Positions 1 through 64,000 of a stretch of DNA of 64,000 nucleotides are shown piece after piece. The DNA lies in the NCBI GenBank assembly GCA_041661005.1, contig JBAZVG010000001.1:403307-467306 (forward strand). The letters run 5' to 3'. This DNA is from Minisyncoccota bacterium. Lineage in GTDB: Bacteria; Patescibacteriota; Minisyncoccia; Phycocordibacterales; UBA9973. How positions within the stretch are numbered: position 1 is the first letter of the stretch; each line of letters begins with the position of its first letter. Below the pieces are notes generated by a model. It ran no database searches, had not been told where the DNA came from, and worked only from the letters and a program-made list of their open reading frames with translations. Position numbers and translations under genes: made by a program.

Positions 1-660
1 ATTGATTTATCTCTTGTTAAACAAGAATATGATATAAAAATAGGGCGACTATATTTAAAATTAGATGAAACTAATCTTGAGATTTTAAAATTCAAAAAGA
101 TTGAGGATTTAATGATTAAAGGTTTTTCTTTTGAAGAAGCACAAAAAGTTGTAGAAGAAACTCTTAAACATAGGCGTGAACAGATAGATGAAGAATACAA
201 AAAACTTAACGAGGAGGAAAAAGATATTGAGAAACGAAAAAATATTTCGCAAGAGGAACAAAAAGAACTAAAAAATCTATTCCATAAGCTTGCTCATAAA
301 TTTCATCCCGATATAACTGGAGGTGATGATTCAATGATGAAAAAAATCAATAAAGCTTATACTAACGGTGATTTAGAAACCTTACGTGCGATTAATCGAG
401 GTGTTGATATTGGAAATGTTAATATAAAAACTATTGAGGAACTCAAAAATAAATTAGCAAAATTAGAAGAATCTATTAAAAAAACTCTTTCCGAACAAGA
501 ACAACTTAAACATTCGGAATGGGCTATTTTGAGAGAAAGTATTGAAAAAGCAAAGAAGCAAAAGCGTGATATTTTAAGTGAGCTTGCAGAAAAAGTGGTA
601 GAAGATATTGCTAAAAAAGAAAATATGCTTGATGAGTTAAAGAAAAAATATGGACGATGA
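1..660 (+). CDS. J-domain (DnaJ-like) protein, 5'-partial
   Basis: The frame is open from base 1, so the gene starts upstream of the window. It has an HPD tripeptide in a J-domain context (LFHKLAHKFHPDITGG...KINKAYTNGDLETLR) and a charged coiled-coil C-terminus. Confidence 0.55.
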   Translation: MDLSLVKQEYDIKIGRLYLKLDETNLEILKFKKIEDLMIKGFSFEEAQKVVEETLKHRREQIDEEYKKLNEEEKDIEKRKNISQEEQKELKNLFHKLAHKFHPDITGGDDSMMKKINKAYTNGDLETLRAINRGVDIGNVNIKTIEELKNKLAKLEESIKKTLSEQEQLKHSEWAILRESIEKAKKQKRDILSELAEKVVEDIAKKENMLDELKKKYGR

Positions 661-1384
661 AAAAGATAAAAAAATAATAACATCCCCGTATTATTCTCTG
701 GAACAACTAAAAAAACATTCTAGTCTTGCAAAAAGAGGTTTGCGAGATCTTAATATATTGCCAGAGATACAAACACTTATCGTAAAAATGAAAGAAGAAT
801 GCTTTGCTGGTAATTTTCAAGAATGCATTAATCTTTGCGATGAAATATTAAAGTCTATTCCTGCTTATTCTGAACCACTTTATAAGAATGAGATTTTTTT
901 CTACAAATGTGCTTGTTTGTCATATTTAAATAAATATGAGGAGGCAATTATTTGGATAGATAAAGCTTTGGAATATTATCCTGATGATAAAGAATTTTTT
1001 CATTTAAAAGCCAACTGTTTTTATTCATTAAGTAATTATGAGGAAGCTTTAAAATGGTATAACAAGGATTCAGAAAATTATTATGAGAAAGCCACTTGTT
1101 TATATTCATTAGGCAATTACGAAGAATCCTTGAAGTGGTATGATAAAGTTATAGAAAATTGGTCTGGTAATATACCAACTCCTAATGGCTTTTTAGGGAG
1201 GGTTAATATGTTTTACAATAAAGCAAGTTGCTTATACCATTTAAATAGATATGAAGAAGCTTTGGTGTGGTTTGATAAAGCTTTAGAAAAAAATCCAGAA
1301 TATCAACTAACTGGATCTTTGCAAGAAGATTGTCTTGAAGATAAAGCAGTGTGTCTAAAAATGTTGGGTAGAAAACATGTTTGA
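650..1384 (+). CDS. TPR-repeat protein (paralog 1)
   Basis: Repeated 34-aa TPR-like units (YEEALKWY, YEESLKWYDKV, YEEALVWFDKAL). The start overlaps the J-protein stop by 11 nt. The N-terminal 35 aa are nearly identical to the next gene. Confidence 0.6.
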   Translation: MDDEKDKKIITSPYYSLEQLKKHSSLAKRGLRDLNILPEIQTLIVKMKEECFAGNFQECINLCDEILKSIPAYSEPLYKNEIFFYKCACLSYLNKYEEAIIWIDKALEYYPDDKEFFHLKANCFYSLSNYEEALKWYNKDSENYYEKATCLYSLGNYEESLKWYDKVIENWSGNIPTPNGFLGRVNMFYNKASCLYHLNRYEEALVWFDKALEKNPEYQLTGSLQEDCLEDKAVCLKMLGRKHV

Positions 1385-1401
1385 TGAGTTAAAGAAAAAA
1401 T

Positions 1402-2073
1402 ATGGACAATGGAAAAGATAAAAAAATAATAACATCTCCGTATTATTCACTGGACAAACTTAGTGAAGATTCCGGTCTTCTGAAGAGAGGTTTAAGAGAT
1501 TTGAGTTTATGGCCTCAGGTTCAAGATATTTTTAATAAGTTAAATGAAAAATTTTGTGCTGGTTTAACTGACGAATCTATAGAACTTTGTCTTGAGATTC
1601 TTGCGACAGACCCAAATCATTTCACTACACTTTGGTATTATGGCAGATGTCTACTTGAAAAAGGTGAGTACGAAAAATCTATTGAATATTTTACGCGATG
1701 TCTGAATGAAAATGAAGAAAGTAGTAACTTTTTTATCTTGATATTTCGAGGAGATGCATATTGGAAATTAGGTGATTACAAAAATGCTTTGAACGACTTT
1801 CTTAAGGCAATAGATTTAGATCCTTCTATTGGTGTATCGTATGTTAATGTAGCAATATGTTTTTCTTCTATGGGTGAACATGATAAAGCTCATGAGTATA
1901 TCGATCAAGCAATTTCAATGGACAATAAAAGTGATCTACCTATGGGTAAGAAAGCAGAAATTTTTGAAAATCAAGGGAAAATAGCTGAAGCTCTTGAACA
2001 ATATAAAAAGACATTGAAAATGTTTCCTGATGACGAATATGCAAAGAAAAAAGTGATAGAGCTATCAAAATAA
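1402..2073 (+). CDS. TPR-repeat protein (paralog 2)
   Basis: N-terminus MDNGKDKKIITSPYYSLDKL...KRGLRDL matches the N-terminus of the 650..1384 gene. TPR motifs (YKNALNDFLKAIDLDP, AEALEQYKKTLKMFP). Confidence 0.6.
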   Translation: MDNGKDKKIITSPYYSLDKLSEDSGLLKRGLRDLSLWPQVQDIFNKLNEKFCAGLTDESIELCLEILATDPNHFTTLWYYGRCLLEKGEYEKSIEYFTRCLNENEESSNFFILIFRGDAYWKLGDYKNALNDFLKAIDLDPSIGVSYVNVAICFSSMGEHDKAHEYIDQAISMDNKSDLPMGKKAEIFENQGKIAEALEQYKKTLKMFPDDEYAKKKVIELSK

Positions 2074-2085
2074 TTATATAAAGAA

Positions 2086-2340
2086 ATGATAACTGACAAT
2101 TGTAACCATACATGGAAAAAACATACCGACGCAAGTCTTAGTGAAGGCACAGGTGTCATACCAGCTTATTATCGTTGTGAAAAATGCCGAACTTTAATGA
2201 CAGCACCAGAAGTCTTTCAATTAGAAGCATTAGAAAATCAAAACAAAACCTTGAGCCATATTAAAGGTTTTCAAAAATATATTGCTCTGATGGCTGTAGT
2301 AATTTCTTTTATCGCTTTGTTGATATCTATCTTTAAATAA
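2086..2340 (+). CDS. Small tail-anchored protein with putative zinc ribbon
   Basis: CNH...YYRCEKCRT Cys/His pairs and a C-terminal hydrophobic helix (YIALMAVVISFIALLISIF). No recognisable family. Confidence 0.3.
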   Translation: MITDNCNHTWKKHTDASLSEGTGVIPAYYRCEKCRTLMTAPEVFQLEALENQNKTLSHIKGFQKYIALMAVVISFIALLISIFK

Positions 2341-2341
2341 T

Positions 2342-3034
2342 ATGCCCGACGACCAAAACACAACCCAAAATCCAATCCCCACAGAAAACTCTATTCCAGC
2401 AAGCCCCCAAGAGCCTACCGAGCCTGCCCCTGAAAACACAGCACATTCTGAACCTGCTGATGCACTTCCTGAGGCCCCAGAAAGCTCACCGAACGACTTT
2501 TCAGTGAAAAGTAATGATATACCACCCTCAAATTCTACCCTTTCAGAGCCTTTCAGTGAGCCAAAACCTGAAGAAAAATCAGCTCCAAATGAACCTAACC
2601 CAGAGTCAGTTTCTGAGCCTGTTGAAGCCCCCGAACCCAAAACGGCTCAAATACCAGTATCTGAGCCGTTGAACTCTACGAGCGAGCCGTTAGGCGAGCA
2701 AGTAGAATTCCCGGAAACTAAAACCGAGACAAAACCAACCCCCGAAGTAAAACCTGAACCAGTAGAAACTAACCCCGTTCTTGTTTCAACGAAACCCTCC
2801 CAAAAAAATTTATGGCAAAGATTTCTAAGTAAAATACAAATTGGAAAAAGAAAAAAGTTGGATCGTGTTATGACTTTATTTCTGAAAAAATCTAAAATCA
2901 CAAACGACGAAGTCGAGAAATTTCTTCACGTCTCTGACGCCACAGCAACTAGATATCTTTCAATTCTGGAAAAGGAAGGAAAAATAAAACAGAATGGAAA
3001 AACTGGAAAAGGAGTTTCGTATTCCAGAATTTAA
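2342..3034 (+). CDS. Pro/Glu/Ser-rich low-complexity protein with C-terminal winged-helix DNA-binding domain
   Basis: Repeated SEP/PEP low-complexity N-terminus. The C-terminus EVEKFLHVSDATATRYLSILEKEGKIKQNGKTGKGVSYS resembles an HTH_24/RecG-C-type winged helix. Confidence 0.45.
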   Translation: MPDDQNTTQNPIPTENSIPASPQEPTEPAPENTAHSEPADALPEAPESSPNDFSVKSNDIPPSNSTLSEPFSEPKPEEKSAPNEPNPESVSEPVEAPEPKTAQIPVSEPLNSTSEPLGEQVEFPETKTETKPTPEVKPEPVETNPVLVSTKPSQKNLWQRFLSKIQIGKRKKLDRVMTLFLKKSKITNDEVEKFLHVSDATATRYLSILEKEGKIKQNGKTGKGVSYSRI

Positions 3035-3039
3035 TTCTA

Positions 3040-3705
3040 ATCAGGGAGTGAGTTTGCGTGCACGCACGGGTGGGTGGAGTTTTTGTGTAATCACAAAAAC
3101 TCTGGGGCAAGCACGATGGCATTTGCGCCTTCGGGAATTTCCGCTAGGGTGTCTGGGCTAAAGACGAGCGCCTGAGCAATATGAAATACTAAAATCTCAT
3201 AGCGAAAGCGACATACTAAACATGGATATGAAAAACCTGAGAGGGGTTTGTGCGGTCGGGTGGGGTGAGCCCTGTTCCGCTTTGCGGAATGCGACCGCAG
3301 GGAGCACGAACCGAGACAACGCACTGGGGAGAGGAGAATCCTCTCCCCAACTAGAAGCGGGCTTTTTCTTGAACGGCTCATTTACCAGTATTTGAGCCGT
3401 TCGAAAAAGTCCCGCTACCTAGAACTGGCGCTCGTAGCCCTAGCGGAAATTCCCGAGGCGGATGCCGAGGGTGTATTCCTTTAGACTGGACACAATGATA
3501 TGATGGACGAAGGCACCGAGCATTTGTATTTGGATTTCTCCTGCGGGCAGAATTCAGAATCTCGTCAAAAGAACATTAGTCGAGGAAAAGCGGAATCCTA
3601 ATCCCTAAAATATTTGTTCCGCTTTTCCGAGTCCATTGAATTAGCACATTAGTAGAGCGTGGTAATTAGTTTAAAGTTAAGAGGCGCGCGTAGCGTGCAC
3701 ATTAG
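3040..3705. repeat. GC-rich (about 50% GC) noncoding island of nested inverted repeats and palindromes
   Basis: Outer GCGTGCACGC-containing inverted ends at 3048..3071 and 3680..3705. A 19+8-bp long-range inverted repeat at 3133..3170 and 3428..3460. A roughly 70-bp palindrome at 3352..3422. A GGGGAGAGG/CCTCTCCCC hairpin at 3311..3333. No credible ORF: 3091..3381(-) is Arg/Cys/Ser-rich junk. Confidence 0.5.
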
Positions 3706-3790
3706 GAATTTTTACTAAAATAGGTTCTAGCTGATTTTAAAAGATACTCCAGTTTTGTAGCAAAATATATTCTTCTTTTTTAAAAAAAAA

Positions 3791-4276
3791 TTATTTATTA
3801 AGTTCTATTTCTGCCCGTTCCGCTAAATCTATGAAAATAGCAACTTCTTTCAAGCTAAGTTTTCGAGGTCTTGTATCTTTAATACAAAAGACACCTATTG
3901 GCTGACGTGTTTTGTAATCAAAAAGAGCGATTCCAGCATAAAATCTTATAAATGGAGAACCCACAACCATTGGATTGTCCATGAAACGCGGGTCGTTTAA
4001 GGTATCCTCTACAATAAAAACATTTTTTGCTAATAGCGTATGCCCACAGAAAGAGACAGTCCTATCCCCTTCTTTATTTTCTACTCCGATGCATGACTTG
4101 AACCATTCACGATTAGAATCTAAGATCGCAACCATAGACATGGGAACACGTAATTTTTCCACCGCTTCACGAGTCAAAACATCAAACCGCTCTTCCGGTT
4201 TGGTATCTAAAATAGCCATTCGATGCACAGCTTCTAATCTTTTATTTTCATCATCTGGAACTGGGGCTTTTTGCAT
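3791..4276 (-). CDS. GAF domain protein (stand-alone)
   Basis: GAF-like conservation pattern (ERFDVLTR...VPMSMVAILD...RFMDNPMVVGSPFIRFYAGIAL). Confidence 0.55.
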   Translation of the reverse strand: MQKAPVPDDENKRLEAVHRMAILDTKPEERFDVLTREAVEKLRVPMSMVAILDSNREWFKSCIGVENKEGDRTVSFCGHTLLAKNVFIVEDTLNDPRFMDNPMVVGSPFIRFYAGIALFDYKTRQPIGVFCIKDTRPRKLSLKEVAIFIDLAERAEIELNK

Positions 4277-4319
4277 ACATAAATTATAAACTTACTGGTT
4301 AGAAATTTCAACAATTTTC

Positions 4320-5033
4320 CTACTGCCCTATCAATACACCAGCAAGAAGTCCGGCAAATAAAGCTATACCTCCCATAATGAGAACCCTCATGCCTGATTT
4401 TAGTATCGGCTGTTTGGTAAATTTGGTAGTGCTCATCCCCAATGCGAAAAGTCCGATTAGAGTTATCGCTATTGATAAAGGAACGGCATTCTTAATGGAT
4501 AAAACAAGATAAGCAAATAATGGAACAATACCTCCTAAGATATATGCAAAAAACATATAAAATCCCCCTTTAATGGAAACAGATTCCTGATCGCCTGAAA
4601 TCTTTAATTCATGCATTATCATTTCTTTCAGAATGAGCTCATGATTCCCTGAAACCTCCTCAGACATCCGAACTGCCAGATCCTTTGACCAGCCATCTTT
4701 CAAATATATTTGATAGAGTTCTTCTTTTTCTTCTTCTGGAAATTTTTCCAGTTCTTCTTTTTCTTCTTTTATTTTTCTTTGTTCTAATTCTTCTTGAGAG
4801 CGATTAGAAAGATAAGAACCTATGCCCATGGAGATAGATTCTACAGAAATAATAACCACCCCTGCCAAAATGACTGTAGCCTGATTGTTGCTACCTATGG
4901 CTATTCCAGTAATCGAACCCAAAGTCGAAACCATGCCATCTTCCATGCCAAAAACTACTTCTCTAAAAACGTTAGTCAGAGAAGATTTTTGATGATGTAT
5001 ATAATCTTTATTTATTTTTTTATGTATTTCCAT
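4320..5033 (-). CDS. VIT1/CCC1-family iron/manganese transporter
   Basis: VIT-family signature FGMEDGMVSTLGSITGIAIG, plus five predicted TM segments. Confidence 0.6.
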   Translation of the reverse strand: MEIHKKINKDYIHHQKSSLTNVFREVVFGMEDGMVSTLGSITGIAIGSNNQATVILAGVVIISVESISMGIGSYLSNRSQEELEQRKIKEEKEELEKFPEEEKEELYQIYLKDGWSKDLAVRMSEEVSGNHELILKEMIMHELKISGDQESVSIKGGFYMFFAYILGGIVPLFAYLVLSIKNAVPLSIAITLIGLFALGMSTTKFTKQPILKSGMRVLIMGGIALFAGLLAGVLIGQ

Positions 5034-5738
5034 TTATAATGCAGATTTCTCTGCTGATTTAGTATTTAATGCCTCTTTTTGTGTTTTTAAATAATCTTTT
5101 AATTGCGGGATAATCTTTTCAATCTCTTCTGTAGTTTTGAAACCGGGATAATTTTTTCCATCAATCACCATAACAGGCACATTTGCCGGTATCTTGTATA
5201 TAGAGATCAAAGCTTTTATGGCTGATAGATCCAAATTGTAATCAAAAGAATAAATGCGTAATTGCGGATACTTTTCACGCAATAGAGATAAGACATATTC
5301 TTGTTTTACACAATCAGTGCAAGTGGGGTCTGGAGAATACATATAGAGAATAAAAGAATTTTCAGAACCACAACGTTCATTTATCTTTTTCATTAAAAGA
5401 TAATCCTTAATCTCCAGCAAAGAATAATATTTCTTCAGATACTTGATGTCCGTATTGTCAGTAGCAAAATTTTTTTCACTATAATTTATCTTGTCGGCAA
5501 TATTATTTATTTCTTGAGACAGCACGGAATTATCAACGTTCTTGCAAGACAATTCCTGCAAAAGAGAAAACTGTGTTTCAGAAGAAAGAATGTCGATAGA
5601 AATATTGTCTTGAATGCTCTTTAATTGATTGATCTTATTATTATAAAAATAATTGGTAACATAAAAAGCGCTAGCAAACAAAGTAGCTGTTATGAAAAAA
5701 ACTATAATATATTTCCTCCAATCGTTTTGCGGTATCAT
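5034..5738 (-). CDS. Membrane-anchored thioredoxin-fold protein (CxxC)
   Basis: N-terminal TM helix. CTDC motif in a Trx-like context (LYMYSPDPTCTDCVKQEY...VPVMVIDGK). Confidence 0.4.
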   Translation of the reverse strand: MIPQNDWRKYIIVFFITATLFASAFYVTNYFYNNKINQLKSIQDNISIDILSSETQFSLLQELSCKNVDNSVLSQEINNIADKINYSEKNFATDNTDIKYLKKYYSLLEIKDYLLMKKINERCGSENSFILYMYSPDPTCTDCVKQEYVLSLLREKYPQLRIYSFDYNLDLSAIKALISIYKIPANVPVMVIDGKNYPGFKTTEEIEKIIPQLKDYLKTQKEALNTKSAEKSAL

Positions 5739-5747
5739 TTTTAAAAA

Positions 5748-6992
5748 TTAACGCCAGCTGGGCCTTTCTGAAACTATAACATTATACACAGCTTTCAAGA
5801 ACCAGATGGGTGCTATAACACTATAAGTCAACATATAAAAAACAATGTAAAAACTTGGCTGAAAACGATTTTCGGCTATTTTCCGACCGACCAAAATGGA
5901 AAAAAAGACCAGAGCGTAACACACTACAAGGATCAACGATATGCCTTTGATATTGAAATAAAACCAATCAAATTTTGGAAACTGTAGTATCTCGCTAAAA
6001 CCAACCACTTGAATTTCTATAACCTTTTCAATAATAAAATTTCCAAATTTAAACATTAAAACTACAAACAAAAAAATGATGCTAAAAATAGAAATTACTC
6101 CCGATGGCAGAGTGAGTAGAGACAAAGCTCCCAACTTCGGTTTTAACAATAAATGCCTGTAATCAATCAGATTTTTAATAAACCCATAATACCAGCGTAA
6201 TCGCTGTTTATATAATTTATACAGCGAATCCGGCGGAACAGTGTAAACATAGGCATCATGACAATAATCTATGCGTAAATTGTGTTGATGCATACGTAAT
6301 GCAATCTCTCCATCTTCTGTATTGTGTGCCTTCCTGAACCCCCCTAGCCTGTCAAAAACTTCCCGTCTGTAAATAGGCAAGGTGCCTGGTGTGACATTCA
6401 GTCCGTTTAAAAGACCCAGCACTTTCTTTACAAAAATAGATCCGAGATATTCAATCTTTTGGATCTTTTGAGCGAAGTTTTTTGGATTATGAATTATTGT
6501 CGCTGGGATAACCGCCATGACATCTTTATTGTCCAAAAAACATTGCATCATCCTACTCAACGCTTGTGGATGGACAAAAGAATCAGCGTCAAGACAAGCA
6601 ACAAATTCCGTTTTTACATGTTGGAGGCCTAGATTTATTGCAGTATGTTTCCCACCATTTTCTTTATGAAAAATTGAAATATTGGGATACTTCTCAAAAC
6701 GTTTCATTATACTCCATGTATTGTCAATTGACCCATCATCAACCAGAAAAATCTTCAGCTTTTCTTTTGGATAATCAATACCGAGTAAAGAACGTACAGT
6801 TTTATAAATTGTTTTATCTTCATTCCAACAAGACACAATGACGGTTACTGTAGGATAGTGACTCAACTTAATCTTCCCATTTCTGATAGTTATCTTTTTT
6901 CTATTTTCCAAAAAGGTCACGAAGAAAAACACCTGCACATACACGGACAGAAAAATTAATACATAAAATATTATGTTGGAAATTGAAACCAT
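5748..6992 (-). CDS. Processive family-2 glycosyltransferase (chitin/cellulose/hyaluronan-synthase-like)
   Basis: GT2 motifs: VTVIVSCWNE, LVDDGSIDNT, CLDADS, QRLRWYYG (QxxRW). Multiple C-terminal TM helices. Confidence 0.7.
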   Translation of the reverse strand: MVSISNIIFYVLIFLSVYVQVFFFVTFLENRKKITIRNGKIKLSHYPTVTVIVSCWNEDKTIYKTVRSLLGIDYPKEKLKIFLVDDGSIDNTWSIMKRFEKYPNISIFHKENGGKHTAINLGLQHVKTEFVACLDADSFVHPQALSRMMQCFLDNKDVMAVIPATIIHNPKNFAQKIQKIEYLGSIFVKKVLGLLNGLNVTPGTLPIYRREVFDRLGGFRKAHNTEDGEIALRMHQHNLRIDYCHDAYVYTVPPDSLYKLYKQRLRWYYGFIKNLIDYRHLLLKPKLGALSLLTLPSGVISIFSIIFLFVVLMFKFGNFIIEKVIEIQVVGFSEILQFPKFDWFYFNIKGISLILVVCYALVFFSILVGRKIAENRFQPSFYIVFYMLTYSVIAPIWFLKAVYNVIVSERPSWR

Positions 6993-7009
6993 ATTACTTC
7001 GACAAAGAA

Positions 7010-7300
7010 TTACATGCCAACTTCCGCCTTGTTGTCAGTATCGCAAGCACCACAAGCAGCCATGCATTTTTTGCACTTGCAACCAAAAATCTTCATAACA
7101 GCCGCAATACCGACTAATATGTAGACGATTGCTTCAATAGTTGGAACAGATCCGAGAACCATCTTCACAACATTCCAATCACCATTCATCAACATCCCCA
7201 CACCCACCAAACCCCAGTTGATGCCTCCTATGATCAATAGGATTTTGCCAATCAAGGCTGGAGTGCAACAACCCTTACAACAACTCATTCCATGACACAT
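7010..7300 (-). CDS. DUF378-family small membrane protein with Cys-rich termini
   Basis: GGINWGLVGVGML core of DUF378. N-terminal MCHGMSCCKGCC and C-terminal CKCKKCMAACGACD Cys clusters. Confidence 0.5.
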   Translation of the reverse strand: MCHGMSCCKGCCTPALIGKILLIIGGINWGLVGVGMLMNGDWNVVKMVLGSVPTIEAIVYILVGIAAVMKIFGCKCKKCMAACGACDTDNKAEVGM

Positions 7301-7464
7301 ATATTTTTTCGTCTCGCGTGAGACAATTAACTAATAAAGGACCTTTTAATAATAAGTCAATTATAGCACTATTCTTTTAAAATGCTACAATGAGAGGACA
7401 TTAATAGCCTCGACATAAAGTCGAAGTTTCGACTAAAGACGTCGGAATTAACATAAAAAAATAA

Positions 7465-8226
7465 ATGGAAGAAAACAACATTGAAAATAAAGGCAACAAC
7501 AAGAATGAAAGTCAAAAACAAATAGCTGGAGCAATAATCATAGCAGGTCTCATTATAGCTGGAGCAATTTTGTTGAAAGGAAACAGAACCTCTATTCCCA
7601 CAAGTAATGGAGTTCCCGTCACATCTTTAGCTCCAATTGAAAAAAACGATAGAACTCTCGGGAATGTAAAAGCAAAAGTCATCCTCGTTTCATATGAGGA
7701 CTTTCAATGTCCATTCTGCGGAGCAATTTCTGGTTTGGCGCCCGACTCAGACGCTGTAAAGTATTTAAAACAAATTAACCAAAGCTGGACACCTCTTATG
7801 ATCGGCATCGATGAATATATAAAAAACGGGGATGTGTTGTTTGTATATAGAGATTGGGCATTTTTAGGACCGGAATCAGTAAAATCAGCCGAAGCCGCAA
7901 GGTGCGCCGGTGATCAAGGAAAATTTTGGGAATATCACGATTATCTCTATGCCCATCAAAATGGAGAAAATAAGGGGAACTTTTCCGATACTAACCTAAA
8001 GACTTTTGCAAAAAGTTTGAAATTAGACACAAATACTTTTGATCAATGTCTTGATGGTAACAAATACGCGCAAGCGGTTGCAGACTCCAAAACACAAGGA
8101 ACAGAGGCTGGAGTGACAGGCACACCAAAAGGGTTCATTCTTAAAGACGGCAAAATCGTCGGCACTATTGACGGAGCTGAATCATGGACAACTGTCAAAC
8201 CAAAGATTGATAGCGCGCTCAAATAA
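7465..8226 (+). CDS. DsbA-family thiol:disulfide oxidoreductase (membrane-anchored)
   Basis: CPFC active site in a DsbA context (YEDFQCPFCG). N-terminal TM segment. Confidence 0.65.
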   Translation: MEENNIENKGNNKNESQKQIAGAIIIAGLIIAGAILLKGNRTSIPTSNGVPVTSLAPIEKNDRTLGNVKAKVILVSYEDFQCPFCGAISGLAPDSDAVKYLKQINQSWTPLMIGIDEYIKNGDVLFVYRDWAFLGPESVKSAEAARCAGDQGKFWEYHDYLYAHQNGENKGNFSDTNLKTFAKSLKLDTNTFDQCLDGNKYAQAVADSKTQGTEAGVTGTPKGFILKDGKIVGTIDGAESWTTVKPKIDSALK

Positions 8227-8237
8227 AACTAATCGAA

Positions 8238-8681
8238 ATGAAAAATATATTTACATTTCTAATATTTATCCTCCTCATTGTTAATTCCTATTTTACATTT
8301 GGAACATTTTTAAGTGGTGCTACTGGTGGTGGCTCTGCTGTATTTCGTTATCTTGTTCCGCTTGGAATAGCCATAATTGCTGGAATAATTGGATTATCTT
8401 CTAGAAATTCATACCAATTTGATAATGGACGTAAGATGATAATTATTGGTCTAGTCATACCTCTTATATTATTTATTTATGCATTTATTCTAAACCAGTC
8501 TGATGTTGCCAAATTCAAGCAACGTAAAGTAGATTACGAAAATTCAGCCACAATAGTTAATATTCCCCCCTATTCCTATAAGGTATACCCAAATGGAGGA
8601 TTTACTCCTTTAAATGTTTGTGATGCTGGAGCTGGAACTCTGGAATGTATTAATGCTATAAAGGTTTGGAATCAACATTAG
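8238..8681 (+). CDS. Hypothetical membrane protein
   Basis: Three hydrophobic helices. No family recognised. Confidence 0.3.
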   Translation: MKNIFTFLIFILLIVNSYFTFGTFLSGATGGGSAVFRYLVPLGIAIIAGIIGLSSRNSYQFDNGRKMIIIGLVIPLILFIYAFILNQSDVAKFKQRKVDYENSATIVNIPPYSYKVYPNGGFTPLNVCDAGAGTLECINAIKVWNQH

Positions 8682-8760
8682 TTGATACAAAACTAATGAA
8701 AGTAGTTTTTTTATCTTACATTAAGAACTACCTTTAAATTACCTTGACTGAAACAAAAAA

Positions 8761-8792
8761 ACCATAATAGACACGACCGTGTCTATTATGGT
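8761..8792. promoter_or_regulatory. 32-bp palindrome ACCATAATAGACACG-AC-CGTGTCTATTATGGT, 13 nt upstream of the PaaX-like gene start
   Basis: Perfect 15-bp arms. TATTAT inside the right arm is a possible -10. A near-identical copy lies 3' of the same gene at 9391..9422. Confidence 0.55.
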
Positions 8793-8804
8793 AACATATA
8801 AAAT

Positions 8805-9365
8805 ATGCGCTTAATTGATCAAGAGTCTAATTCAGGCAAAATAATCCGCGCGCTTGGTATCGGGATAGGGATATCCGTGGCACTAGGAAATAGGAGAACA
8901 AGCTATAAAATGACAAAAACATTAATTAAAGAAATTTTTGGTTTAAATAAACAACCCAAAAATTATTCTAGATATTTTTCTAAACTGAGAAAACAAAAGT
9001 TTGTATGTATTAAGAAAATTGACAGTGATCACATTGTGTCTCTCACAGAAAAAGGCAGAGAAGTTTTTTTAAGATTTAATTACGAAAACTTGGAAATAAA
9101 AAGAAGTAAAATATGGGATAGGAACTTTCGCATGGTTGTCTTTGATATTCCAGAAATAAAAAGAAATGCCAGAGATTCACTTCGAGATAAACTGAAAGAA
9201 ATGGGTTTGGTAAAATTCAACGATAGTGTTTGGATATATCCGTTCCCCTGCCAGCAAGAAATTGATTTTATTGCCAATTATTGGAATATAGGAAAATATG
9301 TGCATTTTGCTTTAGTTAAAAATATAACCAATAGAGATTACTTAGAAAGGTATTTTAATTTATAG
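8805..9365 (+). CDS. PaaX-like transcriptional regulator, short form (paralog 1)
   Basis: Winged-helix region (KQKFVCIKKIDSDHIVSLTEKGREVF) followed by a PaaX middle-domain-like block. IWDRNFRMVVFDIPE...LVKFNDSVWIYPFPC compares with E. coli PaaX AWDGKWLLLLSEGL...GFGALAPSLMASP. Confidence 0.5.
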   Translation: MRLIDQESNSGKIIRALGIGIGISVALGNRRTSYKMTKTLIKEIFGLNKQPKNYSRYFSKLRKQKFVCIKKIDSDHIVSLTEKGREVFLRFNYENLEIKRSKIWDRNFRMVVFDIPEIKRNARDSLRDKLKEMGLVKFNDSVWIYPFPCQQEIDFIANYWNIGKYVHFALVKNITNRDYLERYFNL

Positions 9366-9390
9366 ATATTTTTTCTTATATTTCATAAAT

Positions 9391-9422
9391 ACCACAATAA
9401 CCACGGCCGTGTCTATTGTGGT
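9391..9422. promoter_or_regulatory. Second copy of the paralog-1 palindrome, ACCACAATAACCACGG-CCGTGTCTATTGTGGT, 26 nt past the stop
   Basis: About 27/32 identical to the 8761..8792 site, itself an imperfect palindrome. It sits between convergent genes. Confidence 0.5.
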
Positions 9423-9452
9423 ATTAGTTTAACACCGCTAACATACTCCCTA

Positions 9453-10655
9453 TTAGTCAAAGTAATTTTTCAACCTTGAAATCTTCTCGTGCTGACGAAG
9501 TTTTTCGTGAACTTTTGCTTCGATCTGACGAATACGTTCACGGGTCACACCAAACTCCTCTCCTACCCGTTCCAAAGTATGCTGAATGCCATCGAGCAAT
9601 CCATAGCGCATCTCAAGAATTTTGCGTTCTTTTGGATTAAGTTCATTCAAGACTTCACGGATTTGGTCAGAAAGAATTCTGCGAGAAGATTCTTGATCCG
9701 GACGCAAGATTTTATCGTCCGGAATAAAATTTTCGAGTGTTGATTTATCATCATCATCTCCGACCGGCTGTTCCAAAGACACCGTCTCTTGGCTGATATT
9801 TTCAATCACGTGAATTTTCTCTACTGGAATACCCATCTCCGTAGCAATCTCTTCCGCCAACGGTTCTCGTCCTAAATCTTGAGAAAGCCGACGATGAGTC
9901 TGCTTGTATTTTGAAATTGTTTCCACCATGTGCACTGGAATGCGAATAGTGCGGGATTGATCGGCGAGCGCGCGAGTGATAGATTGACGAATCCACCATG
10001 TAGCATAGGTAGAGAATTTATATCCCTTAGTCCAATCAAATTTTTCAACTGCCTTGAATAAGCCCAGATTGCCTTCCTGAATAAGATCCAGAAGCGTCAA
10101 ATTCGCGGACCTTCCAACGTATTTTTTAGCAATAGAGACCACTAGACGCAGGTTCGCGCGAGCAAGCAAGTTCTTTGCCTCTTCGTCGCCATGTTCAATT
10201 CTCTTCGCAAGATCTTTTTCATCGCTGGCGTGGATAAGTGGATATTGACCTATTTCTTTTAAATACATCTGAATAGAGTCGTGCATAGTGGATTTATTCA
10301 AATCTTTATCAGTCAGATCCGTATTTAAATTTAGTAAGTTTCCGCCTTCTAAGACATCAATACCAGCAGTCGCAAACTTTTCATAAAGTTCATCCAAAAA
10401 TAGAATATTATTTTCAATGTCGGGAAAAATTTTTAATATTTCATCGTAAGTGATGAATCCTCTTTTGCGCCCTTTTTCTATAAGATCGTTTGATATGCGA
10501 TTCAGACCTTCCGCTTTTTTTTCTGAAGATGTTAATCTCACAACATTTTTTTTGCTTGGAGTTTTCTTTTTAATCTTCTTGACTTTTTTTATAATCTTCT
10601 TGACCTTTTTGACAACTTTCGTCTTTTTATTAAATTTTTTATTTTTTTTCTTCAT
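9453..10655 (-). CDS. rpoD: RNA polymerase sigma-70 factor RpoD
   Basis: Region 2/3/4 motifs ([39 protein letters not shown]). Lys-rich N-terminal extension. Directly downstream of dnaG. Confidence 0.9.
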
Positions 10656-10663
10656 ATTTTTTA

Positions 10664-12499
10664 TTAACGACTATTTTTAATTTCCTCTTTTCTTTTATTT
10701 ATTTCACTTATTTTTTTTAAAATCTCCACTTCTTCTTTTTTGTCTTTAAGATTTTTAAGTTCTATCATTTTTCTTACAAGTTCTTCATTTAAATATTCTT
10801 CCTCGATTGAAAGCAACATCTCATTCACATCCTTCTGTAAATTTTCACTATCCAAATAAAATGCTTCCGCTTCATAAATTAAATCTTCCTTTATATTTTT
10901 ATATTTTTCTCTCGCTTGGTCCTTCGGCCCAGAGCCTATAGGCGAGGCTAATTTTTCAAAAATGGTGTTCGGATCTATAGTCTTGTTTTTCACGCTCTCT
11001 TGCCAGAAAGCTATTCCAAACAACCTTCTCTCGATCGGATCTTTTCTAAAACTTTTCTCCACATTTTCGATAGCAGTCTTGATTTCTTTACTTTCAGTCT
11101 CCATCGCCGATATCACTTTCTTTAGATCTTCCACCAAAGCATCTTCTTTTATTCCAGATTTGTCACTAATGAGTGTTATGAAATGAGATTTTTCGATAGA
11201 ACTTTCTAGATCATTCACAAATGGCAACAAGCGCTCTTGTATCGCTCTACCGATTTTTCTTTGGTCGGGAGCGAACTCTTTCAAGATTCTCTCTAGTATA
11301 GACGGAATAAAGTGCTTGGAATTACGTATCGCTTCGTGCCAGGCATCTTTGCCTTCTTTGGAAATAATATCTGCTGGGTCCATGCCTTCTTTCATACTTG
11401 CCACTTTCACGTCCATACCCATAGACAACGCAATTTTTGCAAAACGGTTTGAAGCATTCGCCCCAGCCTTGTCTGCGTCATATGCCAAGACAATATTTTT
11501 TGACAGTCTAAAAACTAGCCCTAAATTATTTATCATATTTTCCTTGGAAACTATCACATCAGTCATCGCCGTGCCAGAAGAAGCCACCGTATTTTTAAAA
11601 CCTGCCTGATGAGACAAAACTAAATCCATTTGGCCCTCGACCAAGATAGAAAAGTTATTTTTGCGAATAGAATCCTTCGCCTTGTCTATGCCGAAAAGCA
11701 CGGAAGATTTGTTGAATATCGGAGTTTCTGGGCTGTTTAAATACTTGGCCTGACTTATCACCTGCCCTGAGCCTGCCTGCGGTGAGCTTGCCGAACCCGT
11801 CGAAGGGTCGTCCACCAGAATCCTACCTGAAAAAGCAATTATGCGACCACTAGAGTCACTGATGGGAAACATGATTCTTCCACGGAATCTGTCGTACATT
11901 GCCCTAGACCCGCTTTGCAGGTCGGGCGATCCGCCTATGGCGGATTTAGCCTCAGGTTTTTTAGCCAGCCCGGCTTTTTCTATTTCAGTGTCAGTAAAAT
12001 TCTTAGACTTTAAATAATCGTAAAGTTTTCGCCAATCCAAAATAGCAAAACCTATTCTAAAATCTTTAATAGTTTTTTCTTCAAGTCCGCGAGATTTCAA
12101 ATATTCTTGTGCTTCCTTATTGTTCTTGAGATTATTTTCAAAGAACTTCGTGGCCTCTTCCATCACTTCATAAAGTTTTTCCTTTTCGCTCTTTGTCTCT
12201 TTGGCCTCTTTGCTATAAGTTTCGAGTTGGATGCCAGCTCTATCCGCCAAAAGTTTTAGCGCGCCCTTAAAATCAAGCCCTTCGAATTCTTCCACAAAAG
12301 TAAAAATATCCCCCGAAGCTCCGCAACCGAAACAATAATAACTCCCTCGCTCCGGACTGACAAAAAAGCTGGGTGTCTTTTCATTATGAAACGGACACTT
12401 GCCTTTCCAGCTCTTCCCCGCCTTGTCCAGCTTTATGTATGATGTCACAAGCGAGAGAATATCTATTCGTGATTTTATTTGATCAACAGATGAGGACAT
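10664..12499 (-). CDS. dnaG: DNA primase DnaG
   Basis: CHC2 zinc finger [11 protein letters not shown]...[11 protein letters not shown] and a TOPRIM region. Classic dnaG-rpoD arrangement. Confidence 0.9.
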
Positions 12500-12534
12500 A
12501 AATTTTTGATCATTATTTTTACTTAACTTAAAAA

Positions 12535-13011
12535 CTATTTTGTGAATTTGAAAGTGGAAAGGATTGCATCATATTCCGTCTTGTATTCTTTTGGAATAAG
12601 ATATGGGGATGGTAAAAGGGCTACGAATACATCCGAATTATTAGCAATCAATTCTGTAAAAGCACGCCCATTTGGCTTTTGAAACTCATTTTTAATCTCT
12701 ACCCATTCATTTTTTGGATATAACACAATACTGAACAAAATAAGAGTATCAATCGGCTTTGGTGTTTGAAAAGAAAAAGACACTATTTTTTGATTCAGAA
12801 TTGGACTTTCTTCGGATTGCATGGACCATGCTGTTGGATATTTAAACTCAAACCCATATTTCTCATTCGTATATGTTTCCCAATCAGAAGTGTCAGGACC
12901 CCAGTTATGATTCTTATCATATGTGGGTTGTGAAAAATACATATATGTATAGCTTCCAGCACCTATAATCACAACTGCTATAATAATTCCCCAAATAATT
13001 TTTTTGTTCAT
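12535..13011 (-). CDS. Secreted/membrane-anchored hypothetical protein (paralog of 27656..28369)
   Basis: N-terminal TM segment. The shared motifs W(E/K)TYTN(E/V)KYGFEFKYP and an identical C-terminus ILSTFKFTK are both present in 27656..28369. Confidence 0.45.
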   Translation of the reverse strand: MNKKIIWGIIIAVVIIGAGSYTYMYFSQPTYDKNHNWGPDTSDWETYTNEKYGFEFKYPTAWSMQSEESPILNQKIVSFSFQTPKPIDTLILFSIVLYPKNEWVEIKNEFQKPNGRAFTELIANNSDVFVALLPSPYLIPKEYKTEYDAILSTFKFTK

Positions 13012-13117
13012 ATTATTTAAAATAAGCTTATGAATTATGGATAATTTCGACTTTATATAAATATTACTAATAACTGCTTGACATATTTTTTGTATTTGCT
13101 AATATAATGGGTATTAT

Positions 13118-13160
13118 GGCTTCGGCCTCCGAGAAACCCCGCGAAAGCGGGGTTTCGATT
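13118..13160. terminator. Bidirectional intrinsic terminator hairpins (GGCTTCGGCC and AAACCCCGC-GAAA-GCGGGGTTT plus T-run)
   Basis: GC stem with a GAAA tetraloop followed by TTTCGATTTT on the + strand. On the - strand it lies immediately after the MazF-like stop. Confidence 0.5.
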
Positions 13161-13574
13161 TTATATGCTATCCTTAAAAACCTTCATAATTTTTTCGAAA
13201 TCATCTATCGATACAAGATCAACTTTTCTTAAAAGTCTTTTGTTGCTGATAACGCGAGCTTGAGTTAGTTTGACCCATACAGGCCTTTCTTCACACTCAC
13301 CAGTTTTGATATTTTTTATTTTTACAAAAATCTTATAATGAAATTTGTCATTCTTTTCCCTGCTCGTAATTGGCAACACAAACATTGTTTCTTTGCTATA
13401 AACACTTAGCACTAAAACAGGTCTTTCAAAACTATCATTCTTGCCATCTATTTCTGCTCCCAAATTTAATCCTAAAGAACACCACCACACCTCTCTTGGA
13501 TGCGCAAAAATTTCCCTATTTTCTTTTTCAAAAGTTTTTTTAAGATTATTCCATTTGTCAAAATCTTTTTGCAT
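13161..13574 (-). CDS. PemK/MazF-family toxin-like protein (solitary)
   Basis: REVWWCSLGLNLGAEIDGKNDSFERPVLVLSV...VLPITS...KLTQARVISNKRL matches the MazF/PemK pattern. Start set at the internal MQKDFDKW. No antitoxin ORF is visible upstream. Confidence 0.5.
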   Translation of the reverse strand: MQKDFDKWNNLKKTFEKENREIFAHPREVWWCSLGLNLGAEIDGKNDSFERPVLVLSVYSKETMFVLPITSREKNDKFHYKIFVKIKNIKTGECEERPVWVKLTQARVISNKRLLRKVDLVSIDDFEKIMKVFKDSI

Positions 13575-13742
13575 AAATATTGGTATTTGCAAAAGGGGAA
13601 ACAGATAAAACTGCTTAGTCCTTAATGGGTCAGTCCTCACGCACACTTATTTTTGCTGTTACCCAGACTACAGAATGTTCGTAGTGCGATACACATTCCG
13701 CTCCCCCCTTTTGCAAACACCTTATAATTATACCCTAATAAT

Positions 13743-16700
13743 TTATTTCTCCGCCTCAGCCTTAATCTTGCTCTTGAACCCAGTCCCAGCTGGAATGAGT
13801 CGGCCGATGATGACGTTTTCTTTGAGTCCTCGCAGAGAATCCACACCACCCTTGATCGCGTTTTCAATAAGCACCCGGTTGGTGTTTTGGAACGATGCGG
13901 CCGAGAGCCAGCTCTTGGTGCGAAGCGATACTTCGGTAATACCGAGCACAACTGTTTCAGCTTTAGCTTTCGCTTCTTCTTTCCCAGTCAATTCCGAAAT
14001 TCTTGAATTTTCTTCCATAAATGCGGTGTTTTCAACGATGTCACCGATAGAAAAATTAGTTTCCCCGGCTTCTTTTATTTTTCGGCGCGAGAACATCTGG
14101 CGAACTATTATCTCTGTATGTTTTCTAGAAATCGAAGCACTCTGCAATTCATAAACTTTATTTATTTCACGAATTATGTATTTTTCAACTAACTCCTTTC
14201 CGCCAAATTTGAAAATCTCCGCAATATCCGCCGATCCATCGGTCAAGAGTTCGCCTTTTTTAACATGATCGCCAACTTTAACCATTGGTATTCTGTGAAA
14301 AGCCACAACGTATTCTATTTCATTCTTTCCACCTGCCTTGCTCGCCTCGCTCCCGCCATGGCGAAGCGGGCCACCATCCAAATCTGAAAGCACTTTGATG
14401 ATTTTCTCTTTTCCATCTTTTGCCGTAATAGAAGTAACTTCTCCATCTGTTTCAGACACGATTGCCGGATTTTTGGGAATTCTTCTTTCAAATATTTCTT
14501 CAACGCGAGGTAGTCCAGTGGTAATGTCAGTACCAGCAACACCTCCGGCATGAAATGTGCGGAGCGTAAGCTGAGTGCCCGGCTCTCCTATGGCTTGAGC
14601 TGCGATAATACCAACCGCTTCACCCAAATCCACCAAGTGATTGCGTCCCAAATCAAGACCGTAACACATCTGACAAAGACCATGCACAGTCCGACAAGTT
14701 AATGGAGAACGCACAAAGACTTCTGTAAAACCAGCTCCTTCAATATTATAGGCTTCCTCTTTGGTAATCAAAAATCCTTTCTTGTAAACTACGTTGCCAT
14801 TTTTATCTTTCAAGTCGCCAGCTAATACTCGTCCACGGATATTTTTTGAAAGTGGAATCTCCATGCCAGAAATATCTTCTCTAGTAACCATTCTTCCTTC
14901 TTTGGTTCCACAATCTGTTTCAGTGATAACCACGTCCTGTGCAACATCAACCAGTCTTCTGGTCAAATATCCGGCTTTAGCAGTATTGAGCGCTGTGTCC
15001 GAAGCGCCTTTTCGAGCACCGTGAGTAATAACGAAATATTCAATCGGAGAAAGCCCCTCTTGATAACAAGGAATGATAGGAAATTCCAAAGTCTTGCCTT
15101 GGTTGTTTTGAATAAGCCCAATCATTCCGGTCATTTGCATAAGACTGGACATCGTGCCTCTCGCCTTTGAAGTGAATAAATCGTAAGTAGAACCTCTCCT
15201 GTCGAGCGTTTTTGGCAGAACTTTTTCCAAATCTTTCTTTGTGCGTGTCCAAATCTCAATAACTTTCTGATATTTTTCTTCCTCAGATAAAAGCCCCTCG
15301 CGCCATTGTGATATTATCTCCTCCTCCAATTTTTTACCTTGAGCTATGATTTTAGGCTTTTCAGTAGATACAGAAACATTATCCAATCCCCACGTAGTTC
15401 CAGAAACTGTAGAATACTTAAAGCCGAATGCTTTAATCTTATCTAGAATCGCTGGCGTATTGTCGACGCCCGAGTGAACGATAAGTTCATCCAAAAGTTT
15501 TGACAACCTATCTTGAGTCATCTCATCATTCACATAAGAAAAATCAGCGGGTAATATGTTATTGAAAAGAAGCTTTCCTGCCGAAGTGTCAAAAATTCCT
15601 CCATCAAACTTGCGATACTTTGGCTTGTCTGTGGCTAGAACTTTTATTTTAGCTCGAAGAGAGATGACTCCATAGTCATACGCAGTAAGGGCGCTATTTG
15701 GACTTGAGAAATACTTACCTTCTCCGATTTCACCATCAACCGATTTGGTCATCCAATAACTTCCAAGCACCATGTCCATGCGAGGATGCACTATCGGATC
15801 GCCATTTTGTGGCTTTAACAGATTTTTGTTTGCAGCCATTAATTCTTTTGCCTCAGATTGCGCTTCTTCAAGAAGCGGAACATACACTGCCATTTGGTCT
15901 CCATCGAAATCAGCGTTGAAAGCCTGACAGACTAGCGGATGGACTTGGATAGCGTTGCCCTCTATCAAGATAGGATTGAAAGCCTGAATACCAAGACGGT
16001 GTAAAGTCGGCGCACGGTTCAAGAGAACATATTTCCCAGCAATAACTTCTTCAAGCATTGCCCAGACATCGGGAGTGCGTTCCTCTATGAGCTTGTTCGC
16101 TCCGCGGATATTGAATGCCAATTCTGCCTGTAAAATTTTAGAAATTACGAATGGTCTGAAAAGCTCGAGCGCCATATGTTTCGGTAATCCACATTGATTG
16201 AGCTTGAGTTCGGGACCTACAACAATAACTGAACGCCCTGAATAATCAACTCGTTTTCCGAGTAAATTTTGACGGAAAAGACCCTGTTTTGATTTCAAAT
16301 TATCCGAAAGAGATTTCAGAGGACGTTTTTGAGATTGACTCATTGCAGCAGAATCATTTTGTTTAGCAATTGAATTGTCAATAAGCGCATCAACCGCTTC
16401 CTGAATAATTCTTTTTTCATTTCGCAAGATTACATCGGGCGCGTTGATCTCTTTTAATTTTTTCAAACGATTATTTCTGTTTATAACTCGACGATAAAGA
16501 TCGTTCAAATCGCTGGTCGCATGTCTACCACCATCGAGCGCAACCATTGGACGCAAGACTGGCGGAATAACCGGAATCACAGTCAGAAACATCCATTCAG
16601 GACGAATTCCAGCATAAGTCATAGCGCGAATGAGAGAAAGCCTTTTCTGTAATTTCTCTTTTTCAGCCACGCTAGCTTCTGCAATCATTTTTTCAGTGTG

Positions 16701-17396
16701 AGCTTTCAACTTATTCAAGTCTAGATTTTTGAAAATAGAATAAATAGCTTCAGCGCCTATATTCGCTTCAAAACAAGTTCCATATTTCAAAGAAAAATGA
16801 TGGAAAGAAATTTCGTTTAAAACTTTTCCTTCATATATTTCTCCTATCTCCTTTTTGGTAACAGAAAGCAAGTTTTTCAATTTCTCTTTTGTGTCGACAT
16901 CTGCCGCATTCTTTAACTTAACTTTATATTCTTTATCTAAGTTTGCGACGATAGATTCTTTCTCTTCTTCATGAACTTTGGTAATGATATATCCAGCAAA
17001 ATATATAACTTTTTCGAGGTCAGAAACTGATATGTTTAGGAGAATACTCATTCGAGAAGGCACCCCACGCAAGAACCAAATATGCGATACAGGAGTAGAA
17101 AGCTCTATGTGCCCCATTCGCTCTCTTCGCACTATGGAACGAGTAACTTCAACTCCGCACTTTTCACAAATAATATCCTTATAACGAATTCGGCGATACT
17201 TTCCACAGTAACATTCATAATCTTTTTCCGGTCCAAATATTTTCTCATCAAAAAGACCTCCGCGCTCAGATCTACCGGTGCGGTAATTTATAGTCTCCGG
17301 CTTAGTGACTTCTCCAAAAGACCATTCTTTTATTTGCTCGGGCGAAGCGAGTCGTAGCGCGATCGAATCAAATTCAGTTGTGTTTAAAGTTTTCAT
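13743..17396 (-). CDS. rpoC: DNA-directed RNA polymerase subunit beta' RpoC
   Basis: 1217 aa with Zn-binding [23 protein letters not shown] and the catalytic NADFDGDQM motif. Confidence 0.95.
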
Positions 17397-17423
17397 ATGT
17401 TTTTAAATAAAAATTAAGAAGGA

Positions 17424-20400
17424 TTAAATTTCTTTACTAACGCCTTTTCTTAAATCCACGTCAAGCGCTAGACCTCTTAAATAATTTAAGAGCACATTGA
17501 ATGATGCCGGAGAGTTGGGCGGTCGGATTGTTTCATTCTTAATAATCGAATCGAAAGTAGCCGATCGGCCGAGAATGTCGTCAGACTTAATAGTGAGCAT
17601 TTCACGCAATGTATAAGCCGCGCCGTAACCTTCGAGCGCCCAGACTTCCATTTCTCCGAATCTCTGGCCTCCACCTTGAGCTTTTCCACCGAGAGGCTGT
17701 TGGGTAATAAGCGAATAAGGCCCAATCGAACGCATGTGAATTTTGTCTTCTACCATATGGTGAAGTTTCAACATATACATATAACCGACAGCGACATCCT
17801 GTTCAAAAGCTTCTCCAGTACGTCCGTCAAAAAGTTTTATTTTTCCGTTTTTTGGCAATCCTGCTTTTATTAATTCTCCTTCTATTTCTTCATGCTTAGC
17901 CCCCAAGAATGGCGGAACGATCGCCTGATAACCGAGACTATTGGCAGCCATACCAAGATGCATTTCCAAAATTTGCCCCAAGTTCATACGAGAAGGAACA
18001 CCAAGTGGAGAAAGCACAACATCAACTGGTGTGCCGTCTGCCATATAAGGCATATCTTCTTCTGGCAAAATTGTTGAAATAACTCCCTTGTTTCCATGAC
18101 GCCCTGAGAGCTTGTCACCAACCGAAATATTTCTAATCTGCGCAACTTCAATAACAATTTTTTTAATTATCCCCGCTTCTAGAGTGTGTCCCAAATCGCG
18201 AGAAAAAATCTTGACACCAATGATACGTCCACGCTTTCCATGCTCAACTCTAAGGGAAGTGTCTTTTACATCTCTAGCCTTTTCAGCAAAAATTGAACGC
18301 AATAGACGCTCTTCCGGAGTGAGCTCAGTCTCACCTTTCGGTGTAATTTTACCAACCAAAATATCATTTTCTCTAACTTCTGCTCCGATACGAACAATGC
18401 CGTCTTCATCCAAATCTTTAAGTTTTAGTTCTCCGACATTTGGAATGTCCCGGGTAGTTATCTCTGGACCCAGCTTCGTGTCACGCACGATAGCAGTAAA
18501 TTCCTCGACATAGACTGAGGTAAACTTGCTCTTTTTTACCAGACGCTCAGAAACAATTATGGCATCCTCATAAGTTGATCCAGACCAAGACAAGAAGGCT
18601 ACAAAAATATTCTGCCCCAATGATATTTGTCCACCCACAGTGCTACTAGTATCTGCCAACACATCGCCTTTTTTTATTTTATCACCCACATTGACTAATG
18701 GACGCTGATGAAATACCGCAAAGTTGTTATTCCTCATAAAATTAACAAGGTTGTAAGTTTTTTCAGAAACCCCCTTAACGGTTATCTTTTTTGCATCCAA
18801 ATAAGAAACAACACCGTCTTCTAGGGCTATGATCAATCTGCCCGAATCCCGCGCTGCCAACTCTTCAACACCTGTAGCGACGAGCGGCGCTTCTGGCAAG
18901 ACGCAAGGCACAGCCTGTTTTTGCATGTTGGATCCCATCAGTGCTCGGTTGGCATTATTATGTTCCAAAAACGGAATCATGGAAGTTGCTATGGAAAAAG
19001 CCTGGTTAGGAGACACATCTATGAAATCAACTTCATCACGAGAAATAGCGCCCGGTTCTGTCTTAATTCTGGCTTCTACTTTTTCTTCCGTTATATTTCC
19101 TTTAGAATCGTATGGAGTTCCGGCATGCGCAATGTTATATTTTTCTTCCTCAAGCGCATTAAGATAAACCACTTCGCCGGTAATGCGTCCCTTTGTAACT
19201 TTTACATATGGAGTTTCAATTATTCCAAAATCATTTATCTTTGCATAAGTGGAAAGATGTAATATAAGTCCAATGTTTGGACCCTCTGGAGTGTGAATAG
19301 GACAAACTCTTCCGTAGTGTGAAGGATGCACGTCTCGAACTTCCAATCCGGCGCGTTCGCGTGTAAGACCTCCGGGTCCTAAAGCCGACAAAGTGCGCAA
19401 ATGTTCTATCTCGTAAAGAACATTTTCTTGCGCCATGAATTGCGAAAGCTGGTTGGTAGTGAAAAATTCTTTTATGCGAGCCTGAAGTGGACGTTGGTTG
19501 ATGATGGCAATGGGCATAGCCGTATCAACATCCACAATAGACATTCTATCTTGGATATTCCTTTTTATTTGCATCATTCCAGTACGAACTTTTTGTTGAA
19601 GTATCTCGCCGACGAATCTCACACGCCTTTGACCCAAATGATCTATATCATCACCTTTTCCATCGGGAGTATTATTTAAAACAATGATATTCATTATCAC
19701 CGTCACTAAGTCCTCTTTAGAAATAGTCCTTTTAGATAGAGACACCTCATCCATGGGCTTGTCAAAACGCTTATTGAATCTGAAACGTCCGACAGGAGAA
19801 AGATCGTATCTTTCTCCTGTAAATAGAGAGTTGATGAATTCTCGAGCATTATCTGCGGTAGCCATATCGCCATCTCTTAGTCGCTTATATATCTCAATAT
19901 ATGAATCGTTTAAACTCTTGACTCCATCTTTTAAAAGACACGTCTTTATCGTTTCTTCGACTGATTTGGCTGTTAAATCGCCAAGCCAACTCGGCGCTTT
20001 GGTCGCCAAGCTATTGAAAACTTTTAATATTTCTTCATTGGTCTCATAACCCATAGCGCGGAGAAGCGCAGTTGCAGGGAATTTTCTCTTTTTATCTATC
20101 CTTATGTAAATACCTCCATCAGCTTCGGATTCTATTTCTATCCACACTCCGCGAGCTGGAATAATTTTAGCGCCAAAATATCTACTGCCTTTACTCTCAG
20201 ACTCTGTAAAAAAAACTCCGAAACTTCTCGCAAGTTGGGGCACGATGACACGCTCCACACCGTTTATAATGAAAGTTCCATGGGAGGTCATCAAAGGAAG
20301 CTCCGACATAAATATTTCTTGCTCCTTTACGGTACCCAAGATTTTGTTTGTCAGCTTTACCCGAGCCTTCAAAAGTCCTTGATATGAAAGTTTATTTATT

Positions 20401-20636
20401 TTAGAATTATTTTCATCTGTTTTGGATTCTCCAAGAGAAAAAGAAGTAAATTCAAGTTGAAACTTTTTTGTAGAATAGTCGCTGATGGGAGAAAATTCTT
20501 TGAAAACTTCCCCAATGCCTTTTTCAATTAACCATTTGAAACTTTTTACCTGTGCTTCAATTAAATTTGGAAATTCAACTAGAGGTTTTTTGTATCTTGA
20601 AAAATATTTCTTCGGACGCGAGGTTATCGTATGCAT
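17424..20636 (-). CDS. rpoB: DNA-directed RNA polymerase subunit beta RpoB
   Basis: Conserved beta-subunit blocks throughout. The start is taken at MHTITSRPKK. The upstream MFFFDFFF extension of the ORF is rejected. Confidence 0.95.
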   Translation of the reverse strand: MHTITSRPKKYFSRYKKPLVEFPNLIEAQVKSFKWLIEKGIGEVFKEFSPISDYSTKKFQLEFTSFSLGESKTDENNSKINKLSYQGLLKARVKLTNKILGTVKEQEIFMSELPLMTSHGTFIINGVERVIVPQLARSFGVFFTESESKGSRYFGAKIIPARGVWIEIESEADGGIYIRIDKKRKFPATALLRAMGYETNEEILKVFNSLATKAPSWLGDLTAKSVEETIKTCLLKDGVKSLNDSYIEIYKRLRDGDMATADNAREFINSLFTGERYDLSPVGRFRFNKRFDKPMDEVSLSKRTISKEDLVTVIMNIIVLNNTPDGKGDDIDHLGQRRVRFVGEILQQKVRTGMMQIKRNIQDRMSIVDVDTAMPIAIINQRPLQARIKEFFTTNQLSQFMAQENVLYEIEHLRTLSALGPGGLTRERAGLEVRDVHPSHYGRVCPIHTPEGPNIGLILHLSTYAKINDFGIIETPYVKVTKGRITGEVVYLNALEEEKYNIAHAGTPYDSKGNITEEKVEARIKTEPGAISRDEVDFIDVSPNQAFSIATSMIPFLEHNNANRALMGSNMQKQAVPCVLPEAPLVATGVEELAARDSGRLIIALEDGVVSYLDAKKITVKGVSEKTYNLVNFMRNNNFAVFHQRPLVNVGDKIKKGDVLADTSSTVGGQISLGQNIFVAFLSWSGSTYEDAIIVSERLVKKSKFTSVYVEEFTAIVRDTKLGPEITTRDIPNVGELKLKDLDEDGIVRIGAEVRENDILVGKITPKGETELTPEERLLRSIFAEKARDVKDTSLRVEHGKRGRIIGVKIFSRDLGHTLEAGIIKKIVIEVAQIRNISVGDKLSGRHGNKGVISTILPEEDMPYMADGTPVDVVLSPLGVPSRMNLGQILEMHLGMAANSLGYQAIVPPFLGAKHEEIEGELIKAGLPKNGKIKLFDGRTGEAFEQDVAVGYMYMLKLHHMVEDKIHMRSIGPYSLITQQPLGGKAQGGGQRFGEMEVWALEGYGAAYTLREMLTIKSDDILGRSATFDSIIKNETIRPPNSPASFNVLLNYLRGLALDVDLRKGVSKEI

Positions 20637-20868
20637 GTTTTTTTTACCTAAATAAACAAAAAAGAAATCAAAGAAAAACAAAGGGAAAAATGCTTTTCTT
20701 TAGCCTCTTAAAATATATTTAGAATGATTAAGTTAAAAACCTTGTAATATATACACAGGATTGCATCCGATACTCAATCAATGAATCAAATACACCCTAC
20801 TCTATTTGAACTTTTTTGTCAAATTTCCTTTGGGGATATTGCCTTATTGTAAATTACCCTTCTGATTA

Positions 20869-21483
20869 TTAGTTAGATTTAATGCGTAGAGAACTAACAA
20901 TTGTGTCAAATAATTCTTGATCAAATTCTTTTCCTGACCCATACGTACCTCCATTTATAGTGACTGAATATTCTTTTCCTCTAAAAATTTCTGGTAATTG
21001 GTCTCCTCTTAAATAGCCAACTAAAAAAGGATTGCCATCGGCATCAGAAGTGGTCTCTACAGCTTTGTTGCCAAAAAGATTTATAAGTTTTGGTTCTAAA
21101 TATCCTGAATTAGTACCAGTAAGAATAAAATCCACATATTCGCTAGGTTTTAAAACTTTTATATTTGTATTATTTTGAGGCACAAAATCTCGTATATAAA
21201 TTGTAGGTGCAACTTCAGAAAGATAGCCATCACGCAATATTTTCCCCACACTTACACGGAATTCATACCCACCTTCATATCCACCCGAGGCATAAACTCC
21301 ATATCCTTGTGGTAAATCAAATTCAATTGGACCATTGCCTATTGTAATTGTATTGAAATTTTTAACTTCGGAAGTATTTTTTATTTCCTCAACATCTACC
21401 TTTTTATCGCTAAAATACCATGCACCAGCCATCGCAAGAATAACAATAACAAGAAAACTAATCAAAATATTTTGTTTATTCAT
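20869..21483 (-). CDS. Secreted hypothetical protein
   Basis: N-terminal signal/TM segment. No family recognised. Confidence 0.3.
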   Translation of the reverse strand: MNKQNILISFLVIVILAMAGAWYFSDKKVDVEEIKNTSEVKNFNTITIGNGPIEFDLPQGYGVYASGGYEGGYEFRVSVGKILRDGYLSEVAPTIYIRDFVPQNNTNIKVLKPSEYVDFILTGTNSGYLEPKLINLFGNKAVETTSDADGNPFLVGYLRGDQLPEIFRGKEYSVTINGGTYGSGKEFDQELFDTIVSSLRIKSN

Positions 21484-21542
21484 ATAACTGTATTATATAC
21501 TATCAACCTTTCTCTTTCCACTCCTTTGTTTTTTTATTTTTG

Positions 21543-21580
21543 TTATCTAATTTTTACGCATATGCTAGAATTTCAGATAA
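21543..21580. promoter_or_regulatory. Imperfect palindrome TTATCTAA-N20-TTCAGATAA, 3' of PaaX-like paralog 2
   Basis: About 25/28 identical to the 5' site at 22205..22241 (shared GCATATGC...TTTCAGATAAGAA). Confidence 0.5.
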
Positions 21581-21588
21581 GAAATAGA

Positions 21589-22203
21589 TCAAGATAACCG
21601 AAATTGTTTCTTTAATTTCTCATCCCTTAAAATATTTTCTACCGTTAGAATTTCCACATACTTCCCTACTCCAAAGAAATCAGCAATATAAATTATTTCG
21701 TCTTCACAAGGATAGGGATATATCCAGGCAGATTTTTGAAACTGAAAAAAATCTAGTGCTTTCAAATTATAACGTAATGCTTCCCTGCCCTTGGTAAATC
21801 TCATGGGAATATCAAACATGACCAATCTCCATTTTCCATCCCATTTTTTTGGTTTACTAATCTTCATAAGCTCAATATCAAAAGCTCTTAATTTAGTTTC
21901 ACCTTTCTTGGTAATTTTAACTATCGTTTTTCCATCCTTGTCACAGACGTATTCTATTAGCTTTTGACGCTTCATGCTATCCATCACGCTACTGATTTGC
22001 TTATTGGAATATTTCTTAGAACCTTTGAACATTTTAAATACTTGCACTGCATTACCCATAACCGAAGCTCCTAGCACAAGTACAGGTATTGAAGCTAAAG
22101 CCAATACGCAAAGTGCTACCGTAGTGATCTTTGCTTCAGTGGTATCAGAATTTAAAAAATCTTTTAGTCTTTCCATGTACGAATCTTTTTTCATCTGATT
22201 CAT
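21589..22203 (-). CDS. PaaX-like transcriptional regulator, short form (paralog 2)
   Basis: KKWDGKWRLVMFDIPMRFTKGREALRYNLKALDFFQFQKSAWIYPYPCEDEI. This is the same WDGKW block as E. coli PaaX. A winged helix precedes it, and there is an N-terminal hydrophobic segment. Confidence 0.5.
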   Translation of the reverse strand: MNQMKKDSYMERLKDFLNSDTTEAKITTVALCVLALASIPVLVLGASVMGNAVQVFKMFKGSKKYSNKQISSVMDSMKRQKLIEYVCDKDGKTIVKITKKGETKLRAFDIELMKISKPKKWDGKWRLVMFDIPMRFTKGREALRYNLKALDFFQFQKSAWIYPYPCEDEIIYIADFFGVGKYVEILTVENILRDEKLKKQFRLS

Positions 22204-22204
22204 A

Positions 22205-22241
22205 TATCTGAAATTATAGCATATGCAGACTTTTCAGATAA
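22205..22241. promoter_or_regulatory. Palindrome TATCTGAAA-N18-TTTCAGATA abutting the start codon of paralog 2
   Basis: Perfect 9-bp arms. On the minus strand a TATAAT hexamer lies inside it about 14-19 nt upstream of the ATG. This is an operator-over-promoter layout. Confidence 0.55.
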
Positions 22242-22246
22242 GAATT

Positions 22247-22657
22247 CTATACTTTCATAATATATCCAAAACCATTTAATGCTGGAGTCAGATTAACATA
22301 ACTTCTGAAAAGGCGGAGGCGAGCTTGTTCTCTTTTTCTTTCATTTTCTGGTTTATCTTCTCCATTAGGGTATAACCAAAATTCATTTATGCCACTGTCT
22401 TTAGCAACTTCTTTAATGCAAGCTGAAATATATTTCATATCGACACCTTCCCTTCGGAGTTCGGGCTGGTTCTTGGAATCTTTATTGTATTCAGTGTTAA
22501 AAGTGCCAAATAGGATCTCTGGTAATTCTTTATAGTTTTTTCCAGAAGTATCTATCGCAATCACAACATGATTGAAAACATACAAAGCAACATCTTTTTT
22601 GTGCTGTTTTTTCTCAAACGAAAGATTGTGCTCTGCATTTATTTTATTTTCTTCCAT
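22247..22657 (-). CDS. Hypothetical protein
   Basis: 136-aa ORF immediately upstream of paralog 2. No family recognised. Confidence 0.3.
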   Translation of the reverse strand: MEENKINAEHNLSFEKKQHKKDVALYVFNHVVIAIDTSGKNYKELPEILFGTFNTEYNKDSKNQPELRREGVDMKYISACIKEVAKDSGINEFWLYPNGEDKPENERKREQARLRLFRSYVNLTPALNGFGYIMKV

Positions 22658-22737
22658 TCTTCTATTTTAGCATGATTCCCGGAAAGTAAAATTTTTGGGA
22701 CCCCAGTAGAACAGCAAAGCTGTCTACGGGGCATGCT

Positions 22738-23397
22738 TTATAATTTTTTTTTCCAAAGGTCAATATTCTTATGATTACCTGACAACAACACCTTTGGAAC
22801 TCTATAGCTTTTACCACGATATTTTAAAATTTCTGGGCGAGTGTAAACTTCACTACTTGAAACCCTTTCTTCTTCCAACGATTCATATTTCCCCAAAACT
22901 CCGGGAATCTGACGAGAAATTGAATCTATTAAAACCATGGCTGGAAGCTCTCCGCCAGTCAATACATAATCCCCGATCGAGATTTCTTCAGCCCGCAATA
23001 TTTTTTGAGCTCGCGCATCGATACCCTCATATCGTCCAGAAATTAAAATAATATCTGTATATTTTTTTGCTGAAATTTTTGCATAAGCTGTATCAAACTT
23101 TTTGCCAGATGGAGAAAATAAAACAACTTTTAACTTAACTGTCTTTTTAGCCTTTAGCTTTTTGAAAACAGCCTCAACCGCTTTCAAAATTGGTTCTGCT
23201 TTCATAACCATACCTGGACCACCTCCGTAAGGCCTATCATCGACAGGTTTATAATTATTTTTTGGCGCTCTGATAAAATCTCTGGGATTATAAAATTTTA
23301 CCGCCAAGAGCTTATTTTTTATTGCCCGTCCAATAATAGACTCATTTAGGTATGAATCGAAAATATTCGGAAAAATTGTTATTATATGAAAACGCAT
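22738..23397 (-). CDS. trmD: tRNA (guanine37-N1)-methyltransferase TrmD
   Basis: MRFHIITIFPNIF...GRYEGIDARA...LTGGELPAMVLIDS TrmD/SPOUT motifs. Start at the internal Met. Confidence 0.85.
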   Translation of the reverse strand: MRFHIITIFPNIFDSYLNESIIGRAIKNKLLAVKFYNPRDFIRAPKNNYKPVDDRPYGGGPGMVMKAEPILKAVEAVFKKLKAKKTVKLKVVLFSPSGKKFDTAYAKISAKKYTDIILISGRYEGIDARAQKILRAEEISIGDYVLTGGELPAMVLIDSISRQIPGVLGKYESLEEERVSSSEVYTRPEILKYRGKSYRVPKVLLSGNHKNIDLWKKKL

Positions 23398-23500
23398 ATA
23401 AACATAATACATAAAAAAGAGCGAATACAAAAGTTTTCGCCTGGAGCAACTGGATTCTTCTTTGCTCCCAGAAAATTTTTGTATTCGCTCTTTTTAAAAA

Positions 23501-23845
23501 CTAAATTCCTTTCAAATCCTCCATCGCTTGGTCAACAGTCTTCAGAGAAGATGGAGCGCTACTCATGTGTCCCACAGAACTTTGTGGTCGAGTGCTTCCC
23601 TCTGGCTCATTGATCTTTAGATTTACGCGGGCGTTATTCTTCATCCCGATGATTCGCAAAAGAGTGCGGATAGCTTTGGCAGTGTTCCCCATTCTTCCGA
23701 TAATCTTGCCCATGTCGGCAGGATTTACAGTAAGACTGATAAGCACCCCCATCTCGTCCACAGTACGATCGATTTTTATATCGTTCGGATTGTCGACAAG
23801 AGCTTTTACCACATACTCCAGAAATATCTGATCAGCGTCTTGCAT
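23501..23845 (-). CDS. KH-domain RNA-binding protein (UPF0109/KhpA-like)
   Basis: GKIIGRMGNTAKAIRTLL GxxG KH motif. Sits between rpsP and trmD as in the rpsP operon. Confidence 0.7.
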   Translation of the reverse strand: MQDADQIFLEYVVKALVDNPNDIKIDRTVDEMGVLISLTVNPADMGKIIGRMGNTAKAIRTLLRIIGMKNNARVNLKINEPEGSTRPQSSVGHMSSAPSSLKTVDQAMEDLKGI

Positions 23846-23958
23846 ATGTTTCAGTAAATTTTTATTTTTTAATCAAATGCAGTGTACGACCGATACTGCT
23901 TGCGGTAATTATACCCTGCAGTAAAATTTTTGCAAAATTTACTACGGGGCAAGTAAAA

Positions 23959-24285
23959 CTATTTTTTGGCTTTCAACTCCTTTTTCTTTTGGGTTGGTTT
24001 CTTCTTCGGCAGAACATTCACTTTTTTGCCTTCTATGATTTTTCCATGCACTAGAAAATTGTGCATCGTATCTGAAAGTTTTGCTCCTTTGGAAAGCCAA
24101 TACTTTATTCGGTCATCAACAAAACTCGTCCGCTGTTTCTTGTCTGCCACCTTTGGATTGTATGTTCCGAGTATTTCTAAAAATTTTCCACTCTTCGTGC
24201 TGTTCTTTGAGTCAGTCAAAACCACTCGAAAAGCTGGATCGTTCTTTCTGCCTATTCTTTGCAATCTTATTTTTAACATGGTCAT
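23959..24285 (-). CDS. rpsP: 30S ribosomal protein S16
   Basis: MLKIRLQRIGRKNDPAFRVVLTDSKNSTKSGKFLEILGTYNP, with a Lys-rich C-terminal tail. Confidence 0.85.
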   Translation of the reverse strand: MTMLKIRLQRIGRKNDPAFRVVLTDSKNSTKSGKFLEILGTYNPKVADKKQRTSFVDDRIKYWLSKGAKLSDTMHNFLVHGKIIEGKKVNVLPKKKPTQKKKELKAKK

Positions 24286-24342
24286 AGCTTAACATAAATT
24301 ACAAAAAAGGCAAACATTGCTACTTTATGTTATATTTACCGA

Positions 24343-26487
24343 GTGAAAAACCAAATGAATAAAAAAGAGGGCCTCGCCCGTAGGCCTATGGCCGAGGGCA
24401 TTATATCCATTACCTCCAAAGGCACTGGATATGTTGCCATTGGGGACGCAAAAAACAAACAAGACCCAGAAATTGATTCCAAGTATTTGAATACTGCCCT
24501 GCATGGAGATCTAGTCGAAATTACCCTGCATCCAAAAGGTAAAGCAAGACAGACAGCTGAAGTTTCAAAAATAATCACCCGCGCGAAAATGCGTTTTGCT
24601 GGAGTTTTAGAATTAGACCCCACCAAGAACGGGGCAAGAAACAATATATTTTTCTTGAAACCAGATGATACAAAAATGTACACGGATATTCTAATACCCG
24701 AGGGAGAATTAAACGGAGCAAAGGCGGGACAAAAAGTCTTTGTGGAAATAACTTCTTGGACAGATGCAAGCAAAGCTCCTGTCGGAAAAGTAATCAAAAT
24801 TTTAGGAAATCCGGGAGATAATGACACAGAAATGCATTCTATCGCAATGGAAAAAGGATTCGATTCAGAATTACCCCAAGAAGTAGAGAACGAGGCCAGA
24901 GAAATAAAAATACGCGGTATAAAAGAAAGTGATTACGCATCGCGTCGCGATTTCAGAAAAACTTTAACTTTCACCATTGACCCCTCAGATGCAAAAGATT
25001 TCGATGATGCAATTTCGTTTCGAGTTATTAATTCCCCTCTTGAGGGGTGGCCGAAGGACGGGGTGGAAAATGCATCCACCTCCCTCCGACAAAAGTCGGA
25101 GTACTCCTCAAGAGGAGAATTGTACGAAATAGGCATACATATAGCAGACGTATCGCATTATGTAAAAATAGGCAGTGCTTTGGATGTCGAAGCGCGAGAA
25201 CGAGGAACTTCGGTTTATTTAGTGGATAGGACAATACCGATGTTGCCCGAGACATTATCAAATGATCTATGTAGCCTGGTACCCAATAAAGACAGACTCA
25301 CCATGAGCGCAGTTTTTATTATGGACAAAAATGCCAAAGTAAAAAATGAATGGTATGGCGCTACCATTATACATTCTCAAAAAAGATTTACTTATGAAGA
25401 AGCCGAGGAATCCCTCGGCCATAGCCCTACGGGCGAGGCAATCAAAAAACTGAATGCTCCCCTGCATAAAGAATTGTCTATTTTAAATGATCTGGCAAAA
25501 AAATTAACAAAAGAAAGATTTGATAACGGCGCCATATCGCTTGATCAGGAAGAAGTAAAATTTGTATTAGATAAGAATGGAACACCGATAAAAGTAATCA
25601 CAAAAGAGCGCGGAGATTCTAATAGATTAATTGAGGAATTCATGCTTCTTGCCAACAAAAGAGTGGCGAAGATTTTATCTCCCCAATCTTCCCGCAGTCA
25701 CCTATCTGGGAAAGAAGAAAATAATAATATTTCTATATACCGCGTGCATGATCTACCAAGCAAGGAAAAGATGGCAGATCTGGCATTTTTTCTGCGAAGT
25801 TTGGGACATAAAATATCTTTAGTAAACGGAGTCATACCCAGTCATGAAATAAATAATCTTCTAAAAAAATTAGAAGGAAAGAATGAGGAAAACACAGTGA
25901 ATCGCGCGGTGATACGCTCCATGGCAAAAGCGATTTATTCAACCAAAAACATCGGGCACTACGGACTCGCTTTTGAGCATTACACGCACTTCACTTCCCC
26001 GATCAGACGATACCCGGATATCATAGTGCACAGATTACTTGCCAATTTTCTTGCCGGTAAAAAAGTCGGCAAAGAAAAATTGCTTGAATATGAAAAAATC
26101 GCCAGAATTTCATCTGAACAGGAAAAACGCGCTTCCGATGCTGAACGAGCTTCCATCAAATATAAACAAGTTGAGTATATGTCGAAGCGTCTAGGAGAAA
26201 ATTTCGAGGGAATCATAAGTGGAATTACAGAGTGGGGCATTTATGTAGAAGAAACAGAAACGAAATGCGAAGGACTAGTGCGAATACGTGACATGAGCGA
26301 TGATTTTTATGTTTTTAATGAAAAGAAAATAGAATTAGTTGGACAAGGGAAGAAGTCCCGACGCCCTTCGGGGTCGGGATCCCGATCGCAAGCATCGGGA
26401 AAAAAATATCGACTAGGCGATCGTGTTAAGATAAAAGTAAAAGGAACTGATCTGGAGAAAAAAACAATAGACTACGTTTTATTATAG
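24343..26487 (+). CDS. rnr: Ribonuclease R (RNB family, VacB)
   Basis: RNB catalytic motif IGIHIADVSHYV and a C-terminal S1 domain. Carries a roughly 92-bp in-frame repeat-element insertion at 25029..25120. Confidence 0.85.
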   Translation: MKNQMNKKEGLARRPMAEGIISITSKGTGYVAIGDAKNKQDPEIDSKYLNTALHGDLVEITLHPKGKARQTAEVSKIITRAKMRFAGVLELDPTKNGARNNIFFLKPDDTKMYTDILIPEGELNGAKAGQKVFVEITSWTDASKAPVGKVIKILGNPGDNDTEMHSIAMEKGFDSELPQEVENEAREIKIRGIKESDYASRRDFRKTLTFTIDPSDAKDFDDAISFRVINSPLEGWPKDGVENASTSLRQKSEYSSRGELYEIGIHIADVSHYVKIGSALDVEARERGTSVYLVDRTIPMLPETLSNDLCSLVPNKDRLTMSAVFIMDKNAKVKNEWYGATIIHSQKRFTYEEAEESLGHSPTGEAIKKLNAPLHKELSILNDLAKKLTKERFDNGAISLDQEEVKFVLDKNGTPIKVITKERGDSNRLIEEFMLLANKRVAKILSPQSSRSHLSGKEENNNISIYRVHDLPSKEKMADLAFFLRSLGHKISLVNGVIPSHEINNLLKKLEGKNEENTVNRAVIRSMAKAIYSTKNIGHYGLAFEHYTHFTSPIRRYPDIIVHRLLANFLAGKKVGKEKLLEYEKIARISSEQEKRASDAERASIKYKQVEYMSKRLGENFEGIISGITEWGIYVEETETKCEGLVRIRDMSDDFYVFNEKKIELVGQGKKSRRPSGSGSRSQASGKKYRLGDRVKIKVKGTDLEKKTIDYVLL
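25029..25120 (+). repeat. GC-rich multi-hairpin mosaic element, copy A (in-frame within rnr)
   Basis: ATTCCCCTCTTGAGGGGTGG...GACGGGGTGGAAAATGCATCCACCTCCCTCCGACAAAAGTCGGAGTACTCCTCAAGAGGAGAAT. Five successive hairpins. Homologous copies at 56870, 63309(-) and 63812. Confidence 0.75.
26357..26400 (+). repeat. Two adjacent GC-rich hairpins inside the rnr C-terminal tail
   Basis: CCCGACGCCC-TTCG-GGGTCGGG and TCCCGAT-N8-ATCGGGA. They encode SRRPSGSGSRSQASG. Confidence 0.35.
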
Positions 26488-26499
26488 ATTTTTTAAAAT

Positions 26500-27594
26500 A
26501 TGCCAGAAAAAATTAAACTAAGAATTGGATTAGTGTTTTGGATAATATGTCCGGTAATCATCGGCGTTTTTTTGACATCCTCTATATTGCCATTTTTCGA
26601 ACATATTGAATCAAAAACTGCGCCCCAGGTGGCATATGTGAATACGGCAACGGAAGAAATACCCGAAATAAAAGATCCTGATTTTTTAACACTTACTTTT
26701 GTCGGAGACATAATGCTTGATCGTGGAGTAAAAAAATCAGTAATAAAAAATTTAGATGGAGACTATAAAAAATTATTTGAAAGTGTGGAAATACTTAAAG
26801 ATTCCGACATAACTTTTGCAAATCTGGAAGGTCCTGTGTCAGATAAAGGTAAAGACAGACACAATCTATATTCTTTTCGCATGGAACCTATCGTTGTGGA
26901 ATCTTTGAAAGACGCAGGCATAGACATAGTATCAGTTGCCAATAATCATGTCGGAGACTGGGGACGAGATGCATATGTTGATAATTTAACACAATTAACG
27001 GACGGAGAAATACTTTACACTGGTGGAGGAATAGACAGCTTTGAGGCAGAACAACCGACGATTATTGAAAAATACGGAATCAAAATAGGTTTTCTCGGTT
27101 TTTCGGACGTCGGACCAAATGATATGAAGGCAGAAATAGACGAGGCAGGTCTGTTGCTTGCACACAATCCGTATTTTGATGAAATAATCCAAAATGCTTC
27201 AAAACAAGTGGATTATCTGATAGTCTCCTTCCACTTTGGTGACGAATACAAACCAAAACATAATGCAAGACAAGAATACCTAGCGCACAGAGCAGTAGAT
27301 GCTGGCGCAAAAATAGTGATAGGACATCATCCACATGTCATACAGGACACAGAAATTTACAAAAATAGTCATTGCCTCGCCGAAACTCACTGTGAGGGCG
27401 GGTTTATCGCCTACTCGCTCGGCAACTTTATTTTTGATCAATCTTGGAGCGAGCCGACCATGCAAGGTATGCTCTTAGAAATTAAATTAAATAAAGACGG
27501 CTCGATGACAGCTAAAAAAGACACCTTTAAGCTGAATAAATTTTTCCAACCAGGGGAAATAATCAGAGGTGAAGAAGAGGAAGTGAGATTTTAG
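26500..27594 (+). CDS. CapA/PGA_cap-family metallophosphatase-like protein
   Basis: LTFVGDIMLDRG, FANLEGP, VANNHVGDWG and GHHPHV motifs. N-terminal TM segment. Confidence 0.65.
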   Translation: MPEKIKLRIGLVFWIICPVIIGVFLTSSILPFFEHIESKTAPQVAYVNTATEEIPEIKDPDFLTLTFVGDIMLDRGVKKSVIKNLDGDYKKLFESVEILKDSDITFANLEGPVSDKGKDRHNLYSFRMEPIVVESLKDAGIDIVSVANNHVGDWGRDAYVDNLTQLTDGEILYTGGGIDSFEAEQPTIIEKYGIKIGFLGFSDVGPNDMKAEIDEAGLLLAHNPYFDEIIQNASKQVDYLIVSFHFGDEYKPKHNARQEYLAHRAVDAGAKIVIGHHPHVIQDTEIYKNSHCLAETHCEGGFIAYSLGNFIFDQSWSEPTMQGMLLEIKLNKDGSMTAKKDTFKLNKFFQPGEIIRGEEEEVRF

Positions 27595-27655
27595 GCTAAA
27601 TTCAGCGAAGTTGAATCGCCCGACGCTTCTGAAGAAGCGTTTAGGGAAGCAAAAA

Positions 27656-28369
27656 CTACTTTGTAAATTTGAAAGTGGAAAGAATTTTATTGAAAATAGG
27701 TTTATCGGTGACAAGTAAAGCAACTATATTTTTGTCATTTGAGAGATAAATTACTTTATGTTTTCCACCGAGGTCAAAAAAACCTTCTGATGGAATAACA
27801 GAACACATAGTTTCGCATTCAAATGATGATCCTTCATAATTACCAACTTTCGTTTCAGATAAATTTGTTACCTTACTAGGCATATATTGGTAATAATCAT
27901 GTTTGGTGGCATACTCGGAATTTTTTTTATCCGCTTTATTATTATAGTCGTACGCATACTGAGCATACTCCTTTGAAGTTTGATTGACTTGTATGTTAAA
28001 AACAGAAAATTGATCTCGCCACACAATATGAGACTGATGAGGAGGTCCGGGATTTCTTGAACTCAATGGATCAAATATAGTAACAAAATTTGATTTTTCA
28101 AGAGGATTTTTACTTTGTCCAGCGTCTGGATAATATCTGTCATTATTTTCTATCTCTAGGCTTACTGGGTACTTAAACTCAAACCCATATTTTACATTTG
28201 TATATGTTTTCCAATTAGAAGTATTTGTCTGTTGTGTTCCAATATCAACCACAGCCGGCGCTTCTGCTTTTTTACTTTTATAAATTAAATAACCACCGCC
28301 TCCGATAACTAATAAAGCAATAATTGATATTAATAACGGCACAACGGAACCCTTTTGTAAGTTTTTCAT
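27656..28369 (-). CDS. Secreted/membrane-anchored hypothetical protein (paralog of 12535..13011)
   Basis: Shared WKTYTNVKYGFEFKYP motif and the same C-terminal ILSTFKFTK as 12535..13011. Confidence 0.45.
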   Translation of the reverse strand: MKNLQKGSVVPLLISIIALLVIGGGGYLIYKSKKAEAPAVVDIGTQQTNTSNWKTYTNVKYGFEFKYPVSLEIENNDRYYPDAGQSKNPLEKSNFVTIFDPLSSRNPGPPHQSHIVWRDQFSVFNIQVNQTSKEYAQYAYDYNNKADKKNSEYATKHDYYQYMPSKVTNLSETKVGNYEGSSFECETMCSVIPSEGFFDLGGKHKVIYLSNDKNIVALLVTDKPIFNKILSTFKFTK

Positions 28370-28465
28370 ATGCTATTATTATATCATAAGTAGAAAAAAG
28401 TTATGGACATCACAAAAAATACTGTCATGAATTTGTCTGTCAAACACCCGATGTTTGACATAGTA

Positions 28466-29041
28466 TTATTGATATCCAGCTTCTGTAAGTAACTTTTTTA
28501 GTAGTTGAAGAGGTGTGCCAGTAACGCTTCCTTTATCCCCTTCAATTTTTTCCACGTATGGCTCCATAATCGGATGTTGAATTCCAAAACCTCCTGCCCG
28601 TGAAAGTGGTTCTCCATTTTTAATAAAATCTTCTATCATAAAAGGGGGGAATTTTTTAAAGAAAACTTTTGCTTTATCAACACCCTCATATCTTTTACCA
28701 GTTATTGTATTTATTACTACAATAGCAGACACTGTTTCTGGAACCAGATCTTCACTATATTTCTTTAGAAATTCTCGCGCTTCGATTTCTGTTTTTGGTT
28801 TTTCGTAAAGCTTACCATTTCCTATTACTACCGTGTCCAAAGCAATAATCAGGGCTGGCTCTTTTATTTTTTTCATAAGATCATCAGCTTTTGCTCTCGC
28901 TAAAATCAATGGTCTTTCGTATGAATTGTTTGTTTCAATCAATTTTTCATCAATATCAGGATTAAAAATGTCGAAAACATATCCAGCTTTTTCAAGAATT
29001 TCTTTTCGATGTTTAGAAGATGAACCAAGAATTAATTTCAT
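28466..29041 (-). CDS. maf: Maf-like nucleoside triphosphate pyrophosphatase
   Basis: LILGSSSKHRKEIL N-terminus and Maf family conservation. Confidence 0.75.
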   Translation of the reverse strand: MKLILGSSSKHRKEILEKAGYVFDIFNPDIDEKLIETNNSYERPLILARAKADDLMKKIKEPALIIALDTVVIGNGKLYEKPKTEIEAREFLKKYSEDLVPETVSAIVVINTITGKRYEGVDKAKVFFKKFPPFMIEDFIKNGEPLSRAGGFGIQHPIMEPYVEKIEGDKGSVTGTPLQLLKKLLTEAGYQ

Positions 29042-29044
29042 AAT

Positions 29045-31207
29045 CTACTTCGCAATAGCAGTTGCTTCGTCGAATTTGACGGAGAGAAGTTTAGAGGCGC
29101 CATTTGCGCCTATTGTTACGCCATAGAGCACACCAGCACGGGACATCGTCTCGCGGTTGTGAGTAACAACGATGAGCTGAGAATGTTTGGATAATTTTTC
29201 CAACATATCGCCATATTTACGGGAATTTGATTCATCGAGAGCGGCATCCGTCTCATCGAGAACTAAAAATGGAGGCGGATTGACTTGTGACATAGCAAAA
29301 AGGAGGGCGATAGATGTGAGCGACCTCTCTCCACCGGAGAGAGCATGAAGCTCTTTGACTTTTTTATGCGGAAGTGAAACATTTATCTCTATTCCCTGTT
29401 CGAAAACAATTTCTTCCTTTGCCTCGCCGTAGCCTTCGGCGTAGGCGGGATCATCTTCCAATTCTTCCGGAACATTCTTTCTCTTTTTATTTTCAACAAC
29501 TATGGCAAGAGAACCTGTGCCACCACCAAACATCAGCGAGAAAAATTCTTGAAACTCCACATTTATTTTTTTCACACCTTCTTTAAATTCTATATCAATC
29601 TTTTCTTTCAAATCTGCTATAAGTTTCTGCAAAGATTCTATACTTTTAGTCAAATCTTCCATCTCTTTAGTCAAAAATTGATCCCTTTCAGACACTTCTT
29701 TGAATTCTTTCATCACTTCCGCGCCATTACCCATGCCCGCATCTTCCAACTTTATTTTTATGCGCTCAATTTTTCTCTTCTGCTCTTCTTGAGAAATTCC
29801 TGAATCAATTTCCGCCTCTTCAGCGGATCGCTGAAAAGACGATTTGTAAGATAAAATCTCTGATCCGATAAGCGCGACACCCTCTTTGATTTCATTGTCA
29901 AAGGCTTCAATTCTACTCTTCAAGTTTACTTCTTTAATACGCACAAATTCCAAAGCTGAGGATAATTCCTGATGTTTTACTTTGAAACTAAACTTCTCAC
30001 GTTCCAAATCACGCAAAGCTTCCATCTCCTCATTCAAGGCTTCTTTTAATTGCCTGATCTGGCTAGCAAGCTCTTTTTCTTTATTTTCCATTTCTCTCAT
30101 CTGTGCCAAAATGCCGGTCTGAGAATTTTTTAATTCAGACAATTCTTTCTCACCACTTTCCCTGTTTTCTAATTGCTCTTTGCTTATTTCCCCCAGTTCT
30201 CTGCCACATGTCGGACATCTGCCTGAAACCTTGGCTCTATTCTCTTTTGCTTCTATCATTCCCTCGATTCTGCCGAGTTTTCGCTCCATTTCACTTTTCA
30301 ATCCACGAATTTCATTCATCTGCCTCTCGATAATCTCCAATTCTTCTATTTTTGGATTTTCTTTGGCAGTATCAGCCCCTTCTGTGCTAGAAATTTTTGC
30401 GCTGATATTTTTAAGCTCGCTTGAAATTTCCCGATGCTCGACTGATAAATCGTTTTTTTCTTTTTCCAGATAAATACTTTCTTTTTTGAGATATTCTCTA
30501 TATAAAGTTGCCAACTCCCTCTGCATTTCTTTGGCTTTCTCAAATTTCTCAACCTGTTTCTTTAAAAAATTTAAATGAGGAGCATTCTCCCTGCGCAACA
30601 TGACAACCTCTTTCATGTTATTTTCTGTTTTTTCTAATTTCCTGACGGATTCTTTTATTTTATATTGAAAAATTTTGAGCCCCAATGCGTCTTCCACCAT
30701 TTCTTTTCGATCTTTTGGACTTGCATTTAAAATCCTGTCAGCTTCACCTTGGGAAATAATATGGTGCCCGCTTGAACCAATATTCACTGACGCCAAAAGA
30801 TTATGAATATCTCTCAAACGCACTTCTGTGCCATTCAAGATATATTTATTCAACCCATCTGAAAAAACTTCGCGAGAAATACTGATTGTTTCATAATTTA
30901 AATTTATGTTTTCTCCCCCATCGTTTTCAAGCTTGAAAACTTTATCCGAATTGTTGAAATATATAGTGACAGTAGCGCGCGACCCCTTGGGAAGATTCTT
31001 TGACCCTTTGAAAATCAAATCAGAACCGGATTTCCCGCGCATTGATTTCATTGACTGTTCGCCTAAAACATAGCGAATAGCTTCTACCACATTTGACTTG
31101 CCAGAGCCATTCGGACCCACTACGCAAACAACGGGATTTTCAAATTCCAAAGTTGTTTTTTGGGAAAAAGACTTAAAGCCATTTAGTTCTAATGTTTTTA
31201 GTCGCAT
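29045..31207 (-). CDS. smc: SMC-family chromosome segregation ATPase, short form with CxxC zinc hook
   Basis: SMC head (LNGFKSF, GPNGSGKSN, LSGGERSL, LVLDETDAALDE). Roughly 400-aa coiled coil with CPTCGREL at its midpoint. Conserved rnc-smc neighbourhood. Confidence 0.7.
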   Translation of the reverse strand: MRLKTLELNGFKSFSQKTTLEFENPVVCVVGPNGSGKSNVVEAIRYVLGEQSMKSMRGKSGSDLIFKGSKNLPKGSRATVTIYFNNSDKVFKLENDGGENINLNYETISISREVFSDGLNKYILNGTEVRLRDIHNLLASVNIGSSGHHIISQGEADRILNASPKDRKEMVEDALGLKIFQYKIKESVRKLEKTENNMKEVVMLRRENAPHLNFLKKQVEKFEKAKEMQRELATLYREYLKKESIYLEKEKNDLSVEHREISSELKNISAKISSTEGADTAKENPKIEELEIIERQMNEIRGLKSEMERKLGRIEGMIEAKENRAKVSGRCPTCGRELGEISKEQLENRESGEKELSELKNSQTGILAQMREMENKEKELASQIRQLKEALNEEMEALRDLEREKFSFKVKHQELSSALEFVRIKEVNLKSRIEAFDNEIKEGVALIGSEILSYKSSFQRSAEEAEIDSGISQEEQKRKIERIKIKLEDAGMGNGAEVMKEFKEVSERDQFLTKEMEDLTKSIESLQKLIADLKEKIDIEFKEGVKKINVEFQEFFSLMFGGGTGSLAIVVENKKRKNVPEELEDDPAYAEGYGEAKEEIVFEQGIEINVSLPHKKVKELHALSGGERSLTSIALLFAMSQVNPPPFLVLDETDAALDESNSRKYGDMLEKLSKHSQLIVVTHNRETMSRAGVLYGVTIGANGASKLLSVKFDEATAIAK

Positions 31208-31226
31208 GATATGCCTTGTTTGTATT

Positions 31227-31937
31227 TTAATCCAACCAATTTTTTGCTTTTAATGCCGCTTCAGCCGCTTTTTGTTCCGCTTCCTGTTTGCTTTTACCTT
31301 TACCCTCGGCTATCAAATCATCTCTGAAAAAAATACCAACAGTAAAATGCTTGTCGTGGTCAGGACCTGATTCATGTAGCACTTTATATGCAGGCGTAAC
31401 ATTCACAAACTCCTGCGCTTTTTCCTGCACGAGAGATTTCGCATCGCGCCAAAGTTTTTTCGATACTATTTCTTCAGTCTTAGGCAGAAGATATTTTTGC
31501 AAAAACTTATCCACCACTTCTATCCCCTGATCCAAATACATGGCTCCAATATACGCCTCATAAGTATTGGCTAAAATATATTGCCTTGCCTTACCATTAT
31601 CTTTTGCTTCGCCTTTGGATAAAAGAAGATATTCGTTCATGCCGATACCTGTCGCAACTTCAGAAATAATAATAGCATTAACTAAAGCTGAACGCAGAGA
31701 AGTCAGTTCCCCTTCTGTATAATTAGGATATTTTTTATAAAGAAAATCAGTGACGATCAGCTCCAACACGGCATCACCTAAAAATTCCAGCCTCTCATTG
31801 TGCGACAGTTTTGTCCCCGGATTTTCATTTATATAAGAACGATGTATAAAAGCCTGCTGAAGCAAACCCTTATCTTTGAAAGTTACTTTGGTTTTTTTTT
31901 CGAAGTTTGAAAAGTTAATCATAGAATTATTTCCCAT
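31227..31937 (-). CDS. rnc: Ribonuclease III
   Basis: NERLEFLGDAVLELIV signature and a C-terminal dsRBD (KQEAEQKAAEAALKA). Confidence 0.85.
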   Translation of the reverse strand: MGNNSMINFSNFEKKTKVTFKDKGLLQQAFIHRSYINENPGTKLSHNERLEFLGDAVLELIVTDFLYKKYPNYTEGELTSLRSALVNAIIISEVATGIGMNEYLLLSKGEAKDNGKARQYILANTYEAYIGAMYLDQGIEVVDKFLQKYLLPKTEEIVSKKLWRDAKSLVQEKAQEFVNVTPAYKVLHESGPDHDKHFTVGIFFRDDLIAEGKGKSKQEAEQKAAEAALKAKNWLD

Positions 31938-32925
31938 CTACGCGGGTAGGTTTAGTTATAATCTCAACTGCCTTGGCGATAAGCGGAATGATGTCATTAT
32001 AAATACGAAGTCCTGGCACCTCGGACATTTCAAACCATCTAGCTCCATCGAGCCCGCCGGATTTCTCCAGAACAAGCTCTTTATATTCGCTAGATGCTAA
32101 AAAGTAAACAACTTTTTTGAGACTCTTACCCTTTTCCGGGTGTGTCGCAACATATTCATTGGTGCCAAGTTTTTCTTCTATCACAACATCAAGCCCTATT
32201 TCTTTCTTGATGGCTTTCAATGCGCCTTCTTGTATATCTCCACCTGCTTCAATTTTTCCTTTTGAAAGAGTCCAGTAGCCAAAAACATCATGCACGAAGG
32301 CAAACAAAATATTTTCATTTCCTTTGAGGTTGGCGGGCTTTTTTGTATACACCAATGCGCCCCCTAAATTTTCAACCGGCAATTCATTGATATCTTCTGG
32401 TCCTTTTGTATCTTTTGATGAAACATCATTTCTTTTTTTATCAAATTTTTTTTGATGTTCTTTTTCCGGCTCACCGATCTCCTTATAGACAGTTCCGAGC
32501 ACTCCATTTACAAACTTTCCAGAGTTTTCGCCACCAAAAGTTTTCGCCAATTCTATGGCTTCATTGATTGCCACTTTCGGTGGCACTTGCATTCTATTAC
32601 CAAATAAAAGTTCAGCCAATCCAATTCGAAGAATGTTTCTGTCAACAATAGAGATTTTGCTTATTGGCCAATCCGGCGCAGCTTTTTCTATGATTTCATC
32701 AACCACGATGCGCCTTTTTAACACTTCTTCTAAAAGTAAAAAAACAAAATCATTATCTTCAAGCCCGGGAGCAAATTCTTTTAAATTCCTGCTTAGAATA
32801 TTTCTTATTTCTTTTTCATCAATAGGTTTGTCTGTATCGCGTTGCATCGCTTTGCGAGCCGACAAGAAATCCCACTCGAAAAGCGTCTGGAGTACTATTG
32901 ATCTTGAAAGGTGCCTATTTGCCAT
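31927..32925 (-). CDS. nusB: NusB-like N-terminal domain fused to a NUDIX-like C-terminal domain
   Basis: N-terminus MANRHLSRSIVLQTLFEWDF...AINEAIELAKTFGGENSGKFVNGVLG (NusB). C-terminus contains a degenerate Nudix box GDIQEGALKAIKKEIGL. Overlaps rnc by 11 nt. Confidence 0.55.
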   Translation of the reverse strand: MANRHLSRSIVLQTLFEWDFLSARKAMQRDTDKPIDEKEIRNILSRNLKEFAPGLEDNDFVFLLLEEVLKRRIVVDEIIEKAAPDWPISKISIVDRNILRIGLAELLFGNRMQVPPKVAINEAIELAKTFGGENSGKFVNGVLGTVYKEIGEPEKEHQKKFDKKRNDVSSKDTKGPEDINELPVENLGGALVYTKKPANLKGNENILFAFVHDVFGYWTLSKGKIEAGGDIQEGALKAIKKEIGLDVVIEEKLGTNEYVATHPEKGKSLKKVVYFLASSEYKELVLEKSGGLDGARWFEMSEVPGLRIYNDIIPLIAKAVEIITKPTRVDGK

Positions 32926-33037
32926 ACATTAGTTCAAAGTTGTAAAGTTCATAAAGTTAAAAGAAAATTTCAAGAAAAATTCAGACTTCCCTACTTTACA
33001 AACTTTCAAATTTCTTTTTGCTTTCTACTTTAATAAA

Positions 33038-33268
33038 CTAACTCTTCACTTCTGCTTTCTTAGCTTTTTCTTTCTTTTGCTTTTTCTCTGTTTTTTTAAC
33101 TAAATCTAAAACCTTTTTCCCACGATAAAACCCGCACGCAGAACACACTGTGTGACGTCTTTTCAAAGCTTTGCAATTTTCGCACTTAGAAAAACTCGTG
33201 CTCGAAAGTGCGTGGTGAGAACGCCTATTTCCCGTATGTGATCTTGTGCTTCGCATTCGTACTACCAT
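33038..33268 (-). CDS. rpmF: 50S ribosomal protein L32
   Basis: MVVRMRSTRSHTGNRRSHHAL...CENCKALKRRHTVCSACGFY, with a Lys-rich C-terminal extension. Confidence 0.8.
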   Translation of the reverse strand: MVVRMRSTRSHTGNRRSHHALSSTSFSKCENCKALKRRHTVCSACGFYRGKKVLDLVKKTEKKQKKEKAKKAEVKS

Positions 33269-33352
33269 AATGGGCTTATACTAACATATTATGGATGAAA
33301 AGCAATTATTGCAGAATTTTAGAATAAAAAATAATGTGCTATGATATGAACT

Positions 33353-35110
33353 ATGGAGAAAATAGACAAATCGGACAACATGAGGCATACTCTGGCTCAC
33401 CTACTAGCCGCATCAGTGGGAGAAATCTACAAGTTCGATAAAATCAAACTAACTCTCGGACCAGCTATAGAAAATGGCTTTTATTATGATATTGATTTTG
33501 GCGATGAGAAGATCACTGACGCAAATCTAAAGAAAATAGAAGATGTGATGCGCAAGAAATTGCCAAAATGGACGGAATGGAAACATAAAGAACTAACAAA
33601 AGAAGAAGCTTTAAATTTCTTCAAAAATGAATACAAAGCGGAATTGATAAATGAAATTGCAGAACGCGGAGAAAAAATAACTACATATACTTGCGGAGGG
33701 TTTACGGATTTGTGTCGTGGTGGACATTTAAAAAATCCAGCAAAAGAAATCGACCCAGAATCTTTCAAACTCGACCGCATTGCCGGAGCTTATTGGCGCG
33801 GAGATGAAAAAAACAAAATGCTCACACGCATTTATGGATTAGCTTTTGAAACAAAAGAAGAACTGGGGACGTATATAGCACAACGAACAGAAGCAGAAAA
33901 AAGAGACCACAAGAAATTAGGCAAGGAGTTAGATTTATTTGTTATTGATGAAAAAGTCGGCAAAGGATTACCAATGTGGACACCAAAGGGTACTGCAATC
34001 AAATTTGAACTTCAAAAATTTACTCGTGAACTCGAACAAAAATATGGATATCAGCACGTAGAAACACCTTATTTAGGAGGAGAAGAACTTTATCGTACTT
34101 CTGGACACCTAGATCATTATTCAAAAAACATGTACGCACCTATCGATATGGATGGTAATAAATTTTATCTGAGACCCATGGCATGCCCTCATCATATTCG
34201 AATGTACCAACGTCGTCCTTGGAGTTACAAAGAATTACCTATACGCTATGCTGAAATAGCCGACTATAATAGATATGAAAAATCAGGTGAATTGATGGGT
34301 ATGATGCGCGTACGTAAATTTCAATTAACTGATGGTCATCTTTTTGTAACACCAGAAGGACTTAAAGAAGAATTTAAACTTGTGTGTAATATGATTGTGG
34401 AAGGAATGAAAGGATTGGGTTTTATAGATATCGTATCGTACAGATTTTCAAAACGTGATCCAAAAAACAAAGAAAAATATTATCCAGACGATAATTTATG
34501 GAATCAAGCCGAGAATCTTATGAAAGAAGCACTTGATGAACTGAAGTTAAACTATGTCGAGGCGGAAGATGAGGCAGCTTTTTATGGTCCCAAACTTGAT
34601 GTCCAAGCAAAAAATGTTAATGGAAAAGAAGATACATTATTCACTGCACAGATGGATTTTTTATTGCCTGAAAAATTTGAAATCGAGTATATTGACCGAG
34701 ACGGCAAAAAGAAACGCCCAGTTATGATTCATCGTTCAACCATAGGTAGTCTTGAGCGTGTTTTCGGATTTCTTATTGAACATTATGCCGGCGCGTTCCC
34801 TCTCTGGCTCGCACCTGTGCAAGTAAAAGTCATACCCGTGCGGGAAAATCATAACGAATACGCAAAAAAAATTGCTGAAATGCTAAAAGAAAATAATATC
34901 CGCGTAGAGTTTGATGATAAAGATGAAAATCTCGGCACAAAAGTTCGCGACGCTAAAAATAACAAAATCCCCTACTGGATAGTCATTGGCGATAAAGAGA
35001 TAGAAGCGAAAAAAGTGACCTTAGAATCCCGCGACAAAGGCCAGCTAGGTCAGATGTCAAAAGAAGAACTAGTCTCAAAGTTTTTGGAAGAAATACAAAA
35101 TAAGAAATAA
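33353..35110 (+). CDS. thrS: Threonyl-tRNA synthetase (lacks N-terminal TGS domain)
   Basis: Starts in the N2/editing domain (HTLAHLLAASV...IENGFYYD). DHKKLGKELDLF motif, class II core and a C-terminal anticodon-binding domain. Confidence 0.85.
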   Translation: MEKIDKSDNMRHTLAHLLAASVGEIYKFDKIKLTLGPAIENGFYYDIDFGDEKITDANLKKIEDVMRKKLPKWTEWKHKELTKEEALNFFKNEYKAELINEIAERGEKITTYTCGGFTDLCRGGHLKNPAKEIDPESFKLDRIAGAYWRGDEKNKMLTRIYGLAFETKEELGTYIAQRTEAEKRDHKKLGKELDLFVIDEKVGKGLPMWTPKGTAIKFELQKFTRELEQKYGYQHVETPYLGGEELYRTSGHLDHYSKNMYAPIDMDGNKFYLRPMACPHHIRMYQRRPWSYKELPIRYAEIADYNRYEKSGELMGMMRVRKFQLTDGHLFVTPEGLKEEFKLVCNMIVEGMKGLGFIDIVSYRFSKRDPKNKEKYYPDDNLWNQAENLMKEALDELKLNYVEAEDEAAFYGPKLDVQAKNVNGKEDTLFTAQMDFLLPEKFEIEYIDRDGKKKRPVMIHRSTIGSLERVFGFLIEHYAGAFPLWLAPVQVKVIPVRENHNEYAKKIAEMLKENNIRVEFDDKDENLGTKVRDAKNNKIPYWIVIGDKEIEAKKVTLESRDKGQLGQMSKEELVSKFLEEIQNKK

Positions 35111-35112
35111 AT

Positions 35113-36003
35113 ATGGGAATCGAATTTGAAAATCAAAAACAAGAAGCGAGTCAATTTGTCAATCAAAAAGTAATAGATAAAGCGTATGAGAAAGCTCTGA
35201 AGGTGCTTTCTCAACCGATTGATCCAGAAGACTTCAAGGATATTTATCGAGACGTTGAAAAAGACATTGCTTTTGTTGAAAGAATGGAAAGAAAATTTGC
35301 TGAAGAAGCTGCTGGGGGGTCACTCGAAAAGCAAAATCGTATGAAAATCGCAAAAATATTTGAGGCGATTATTTTTCAACATGCTGAACAGAGTAATTGG
35401 TTTGGTGACACTGCGACAACAATAGAAGCCTCTCGTTTTGACGACATAGTTAATAAAGTTGACACAATAGTCGAATTTGGGGAAAGTGAATCACGAGCTA
35501 CCCACCTGGCACTTGCTATGGACGTGACGACAGCTAGTCGCTTTAGTGAGAAGTTCGAGCATATCAAAAAAAGTATTGAGCGAGGTGAGCTTACTAAGGT
35601 AAAATATTTCATTTCAGAGATTTTAGATATTCGCGGGGAAAAATCAAACATTCCACACGTTGTAATTGGTGTCGACCGGAAGACTACATTTGATGTCATA
35701 GAAGCATGGAATCGTGGTGATAATAAAAAACTAGCGAACCATCCAGTTCAAATAAAAATTCTCGCTGAAATACAAATTCAACTCAAAGCATTCAAGCAAT
35801 ATGCTGAAAAACTTGGCAAAGATGACGTTGTACGGGTATACGAAAAAACTCTCCGTATAATAGAATCAATCATGTCTGTAAAAGAAATCGACGAAAAAGA
35901 TTTAGCTGAAGCTGAAAAAGATGAATATTTTTCTGCTATAAAACAAAACGCTGAAGATATTGCCATGGGCATAACACCTTCAGGTATGACCGCTATTGAT
36001 TAA
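35113..36003 (+). CDS. Hypothetical protein
   Basis: 296-aa ORF 3 nt after thrS. No family recognised. Confidence 0.35.
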   Translation: MGIEFENQKQEASQFVNQKVIDKAYEKALKVLSQPIDPEDFKDIYRDVEKDIAFVERMERKFAEEAAGGSLEKQNRMKIAKIFEAIIFQHAEQSNWFGDTATTIEASRFDDIVNKVDTIVEFGESESRATHLALAMDVTTASRFSEKFEHIKKSIERGELTKVKYFISEILDIRGEKSNIPHVVIGVDRKTTFDVIEAWNRGDNKKLANHPVQIKILAEIQIQLKAFKQYAEKLGKDDVVRVYEKTLRIIESIMSVKEIDEKDLAEAEKDEYFSAIKQNAEDIAMGITPSGMTAID

Positions 36004-36060
36004 AAAATCGATAAATAACTTACCCTTTATCTTTCTTTAATGTTTTAATAAAATTTTTTT

Positions 36061-36597
36061 ATGGATGAAAAAAAATTATTGGAAGCAACCTTGGGCTTTT
36101 TAGTAAGGGACGGGAAGGTATGGCTCGCAATAAAAACAAGAAATATTGGCAGAGACCATTGGAATGGTTACGGAGGTGGTGTAGAGCCAGAAGACAAAAA
36201 TCTAATAGAATGTCTAAAAAGAGAAACACAAGAAGAATGTAAAGTTGAAATTAAGGGAGAAACAGCAGAAAAGGTGGCTGTTATAGATTTTCACAACACA
36301 AAAAGTGATGGAGAAATTTTTGTATGCAAAGTTCACATCTTTTTAGTTAAAGATTGGGAGGGGGTTCCACAAGAAAGCGAAGAAATGGCAACTCCTACAA
36401 ATTTTAAAATAGATAATTTACCATTTGAGCAAATGATGCCGGCAGATAAAGAATGGTTGCCCTTGGTCCTTGAGGGTAAAAAACTAATTGCAGAATATTA
36501 TTACGGCCCCTTTCAAAAAGAACTTATTAAAGAAAGAAAAATAGAACAAATCGAAAAATTCCCAGAAGAACACTCAGGGGAATTCAGAATGCACTGA
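36061..36597 (+). CDS. NUDIX hydrolase
   Basis: Nudix box GGGVEPEDKNLIECLKRETQEECKV. Confidence 0.65.
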   Translation: MDEKKLLEATLGFLVRDGKVWLAIKTRNIGRDHWNGYGGGVEPEDKNLIECLKRETQEECKVEIKGETAEKVAVIDFHNTKSDGEIFVCKVHIFLVKDWEGVPQESEEMATPTNFKIDNLPFEQMMPADKEWLPLVLEGKKLIAEYYYGPFQKELIKERKIEQIEKFPEEHSGEFRMH

Positions 36598-36630
36598 AAA
36601 ATTAGTTATTCAAACTTAATAAACATTTAA

Positions 36631-36664
36631 TTTACTAGATTGACGACCGTTAGTTTGGTAAACA
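36631..36664. promoter_or_regulatory. Imperfect palindrome GTTTAC-N22-GTAAAC, 3' of PaaX-like paralog 3
   Basis: TTTACTAGATTGACGACCGTTAGTTTGGTAAACA is about 23/28 identical to the 5' site at 37259..37290. It lies between convergent genes. Confidence 0.5.
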
Positions 36665-36677
36665 ATCAGCTAATAAT

Positions 36678-37250
36678 CTAAGTTATTTTCTTTAAACTGC
36701 CCGTCTTGCTAATTTCAAAAATTTCCACAAATTCAAGAATTTTTAAGTTTTCCAAATCTTCAATAAAATCTTTCGGAACTTTCCCTTTCCCCATCCAAAC
36801 ACTTTGATGAATCATTCGAAATCCAAAATTTCTAATGACCTCTCTCAGCCAATTGCGCTTTCGACGCAATCTCTCGGGTATATCAAAACTTATTATTACA
36901 GAATTACCCTTATGATTCCGTTCATAAAACCTTCCGGGTAAATTATTTCTAAGTTTATTAAGTTTATCTATTCCCTTACCAGAAATCTTGAATTTATTAT
37001 TCTCTGTTTCAATAAGACCATCATGTTTCATTTTTGATATGAATATTGTCAATCTCCTTCTACTGTTCTGAAGAGCTTCTATTTTTTCTTTCCCGTCTTC
37101 AGAAATTCTTCTGCGCTTATTATACTCATAATTTATTCTACTAGAACTTGCTCCATAACCAGCAGCCAAAACTGCACCAAAGAAATAAACTTGATTCATT
37201 GCTCCTTGACATAGGAATTCTAAAGCTTTTAGTAAAATTTTTCCTCTCAT
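36678..37250 (-). CDS. PaaX-like transcriptional regulator, short form (paralog 3)
   Basis: GNSVIISFDIPERLRRKRNWLREVIRNFGFRMIHQSVWMGKG middle-domain block. A winged helix precedes it, and there is an N-terminal hydrophobic segment. Confidence 0.5.
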   Translation of the reverse strand: MRGKILLKALEFLCQGAMNQVYFFGAVLAAGYGASSSRINYEYNKRRRISEDGKEKIEALQNSRRRLTIFISKMKHDGLIETENNKFKISGKGIDKLNKLRNNLPGRFYERNHKGNSVIISFDIPERLRRKRNWLREVIRNFGFRMIHQSVWMGKGKVPKDFIEDLENLKILEFVEIFEISKTGSLKKIT

Positions 37251-37258
37251 AACTTTAA

Positions 37259-37290
37259 GTTTACTACATTGACAGTCGTTAGTATAGTAA
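37259..37290. promoter_or_regulatory. Imperfect palindrome TTTACTACATTGACAGTCGTTAGTATAGTAA, 5' of paralog 3
   Basis: Starts 9 nt upstream of the start codon. Cognate copy at 36631..36664. Confidence 0.5.
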
Positions 37291-37321
37291 GGAGTTTTTG
37301 GAAGAAATAAGAAATAAGAAA

Positions 37322-37636
37322 CTATTTTATTTTCGTATCGTAAAATTTATACATAACTAAAGCCCCGTAAGGAATTATTAGAAAAAACAAAAATTCTTCA
37401 ATCGGTAGACCTAAAATTCTTATACCAACAAGGCCATCGCCTGGAAAAATCCAATGTTGTCGATATACAGCAAAATAATCCCAAAACATTCCAAATAAAA
37501 AAATATTTAGTGTAACATATAATCTTTCCTTCCTGGAATGGTATAGATGGATGTGATACTTATATTCAATAAATATCGTTACTATAAGTACAACCACTAA
37601 AATTGTTAGATATTCTGGCATACTTTTAGATATCAA
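37322..37636 (-). CDS. Small hypothetical membrane protein
   Basis: Three hydrophobic helices. Overlaps the gyrB end by 11 nt. Confidence 0.3.
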   Translation of the reverse strand: MISKSMPEYLTILVVVLIVTIFIEYKYHIHLYHSRKERLYVTLNIFLFGMFWDYFAVYRQHWIFPGDGLVGIRILGLPIEEFLFFLIIPYGALVMYKFYDTKIK

Positions 37637-39731
37637 TTTCCGCTAGTTTTGCATTGGATTGAATAAAAGATTTGCGAGGAGGAACTTCGGAGCCCATGAG
37701 AATATCGAAAATTTTATTTGCTTCTTCAGCATCATCTATGTTTACCTTTTTGAGAACTCGATTCTTCGGATCCATCGTGGTTTCCCAAAGCTCTTCGGGA
37801 TTCATTTCTCCGAGACCTTTAAAGCGCTGAATATGTATTTTATTTGATTTAGTTTTAGCTTCTTCAGGATTTTCTTGCTCCACCGCCTCGTTGGAGTCAG
37901 GGGTGGAAGCAGGCTCTTCGACAGCCTCAATCTCACTCACATCTGTGTTCTTGCCGACAATTTTTAATTTTTCTTCGTCCGTATAAGCGTATGAAATTTC
38001 TTTACCCTTTTTTATTTTATAAAGCGGTGGCTGGGCAATATAAATATATCCAGCGTCGACAACTGCTCTAAAATATCTGTAGAAAAGCGTCAAAAGAAGT
38101 GTCCGAATGTGCGAACCGTCCACGTCTGCATCTGTCGCAATGATTATTTTATGATAACGCATCTTTGATAAATCAAAAGTGTCTCCAATCGAAGTACCCA
38201 TGGCAATGACGAGGGACTTTACTTCTTTGGAAGCAAGCATTTTGTCTATACGCGCGCGTTCAACATTTAAGATTTTTCCACGGAGTGGCAGTATGGCTTG
38301 AGTTCGGCGATCACGGCCCTGCTTTGCTGAGCCCCCAGCGGAGTCTCCCTCCACCAAGAATAATTCCGACTCTTCCGCATTCTTGCTTTGACAATCTGCC
38401 AATTTTCCCGGAAGTGTCATGCCCTCAAGAGCGCCTTTTCGTAAAATTGAATCTTTCGCAGCTTTAGCAGCCTTGCGAGCTTTCAAGGCGAGAATAGACT
38501 TGTTTATTATGGATTTGGCTTCATCGGGATTTTCTTCTAAGAAATTATTGAATGCCTCACCAAACACAGTAGCCACTGCCCCTTGAGCCTCCATACTTCC
38601 GAGTTTTGCCTTAGTTTGACCCTCAAATTGAATCTCACGCAATTTTACAGAGATAGCCACAGTCAAACCTTCCAGAACATCTTCACCAGTAAATCCCCCT
38701 TCGGACTCTTTCATCATTTCATTTTTCTTGCAGTAAGTATTCAAAGTTCTCGTGAGCGCAGTTTTGAAACCTGTCACGTGCGTACCGCCTTCAGGAGTGT
38801 TTATGTTGTTAGCAAAAGGAATAATGCGATCACTTATATCATCGACATATTGCAAAGCAATCTCTACTCCGACATTATCAAATTCTTTTTCAACATAAAA
38901 AATATTATTTTGAATTGGTTTTTGAAATTTATTATAGTATTTGATGAGAGAAACCAACCCGCCTTCAAAATAAAAAGAAACTGATGGAAGCTCTAAGCCA
39001 AGATCCCTGAAATAAAAGACGTCATTGTCGTCCATTCCTTTTTTATTATCCCATTCTCTGGCATCAATTATTAAAATTTTTAAACCCTTTACTAGATATG
39101 CCTGCTGGCGGATATGGTTAACCACTGTGTGCCAATCAAATTTAATATCTTTAAATATTTCTTGATCTGGTTCAAAAGTTATTATTGTGCCATGAAGTTT
39201 TGAACTGCCTATTTTTTTTACCGCCGATTTTTTCTTGCCTTGAGAATACTCCTGCACATAAACACCGCCATCTTTGTGAACTTCTGCCTTGCAAAAGATA
39301 GAAAGCGCATTCACAACTGACGCGCCAACCCCATGCAGACCACCAGAAACTTTGTATCCTTCTCCACCGAATTTTCCTCCGGCGTGGAGTGTGGTCATGA
39401 CTGTTTCCAAAGCTGATACTTTTGTTTTTTTATGAACATCAACCGGTATACCTCGGCCGTTATCCACCACTCGCACTCGATTGTTAGGAAGAAGCACCAC
39501 CTCAATATCATCGCAAAAACCTCCCATCGCTTCATCGCGCGAGTTGTCAAAAATCTCCCATATTAAGTGATGAAGTCCTTCCGGGCCAGTAGTCCCAATA
39601 TACATACCGGGACGGCGCCGTACGGGCTCTAAACCCTCTAAAACCGAGATATCCGAGGCATCATAATGATGAGCCCCACCAGAAGAGGCAGGGCTTTTCT
39701 TGCTATTTTCAGTGTCTTTTTCTTTGGCCAT
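37626..39731 (-). CDS. gyrB: DNA gyrase subunit B (type IIA topoisomerase ATPase subunit)
   Basis: GLHHLIWEIFDNSRDE, GGLHGVGASVVNALS and TOPRIM motifs EGDSAGGSAKQGRDR. Confidence 0.85.
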   Translation of the reverse strand: MAKEKDTENSKKSPASSGGAHHYDASDISVLEGLEPVRRRPGMYIGTTGPEGLHHLIWEIFDNSRDEAMGGFCDDIEVVLLPNNRVRVVDNGRGIPVDVHKKTKVSALETVMTTLHAGGKFGGEGYKVSGGLHGVGASVVNALSIFCKAEVHKDGGVYVQEYSQGKKKSAVKKIGSSKLHGTIITFEPDQEIFKDIKFDWHTVVNHIRQQAYLVKGLKILIIDAREWDNKKGMDDNDVFYFRDLGLELPSVSFYFEGGLVSLIKYYNKFQKPIQNNIFYVEKEFDNVGVEIALQYVDDISDRIIPFANNINTPEGGTHVTGFKTALTRTLNTYCKKNEMMKESEGGFTGEDVLEGLTVAISVKLREIQFEGQTKAKLGSMEAQGAVATVFGEAFNNFLEENPDEAKSIINKSILALKARKAAKAAKDSILRKGALEGMTLPGKLADCQSKNAEESELFLVEGDSAGGSAKQGRDRRTQAILPLRGKILNVERARIDKMLASKEVKSLVIAMGTSIGDTFDLSKMRYHKIIIATDADVDGSHIRTLLLTLFYRYFRAVVDAGYIYIAQPPLYKIKKGKEISYAYTDEEKLKIVGKNTDVSEIEAVEEPASTPDSNEAVEQENPEEAKTKSNKIHIQRFKGLGEMNPEELWETTMDPKNRVLKKVNIDDAEEANKIFDILMGSEVPPRKSFIQSNAKLAEIDI

Positions 39732-39874
39732 TTATGAGTATATTATAGCACTAAAATGTTCTGGTTGCCAGAACATTCGTGCGAACAATTTCATAAATTT
39801 ATGAAATTGTTTTAGCAAATTTTTATTGCATTTGCTAGTGATTTATTTGTGTAAAATACAAAAAAGTAGGCCGT

Positions 39875-39912
39875 TGTTGCTCGAAGCGACAACGGCCGAT
39901 ACTGGTCAACAA
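39875..39912 (-). terminator. Strong intrinsic terminator on the minus strand
   Basis: Minus strand reads GGCCGTTGTCGC-TTCGA-GCAACAACGGCC followed by TACTTTTTTGTATTTT. Confidence 0.5.
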
Positions 39913-40093
39913 TCCCATCAACCCTCGGGATAAAACATCAGTCGAGACCTCAACACAGTCAGTATCCCATTGACGTATCCAAGGTATTGGTAAAGGAAAG
40001 TTCTTTTCTTCCTTTTCATTTTAATCACCTCCCTTCTCAAAGAGAAGAGTAACATTTTATTTGAAAATGTAAAGGATAGATTTGTTGAATGAA

Positions 40094-40130
40094 AAAAGCC
40101 AGCAACATAAAGGAGTTCTGGCTTTTCAAA
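40094..40130 (-). terminator. Intrinsic terminator immediately after the small Cys-protein gene
   Basis: Minus strand reads AAGCCAG-N15-CTGGCTT followed by TTTTCATTC. Confidence 0.4.
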
Positions 40131-40144
40131 AGTTGATCAGGATT

Positions 40145-40411
40145 TCAGCCTGTGAAAATGTCCCCAACCGAAATTACCTCGGTTTTACCATCCACTTTAA
40201 TGAAAGCGAATATCAGCCTTTTGATTTGTACACATCTTGAGACTTCAAAACACATTCCGGGTTCAAGATGTTTGCCATTAGGCTTTCCATCTTTTTGGTA
40301 ACAAGGCGTTCTCCACTTTGTTATCGCACATGTACCTGAAGAGCGTGCTAGTCCCACACTTTTAGCACTGCCAGCAAAACACCGACTTGCTTTTTTTTTG
40401 CGTTTTTTCAT
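40145..40411 (-). CDS. Small basic Cys-containing hypothetical protein
   Basis: A perfect Shine-Dalgarno GAGGAGAAA directly precedes the ATG. 88 aa with five Cys. No family recognised. Confidence 0.4.
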   Translation of the reverse strand: MKKRKKKASRCFAGSAKSVGLARSSGTCAITKWRTPCYQKDGKPNGKHLEPGMCFEVSRCVQIKRLIFAFIKVDGKTEVISVGDIFTG

Positions 40412-40674
40412 TTTCTCCTCAATTCTGTTTTCAACGAACGTTTTTAGTTGTGCCCTCTTTAAACGAGAACACCAGCCTTTAGAGGGCTGGTGTTTGGGTT
40501 GTAAGTTAGTTTAGTTTGTTTTTACAGCGCAAATATCAGCCTTCTAAATTGAGGGCTGGTAAAGAAAACATTACCAAGTCGTAAATTTTTATTCACGCTT
40601 CTAGTATTACATACTGATAAATAATTGCAAGCTATGCACTTTACTTCTGGAAGATTTTTATCTAAACTAAAAAG

Positions 40675-41829
40675 ATGGCGAAATATGACATAACAAGTCC
40701 CGAAGAAGCAGCTTTAAGGAAAGATCTAGAACCAAAGACCGATGCACATTCTATGCGTTTGAAGCGTTATCTTTCTATGCCGGATCTTTCCCGTACTCCC
40801 GGAAGTCCTTTGGAAGAGATAGTAAGAAAAGCCAAGGAAGTGTCTTCGCTTAAAAATTTCGATGAAATAAAAATACCAGAAATCGTGCCAACAAAAATTC
40901 TTTTTGATTTATTTAATATGCCCGAGGGTCATCCAGCTCGCAGTCCTTCAGACACTTATTATGTTGATGAAAATAATGTTTTAAGAACACATGATACAGT
41001 ATTTTGGTATTACTATCTAAACCTCCCTGAAATAAAAAAAAGGATTGCCAACAAAGAAACTCTCGGGGCTATATGTTATGGCAAAGTGTATCGTAAAGAT
41101 GAAATTGATGCCCGTCACATGAATGTTTTCCATCAATTTGGTGGATGGCTAATAGCACCGGACGACCTGCCTCGACTAGGCAAGGCGGGCAAAGAAACAC
41201 TCACTCCTGAAGATTTAAAAAAAGCTTTAACAGAGATAGCAACAAGTATTTTCGGTAAAATAAACTTTCGTTTTTATGACCACAACTTTCCTTATACTGA
41301 TCCAAGCTTTGAGATGGAAGCAGAGATTAACGGCAAATGGATTGAAATGTTGGGCTCTGGAATGGTAAGAAAAACTGTTCTATCTAATCTAGGGCTCGAA
41401 GGCTACCATGGATGGGCTTTTGGATTCGGTCTAGAACGCCTCGCCATAGCGAGCATGCAACTCCCAGATATCCGACTTTTATGGTCAGAAGACGGAAGAG
41501 TTAAGAAACAACTCAAACTTGGACAAAAATTTGTTGAAGTTAGTAAATATCCTCCGATTGTGCGAGATATTTCTTTTATTGTAAAAAACGACTTCGTGCC
41601 AAATGATTATTTTGATTTCGTGAGAGAATTAGCCCCCGGTATAGTGGAACAAGTAGAACTTTTAGACAAATATGAAAATATAGAAAAATTCGGCGCTGGA
41701 AAAGTTAGTTATGCTTATAGAATCATTTATCGATCGATAGAGAGAACTCTAATTTCAGAAGAGATTGATAAAATTCATAAAAAATTAGAAACTGAGACTA
41801 CAAAAAACTTCAACGCAACAATACGTTAA
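40675..41829 (+). CDS. pheS: Phenylalanyl-tRNA synthetase alpha-type catalytic core with fused C-terminal FDX-ACB anticodon-binding domain (single-chain)
   Basis: Class II motifs (FRFYDHNFPYTDP, GWAFGFGLERLAIA). C-terminal KYPPIVRDISFIV...KVSYAYRIIYRS is an FDX-ACB-type domain. No pheT adjacent. Confidence 0.7.
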   Translation: MAKYDITSPEEAALRKDLEPKTDAHSMRLKRYLSMPDLSRTPGSPLEEIVRKAKEVSSLKNFDEIKIPEIVPTKILFDLFNMPEGHPARSPSDTYYVDENNVLRTHDTVFWYYYLNLPEIKKRIANKETLGAICYGKVYRKDEIDARHMNVFHQFGGWLIAPDDLPRLGKAGKETLTPEDLKKALTEIATSIFGKINFRFYDHNFPYTDPSFEMEAEINGKWIEMLGSGMVRKTVLSNLGLEGYHGWAFGFGLERLAIASMQLPDIRLLWSEDGRVKKQLKLGQKFVEVSKYPPIVRDISFIVKNDFVPNDYFDFVRELAPGIVEQVELLDKYENIEKFGAGKVSYAYRIIYRSIERTLISEEIDKIHKKLETETTKNFNATIR

Positions 41830-44800
41830 ACTTCAGAGGAACTAGTATAAATCTTTGCCATTTTGCAATACTCGCACCCGGTATTTTTACCATAAGAATT
41901 GTAGTTGCAAGGTCTATCTATCCATTTATGTGTCTTGATCAAGTCATCGTAATCTTTAATGTCTTGAATCAAGAGATCTATTTCCTTGGCAGTTATAACT
42001 CTATTATAAAAAAATTCTTTTTCATTTTTTGCTTCCAAAAACTCAAGCCGGCTTTCGCGCACATCTGCCTCCCATTTAGGACTTTTTTCAATTAAATATG
42101 AGTACATCGTTAACTGGCGTAAATAAGAACTCATCCTGCCTTCTTCATCTAATTTTTCAATATCCCCCGTTTTTCGCACACTTCCAGTTTTAAAATCCGT
42201 CACACGCACATTTTTAGCATCCCCGCCTTGCATCGAGGCAGGTAAATTTTCTATCAAGTCTATCTTGCCGTAAATATTTAAATGTGGAAACCTGTCATCA
42301 ATCACAGAAATACTTTGCTCATTCTGTCTCCTTTCGCTTATATCCCCCAGTCTTCTATCTATCCATCTAGAAACCATGTCGAGAGCCAGCTTGGATAGTT
42401 CTTTTTGTTTGTTTTCGTCGCCAAAACCTGACTTTCTAACCTGATGTAAAATTATATTCTGCAAATCTTTTGCACTTGGTTTTTTAACCGACTTTAAAAC
42501 CTGATCAATAGATCCATGTATAATATTTCCAAATTCCAAACTTTCAGATTTTGACTCTGGCAATTGAAGTAAATTTCTGAAATACCATTTCCATGGACAT
42601 TCAAAAAAATTATTCAAAAGAGACACAGAGATTTTCCTGTCTTTATAATCTCTAGCAACCAACTTCGCCAAATCCAATAACGTGATGTTTTTTGGATCAT
42701 TTGCAAGATCAGAAGAAGCGACATAAGCTTTTGGATTGTTTTTTAAAATAATATTTTCTGTTTCAGAAGCGTTTTGCTCTGTAAAATTACCCTTTAAATC
42801 CGCCACAATATGGGCCAATTCTTGATCTCCCCCACTGTATGATTTTAGCGCGTAGGAAATAGTGCAGAATCTCTTAGCGCGAGTTATCGCCACATACAAT
42901 TCACGCTTCAAAACTATCTCGCCTCGTTTTTCAATCTTTTCTTGGAGAGATACAGGCAAAGAAAAACCTCCGCGTCTTTCTCTACTAAAAGATTGCTCAT
43001 CCATATGCGCTATCCACACATAGTCAAACTCAAGCCCCTTTGAACCGTGCAAAGTTAAAACTTTCACACCTTCATTGGAATTAAATATGGCAAGCGGTAT
43101 ATTTTCTCCATAGCTCTCTATTCTTTCCAAGAAACTCAAAAAGCCCTGCAAATTTAATTTAGGGTTTTTTTCTATCTGCATTAACACCAAATGCAACATC
43201 GTGCGAACAACTTCGACTCGGATTATTAAATCTCCATGATTTTTTGCGGTATCAATCAAAAATTCGGTTCCAATCTTTTGAATAAAAGGGTAAAGAGGCT
43301 CGGTCCCTGACGCTAGCCAAAGTTTCAACTTTCGAATCCAAACATTTACTTCATTTTTACTATCAAACAAATTATTTTCATCTTCTACAACGTTCAGTAA
43401 AGAAAACTCGCGCATTTTATTATCTCTAATAAATTCATGTGCTCTCAGAGCAGGAACTCCGGATAATTTGTCGAAAAATGACAACCCAAGAGCCACCCCG
43501 TCATCGGGGTTGGCTATAATTTTCAGCACCCGCAATAAAGACACTGCCTCTTCTGTATCGAAAAAATTCACCATTTCTCCACCCGCAACCGGAATGTCCA
43601 TATCTTTTAATATGGCAATAGTGCTACGAACTTGCTGATTCTTGGGCACCAAAATAGCCATATCGTTTACATCATGCCCTTTTTTTATTTTTTCTTTTAT
43701 TTCTAAAGCGGAAAAAATAATTTCATCTCTCGGGTAATAGGACTCAATCAGACGAAGAGGATGATTTTCTTTATGATTGCTTTTAAGCTGGCCTTCAGAA
43801 AGAGAGCTTTGGAGTAGCTTGTGGGAAGAATCTAGGATCTGCTGGGTGGAGCGATAGTTCTCGACTAGGGTGATAAGTTTCGCTTTACCAAAAGCATTTT
43901 TGAAATTTTTAAAATATTCAAGCGAGGCTCCGCCAAATCCATAAATAAGTTGGCGATCATCTCCAACCACAAAAATATTCGGCTTTTCTTCACCTCCCCA
44001 AACCTTAGACAGAAATTCATTCTGCACTCCGCTAGAATCTTGATGTTCATCTATCAAAATATAGAGAAAATTTTCTTTAATATAACTGTTTGCTTCTTCT
44101 GATTCTTCCACAATAAAAACTAGGGATTCCAAAATATCATCATAATCAAACAAATTCTTTTCCTTTTTGGCTGTTTCATAGAGAGCATAAAACTTTACAG
44201 CCTCCAGGGTGCGAAAAAGACTTTCGATTTTTTTTTGTATTTCTTTTTTTATCTCACCTTTACTTTCCCCTCTCGTAGAAATGTTTTCGGGGTCATCTTT
44301 AATATTTTTTATTTCTTTATTTATTTCATTCTCAAAATCCTCGGGAGTTATCCGCTCTCTCTTTAGAAGAGAGATCATATTTTTAAGATCTTTGAAATAT
44401 CGAGAAGTTTCTGAACGTGGACGAATGTGTTTCCAATCGTTTTTTTGAAGAACTTCATCATAGAGATTGATAGTATCCTTTTCGTCCATCAATTTTGGTT
44501 TCTCATCAAGAGAAAGCACGTTAAAATATTTATCAAGTATTTCCATGCCAAAACTGTGAAAAGTGGAAATTTTAACCTTGGAGGCTTCAGAACCGATGTA
44601 TTTACGTAATCTATCCCGCATAGCAAGAACTGCTGAATTGGTAAAAGTAAGACACAAAACACCGTCTGCTTTTGTGTCAGTTTTTGATAAAATATTTCCT
44701 ATCCTAAGAGCTAAAATCTGTGTTTTGCCTGTTCCCGGCCCTGCTACCACCATCACCGGACCTTCAATTGAGTCCACCGCTTCCTTTTGGGTAGAATTTA

Positions 44801-44843
44801 GGTTTTTATATTCATTACTGTATTCTCCTTTAAAATTTTTCAT
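41826..44843 (-). CDS. UvrD/PcrA-type SF1 helicase fused to C-terminal PD-(D/E)xK nuclease with Cys cluster (AddAB/Cas4-like)
   Basis: N-terminus AGPGTGKTQILALRI. C-terminus ECPWKWYFRNL, GKIDLIE and VTDFKTG nuclease motifs, plus terminal CNYNSYGKNTGCEYC. Confidence 0.7.
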   Translation of the reverse strand: MKNFKGEYSNEYKNLNSTQKEAVDSIEGPVMVVAGPGTGKTQILALRIGNILSKTDTKADGVLCLTFTNSAVLAMRDRLRKYIGSEASKVKISTFHSFGMEILDKYFNVLSLDEKPKLMDEKDTINLYDEVLQKNDWKHIRPRSETSRYFKDLKNMISLLKRERITPEDFENEINKEIKNIKDDPENISTRGESKGEIKKEIQKKIESLFRTLEAVKFYALYETAKKEKNLFDYDDILESLVFIVEESEEANSYIKENFLYILIDEHQDSSGVQNEFLSKVWGGEEKPNIFVVGDDRQLIYGFGGASLEYFKNFKNAFGKAKLITLVENYRSTQQILDSSHKLLQSSLSEGQLKSNHKENHPLRLIESYYPRDEIIFSALEIKEKIKKGHDVNDMAILVPKNQQVRSTIAILKDMDIPVAGGEMVNFFDTEEAVSLLRVLKIIANPDDGVALGLSFFDKLSGVPALRAHEFIRDNKMREFSLLNVVEDENNLFDSKNEVNVWIRKLKLWLASGTEPLYPFIQKIGTEFLIDTAKNHGDLIIRVEVVRTMLHLVLMQIEKNPKLNLQGFLSFLERIESYGENIPLAIFNSNEGVKVLTLHGSKGLEFDYVWIAHMDEQSFSRERRGGFSLPVSLQEKIEKRGEIVLKRELYVAITRAKRFCTISYALKSYSGGDQELAHIVADLKGNFTEQNASETENIILKNNPKAYVASSDLANDPKNITLLDLAKLVARDYKDRKISVSLLNNFFECPWKWYFRNLLQLPESKSESLEFGNIIHGSIDQVLKSVKKPSAKDLQNIILHQVRKSGFGDENKQKELSKLALDMVSRWIDRRLGDISERRQNEQSISVIDDRFPHLNIYGKIDLIENLPASMQGGDAKNVRVTDFKTGSVRKTGDIEKLDEEGRMSSYLRQLTMYSYLIEKSPKWEADVRESRLEFLEAKNEKEFFYNRVITAKEIDLLIQDIKDYDDLIKTHKWIDRPCNYNSYGKNTGCEYCKMAKIYTSSSEV

Positions 44844-45750
44844 GCTTCAAAAATATTTTAGATTTCCAAAAGAAAAATCCAATTATAAGAAATGTCGCAA
44901 ATGGAGAGAAATATTCCGGAATATCAAAACCAAAACTATGCAAGATCATTATAACGCCGAGCACTAATATGGAATACATCGCTCCGTTCTTCAAATAAAT
45001 ATATCTTTTTATTCTTTCTATATTGCTTATCGTAATTTGTCGGACTAAAAGAGCGCCGAGACCATTACCGAATAAAATGAGGGGCACAGAAAGAGTGAAG
45101 GCAAAAGCGCCCAGAACACCGTCAATGGAAAAAGTTGTATCAATTATTTCCAGAAAGAAAAGTTTACTTAAATCAGAATGCGCGTTACCAAGCAATTTTT
45201 TCTCCTGCTCTTCCGCGTTTTGCTTGAAACCATGGGTTATAAAAAATAAACTTGAGCCCACCACAGCGCCAAAACCCATCAAATTACTTTCTTTTAATGC
45301 GAACCAAGCAATAACAGATAACAATATAGAGACTGTGGCATAAAACCAAACCCCCTTTGACATGAAAAATTTCTCTGTCTTGGGCAATCCTAAATGTTTA
45401 TCTTCCAGAAAAAGCCAGTGTAGAAACAAAAATAAAAGAAACACGCCTCCGGCGACGAGCAGTATGGGCGCTGACTTTTCTATAGATTCCAAAACCAAAG
45501 GATCAGAAGACCAAGCAGCTGACAAAATCTGCCCAGGGTTGAGAGAGGTATTGAATGCCCAAATTATAACAAATGGCAAAAGACCACGGACAAGAAAAAC
45601 CGCAATAAACATCCCCCAAGTCAAAAACCACCTCCGAGCCTTGGCACCCATCGTCGAGAGCACTTCGGCATTGATAATGGCATTATCAACAGAAGAAACT
45701 GCCTCAAAAAGCGAAAGACCAACTATCGTAATTAAAGCAGACAATATCAT
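44830..45750 (-). CDS. TerC/DUF475-like integral membrane protein
   Basis: SSVDNAIINAEVL N-terminal motif. Eight hydrophobic helices. Confidence 0.4.
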   Translation of the reverse strand: MILSALITIVGLSLFEAVSSVDNAIINAEVLSTMGAKARRWFLTWGMFIAVFLVRGLLPFVIIWAFNTSLNPGQILSAAWSSDPLVLESIEKSAPILLVAGGVFLLFLFLHWLFLEDKHLGLPKTEKFFMSKGVWFYATVSILLSVIAWFALKESNLMGFGAVVGSSLFFITHGFKQNAEEQEKKLLGNAHSDLSKLFFLEIIDTTFSIDGVLGAFAFTLSVPLILFGNGLGALLVRQITISNIERIKRYIYLKNGAMYSILVLGVIMILHSFGFDIPEYFSPFATFLIIGFFFWKSKIFLKHEKF

Positions 45751-45759
45751 TGTTATATT

Positions 45760-46590
45760 CTACCCCACTTGCTTCCAGTTGCCAATTTTTGTCCTTTTTA
45801 TAGAAAATGCTAAAGCCGGTATATTCATTTTCTGACCTAAGTCATTTGCTATGCTACGCACATACGTTCCACTGCCACATTTTATATGAAAAGAAACTAG
45901 AAAAAACTTGTTCCCCGTTTTTATGTGAATTTGAAGTTTTTTTCGCCAAATTTTTAGAATTTCCTCTTGCCTGAAATCCCCGCCTGCAAAAGCTATGCCT
46001 TTAGCATTGCGGGCAGGACCATGTACTTTTGCAATTCTCTTTTCGATATTTTCTAATAAATTTTTTGCGTTTATTTTTCTTAATTTTAGAAATTTCAAAC
46101 TTTCCACGTTTACTTCATGTCTCGGACTTTCCACAACTTTTCCCGCCCTAGCATAGACGAAAAGCGATTTACCAGCGACGGTTTTTGAAGAATACATCGG
46201 ATATTTCTGTATAAATTTACCGATAAAAAATTCTAAATTTTCTTTTATTTTTTCTTCTAAATCATCTCTATTTACTATTCTCCTATTCGTACGAATTAGA
46301 CCATGTGTAATTTTCCCTAAAATATCATAAGTGTCGGTAGAAAACCCAAAAAGAATTTCAAATTCATATTCCTTATCTAGCGCCAAATATTTTTCTTTAT
46401 TTCTTACTTCCTCCCCTACCAAAACAACCAGGAGTCCGCTCGCCATCGGGTCCAACCGACCAGCATAGGTCATTTTTATATTTTGATATTTTTTATTTTT
46501 AACGCGAAAACTATTGAGAACTTCTAATGGAGTTTCACCCTCTTTTTTGTTTAAAAGTAAAATATTTTTCATAATTAATTCTATTATCAA
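45760..46590 (-). CDS. truB: tRNA pseudouridine(55) synthase TruB
   Basis: YAGRLDPMASGLLVVLVGE catalytic-Asp motif. Confidence 0.85.
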   Translation of the reverse strand: MIIELIMKNILLLNKKEGETPLEVLNSFRVKNKKYQNIKMTYAGRLDPMASGLLVVLVGEEVRNKEKYLALDKEYEFEILFGFSTDTYDILGKITHGLIRTNRRIVNRDDLEEKIKENLEFFIGKFIQKYPMYSSKTVAGKSLFVYARAGKVVESPRHEVNVESLKFLKLRKINAKNLLENIEKRIAKVHGPARNAKGIAFAGGDFRQEEILKIWRKKLQIHIKTGNKFFLVSFHIKCGSGTYVRSIANDLGQKMNIPALAFSIKRTKIGNWKQVG

Positions 46591-46637
46591 ATCCTTCTTC
46601 TAGCTTTTTTTTGAAAATAATGTAAATTAGGTAGTAT

Positions 46638-46724
46638 TGGAGGCGTCGCATAGCGGTCTAGTGCACCACCTTGGAAAGGTGGCAGGCTCGAAAGGGTCTC
46701 GAGAGTTCAAATCTCTCCGCCTCC
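46638..46724 (+). tRNA. tRNA-Ser (anticodon GGA)
   Basis: 7-bp acceptor stem GGAGGCG/CGCCTCC, a 3-bp D stem, anticodon stem CCACC/GGTGG with loop TTGGAAA, a long variable arm and a T arm GAGAG-TTCAAAT-CTCTC. No encoded CCA. Confidence 0.8.
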
Positions 46725-46763
46725 GCAAAAATTTTACATTATCGAAAAAAATAATTCTTGTAG

Positions 46764-48086
46764 TTATTTCAGTACACTCCTGTCACCACCCCATTCCACG
46801 ACAGTAAAGCCAACACGTGCTGGTGCATGGAATACCTGTGGCGTGACAGATTGTAAAGTATCAAGAGGTTTGAATAACATATAGACGCGAATCACTGTAT
46901 CTGGCGAAGGTTTTATGATCATCGGCACCAACTTGTCATAGTCATTTTTCGGCATGAAGTATACGTATACGTAAGGTTTATCAGTGGTCATTCTGGGTGC
47001 CCAATAGTCTATAAATTCATCATACTCTATTGGTAAGAGTCCTTGTTTGGCAAGAGCTGAAGCCAAGAACATCCTAACGTCTTTGGTCGGTACGACAAAT
47101 CCCTGTGAACGATCTACGATGGGCTTACCAGACTTTCCTTCCCAGAATAAATATGGATATGTCAATCCATCAGTATGATTGATTATGGAGCCATCTGGAT
47201 GAGCTGTGACATTCCAGCCATCGCCATAAGGAGGTATAGACTCATCTATACTCTTCGTGGTGACCTTGACCGACACATCCGTAGTCTCCGTGGGATAAAG
47301 GTAGATGACGGGCTTGCCAGGCTCAAAGCCCGAGAAAGTTTCTCTCTTTGGACCGATACAATAGTACCCTTTTGTTGGCGCGCACAAGAGATGGGAATAA
47401 GAGTTTTCGTAATAATTAGGAGGCCCGACATCATCATCTATTGTTAAAAATTTTCCGGCGATGGCATTTTTCAGAACCGAACTATTTTCGTTTTCAAGGT
47501 GCGCCCTGATGCGGTAGTTTTGGTAAGGAGGATTGTCTTCGGATGACGGCATATAGGCGTATGACCTAGCTGGAAACAAAGGATCCTGTATTTGAGCGGT
47601 ATATGCTTCCGCCATGGAAGGAGGAGAAACAAATGACAATAATCGATCAGAGGTAGTGCGATTCGCAAGAGATTCGGCATGGATCGCGGTTTCTGCTCGC
47701 GCTATATACTTGCCCTGCTCTAGAACTGCGAGTAACCCATCCCAGTTTGTAGCTATGTTGTCAAATACTCCTTGCTCAGAACTCCAATCTGAAATACGAT
47801 GTGAACCGCTATTTATGGGTGTATAAACTCTTGGATACTCTCCATAATCGCTATAATATAATTCAAGCGCGGTTTGAACTGTATTTAGGGTAGAGATTCG
47901 TGAAGAGTCTCTAGCAGTCGACCGGACATTGTTGGTAGCTGAAAGCACTATGGAAGCCATCAACGAAAAAATACTGATCACAACCAAGAGTTCAATAAGT
48001 GTAAACCCGTCTCGCCTTCGGCAAGCCGAGGTGGAACCTTTTTTTTGTGGAATAAGTTTGTTTGTAAAAAAAATCATTTTTTTCAT
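46764..48086 (-). CDS. Large (440 aa) type IV pilin-like protein with prepilin N-terminus
   Basis: GFTLIELLVVISIFSLMASIV class III signal/N-methylation motif after a basic leader. Confidence 0.55.
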   Translation of the reverse strand: MKKMIFFTNKLIPQKKGSTSACRRRDGFTLIELLVVISIFSLMASIVLSATNNVRSTARDSSRISTLNTVQTALELYYSDYGEYPRVYTPINSGSHRISDWSSEQGVFDNIATNWDGLLAVLEQGKYIARAETAIHAESLANRTTSDRLLSFVSPPSMAEAYTAQIQDPLFPARSYAYMPSSEDNPPYQNYRIRAHLENENSSVLKNAIAGKFLTIDDDVGPPNYYENSYSHLLCAPTKGYYCIGPKRETFSGFEPGKPVIYLYPTETTDVSVKVTTKSIDESIPPYGDGWNVTAHPDGSIINHTDGLTYPYLFWEGKSGKPIVDRSQGFVVPTKDVRMFLASALAKQGLLPIEYDEFIDYWAPRMTTDKPYVYVYFMPKNDYDKLVPMIIKPSPDTVIRVYMLFKPLDTLQSVTPQVFHAPARVGFTVVEWGGDRSVLK

Positions 48087-48338
48087 ACTGAATAAATTAC
48101 GGTTATATTATATCTAAGCCGTAACAATTTGTAATTGCATTAATAAATATAAATTTAAACATACAAAAAAAGAAAAAACGGCATAATGCACCAAATCATG
48201 ATAACGATATTGGTGCCATCTCCTATACCATGCTATTTTTCTCATAAGTAAATCATGCATATATATCAAGAATTATACAACTTATATAAAAATACATAAA
48301 CAAAAGTTATCCACAAGCAAGAGAAACTGTATTCACTA

Positions 48339-50528
48339 TCACATAGAGAGCAATTCCAAAAATTCTCTTTCATTTACTATTTTTACTCCTAATTTTTCCG
48401 CAGTTTTAAGTTTAGAACCCGGCTCAACTCCAGCGACCACATAAGAAGTATTTTTTGAAACTGAACCCACGACCTTTCCACCCAGAGAAATTATTTTTTC
48501 TTTGGCTATCTCGCGCGACATAAGAGAAAGCGTCCCCGTCAAAACAAAATTAAGTCCTCTTAATTTACCTGTCTTCTTTGCAAGATTCTCTTGCATTTTT
48601 TCTACAACCACACCGTTTCTTTTTAATTTGTCTATAAAATTTATATTATTCTTGTCATGAAAAAAATCAGAAAAGCTCTTTGACACGGCTGGTCCTATAT
48701 TTTCTATGCTATCTACCTCGGATGTTTCAGTTTTCGTGGAGGAGATTAATTTATCTAAAGTTCCGAAATGTTCCGCCAAATCTCGAGCAGTCTCCTCCCC
48801 CACATGCAATATTCCAAGAGCCCAAAGAAATTTTGAAAAAAGAATTTTCTTTTTGTTATTTATTTCTTTTATAATATTCTCCGCTGATTTTTCTCCAAAG
48901 CGCTCTAGGGGCGCGATGTCTTCTTTTAGAAGTGTGAAAATATCCGCCGCGTCAGTGATCAATCCTTCGTCTTTAAAACGTCTTAAAATTTTTGGGCCTA
49001 GTTCGTATATTTCAAACACTGACACAAAATGTTCTAAATATCTTTCATTCTTGGCCGGACACTTAGAATTAGCACAATAATAGGCGACAGAAGGCGAAGC
49101 TGGAGAAAGGTTTTCGAGCTGGTCTGGCCGGGGTTTGGGGCCCCGGGGAACCGAGGACCCGAGAAAATCTTTCTCCAGCTTCGCCCCTATATCTCTCTTC
49201 TCCACTATTCCCCCACAAGCAGGACAACCCGTCGGCATTTTAAATTTTTTCTCTTTGCCGGTGCGCATACGAGTCAACACTTCCACGACTTTTGGAATCA
49301 CGTCGCCAGCTTTTTCTATCACTACAGTATCCCCGATTCGTAGATCAAGACGATCTATTTGATCCATATTGTGCAAGGTGGCTTTTGATACCGTAGAACC
49401 TGCGACGAGCGTCGGTTTAAAAATTGCCAGTGGCGTCAAAACTCCAGTCCTGCCTACATTGACCAAAATTTCTTTTATCACAGTCGTTGCTTTCTCAGCC
49501 GGATATTTGAATGCCACCATATAACGCGGAGCTTTACCGACAACGCCTAAAACCTCTTGCAATTTCAAATCATCCACCGATATTACTATGCCATCCGTGC
49601 CATATGAAAAATCAGATCTTATTTTTTCGAATTTTTTTATAAAATTCGCGACTTCATCCAAATTTTTACATAACGCCTCATTTTGTTCTACTTGAAAACC
49701 TAAATTTTTTAAAAAATTATGCTTGTCTGAATGAAGGCGCAAATTTGGTAAAGAATTCAAGGAGCCGTGGGTCCCCTGTCCTTTGTCTCCGAGGGCGAAG
49801 GCGGGAGAATTCTTTACCAAATTTGCGCCAACCAAATCAACCAAATCATAAGCAAAAAAATCCAGCTTCCTTTCAGCCGCCAATTTAGGATCCAACTGCC
49901 GTAGACTCCCAGCCGCCGCATTTCTGGTATTAGCAAAAAGAGGTTTGCCTTCTTTCTCATTTTTAAGATTCAATTTTGATAAAGTTTTTTTAGAAATCAA
50001 AGCTTCTCCACGAACTTCGAAATACTTTGGAAATGGTTTCTTTAATATTAACGGAATCGAATTTATAGTTTTAAGATTCTCAGTAATGTCTTCACCCACA
50101 AAACCATCTCCCCTTGTGGCGCCACGCACAAATTTTCCATCTTCATAAATTAACGAAACCGCCAGTCCATCGAATTTAACTTCGCAGAAATAACTCACCC
50201 CGTGTGCTTGCAGAGGTAAAAGTTTTTTGATTCTTTTCTCCCAATCCTGAAGCTCCTCGTAAGAAAAAACATCATTCAAAGAAAGCATCCTGCTGTTGTG
50301 CTTCACTTTCACAAATTTATCAAGCGGTTTTCCAGCTACTCTATTCTCCGGCGCATTGACATCGTCAAATTCAGGATGCTCTTCTAGAAGCATTTTAAGC
50401 TCGCGAGTGAGAGAATCATAAACGTCATCAGTAACGTTCGGAGCATTTTCTGTGTGATAGGCATTCCGCAATCGCGCGATTTCGCTTCGCAATTTTTCTA
50501 TTCTCTTTTTTGCTTCAAGCCTGTCCAT
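48339..50528 (-). CDS. ligA: NAD-dependent DNA ligase LigA
   Basis: Adenylation domain, Cys4 zinc finger, HhH and C-terminal BRCT. Carries a 93-bp in-frame palindromic insertion between the zinc-finger Cys pairs. Confidence 0.9.
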   Translation of the reverse strand: MDRLEAKKRIEKLRSEIARLRNAYHTENAPNVTDDVYDSLTRELKMLLEEHPEFDDVNAPENRVAGKPLDKFVKVKHNSRMLSLNDVFSYEELQDWEKRIKKLLPLQAHGVSYFCEVKFDGLAVSLIYEDGKFVRGATRGDGFVGEDITENLKTINSIPLILKKPFPKYFEVRGEALISKKTLSKLNLKNEKEGKPLFANTRNAAAGSLRQLDPKLAAERKLDFFAYDLVDLVGANLVKNSPAFALGDKGQGTHGSLNSLPNLRLHSDKHNFLKNLGFQVEQNEALCKNLDEVANFIKKFEKIRSDFSYGTDGIVISVDDLKLQEVLGVVGKAPRYMVAFKYPAEKATTVIKEILVNVGRTGVLTPLAIFKPTLVAGSTVSKATLHNMDQIDRLDLRIGDTVVIEKAGDVIPKVVEVLTRMRTGKEKKFKMPTGCPACGGIVEKRDIGAKLEKDFLGSSVPRGPKPRPDQLENLSPASPSVAYYCANSKCPAKNERYLEHFVSVFEIYELGPKILRRFKDEGLITDAADIFTLLKEDIAPLERFGEKSAENIIKEINNKKKILFSKFLWALGILHVGEETARDLAEHFGTLDKLISSTKTETSEVDSIENIGPAVSKSFSDFFHDKNNINFIDKLKRNGVVVEKMQENLAKKTGKLRGLNFVLTGTLSLMSREIAKEKIISLGGKVVGSVSKNTSYVVAGVEPGSKLKTAEKLGVKIVNEREFLELLSM
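49092..49184. repeat. 93-bp GC-rich palindromic element inserted in-frame in the ligA zinc-finger loop
   Basis: Perfect 17-bp terminal inverted repeats GGCGAAGCTGGAGAAAG / CTTTCTCCAGCTTCGCC flanking a GC-rich core. Encodes AKLEKDFLGSSVPRGPKPRPDQLENLSPASP. Confidence 0.75.
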
Positions 50529-50536
50529 ACTAGAAA

Positions 50537-50944
50537 TTAACGCGGTATTTTTACTTGGAGTTCGCGCTGAACACTTTTAGAATTACAATTGTTATATCCT
50601 TTTGAAATAATAACGTCATTGTCTGGATCGTTAGAAATTCTTTTATCCACTGTTACTATGGCGCAACTCTGTCCTAGGCTACCCAATCCAACTATATCAG
50701 GAATAGTAGTAAAAGAATCGGGTGACAGACTGTCATAATTATACAACGCATATTCAGCTCCCGTATCTGCCGCAAAGAAAGCATCATTTGTATCGCGAGC
50801 ATTGGTGCTGAATTTTACTTCTCTAAAAGCAATATTAGCAACACCTATTGCTATAGTTAAAAGAATAGCAGAAAGTGTAACAGCAAAAAGCATGACGAAT
50901 CCCCTATTGCTTTGTAAGTTTTTTATCATCATATTTCTATCCAA
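50537..50944 (-). CDS. Minor pilin/pseudopilin-like protein
   Basis: N-terminal GFVMLFAVTLSAILLTIAIG hydrophobic segment after a short basic leader. Lacks Glu+5. Confidence 0.35.
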   Translation of the reverse strand: MDRNMMIKNLQSNRGFVMLFAVTLSAILLTIAIGVANIAFREVKFSTNARDTNDAFFAADTGAEYALYNYDSLSPDSFTTIPDIVGLGSLGQSCAIVTVDKRISNDPDNDVIISKGYNNCNSKSVQRELQVKIPR

Positions 50945-51579
50945 TTAAATAAATTCTCCGAAAAGGTAACATTGTAACCTCCTGAACCCTGAGTCCATTC
51001 AACTCTTGAAAAAATTTTTACTTCATCGGTATTCCCTGCGCCTATAGGGACCATCCAGATTTTACGGATAAAACCGGAATCAACGACACTCACCGTTGTG
51101 CTATAATTTCCATTGTCTAGATATAGTCTGCAATCACTGGGATTGGTACATACAGTAACACCAAAAGGAGGCTCATCAAGACCACATGGATTATTGTCCT
51201 CATCTGGATCATTACACGATGACAATTGTGCCTTAAAACTACCCTCCCATGGATTGCCGTTTCCATACAACACAGCAGTGTCTCGCATATTTCTAATATA
51301 TTCTATGCCCTCTTGCGCCAGATACGTGGCTATCATTTTCTGTTTGGCGTAGTTGGTATTGGCAATACCAGATGCTAAGACAGACATTATCCCGATTAAA
51401 GATACAGTAAAAATCGAAATCGCCACAAGCACTTCCACTAGGGTAAACCCAGTAGTGAATTTTGGCGAAGCACTTTTAGTGCGCGATGAAATCGCATCGC
51501 CAAAATCTACTAACTGGGTGAACCCGCCCTGATTTAACTTATTGGATTTTCTAAAAAGAAATTTCAAAATTTTCTCCAT
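50929..51579 (-). CDS. Type IV minor pilin-like protein
   Basis: GFTLVEVLVAISIFTVSLIG prepilin motif. The true start is probably downstream of the annotated Met. Confidence 0.5.
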   Translation of the reverse strand: MEKILKFLFRKSNKLNQGGFTQLVDFGDAISSRTKSASPKFTTGFTLVEVLVAISIFTVSLIGIMSVLASGIANTNYAKQKMIATYLAQEGIEYIRNMRDTAVLYGNGNPWEGSFKAQLSSCNDPDEDNNPCGLDEPPFGVTVCTNPSDCRLYLDNGNYSTTVSVVDSGFIRKIWMVPIGAGNTDEVKIFSRVEWTQGSGGYNVTFSENLFNWIEI

Positions 51580-51580
51580 G

Positions 51581-52174
51581 TTAAATATCTATATTTCTCT
51601 GCGACACTGAAGTCTGTAAAGAGAAAGGCGTGACAACATTTTTAATATTTATCTCACCCACAAGCCGAATGGTAACAAAAGGTTGCTGTTCATTAGGTGG
51701 TGGTTCTGCGCCTATTACTGTAAAACTAGAAGCTGAAGAAATGGTAACTTCGCTCGGAACCAATTGAATAAGATCCGATCCATCGACTGATTTACATATT
51801 CCGTTCGTGTTATCACCACAATCTCCTATAAAATATATCCAACGACTTACAGGGTCACTAGTAGAGTCAAAAGAAATACCTCCTCCTCCATTCTCGCAAC
51901 TGTAAACACTGACATCTCCGAATAAATCATCATCATTCGTACTATCTATGCAATGATAATTATATCCCGTCCTCAGGCTCCTAGACATATCTTCCATAAT
52001 GAAACTTAGATTATCCAAGATAGAACGCATGTTGTTAGACTTTTGATGAAGCCGATGAGCATTCAAAAGCGCGCCCATGCCCACCATGATGATAATCAAA
52101 AAAATGGAAACAGAAATCATTGTTTCTATAATTGTAAACCCGGTAGTTGATTTTAGTTTTTTATTTTTCTTCAT
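51581..52174 (-). CDS. Type IV minor pilin-like protein
   Basis: KSTTGFTIIETMISVSIFLIII prepilin motif. Confidence 0.55.
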   Translation of the reverse strand: MKKNKKLKSTTGFTIIETMISVSIFLIIIMVGMGALLNAHRLHQKSNNMRSILDNLSFIMEDMSRSLRTGYNYHCIDSTNDDDLFGDVSVYSCENGGGGISFDSTSDPVSRWIYFIGDCGDNTNGICKSVDGSDLIQLVPSEVTISSASSFTVIGAEPPPNEQQPFVTIRLVGEINIKNVVTPFSLQTSVSQRNIDI

Positions 52175-52211
52175 AACCTGTCCCGTAGTGAGCTTTGCTC
52201 TACTACTGGGA

Positions 52212-52859
52212 TTAATTTACCTGTATCCTTCCTGAAGGATATATTTTTATTTTGGCACTTGCCTCTTTAGGCGACTTGATAGTTATTTGGACATAACTAA
52301 AATTATATGCCGTTGGGTCTGGGCCTCGTACTTCATTCTCTAAGTAGAAAACTGCACCAGAATTCGGCCTTTTGAAAGTGATGGAGTAATTGCCAAAAAG
52401 ATTAAAAGAATTAGTATCAATGCAATCGCCACGGCATTCCTCTATTTGATATATATAATTATTTTTTGTAATACTAAAAGGGTCGCCTAACATTTCACCG
52501 TCGTCGTAAATACCAGAGTTATTAAAATCAGCAAAATAAATAAAGTTTGTTGTATGAGTGGGATTTGCAAGATTAAAATAAACCCCATAAGAAGGTTTAC
52601 AGCCATCACAAAAAGTGCTTGTTGACGGTAAATTGCCCGACATAGCTGACTTCTGCGCTTCGACGATTTTTGAAGCGATATCACTGGCTAGATTCTTTAT
52701 GTCCACTTTTGCCTGAAACTCTCCGTAGCTAAACATGACAATGGCAGACATCACAGCAAAAATGCCCAGAACTACGATAAGCTCCACATAAGTCATACCA
52801 CGGCGAAAATCGCCAATTTTTAATTTACAATTTCTAATTTTTAATATATTATTTTTCAT
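52212..52859 (-). CDS. Type IV minor pilin-like protein (FimT/GspH-like)
   Basis: RRGMTYVELIVVLGIFAVMSAIV prepilin motif. Confidence 0.55.
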   Translation of the reverse strand: MKNNILKIRNCKLKIGDFRRGMTYVELIVVLGIFAVMSAIVMFSYGEFQAKVDIKNLASDIASKIVEAQKSAMSGNLPSTSTFCDGCKPSYGVYFNLANPTHTTNFIYFADFNNSGIYDDGEMLGDPFSITKNNYIYQIEECRGDCIDTNSFNLFGNYSITFKRPNSGAVFYLENEVRGPDPTAYNFSYVQITIKSPKEASAKIKIYPSGRIQVN

Positions 52860-52861
52860 CC

Positions 52862-53734
52862 CTAAAAATTAAAAAGATTTAATTCAAAAATAAATGCCAA
52901 AAATGTTCCTAGAACCAAAAATGGAGCAAATGGAATTTCGCTTTTCATCCCCATACTGTTTATTCTACCATTTTTTGCCAGCCTCGCCGAGTCTAGGCGG
53001 GCCAGCCTCGCCGAGTCTAGGCGGGAAAGAACTACAAGCGTCACCCCGACGACAGCTCCAGACCAGAAAGCCATCACCAAACCAGATAGAGCAACAGAAA
53101 TACCGAGCAACCATCCGATGCCTAGAGAGAGCTTTGCATCCCCCAGCCCCATCCACCTGCCACGAGATATAAACCAAAAGAAAGCAAACGGGAATGCTAT
53201 GAACACACCAGAAAGAAATTCCCAAACAGTCGGGATTTGAAAATATAAAACGATAGGATTGGAAGAATCTAAAAAATTATTATGGAAAAAAAATAAACCC
53301 AGAAATGCCAGAACGCCGAAAATAAGAGAAAGCATGTCCGGAATTATTTTATGTTTCAGATCATAAGTCGCTATGACCACAAGCAGTGAAAACGCAGTTG
53401 CATAGTAAACATAAATGATGCCGAAAGATTGAATGTCTGCCAGAAAAATATCCTGGAATTTCAAAAACAGCAAAGCGAAAACGAGGCCTGTTGTAAATTC
53501 AACCAAAGGATATTGCATGGAAATTTTGGTTTTACAATTCCGGCACCTCCCCCCGAGCCATAGAAAGCTAACGACAGGTATGAGATCATACCAATGGAGT
53601 TTATTTTGGCAAGACATGCAGGCGCTCCGCCCGCCGAGAGATCTTTTTGTGTTGAGTCGATAAATTACAACATTCAAAAAACTGCCAATAGTGAGACCGA
53701 GAACAAAGAAAAAAAACCCAAGTAATAAAATCAT
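52862..53734 (-). CDS. pilD: Prepilin peptidase (A24 family)
   Basis: N-terminal Cys4 (CMSCQNK...CRNCKTK) and conserved catalytic Asp regions (DLKHKIIPD, GLGDAKL). Contains a 24-bp x2 in-frame tandem repeat. Confidence 0.85.
   Translation of the reverse strand: MILLLGFFFFVLGLTIGSFLNVVIYRLNTKRSLGGRSACMSCQNKLHWYDLIPVVSFLWLGGRCRNCKTKISMQYPLVEFTTGLVFALLFLKFQDIFLADIQSFGIIYVYYATAFSLLVVIATYDLKHKIIPDMLSLIFGVLAFLGLFFFHNNFLDSSNPIVLYFQIPTVWEFLSGVFIAFPFAFFWFISRGRWMGLGDAKLSLGIGWLLGISVALSGLVMAFWSGAVVGVTLVVLSRLDSARLARLDSARLAKNGRINSMGMKSEIPFAPFLVLGTFLAFIFELNLFNF
52977..53024. repeat. Perfect 24-bp tandem duplication (GCCAGCCTCGCCGAGTCTAGGCGG x2) in-frame within pilD
   Basis: GC-rich. Encodes LARLDSAR twice near the PilD C-terminus. 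Confidence 0.7.
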
Positions 53735-53763
53735 ATGCTCTTACTATTATAGCATAAACAAAA

Positions 53764-54768
53764 TTACCTCACTATCTTAAACTCATCTTTTACGCCTGAA
53801 AGAGAATAAAACATACCCCTGAGACTTTTTTCTGTTACCTCTACCCTCAAAAACCCGTATATATCACCCTCAAGCGAAGCAAAATATGGAACTTCTGGAT
53901 CATTAAAATCAATTTTGCGGGATGGAGCGCCACCTGTACCCACTATCGTGATTATTCCTCCGTTCCCTTGCTTGTAATCCTCCGGAGATGTATCTTCTCC
54001 TAAACAAGCTGGGTCGAACATGTTTAATTTTACACAAACGAGCTGTTTCGTTCGCTGATAACTATGCTCATGACCTTGCATAATCAGATCGACATTGTGC
54101 GCTAAAAGATAATTTATAAGCTCTTCCCCTATTTCACAACCATGTATACCTCCCGCTGATATACAGATTTTGTGCATGCCAACAATCGTCCAAGGAATTT
54201 CTTTTTGATGACCTTCATCGATAACCTTTTTTAACCACTCCATGTGCTTACTTCCTGTACTATAAACAAAAGTCTGTCCGTCGCTAAAATGCAAGTTTGG
54301 AGAAATCAAAATGAAACGAATTAAAGGTTTTTCTTCCGGATAGTCAAAATAATATTCCTTTCCATATTCCCCTTTAATGCCCGCTGTCACATTTGGTAAA
54401 CAAGATATGAATTTTTCTATTGAGCCATTTTGCCCATCACTTTCATGGTTGCCAGCAAGAAGTTCAATAGGCACACTAGGCAAGTATTTTTTCATCATAT
54501 TACACCATTCTGTTTCTGGTTTCACTTCATCATAACTTAAATCTCCAAGTACAAAATGCAGATCAGGCATTTCTTTTGCAATATTTTTTAGATTTTTAAC
54601 AGTAAATGAGTTAACACCATAATCTCCGGCTGATGTAAAAATAAAACTTGGCCCAGTCTGTTTATCCACCCTCTCTGTCCTCGAAATAAAAATTGAGATA
54701 CCAAGAACAAGCAAAAGAATAATCAATACTATCAGCCGAATATATCTCTTATCGAATATCTTTGTCAT
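53764..54768 (-). CDS. Calcineurin-like metallophosphoesterase
   Basis: GDLSYDE, GNHE and GHEHSYQR metal-binding motifs. Start set at MTKIFDKRY because the upstream extension overlaps a divergent gene. Confidence 0.65.
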   Translation of the reverse strand: MTKIFDKRYIRLIVLIILLLVLGISIFISRTERVDKQTGPSFIFTSAGDYGVNSFTVKNLKNIAKEMPDLHFVLGDLSYDEVKPETEWCNMMKKYLPSVPIELLAGNHESDGQNGSIEKFISCLPNVTAGIKGEYGKEYYFDYPEEKPLIRFILISPNLHFSDGQTFVYSTGSKHMEWLKKVIDEGHQKEIPWTIVGMHKICISAGGIHGCEIGEELINYLLAHNVDLIMQGHEHSYQRTKQLVCVKLNMFDPACLGEDTSPEDYKQGNGGIITIVGTGGAPSRKIDFNDPEVPYFASLEGDIYGFLRVEVTEKSLRGMFYSLSGVKDEFKIVR

Positions 54769-54793
54769 GTATGTTATATTATAATCAAAATAA

Positions 54794-56194
54794 ATGGAAA
54801 AAACTAACGAAAAAATAACTACTGTGTGTATACCGACCTGCAACAGGCCAGAATTTTTGCATAGAGCCCTCATTGGTCTTGTAGAAAACCTGAAAAAATA
54901 TGGCCGTGCTCCGCGCATCTTGGTTATAGATGATTCCGAGGAACCACAAAATGCTCAAAAAACAAGAGAAATTTGTAGCTCACATGGGGCTAATTATCAG
55001 GGAAAAATTGAGTGCATGGATAGAAATGATCGCGCAGAGATGGCAAAAATACTCGCAAAAGAAAAAGGGGTGTCTCTCGAGGTTCTTAATTTTGCTTTAT
55101 GCGGGGATAAACTATCTACAACAACAGCAGGAGCAGTCCGAAACACCTTCCTATTAAAAACACGAGGTGAAAAAATACTTATAGTGGATGATGATGTGGT
55201 TTATAATTTTTTTTCTCCAATTTTTGAAGAACCGCCACTTTTTAGTATCGAAAATCCCCTTGAATATTGGTTCCTAGAGGGTGATGAAACACCACCAACT
55301 TCTTTATTTAAACCTGTTGAGGTTGATTTGCTAGATATCCATGAAAGTATGCTTGGTAAAAAAGCTGGTGAGATACTAGGTCAAAATATTCCAGATGATA
55401 TGAAAGGTATGGAAATAATGGACACATATATGGGAGCCTATGGGGATTCTCCCATGGAATCACATATCCCCCTACTCCTTTTACCTCAAGTCTATGAGAA
55501 ATTTAAAAACATTTCTCCAATCCAATATAAAGCAATTAAGGGAACTAGAAAAATCATTCAAGTTCCTTTTTCTACGACGGTTTATCAAGGACCTATCTGC
55601 ACTTCAATGGTTGTGGGAATAGATAATCGTCAACTTCCTCCACCATTCATACCGATAGGCAGAGCACAAGATCTCGTATTTGGAACTACACGATGGACTG
55701 CTTTTCCTTCAAAACTTTCTGTATATCTTCCCATTCTCATAGGACACGAGAGACCTGATAAAAAAATCCAGTCTGCAGTATACAACAGTGTACATGAGGT
55801 AACAAAAATAAACAGAATTATAGCTAACTTCATAGAAGAGGAAATAAACAATGTTAATATAAACTCAAGTGAGAATTTACAGATAATTGGAAATAAATTT
55901 ATCAACATCGCTCAAAAATCAGAGTCCGAGTTCTCGCTCTTTATGGAAACTCAATGTCAAAAAATCACCAAAATAGTAACAGATCATGTAAATAACATAC
56001 TTAAAAATAGTCCTGAGATGCCTGATTTTTGGATAAGCGATATGAATTCTATGATAAGCGAACTTGAATTTTCAGATCCTAAATTTTTTATGGACAATAT
56101 AACAAAAAGTCCTAATAAAAATAGACTGACAATCCTTCAAAAATGGATGGGGTTATATGGCCAATTGCTACAAGTCTGGTATAAGTTGTTATAG
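54794..56194 (+). CDS. Putative family-2 glycosyltransferase-like protein
   Basis: N-terminus TVCIPTCNRPEFL...ILVIDDSEE and later ILIVDDDVV (DxD-like). Weak assignment. Confidence 0.4.
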   Translation: MEKTNEKITTVCIPTCNRPEFLHRALIGLVENLKKYGRAPRILVIDDSEEPQNAQKTREICSSHGANYQGKIECMDRNDRAEMAKILAKEKGVSLEVLNFALCGDKLSTTTAGAVRNTFLLKTRGEKILIVDDDVVYNFFSPIFEEPPLFSIENPLEYWFLEGDETPPTSLFKPVEVDLLDIHESMLGKKAGEILGQNIPDDMKGMEIMDTYMGAYGDSPMESHIPLLLLPQVYEKFKNISPIQYKAIKGTRKIIQVPFSTTVYQGPICTSMVVGIDNRQLPPPFIPIGRAQDLVFGTTRWTAFPSKLSVYLPILIGHERPDKKIQSAVYNSVHEVTKINRIIANFIEEEINNVNINSSENLQIIGNKFINIAQKSESEFSLFMETQCQKITKIVTDHVNNILKNSPEMPDFWISDMNSMISELEFSDPKFFMDNITKSPNKNRLTILQKWMGLYGQLLQVWYKLL

Positions 56195-56272
56195 AGGTTT
56201 CTCAATGACAAAAAAACCATCGTCGAAGATGGTTTTTTTGTAGAAATTATTAATTTCACTAAACGAATTTTA

Positions 56273-56704
56273 TTAACTAGCAGCACAAACAGTTGCATCA
56301 GCACCCTTGCCGCCCGTCCTAACTCCAGAGAAACCAGCACTGTCAACACAGAATATTGTTCCATCATTCAAAGTTGCCTCTGCAGCCCAAGCACTGTATG
56401 GCGCAGCAGCTGGAACATCACAATTAACCGCACCAGCAGCAGGAATCTGAGCGTTTACAGCTACAATCAGTCTATTTAATTGACCAGCAGCACCACACAG
56501 TGTTGATGGATAATTTCCACTGGAATCAACAACCAATTCAGCCTCCGCTCTCATGGAAGTCATACTTGCCTTTGCACTTGCATCTTTACCCTTTGTTCTA
56601 GCCGTATTAAGCGACGCCAAAACGACCGAAGCCAAAATACCAATGATAGCCACGACCACCAAAAGCTCAATCAATGTAAAACCTTTCTTTAAATTCATTT
56701 TCAT
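56273..56704 (-). CDS. pilA: Type IV major pilin
   Basis: KKGFTLIELLVVVAIIGILASVVLASL prepilin motif. 143 aa with a C-terminal Cys pair. Confidence 0.8.
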   Translation of the reverse strand: MKMNLKKGFTLIELLVVVAIIGILASVVLASLNTARTKGKDASAKASMTSMRAEAELVVDSSGNYPSTLCGAAGQLNRLIVAVNAQIPAAGAVNCDVPAAAPYSAWAAEATLNDGTIFCVDSAGFSGVRTGGKGADATVCAAS

Positions 56705-56869
56705 AATTAAATTCTAAACTAAATTAATAATAATTAATAATGCAATTTCGACTCCCGCCTGCTCCCATAGGGCGGACAGGTATTTTTAATACAACTATTA
56801 TAACATTATGCAAAAACATTTATGCAACCAAGTTATCCACACCCCTTCGCCAAGGCTACGGAGGTGCAG

Positions 56870-57033
56870 GCAGGGTAGTGATTCCCCTCTTGAGGGGTGG
56901 CTCGCTTACGAGACGGGGTGGAAGAATTCCCTCACCCCTTGCTTTCCCCTCTCCATTCAAAAGAATGGAGAGGGGTTGGGGAGAGGGTATCCACCTCCCT
57001 CCGACCTAGGTCGGAATACTCCTCAAGAGGAGA
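56870..57033 (+). repeat. GC-rich multi-hairpin mosaic element, copy B (expanded, intergenic pilA/pilC)
   Basis: ATTCCCCTCTTGAGGGGTGG-CTCGCTTACGAG-ACGGGGTGGA, an extra CCCCTCTCC...GGAGAGGGG module, then TCCACCTCCCTCCGACCTAGGTCGGAATACTCCTCAAGAGGAGAAT. Confidence 0.75.
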
Positions 57034-57042
57034 ATTAAAATT

Positions 57043-58251
57043 CTAGCTAATACTTCCTGCTAGATTGTAAATTGGCATGAGGACAGACACGAGCAATATT
57101 CCAACGCCCAAGCCCAAAACCACGATCATCACCGGCTCGATGAGTCCTACCAGCGTATCCACCGCATCATCCACTTCACGCCGATAAAAATCAGTTAAAG
57201 TTTTCAAAATAGACACGAGAGAACCCGTCTCCTCGCCCACCTGAATCATCTGCACCAGAATGCCGGGTATTTCAACTTTATGTTTCGCAAATGCGACAGA
57301 GAGCGTCAATCCGGATTTCACCCCATCCGCGACTTCCGCTAAAATGCCTTTATACACACGACTGCCGACAACTTCAGCGGTAATGTCTATCGCTCGAACG
57401 ATAGGAACTCCGGAGCTCAACATGGTGCTCAGGTTGTCTGATATTCGAGAAAGATAAAGCTTTTTATACAAATTGCCAATAGCGGGCATGGAAAGTTTCA
57501 ATGAATCGAGATATTGTTTCCCCTTTTCGGTCATAGCCATTTTCCAAACCCAAATACCGAGCAAGACTAAAAAAATCAAAAAGAAAAAACCATAGTGGAC
57601 GAACAGATTTGAAATTGCTATGACTACCTTGGTGTAAAAAGGAATATCTTGACCGGAATCTAAAATAATCTCAGAAAGTTTTGGAATCACCACCACAAAC
57701 ATCAAAGTCATAACCACGAAAAAGGTAACAACGACGAAAACTGGATAGATAAGGGCATTTCTGGTCTTGGAGGTAAGAGAATATTGGCGATCTAAATATT
57801 CCGCCAAATATATAAACGTCTGATTGAGTTTTCCGGTTTCCTCTCCCACTTTGACCATGTTTATATAAAAATTCGAAAATACATCTGGATGTCTTGCGAG
57901 TGCTCCAGAAATGGAAATACCAGCTTGGAGATCGTCACTGACGGCAGTCAATTTGCGACCTAAAAGCTTGTTTTCTGTATTGGCCGCCAACATGGTAAAA
58001 GATTTCAAGGCAGAAACTTGCGCCTCAAACAACGTCGCGATCTGACGTGAGAGAATGACCACATCCTTATTCGAGACTCTCTCAAAAAAAGAGATCTGGA
58101 AAATTGATTTACTTTCCTTTTCGTCTTTGATGGAAATAATCACAAGCCCCCTTCTCTGAAGCCCAGAGACCGCCATGTCATGACTCGGCGCGTCGATTTG
58201 CCCTTCTTTTGTTGTCCCTTCAGAATCTATTGCTTTGTATTTAAAAAGCAT
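57043..58251 (-). CDS. pilC: Type IV pilus assembly platform protein PilC (GspF family)
   Basis: 402 aa with two GspF-type domains and three TM helices. Confidence 0.85.
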   Translation of the reverse strand: MLFKYKAIDSEGTTKEGQIDAPSHDMAVSGLQRRGLVIISIKDEKESKSIFQISFFERVSNKDVVILSRQIATLFEAQVSALKSFTMLAANTENKLLGRKLTAVSDDLQAGISISGALARHPDVFSNFYINMVKVGEETGKLNQTFIYLAEYLDRQYSLTSKTRNALIYPVFVVVTFFVVMTLMFVVVIPKLSEIILDSGQDIPFYTKVVIAISNLFVHYGFFFLIFLVLLGIWVWKMAMTEKGKQYLDSLKLSMPAIGNLYKKLYLSRISDNLSTMLSSGVPIVRAIDITAEVVGSRVYKGILAEVADGVKSGLTLSVAFAKHKVEIPGILVQMIQVGEETGSLVSILKTLTDFYRREVDDAVDTLVGLIEPVMIVVLGLGVGILLVSVLMPIYNLAGSIS

Positions 58252-58255
58252 ATAT

Positions 58256-59317
58256 TTATATCATTCGCTCAAGCCCCTTTGGATTGAGCGAATATTGATA
58301 AGCGTTTTCAATGGAAATCTCTCCAGAGCGCACTAGTTCCATAAGTGAATGGTTCAAGTCTATCATCCCAGACTCACTTCCTGTTTCTATAACCACATCT
58401 ATTTCATGCGTGCGTTTTTCACGAATTAGATTTGACACCGCGCTATTATTCAAAAGCAGTTCGTAGGCCGGAATGAGCCCGCCGGTGATTCTAGGGATCA
58501 ATCTTTGAGAAAAGATGCCGAGGAGTGATGACGCGAGCTGAGTGCGAATCTGGTCTTGTTGGTCACCTGGAAATGAATCGATTATTCTGTCTATCGTTTG
58601 AGAAGCATTATTGGTATGCAGTGTCGAAAGCACGAGGTGTCCGGTCTCGGCCGCGGTCACCGCAGTCGCCACAGTCTCCGGCGTGCGCATTTCTCCAATC
58701 ATTATCACATTTACGTCTTCGCGAAAAACCGACTTGAGCGCCACATGAAAATCATGGGTATCGATGCCCACTTCACGCTGGTTGATTATTGATTTATTTG
58801 GAGCATACACGTGTTCGATCGGATCTTCGATTGTTATGATATTGCGCGCTTGTTCATTGTTGATTAAATCAACCATTGCGGAAAGAGTGGTTGATTTACC
58901 TTGTCCGACAGGTCCAACTACCAGAAAAAAACCTTGTTTCTTGCGAGCCAAATCAGCAATGATAGGAGGCAAATGTAACTCCGCTATGGTTTTTACTTTT
59001 GGAACTAGACGAAACACTATATTGATCAAGCCTTTTTGAAAAAAAGCATTGCCACGCAATCGCGCTTCTCCGCGAAAATCATAAGAAAAATCCGCTTCCT
59101 GATTTTCCACAAATTTATCGATCTTCGCCTTAGGCAATATTTCACTCAAGATTCCCATCGTATCGTCATCAGTAAAAACTGTATGTTTTACGAGAAATAT
59201 CAGCTCTCCGGCCACGCGAATTACCGGCACACGTCCAGTGCCTATATGTAAATCCGATCCACCTTCGCGGATAACGTTCAAAATTAGCTCTTCAAGTATC
59301 TTTTTATGATCTGTCAT
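58256..59317 (-). CDS. pilT: Type IV pilus retraction ATPase PilT
   Basis: Walker A VVGPVGQGKSTT and GspE/PilT His box, about 350 aa. Confidence 0.85.
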   Translation of the reverse strand: MTDHKKILEELILNVIREGGSDLHIGTGRVPVIRVAGELIFLVKHTVFTDDDTMGILSEILPKAKIDKFVENQEADFSYDFRGEARLRGNAFFQKGLINIVFRLVPKVKTIAELHLPPIIADLARKKQGFFLVVGPVGQGKSTTLSAMVDLINNEQARNIITIEDPIEHVYAPNKSIINQREVGIDTHDFHVALKSVFREDVNVIMIGEMRTPETVATAVTAAETGHLVLSTLHTNNASQTIDRIIDSFPGDQQDQIRTQLASSLLGIFSQRLIPRITGGLIPAYELLLNNSAVSNLIREKRTHEIDVVIETGSESGMIDLNHSLMELVRSGEISIENAYQYSLNPKGLERMI

Positions 59318-59364
59318 AATGTTTTAATTTTCCGTTTCTTCGACGGAACGCCGTTGAGGGCGAT

Positions 59365-59766
59365 TTATTTTGGAACTACGACTTTTTTTTCTAAAATACT
59401 TACAACCTGACTGATAACTTCGAGCGGGGTGGAATTCGCTTTAATGATATAGCCCGCTACTCCCAGACTATTGCCTCGATCGATATCTGACTGTTGACTT
59501 TTGTTGGACAAAATTACTTTTACAGAATCCGGAGATAATTTATCGACATTTACTTTTTCCAACATTTCAAAACCGTCCATTTCTGGCATGATTATATCTA
59601 CCAGCACAAGATTAGGCTTGAGTCCGTCTTTGATTTTCTCTATAGCTTGCAGGCCACTTGTCGCCGTGTGAACTTCAAAGTTATTCTGGCTGAATTTGAG
59701 CGCATACATATCCAAAAGAAAACTATCGTCATCAACTATTAAAATTTTTCTTTTTTCTTTTTCCAT
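59365..59766 (-). CDS. Stand-alone response-regulator receiver domain (CheY/PilH-like)
   Basis: ILIVDDD, VLVDIIMPEMDG and K-containing REC motifs. Confidence 0.75.
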   Translation of the reverse strand: MEKEKRKILIVDDDSFLLDMYALKFSQNNFEVHTATSGLQAIEKIKDGLKPNLVLVDIIMPEMDGFEMLEKVNVDKLSPDSVKVILSNKSQQSDIDRGNSLGVAGYIIKANSTPLEVISQVVSILEKKVVVPK

Positions 59767-59820
59767 ATATTTTATAAAATGAGCTAAACCCCTGACTTAA
59801 TTATACTACACAATAATTCA

Positions 59821-61560
59821 TTATTCATTCTCGTTACTGAAATTATACACCTCTGTGAAAGGAATAACACCTTCCAAAGATTTGAGCATGGCATCTTCTT
59901 TCATCATAAGCATACCATGTCTGCGAGCCACTTTGTATATGTCTCCATTGGTGGGACTTTTTAATATTACACCCTGCATTTCCTTGTCGATTTTAAACAT
60001 TTCAAAAACAGCGATGCGACCTCTCGTGCCCGAAGGACATTCGCCAGAGGGAACTGTATCATACATCTCGTTTTTAGATTTGATATCTTTTTTAAATTCT
60101 TCCGGCAAATCTTTCATCTGTTGTTCAATTTGGATTTTAATGCTCTCATCTATAGGCACGAGCTTGCGTGAAGAAGGACAAGTCATACGAGCAAGACGTT
60201 GAGCAATAGATAAAATCAAGGTCGGCGCAATCAAATATGGATCGACACCCATATCGACCAAGCGGGGCACCGCGCCAATAGCATTGTTGGTGTGAAGCGT
60301 AGAAAGCACCAGGTGCCCGGTCAAAGCCGCTTGAATGGCAAGCTGAGCTGTTTCCTTGTCGCGTATCTCTCCAACCATTATTATATCCGGGTCTTGACGT
60401 AAGATAGAACGGAGTCCTGAAGCAAAAGTGTATCCTATCTCTGGCATCATCTGTGATTGATTTATGTCAGGCATGTGATATTCCACAGGATCCTCGAGCG
60501 ACACGACATTGCTTTCTTCTTTATCTAGTTCATTCATCATTGAATACAAAGTTGTGGACTTTCCCGAACCAGTCGGACCAGTAATCAAAATAAGTCCATA
60601 AGGCTGTTTCAGCGCTTCTCTGATCATGGAGAGATTTGTCTCGGATAAACCTAATTGATCCAAAGGCTTGACTCCTTTTTCGGAATCCAGTATACGCATT
60701 ACGACTTTCTCGCCATAATATGCCGGCATAGTAGAAACACGAAAATCAATCTTTCGTCCATCAATGTTGGCGGAAAACGACCCGTCTTGAGGTTTTCTCT
60801 TTTCATCCAACCTGAGTTTGGCCAGAATTTTTATACGCGCCACTACTCCGCTGTAAATATTTGGAGGCAATACTATCGTAGTGTGCAAACTTCCATCCAC
60901 TCGAAAACGGACTTTTACTTTTTCTCCGGTAAATTCTATGTGTATATCAGAAGCGCCCCCTTCCAAGGCATTGCGCAATATGACAGCGACAATCTTTATG
61001 ACCGGCGCGTCTTCCACTATCTTTGTCTCTTCGCCTTTTTTTATATTTTTTATCTCTTTGCTTAGATTTTCTTCGTTCAAACTTTTTGCATGATCTTCGC
61101 TCAATTCGTTGAGCGCTTCTTTTACTTGATTGCCTATACCTTTGTAGGTATGCATCAGATTTTCATAATCACTTTTAGAAATTAAATATATTTTGAATGG
61201 GATGCCAAGCTTGGCGGAAATAAACTGCAACGCATCAAGCGCCTGTATATCTTCTCCGTTTGTCACTCCTACTTCCAACACTCCTTCCCGCATCTCAATC
61301 GGGGCAAAATGATAGTGTATCGCCGAATCTTCCGAAATATATTTCAAAACATCAAAAGATGAATCTTCGATTTTTACTTTCTTTATCGGCATTTGCAAGT
61401 ATTTTCCTTTTATCTCTAGAATTTTTTCTTCTGTTATTCCAGATTCAATCAATGCTTCATCGATGTCTCCCCCGTGTTTCTCCTGCGCGCGACTTTTGAT
61501 CTCACCTATCTGGCTCTTCTCAATTATATTTTCTTTTACTAGCTCCTCTAAAAAACTCAT
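59821..61560 (-). CDS. pilB: Type IV pilus assembly ATPase PilB (GspE family)
   Basis: N-terminal T2SE_N domain, Walker A ITGPTGSGKSTT, Cys4 cluster (CPSSR...CPSG). Confidence 0.9.
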   Translation of the reverse strand: MSFLEELVKENIIEKSQIGEIKSRAQEKHGGDIDEALIESGITEEKILEIKGKYLQMPIKKVKIEDSSFDVLKYISEDSAIHYHFAPIEMREGVLEVGVTNGEDIQALDALQFISAKLGIPFKIYLISKSDYENLMHTYKGIGNQVKEALNELSEDHAKSLNEENLSKEIKNIKKGEETKIVEDAPVIKIVAVILRNALEGGASDIHIEFTGEKVKVRFRVDGSLHTTIVLPPNIYSGVVARIKILAKLRLDEKRKPQDGSFSANIDGRKIDFRVSTMPAYYGEKVVMRILDSEKGVKPLDQLGLSETNLSMIREALKQPYGLILITGPTGSGKSTTLYSMMNELDKEESNVVSLEDPVEYHMPDINQSQMMPEIGYTFASGLRSILRQDPDIIMVGEIRDKETAQLAIQAALTGHLVLSTLHTNNAIGAVPRLVDMGVDPYLIAPTLILSIAQRLARMTCPSSRKLVPIDESIKIQIEQQMKDLPEEFKKDIKSKNEMYDTVPSGECPSGTRGRIAVFEMFKIDKEMQGVILKSPTNGDIYKVARRHGMLMMKEDAMLKSLEGVIPFTEVYNFSNENE

Positions 61561-61641
61561 CCTATCAGAAATTTTATTAGTAATTTTGTTTGATGTTTTT
61601 TAAACATATGTTGAATTTCTAACGAAACACGCGTATTTGAA

Positions 61642-61983
61642 TTAAAATGCTACATCAGCGCCAAGCGGAGCGAATGGGTTTATTCGACCTTCATTGCCAT
61701 CTGGCACGAGCGTGATGCTCGAATCATGCAAGCTTAGAAACGCGCTATTGGAAAAAATAGCATCATTTAATTTTATATTTTTAACACTCAAGAGTAGATT
61801 TAAAAATTCTTGAGTAACTGCCGGATCATTTTTTTTTGTTATCGCGCCGGGTGTTGCTGGAACACTAGGAGAAGAAACCAAAGTTGCTTTATTATCGGGA
61901 GATGGTTTTATGAAAAAGATATAAATCAAAACAAAGGATATACCGATTGCAATAAATATTATTATGTTTTTTATTTTTGGCAT
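61642..61983 (-). CDS. PilP-like small membrane protein (putative)
   Basis: N-terminal TM helix. C-terminal GRINPFAPL resembles the PilP RxPF motif. The position after pilO fits. Confidence 0.35.
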   Translation of the reverse strand: MPKIKNIIIFIAIGISFVLIYIFFIKPSPDNKATLVSSPSVPATPGAITKKNDPAVTQEFLNLLLSVKNIKLNDAIFSNSAFLSLHDSSITLVPDGNEGRINPFAPLGADVAF

Positions 61984-61984
61984 T

Positions 61985-62599
61985 TTAGTTTTTCAACCAA
62001 TAAGTTTTAATTTTAAAATCGTATTTATAAGAATCTGGAGATGGAGAACCAGTGGCTGTCTTGGTTCCGCTACTTGTGTCGGACGAAAATTGAACCGAAG
62101 ATATGTCTACGATTCGGAGATTGCCTTCCAGGGCTCTCGTAAAGTTGAGAAAATTATCATAGGTGCCTGTCGTAGAAAACGACAGATCCCAGACTCCATA
62201 ATCTCTGTTTGGAGTTTGAACTGCTCCGCCTCCTTTTACAACTGCTCCACCAGAAGAAGTAGTGCTTTTTGCAGAATCAGTGGGACTGTATGTAACATCT
62301 TTTAACGCCATTCCAAAAGGCAAAGCTACTTGTTCCATCTCAAGAATCAAACGTATGTTGTCAATATTTTCTGGTAAAAGTTTTTGAATTTTTAACAGGT
62401 CATTCTTGTTGATAGCATTAAACTTAGCGGTCAATTTATCCCGCTCGTTTTCAAGCGCCTTGGAATTAGAAAGAGCTTGATCATAAGACTCCACCTGCCC
62501 ACGCAGTTCATTGACATCTTTATAAAACGGATTGGAAAATACAAAAAATACAGTAACGCTTATCCCTATTAAAATGATCGGCATAATAAATCTCATCAT
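61985..62599 (-). CDS. pilO: PilO-like pilus assembly protein
   Basis: N-terminal TM helix plus coiled coil. Position in the pilN-pilO-pilP order. Confidence 0.5.
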   Translation of the reverse strand: MMRFIMPIILIGISVTVFFVFSNPFYKDVNELRGQVESYDQALSNSKALENERDKLTAKFNAINKNDLLKIQKLLPENIDNIRLILEMEQVALPFGMALKDVTYSPTDSAKSTTSSGGAVVKGGGAVQTPNRDYGVWDLSFSTTGTYDNFLNFTRALEGNLRIVDISSVQFSSDTSSGTKTATGSPSPDSYKYDFKIKTYWLKN

Positions 62600-62604
62600 A
62601 AAAA

Positions 62605-63246
62605 TTAGCTTTCTTGCGTTAAGATCGTTTGCTTATAATCAACAAAAGATGGATCGACTGAAAATTCTAAATCAAAAAGGACATTACCCTTGTCATCCAG
62701 AGTAAGATTGGAAAAAACAGGATCGATAAAATTCTTACCTTCGTCCTTGGTGGTAAAAAGATCGGATTGTAGAGCCACCGAACGATAGCCGACTGCAGTG
62801 CCACTCATTTTAATAAGAACCTTGGAATTTTTTGTGTCTTTTTCATTCCCGCCTTGACTCGACGAGTCAGGTCCAAAACTATAACTAAATCTAGTGTAAC
62901 GAACAGTCTTCATAGTAATGGCAGAAAGCGCCTCAAAAATAGGAGTTATCGCAATATGTTTGGACAAGATTTCAGTTGACGCCCGCAAGCGCCTGTCTAA
63001 AACCTGAAGCTCGGTTATCTTGGAAGGCTCGAAACGATTTCTGGCTAAAGTTAAATCATTTTCCATTTTGACAATGTCTTTCGCTAAAATACCTTTATAG
63101 AAAAAAAGTCCACCGGTCGCGAGCAACACAGAAAACAAAATAAAAAAAGAAATAACCGTAAAAAAACCAATAGATCGCGTCGTAACGACACGCTCTACCA
63201 CCATCGGTTTTTTAGGGATAAATGATGTTTGGAAATTCGGCTCCAT
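62605..63246 (-). CDS. pilN: PilN-like pilus assembly protein
   Basis: N-terminal basic segment and TM helix (IGFFTVISFFILFSVLL) followed by a coiled coil. Confidence 0.5.
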   Translation of the reverse strand: MEPNFQTSFIPKKPMVVERVVTTRSIGFFTVISFFILFSVLLATGGLFFYKGILAKDIVKMENDLTLARNRFEPSKITELQVLDRRLRASTEILSKHIAITPIFEALSAITMKTVRYTRFSYSFGPDSSSQGGNEKDTKNSKVLIKMSGTAVGYRSVALQSDLFTTKDEGKNFIDPVFSNLTLDDKGNVLFDLEFSVDPSFVDYKQTILTQES

Positions 63247-63308
63247 ACTACACTACTATTATATTATAAAAACAAATTATAATGAAGTAAAATGTGTATA
63301 ACTCAACA

Positions 63309-63419
63309 TCCACCCCGCATTCATTCTCCTCTTGAGGAGTACTCCGACCTAGGTCGGAGGGAGGTGGAAATGCATCCACCCCGTCTCGGATTACCGAGCC
63401 ACCCCTCAAGAGGGGAATT
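63309..63419 (-). repeat. GC-rich multi-hairpin mosaic element, copy C (minus orientation)
   Basis: The reverse complement reads ATTCCCCTCTTGAGGGGTGG-CTCGGTAATCCGAG-ACGGGGTGGATGCATTTCCACCTCCCTCCGACCTAGGTCGGAGTACTCCTCAAGAGGAGAATGAATGCGGGGTGGATG. It supplies the last codons and the TGA stop of the DUF559 gene. Confidence 0.75.
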
Positions 63420-63876
63420 TTAAGACACCTTTCCTTTTGTATATTGTTTCTAATACAAATTGATAAACACTAGCCAAATTTTTCTTAACTTCTATATCAA
63501 GTATCCGAACTACTTCTAAATTTAGATCTTTCATGAAAGCATCTCTTTCTGCATCATACTCCATTTTATTATCGTGGCTTGAACCATCTATTTCAAATAC
63601 CAATCCCAGTTCGGGAACAAAAAAGTCCACTATATAATTACCTATTACAACTTGTCGATCTATATCAAAGCCTAATTTATTTTTATCCTTGAATGTTTGC
63701 CAAAACAAAACTTCTGACAAATTGCCCGATTTTCTTAAATCTCTTGCTCTGTCCGTTAAAAGTTTGTTTTTTGGAATTTCCCAATAGGGATACAAGGACT
63801 TTGGATCCCATAATTCCCCTCTTGAGGGGTGGACTTTGTAATCAAAGGACGGGGTGGATGAATTCTTCTTGGGCAT
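63406..63876 (-). CDS. DUF559 (Vsr-like endonuclease fold) protein
   Basis: LRKSGNLSEVLFWQ...DRQVVIGNYIVDFFVPELGLVFEIDGSSHD...AERDAFMKDLNLEVVRI DUF559 pattern. Both ends overlap repeat-element copies. Confidence 0.6.
   Translation of the reverse strand: MPKKNSSTPSFDYKVHPSRGELWDPKSLYPYWEIPKNKLLTDRARDLRKSGNLSEVLFWQTFKDKNKLGFDIDRQVVIGNYIVDFFVPELGLVFEIDGSSHDNKMEYDAERDAFMKDLNLEVVRILDIEVKKNLASVYQFVLETIYKRKGVLKFPS
63812..63866 (+). repeat. GC-rich multi-hairpin mosaic element, copy D (partial left half)
   Basis: ATTCCCCTCTTGAGGGGTGG-ACTTTGTAATCAAAG-GACGGGGTGGATGAATTC. Lies inside the annotated 5' end of the DUF559 ORF. Confidence 0.7.
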
Positions 63877-64000
63877 TTAGTTATTTTGGCTTAGTCAGTA
63901 ACTACACCAAATCTATTTGTGTGAAATTAATTAAAGTTAGAGAGAAAAACAAAAATATAATAGAAAAAAGGTTTTAGAAATGTAATCAATAGTAGTAGAG

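Follow-up and report, generated by a model that had tools for sequence, protein, structure and literature searches.

A DUF559 nuclease gene enclosed by inverted structured repeats in a pilus operon: a candidate selfish mobile cassette

Introduction

The stretch of 64000 nucleotides from a Minisyncoccota bacterium analysed here (the window) carries, immediately upstream of pilN in a pilus operon, a gene for a DUF559 protein enclosed by inverted copies of a short repeat. This raises the question of whether gene and repeats form one mobile entity or are neighbours for some other reason. DUF559 is a very large protein family of unknown function, and the BoxC/PIT/TMECO repeats have been known in Escherichia coli since the 1990s. 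Triplex formation by TMECO was demonstrated by CD and NMR (PMC4666352). Holder et al. (2015) described TMECO sites as recombination-prone, reported no mobility gene linked to them and stated that they had never found an enzyme partner or mobility gene for BoxC (PMC4666352). In the open-access literature on DUF559, Vsr-like nucleases, triplex repeats, ycjD and Patescibacteria palindromes we found no description of a DUF559–repeat linkage.

Results

A three-block repeat unit with a free hairpin

The repeat is a unit of ~47 nt with the layout AATT-CCCCTC-loop-GAGGGG-TG-(variable hairpin)-C-GGGGTG-GA, in which the pyrimidine block CCCCTC is followed by its complement GAGGGG (hairpin 1), by a hairpin of free sequence and then by GGGGTG, which mirrors the purine block. 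The mirror third block matched the stem in five variants (GAGGGG with GGGGTG, GGAGGGG with GGGGTGG, GAAGGGG with GGGGTAG, AGAGGGG with GGGGTGT and GAGGAG with GAGGTG), the exception to the rule being CCCCTTC, which was accompanied by a non-matching GGGGTGG in 20 of 53 cases. The mirror covariation suggests a purine-motif triplex within one strand, the architecture known from BoxC/TMECO of E. coli. The second loop was represented by 179 distinct sequences, nearly all of them hairpin-forming (MFE −4.7 versus −1.6 for shuffles), and G:T pairs in these variable hairpins showed no strand asymmetry (39/1349 versus 61/1441), which argues for constraint at the DNA level. The structure of the unit appears to be under selection. 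Units joined tail-to-tail into dimers folded into four-way structures (z = −6 to −7). An Rfam gathering scan returned tRNA only and no intron, and no T-run was found after the unit hairpins.

The sequence CCCCTCTTGAGGGG occurred four times in the window, at 25034, 56884, 63402 (minus strand) and 63816 (plus strand), against 0 occurrences expected. Copy A (25030–25121, plus strand) is a tail-to-tail dimer lying in frame within the RNase R gene, where it encodes NSPLEGWPKDGVENASTSLRQKSEYSSRGEL; it folded with −28.1 kcal/mol (z = −7.1), and of 20 close homologs of RNase R, 7 lacked the insertion; P0123 had it. Copy B (56880–57036, plus strand), a dimer of the same kind, lies between pilC and the pilin gene, and its linker (56946–56986) contains a nested TMECO-like triplex motif, CCCCTCTCC-N12-GGAGAGGGG-TT-GGGGAGAGG. 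The dimers measured 92–157 nt and had inverted unit arms, which agrees with the MITE/RPE type of element: short, not coding by themselves, with terminal inverted repeats and derived from a longer coding element.

The DUF559 gene lies between copies C and D. Copy C is also a dimer, consisting of an outer half (63323–63368, plus strand) of the CTCCTC/GAGGAG/GAGGTG subtype and an inner half (63375–63419, minus strand) of the CCCCTC subtype, joined tail-to-tail via the linker AATGCA (63369–63374); the inner unit alone folded with −10.1 kcal/mol (z = −2.9), and the whole dimer into a four-way fold-back with −30.5 kcal/mol (z = −6.0). Unit D (63812–63858, plus strand) reads AATT CCCCTC TT GAGGGG TG-GACTTTGTAATCAAAGG-AC GGGGTG GA and folded into two hairpins (−7.5 kcal/mol). 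An earlier note on this DNA had placed a minus-oriented copy C and a truncated, plus-oriented copy D on either side of the gene; the orientations are as it described, and D is a complete single unit rather than a truncated one, A, B and C being dimers. The CCCCTC heads of both flanking units point toward the gene, so the gene is indeed enclosed by inward-facing inverted repeats. At the outer edge of the insertion lies an orphan unit tail, CATCCACCCCG (63307–63317, plus strand), a remnant of a further unit that was also present in loci L083 and L115. Within the window alone, the chance of two of the four element loci falling within 600 nt is ~0.11, and significance therefore rests on cross-genome replication.

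A predicted Vsr-like nuclease with ends drawn from the repeat

The open reading frame (63406–63876, minus strand) encodes 156 aa and matched Pfam DUF559 (PF04480) over residues 40–144 (E = 1.8e-22, 79.7 bits against a cut-off of 20.6). The NCBIfam YcjD model gave 51 bits, under its equivalog cut-off of 218, and the protein is therefore a YcjD homolog and not an ortholog. PDB entry 3hrl was matched by sequence (E = 9e-9) and, in a Foldseek search with an AF2 model (pLDDT 79, residues 1–23 below 50), by structure (E = 2e-5, TMt 0.85), as was the catalytic domain of I-Bth0305I, 3r3p (E = 5e-4, TMt 0.70), while the Vsr structures 1vsr and 1cw0 were matched weakly. The model thus predicts a Vsr-like alpha/beta nuclease fold of the Vsr/EDxHD-like PD-(D/E)xK type. 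Residues E55, D84, E95, D97, H101 and D108 were invariant in an alignment of 28 homologs; set against Vsr E25/D51/H69/D97 by motif order alone, without superposition, they appear to parallel the E-D-H-D residues of Vsr and of I-Bth0305I (PMC3239194). The protein is close to a bare catalytic domain and has no obvious sequence-reading module.

Both ends of the gene are derived from the flanking units. Unit D lies inside the 5' coding region, where its minus-strand reading is STPSFDYKVHPSRGEL, and encodes codons 7–22, the start codon (63874–63876) being outside the unit. At the other end, in the inner copy C unit, the first-hairpin loop within CCCCTCTTGAGGGG holds the codons F-P-S and the TGA stop (63406–63408), so that the frame ends in ...KFPS* with its final three codons and stop taken from the repeat. 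The earlier note's proposals that the element supplies the last codons and contributes to the N-terminal extension were thus borne out. Its alternative that the elements reshape the ends of the gene holds as well: the N-terminal STPS..HPSRGE and the C-terminal FPS* were kept in nearly all close homologs, and the peptide homologous to unit D was kept, with a variable middle, in 28 homologs. The conserved core comprises residues 23–148 and had to be moved upstream of the start at RARDLRKSG suggested before, as similarity to DUF559 proteins of other phyla begins at W23, right after unit D.

Viral contigs contained only distant DUF559 relatives (36–46% identity), and hence no phage vector for the cassette was found. 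PADLOC gave only weak matches, and a reading of the cassette as a defence system was dropped.

The cassette is an insertion between pilM and pilN

Downstream of the DUF559 gene lie pilN-, pilO- and pilB-like genes, named by synteny and by Pfam PilO and T2SSE matches; the best PilN match in the metagenome scan was 85%. The pilN-like gene (62605–63246, minus strand) adjoins the insertion on its downstream side and is preceded by its native upstream block (63247–63306, minus strand), which contains AGTTATACACA (63293–63303) and TTGTTTTTATAATATAAT and a promoter-like match at 63291–63263. This block is common to the empty and filled alleles of relatives and forms the right boundary of the insertion, outside the cassette. 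The region upstream of the DUF559 start (63877–64000, minus strand) is AT-rich with a weak promoter-like match, and no unit, pilM end or ORF end was seen in it.

The genes pilM and pilN adjoin each other in 62 of 74 related loci, which marks the cassette as inserted between them, directly upstream of the promoter block native to pilN. In relatives this junction forms a graded series, from empty through a solo unit and a pair of units without a gene to a cassette. Cassettes were found between pilM and pilN in L083 and L151 and immediately upstream of pilN in the window and in L005, L010, L012 and L115. L101 derives from a cassette by internal deletion, and in L005, L012 and L083 pilM is separated from the cassette by one or two additional ORFs with units at their ends. 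This bears out one of the two possibilities raised by the earlier note, that of an insertion in the pilus operon. The remark that pilM is expected at this place and is not visible in the last 124 nt holds for the window, but pilM has not been replaced: in relatives with the same cassette it lies just upstream of it, and this synteny suggests that in the source genome pilM lies past position 64000.

Insertion polymorphism was not confined to this junction. Cassettes occupied at least four different sites in syntenic Paceibacteria, the window has an empty pilB–RR junction where L004 and L015 have a filled one, and cassette-bearing loci were scattered in the PilN tree. Comparison of filled and empty alleles at the pilM–pilN and pilB–RR junctions revealed no target-site duplication, and no fixed terminus of the cassette was found.

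Gene and unit are linked across phyla

DUF559 loci were picked by similarity to the window protein, so that the sample covers one DUF559 subfamily only. The exact unit was present at 33 of the 36 closest loci, and a general detector placed a unit within 300 nt of the gene at 76 of 80 loci from more than 10 bacterial phyla, with an inverted pair around the gene at 50 of the 80. Near DUF559 genes there were 199 units in 78 kb, compared with 54 in 768 kb elsewhere (36-fold enrichment). Neither of the two patterns that the earlier note had set against its own reading was seen: relatives with DUF559 at the pilus locus always had flanking units, and association with the element extended to DUF559 genes elsewhere. 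The loci and genomes sampled usually contained one DUF559 copy per genome.

The subtype of the unit (CCCCTC with GGGGTGGA, CCCCTCC with GGGGTGGT, CCCCTTC with GGGGTAGT or CCCCTCT with GGGGTGTT) tracked the DUF559 protein cluster and not the host phylum. Unit orientation was inward in Paceibacteria, where both units are within the transcript and mutually complementary, and outward in every other phylum, where the units are outside the ORF. Solo units and dimers were also found far from any DUF559 gene, including inside RNase R. Unrelated small ORFs also had units at their borders, among them genes for small membrane proteins, for a SemiSWEET-like protein and for a protein of 166 aa, which means that units can enclose passengers; Pfam was uninformative on the cargo ORFs between units except for the one SemiSWEET-like protein, and no gene family other than DUF559 recurred beside units.

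Of the 23 BoxC/TMECO copies in E. coli K-12, one is at a distance of 167 nt from ycjD, a DUF559 gene (copies as listed in PMC4666352). The gene is accessory (3378 of 5426 E. coli genomes). In 60 sampled genomes the median number of BoxC copies was 18 with ycjD and 3 without, and the number of BoxC places was 11–25 and 1–14, respectively, a correlation that is confounded by phylogroup (PMC12817139). O157-like strains lacking ycjD still have 12–13 BoxC copies. E. coli SE15 was considered as a clean empty site and rejected, since the eef efflux island fills its fabI–sapF interval.

Discussion

We regard it as somewhat probable that the feature is a selfish mobile cassette, composed of a Vsr/EDxHD-type DUF559 nuclease gene and inverted structured units of ~47 nt, and analogous to REP/RAYT systems. 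In this genome the cassette came to lie in the pilM–pilN junction, upstream of the promoter block native to pilN; as the units are open in the frames used, the nuclease now takes its opening and closing codons from them. The nuclease may recognise and cut DNA at or in folded or paired units, and repair or recombination between unit copies could then copy or move gene and units together, spread being either a homing-like gene conversion or a REP/RAYT-like mobilisation. Scattered solo units and dimers, such as copies A and B, some of them in frame in genes, would be non-autonomous derivatives. The idea in the earlier note that the nuclease acts on the elements remains conjectural and gains strength from the way in which unit subtype and protein cluster vary together across phyla.

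The main alternative is that the units are structured repeats spread or recombined by host machinery or another enzyme, and that DUF559 is a frequent passenger or a repair-like 'guardian' nuclease which processes the non-B DNA formed by them; the place of the gene among units would then result from gene capture by unit arrays or from linkage being favoured. The unrelated unit-bounded ORFs suit this explanation, as do the absence of target-site duplication and fixed termini, the two opposite unit orientations, the recombination-prone TMECO sites reported with no linked mobility gene (PMC4666352) and the BoxC copies persisting in O157-like strains. Passenger capture, however, leaves unexplained the presence of units beside 76 of 80 DUF559 loci from more than 10 phyla, the match of subtype to protein cluster and not to host and the lack of a second gene family that recurs beside units, and a guardian gene has no need to move among sites together with the units. 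We hold this explanation to be rather unlikely.

Two further readings were weighed. In one, the units have no part in mobility and serve the gene as a device for expression or regulation, through mRNA-end pairing, terminator or stabiliser hairpins or an invertible switch; the transcribed, complementary units of Paceibacteria would allow it, yet the lack of G:T strand asymmetry points to DNA-level constraint, the hairpins are not followed by a T-run, the units of other phyla lie outside the ORF in the opposite orientation, and solo units and dimers reside far from DUF559, RNase R included. The term 'DUF559 domain-containing protein' is enriched among the predicted targets of programmed inversion (PMC9881135; odds ratio 14), but this may only mirror hsdS genes with in-frame DUF559 inserts, and we set it aside as support. 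A regulatory role is in our judgement quite improbable. Ordinary synteny, in which a conserved DUF559 gene of the host would by chance have a copy of an abundant intergenic repeat on either side, could draw on the window alone, where the spacing would arise by chance in about 11% of cases; we give it almost no credence in view of the pilM–pilN adjacency in relatives, the different cassette sites in syntenic genomes, the flanked arrangement at nearly all loci and the conservation of ORF ends derived from units.

The selfish-cassette reading invites comparison with known systems. REP/REPIN sequences and RAYT transposases have reportedly been treated by Nunvar (2010), Bertels and Rainey (2011) and Ton-Hoang (2012). 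Like them, our system has one small enzyme gene between short structured repeats in inverted orientation, numerous further repeats across the genome, either solo or in doublets that fold back, an enzyme clade that co-varies with repeat type and, in the E. coli sample, fewer repeats where the gene is missing. It differs in that the enzyme is a Vsr-like PD-(D/E)xK nuclease instead of an IS200/IS605-type Y1 (HUH) transposase, that the repeat combines a triplex layout of three blocks with a free hairpin and that units are often translated in frame within genes.

With BoxC/PIT/TMECO (PMC4666352) the unit shares the order of pyrimidine, complementary purine and mirror purine/T blocks on one strand, GC-rich copies, a wide and patchy distribution and two subtypes always combined in inverted pairs, together with the K-12 copy near ycjD. 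The main unit departs from the TMECO consensus CCCTCNCCC-N3-6-GGGNGAGGG-N3-GGGNGAGGG (9-nt stems, 3-nt second loop): its stems are of 6–7 nt, a hairpin of 10–25 nt replaces the second loop, and its ends AATT... and ...TGGA are conserved. Stems of 9 nt in the TMECO block order were found only in the nested motif of copy B, with N12 and TT as loops.

Homing endonucleases of the I-Bth0305I/EDxHD type (Taylor et al. 2011, PMC3239194) resemble the DUF559 protein in its predicted catalytic fold and, it appears, in its acidic/His residue set, and homing endonuclease genes resemble the cassette in being present at a fixed site in some close relatives and absent in others. Such genes reside in a self-splicing intron or an intein, or stand free beside the cleavage site in a specific host gene, whereas the cassette, in which no intein motifs were seen, has no intron or intein and no NUMOD/HTH DNA-binding domain, is bounded by structured repeats and not in a unique target gene, and lies between genes at several unrelated sites or in frame in hsdS. 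Rickettsia palindromic elements (RPE), said to have been described by Ogata et al. in 2000, and in-frame MITEs are likewise short palindromes tolerated as peptide loops in essential genes and polymorphic among relatives, as here in RNase R; the difference is that an enzyme-coding 'master' cassette is visible here, and that the target-site duplications of MITE/RPE-type elements are missing. Integron gene cassettes (attC) differ from the present cassette, which has units on both sides of the gene. No linked tyrosine integrase or attI site was noticed in the loci inspected.

More tentatively, and leaning slightly to the doubtful side, we consider that DUF559 nucleases may be the missing enzyme partners of BoxC/PIT/triplex-motif repeats across Bacteria, including the E. 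coli YcjD–BoxC pair. Together they would form a new class of selfish element, in which the nuclease would recognise the non-B (triplex, hairpin or four-way) DNA of its own repeats and drive their spread; residence in frame in essential genes would be compatible with this. A cross-phylum, co-evolving DUF559–repeat linkage is a candidate explanation for both the family and the orphan repeats, and it is open to direct test in E. coli K-12, which has 23 BoxC copies and a ycjD gene that is non-essential and polymorphic.

In small CPR genomes there are repeats that enter housekeeping genes in frame, and such repeats should be considered in annotation, protein-family alignments and assembly. Delivery in frame extended to a nuclease domain in hsdS: in Brocadiaceae, with no splicing signatures, the entire cassette, nuclease domain included, lay in frame within this gene.

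The DUF559 gene and its repeat-derived ends

The window contains four copies of the palindrome-like 14-mer CCCCTCTTGAGGGG, at 25034 (+), 56884 (+), 63402 (-) and 63816 (+); the expected number was zero. We identified the 156-aa ORF at 63406-63876 (-) as a DUF559 protein (Pfam E=1.8e-22, residues 40-144). Its TGA stop (63406-63408) follows the codons K-F-P-S and coincides with the 14-mer loop of repeat copy C, so that the element provides the final codons and stop of the gene, as the earlier note had claimed. Copy D lies within the 5' coding region and is translated as STPSFDYKVHPSRGEL, which bears out the claim that the element contributes to the N-terminal extension; this copy had been described as truncated, but it proved to be one complete unit (63812-63858). 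The gene is located directly upstream of pilN, as had been noted, with pilN-, pilO-, pilP- and pilB-like genes downstream on the same strand, and no pilM end was seen in 63877-64000.

The search for homologs of the DUF559 protein returned 763 proteins, many of them 70-88% identical across the full 156 aa. Nearly all of 28 aligned homologs carried STPS-xxxxx-HPSRGE at the N-terminus and FPS* at the C-terminus; the middle of the N-terminal segment was variable where the hairpin of the repeat varies, and some homologs contained two or three tandem units. The N-terminal tail appears to be truly translated, since homologs differ by synonymous changes in the codons that directly follow the unit (ttg, ctt, cta or tta for Leu28) and the sole in-frame start codon of the ORF lies upstream of the unit.

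Architecture of the repeat unit

Alignment of the copies defined a unit of ~47 nt with the order AATT-CCCCTC-TT-GAGGGG-TG-[variable hairpin]-(A)C-GGGGTG-GA. Copy D is a single unit; in copies A (25030-25121), B (56880-57036) and C (63323-63419), one CCCCTC-type and one CTCCTC-type unit are joined tail to tail into a dimer. Single-stranded units were predicted to fold into two hairpins and the dimers into a four-way fold-back (-28 to -30 kcal/mol, z=-6 to -7). Among the 284 copies from all loci collected, the middle hairpin had 179 distinct sequences, nearly all hairpin-forming, with a mean MFE of -4.7 kcal/mol compared with -1.6 kcal/mol in shuffles; 65% of them, versus 18% of shuffles, reached -3 kcal/mol or below. 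The G:T pairs in these hairpins showed no strand bias across all loci collected, which argues for constraint at the DNA rather than the RNA level.

The unit's third block mirrors the purine block and does not complement it, T or A standing opposite A. We found five variants of the stem, each with a matching third block: GAGGGG with GGGGTG, GGAGGGG with GGGGTGG, GAAGGGG with GGGGTAG, AGAGGGG with GGGGTGT, and GAGGAG with GAGGTG, the last being the second unit type of this window. The match was imperfect, in that 20 of the 53 cases of GAAGGGG had GGGGTGG as third block. Intrastrand purine-motif triplexes have as their signature a mirror repeat that follows a hairpin, and by their sequence the units have this signature.

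Linkage of units and DUF559 genes across phyla

The exact unit flanked DUF559 genes in Brocadiaceae, Fibrobacteria, Gracilibacteria, Ignavibacteria and others, and sequence variants of it flanked nearly all remaining DUF559 loci. With a general detector, a unit was found within 300 nt of the gene in 76 of 80 loci, in agreement with the expectation that DUF559 genes elsewhere would also abut copies of the element. Near the gene, units showed a 36-fold higher density (199 in 78 kb) than in the flanks (54 in 768 kb). The CCCCTC ends (heads) of the units faced outward in 40 loci (forward unit, gene, reverse unit) and inward, like those of the window, in 10, all of them from Paceibacteria. If an outward-facing cassette, that is, the gene enclosed by inverted units, lost its gene, the geometry of dimers A and B would be expected; the same loss from an inward-facing cassette would give that of two loci from relatives (L101 and L107).

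The unit subtype tracked the DUF559 protein cluster and not the host phylum. Subtype CCCCTC/GGGGTGGA was present in Paceibacteria, Gracilibacteria, Brocadiaceae, Fibrobacteria and Ignavibacteria, CCCCTCC/GGGGTGGT in Bacteroidota, Desulfobulbaceae, Spirochaetota, Gammaproteobacteria, Kapaibacteria and two CPR lineages, CCCCTTC/GGGGTAGT in Betaproteobacteria, and CCCCTCT/GGGGTGTT in a mixed group. Such co-variation would be expected of a gene and units that are transferred, and evolve, together.

Insertion polymorphism around the pilus operon

We compared cassette sites among 18 Paceibacteria loci from species-representative genomes, in which the neighbouring genes were up to 94% identical to those of the window. 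The cassette was located upstream of pilN in the window, L005, L010 and L012, in the gap that separates pilB from the response regulator of the pilus operon in L004 and L015, between an rpoD-like gene and its neighbour in L001, L003, L006 and L007, and at other sites. In L004 and L015 pilM is followed directly by pilN. These two loci have a filled pilB-response regulator junction; the window, L005 and L012 have an empty one.

A metagenome scan with PilN yielded 80 loci, 74 of which showed both pilM and pilN. The two genes were adjacent in 62 of the 74, separated by a DUF559 cassette in two and by other inserts in 10; L115 also had the cassette, at a contig edge. The junction formed a graded series: empty (L084-L086), a solo unit (L082, with a PilN 85% identical to that of the window), a head-to-head unit pair with the gene absent (L107), an internal-deletion derivative that retains the start codon, 5' unit, final codons ELELFPS* and 3' unit (L101), and the full cassette. 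This series and the adjacency of pilM and pilN in most relatives uphold the view that the cassette was inserted into the pilus operon. Cassette-bearing loci were scattered among empty ones on a PilN neighbour-joining tree, implying repeated gain or loss at this spot. Since an AGTTATRCACA...TTGTTTTTGTAATATAAT block precedes pilN in every allele, filled and empty alike, it is native sequence, and insertion therefore always occurred between the pilM stop and this block. No target-site duplication was visible when filled and empty junctions were compared. The cassette abuts pilM in L010, and one or two extra ORFs intervene in L005, L012 and L083; by synteny, the pilM of this genome would lie just past the window end.

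Some insertions contained additional small ORFs, each bounded by another unit. In these multi-cassette arrays, unrelated ORFs separate the DUF559 gene from pilM or pilB (L083 3692-4343; L005 5436-5936; L004 5652-5921; L015 5718-5993; L006 5636-5995); examples are the 166-aa protein that L083 shares with L005, the 45-aa basic CxxC peptide of L083 and the SemiSWEET-like protein of L015. Two 11-mers, AGTTATACACA (63293-63303, -) and AGTTATCCACA (56831-56841, +), resemble the DnaA box (TTATNCACA). In all relatives the former stands at the head of the conserved pilN upstream block, and it marks the boundary of the insertion; the latter lies 40 nt from dimer B.

A Vsr-like nuclease and its possible role

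The DUF559 protein matched the DUF559 structure 3hrl by sequence, and its AlphaFold model (pLDDT 79) matched 3hrl (TMt 0.85) and the catalytic domain of the homing endonuclease I-Bth0305I (3r3p, TMt 0.70), with a weak match to Vsr itself. The unit-encoded residues 1-23 had pLDDT below 50, which suggests a disordered tail. Residues E55, D84, E95, D97, H101 and D108 were invariant in 28 homologs and parallel, in order, the E-D-H-D catalytic set of Vsr and I-Bth0305I (PMC3239194). Steczkiewicz et al. placed Vsr, DUF559 and I-Bth0305I in a single PD-(D/E)xK clade (PMC3424549).

We observed the unit anatomy, structural covariation, insertion polymorphism, cross-phylum linkage, cluster-subtype co-variation and conserved catalytic residues; the best-supported interpretation is a selfish cassette in which a Vsr-like nuclease gene is combined with cognate structured repeats. 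The nuclease would cut at units, perhaps when these are folded as a triplex, hairpin or four-way fold-back, or alternatively at the G:T mismatch that heterotypic dimer sequences would form on fold-back, and recombination between units would then copy the cassette. In the main competing explanation, the units have another means of spreading, and DUF559 acts as a guardian nuclease or is carried along as a passenger; the specificity of the gene-unit linkage and the co-variation of protein cluster and unit subtype weaken this explanation. A selfish cassette of this kind would work like REP/RAYT, but its enzyme is not a Y1 transposase, and like a free-standing homing endonuclease gene, but without an intron, intein or unique target gene; it therefore falls outside both families.

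We found no description of this linkage between DUF559 and the repeats in the literature on DUF559, ycjD and intrastrand triplexes, or in that on Vsr-like nucleases with inverted repeats and in-frame palindromic elements in Patescibacteria. Holder et al. reported that mobility functions were never found near TMECO sites (PMC4666352). The linkage gives testable roles to two long-standing unknowns, and the test can be made in E. coli K-12.

BoxC/TMECO repeats and ycjD in E. coli

The E. coli BoxC/PIT/'TMECO' repeats, shown to form triplexes in vitro (Holder et al. 2015, PMC4666352), share the architecture of the unit, a hairpin followed by a mirror repeat. The linker of copy B (56946-56986) contains a nested motif with 9-nt stems in the E. 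coli TMECO/BoxC block order, CCCCTCTCC-N12-GGAGAGGGG-TT-GGGGAGAGG, with 9/9 mirror triads.

An NCBIfam match pointed from the DUF559 protein to YcjD. In K-12 (L081 11170-11840) an imperfect hairpin, CCCTCTCCC-TGAAA-GAGCGAGGG, has the TGA stop of ycjD in its loop, a duplicated ycjD 3'-end fragment follows the gene, and a BoxC/TMECO copy is located 167 nt downstream; the supplement of Holder et al. enters this copy between fabI and ycjD, without comment (PMC4666352). The gene is accessory, being present in 3378 of 5426 complete E. coli genomes, and the ycjD-spacer-BoxC segment was found in 3377 of them. ycjD marks groups A, B1 and C, with the eef operon at the site elsewhere (PMC12817139), as we saw in SE15. 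In 60 evenly spaced genomes, the 37 with ycjD had 11-25 BoxC-like places (median 18) and the 23 without had 1-14 (median 3; Mann-Whitney p=1.6e-10, a comparison confounded by phylogroup). O157-like strains keep 12-13 BoxC copies without ycjD. Given these strains and the confounding, the correlation is suggestive, not proof.

In-frame residence and other short repeats

In the RNase R gene (24343-26487), copy A adds 31 codons in frame between DDAISF and YEIGIHIADV. At this position 7 of 20 close homologs had no insert, one (P0123) had a like dimer, and others had different, unrelated GC-rich inserts. Three homologs (P0124, P0144, P0148) carried an insert ..SPTPLH..NGEGRRG.. at this hotspot, probably related to the nested motif of dimer B. 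In hsdS of four Brocadiaceae/Planctomycetota genomes the entire cassette, with units on both sides of the DUF559 domain and open in the frames used, resides in frame within the central conserved region and gives one ORF of ~590 aa (L019, L021, L023, L025; about 5300-7150). This insert lies between EWFVDFRFP and LGPIPKGW, and the target-recognition domains differ from genome to genome.

A second family of ~30-nt GC-rich palindromes (GCCTCGCCCGTAGGCCTATGGCCGAGGG) occupies two places in RNase R in frame, 24371-24398 and 25412-25439, encoding GLARRPMAEG and LGHSPTGEA, and its copies are independently present or absent in homologs (P0122, P0130, P0212). A further short GC-rich repeat of this AT-rich genome, GCCAGCCTCGCCGAGTCTAGGCGG, forms an exact tandem pair (52977-53024) with a 75% copy elsewhere (41165-41188). 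A different, near-identical hairpin pair (ACCATAATAGACACG..CGTGTCTATTATGGT; 8754-8793 and 9384-9423) brackets the ORF at 8805-9365 (+), which has a PaaX central Cas2-like domain and lies in the interval between the rpoD-like gene and its neighbour, the cassette site of L001, L003, L006 and L007. The 33-nt inverted repeat AACGGCTCAAATACCAGTATCTGAGCCGTT (2641-2673 and 3369-3401), whose arms are 85% complementary, are themselves hairpins and have ~700 nt between them, may be another hairpin-bounded cassette.
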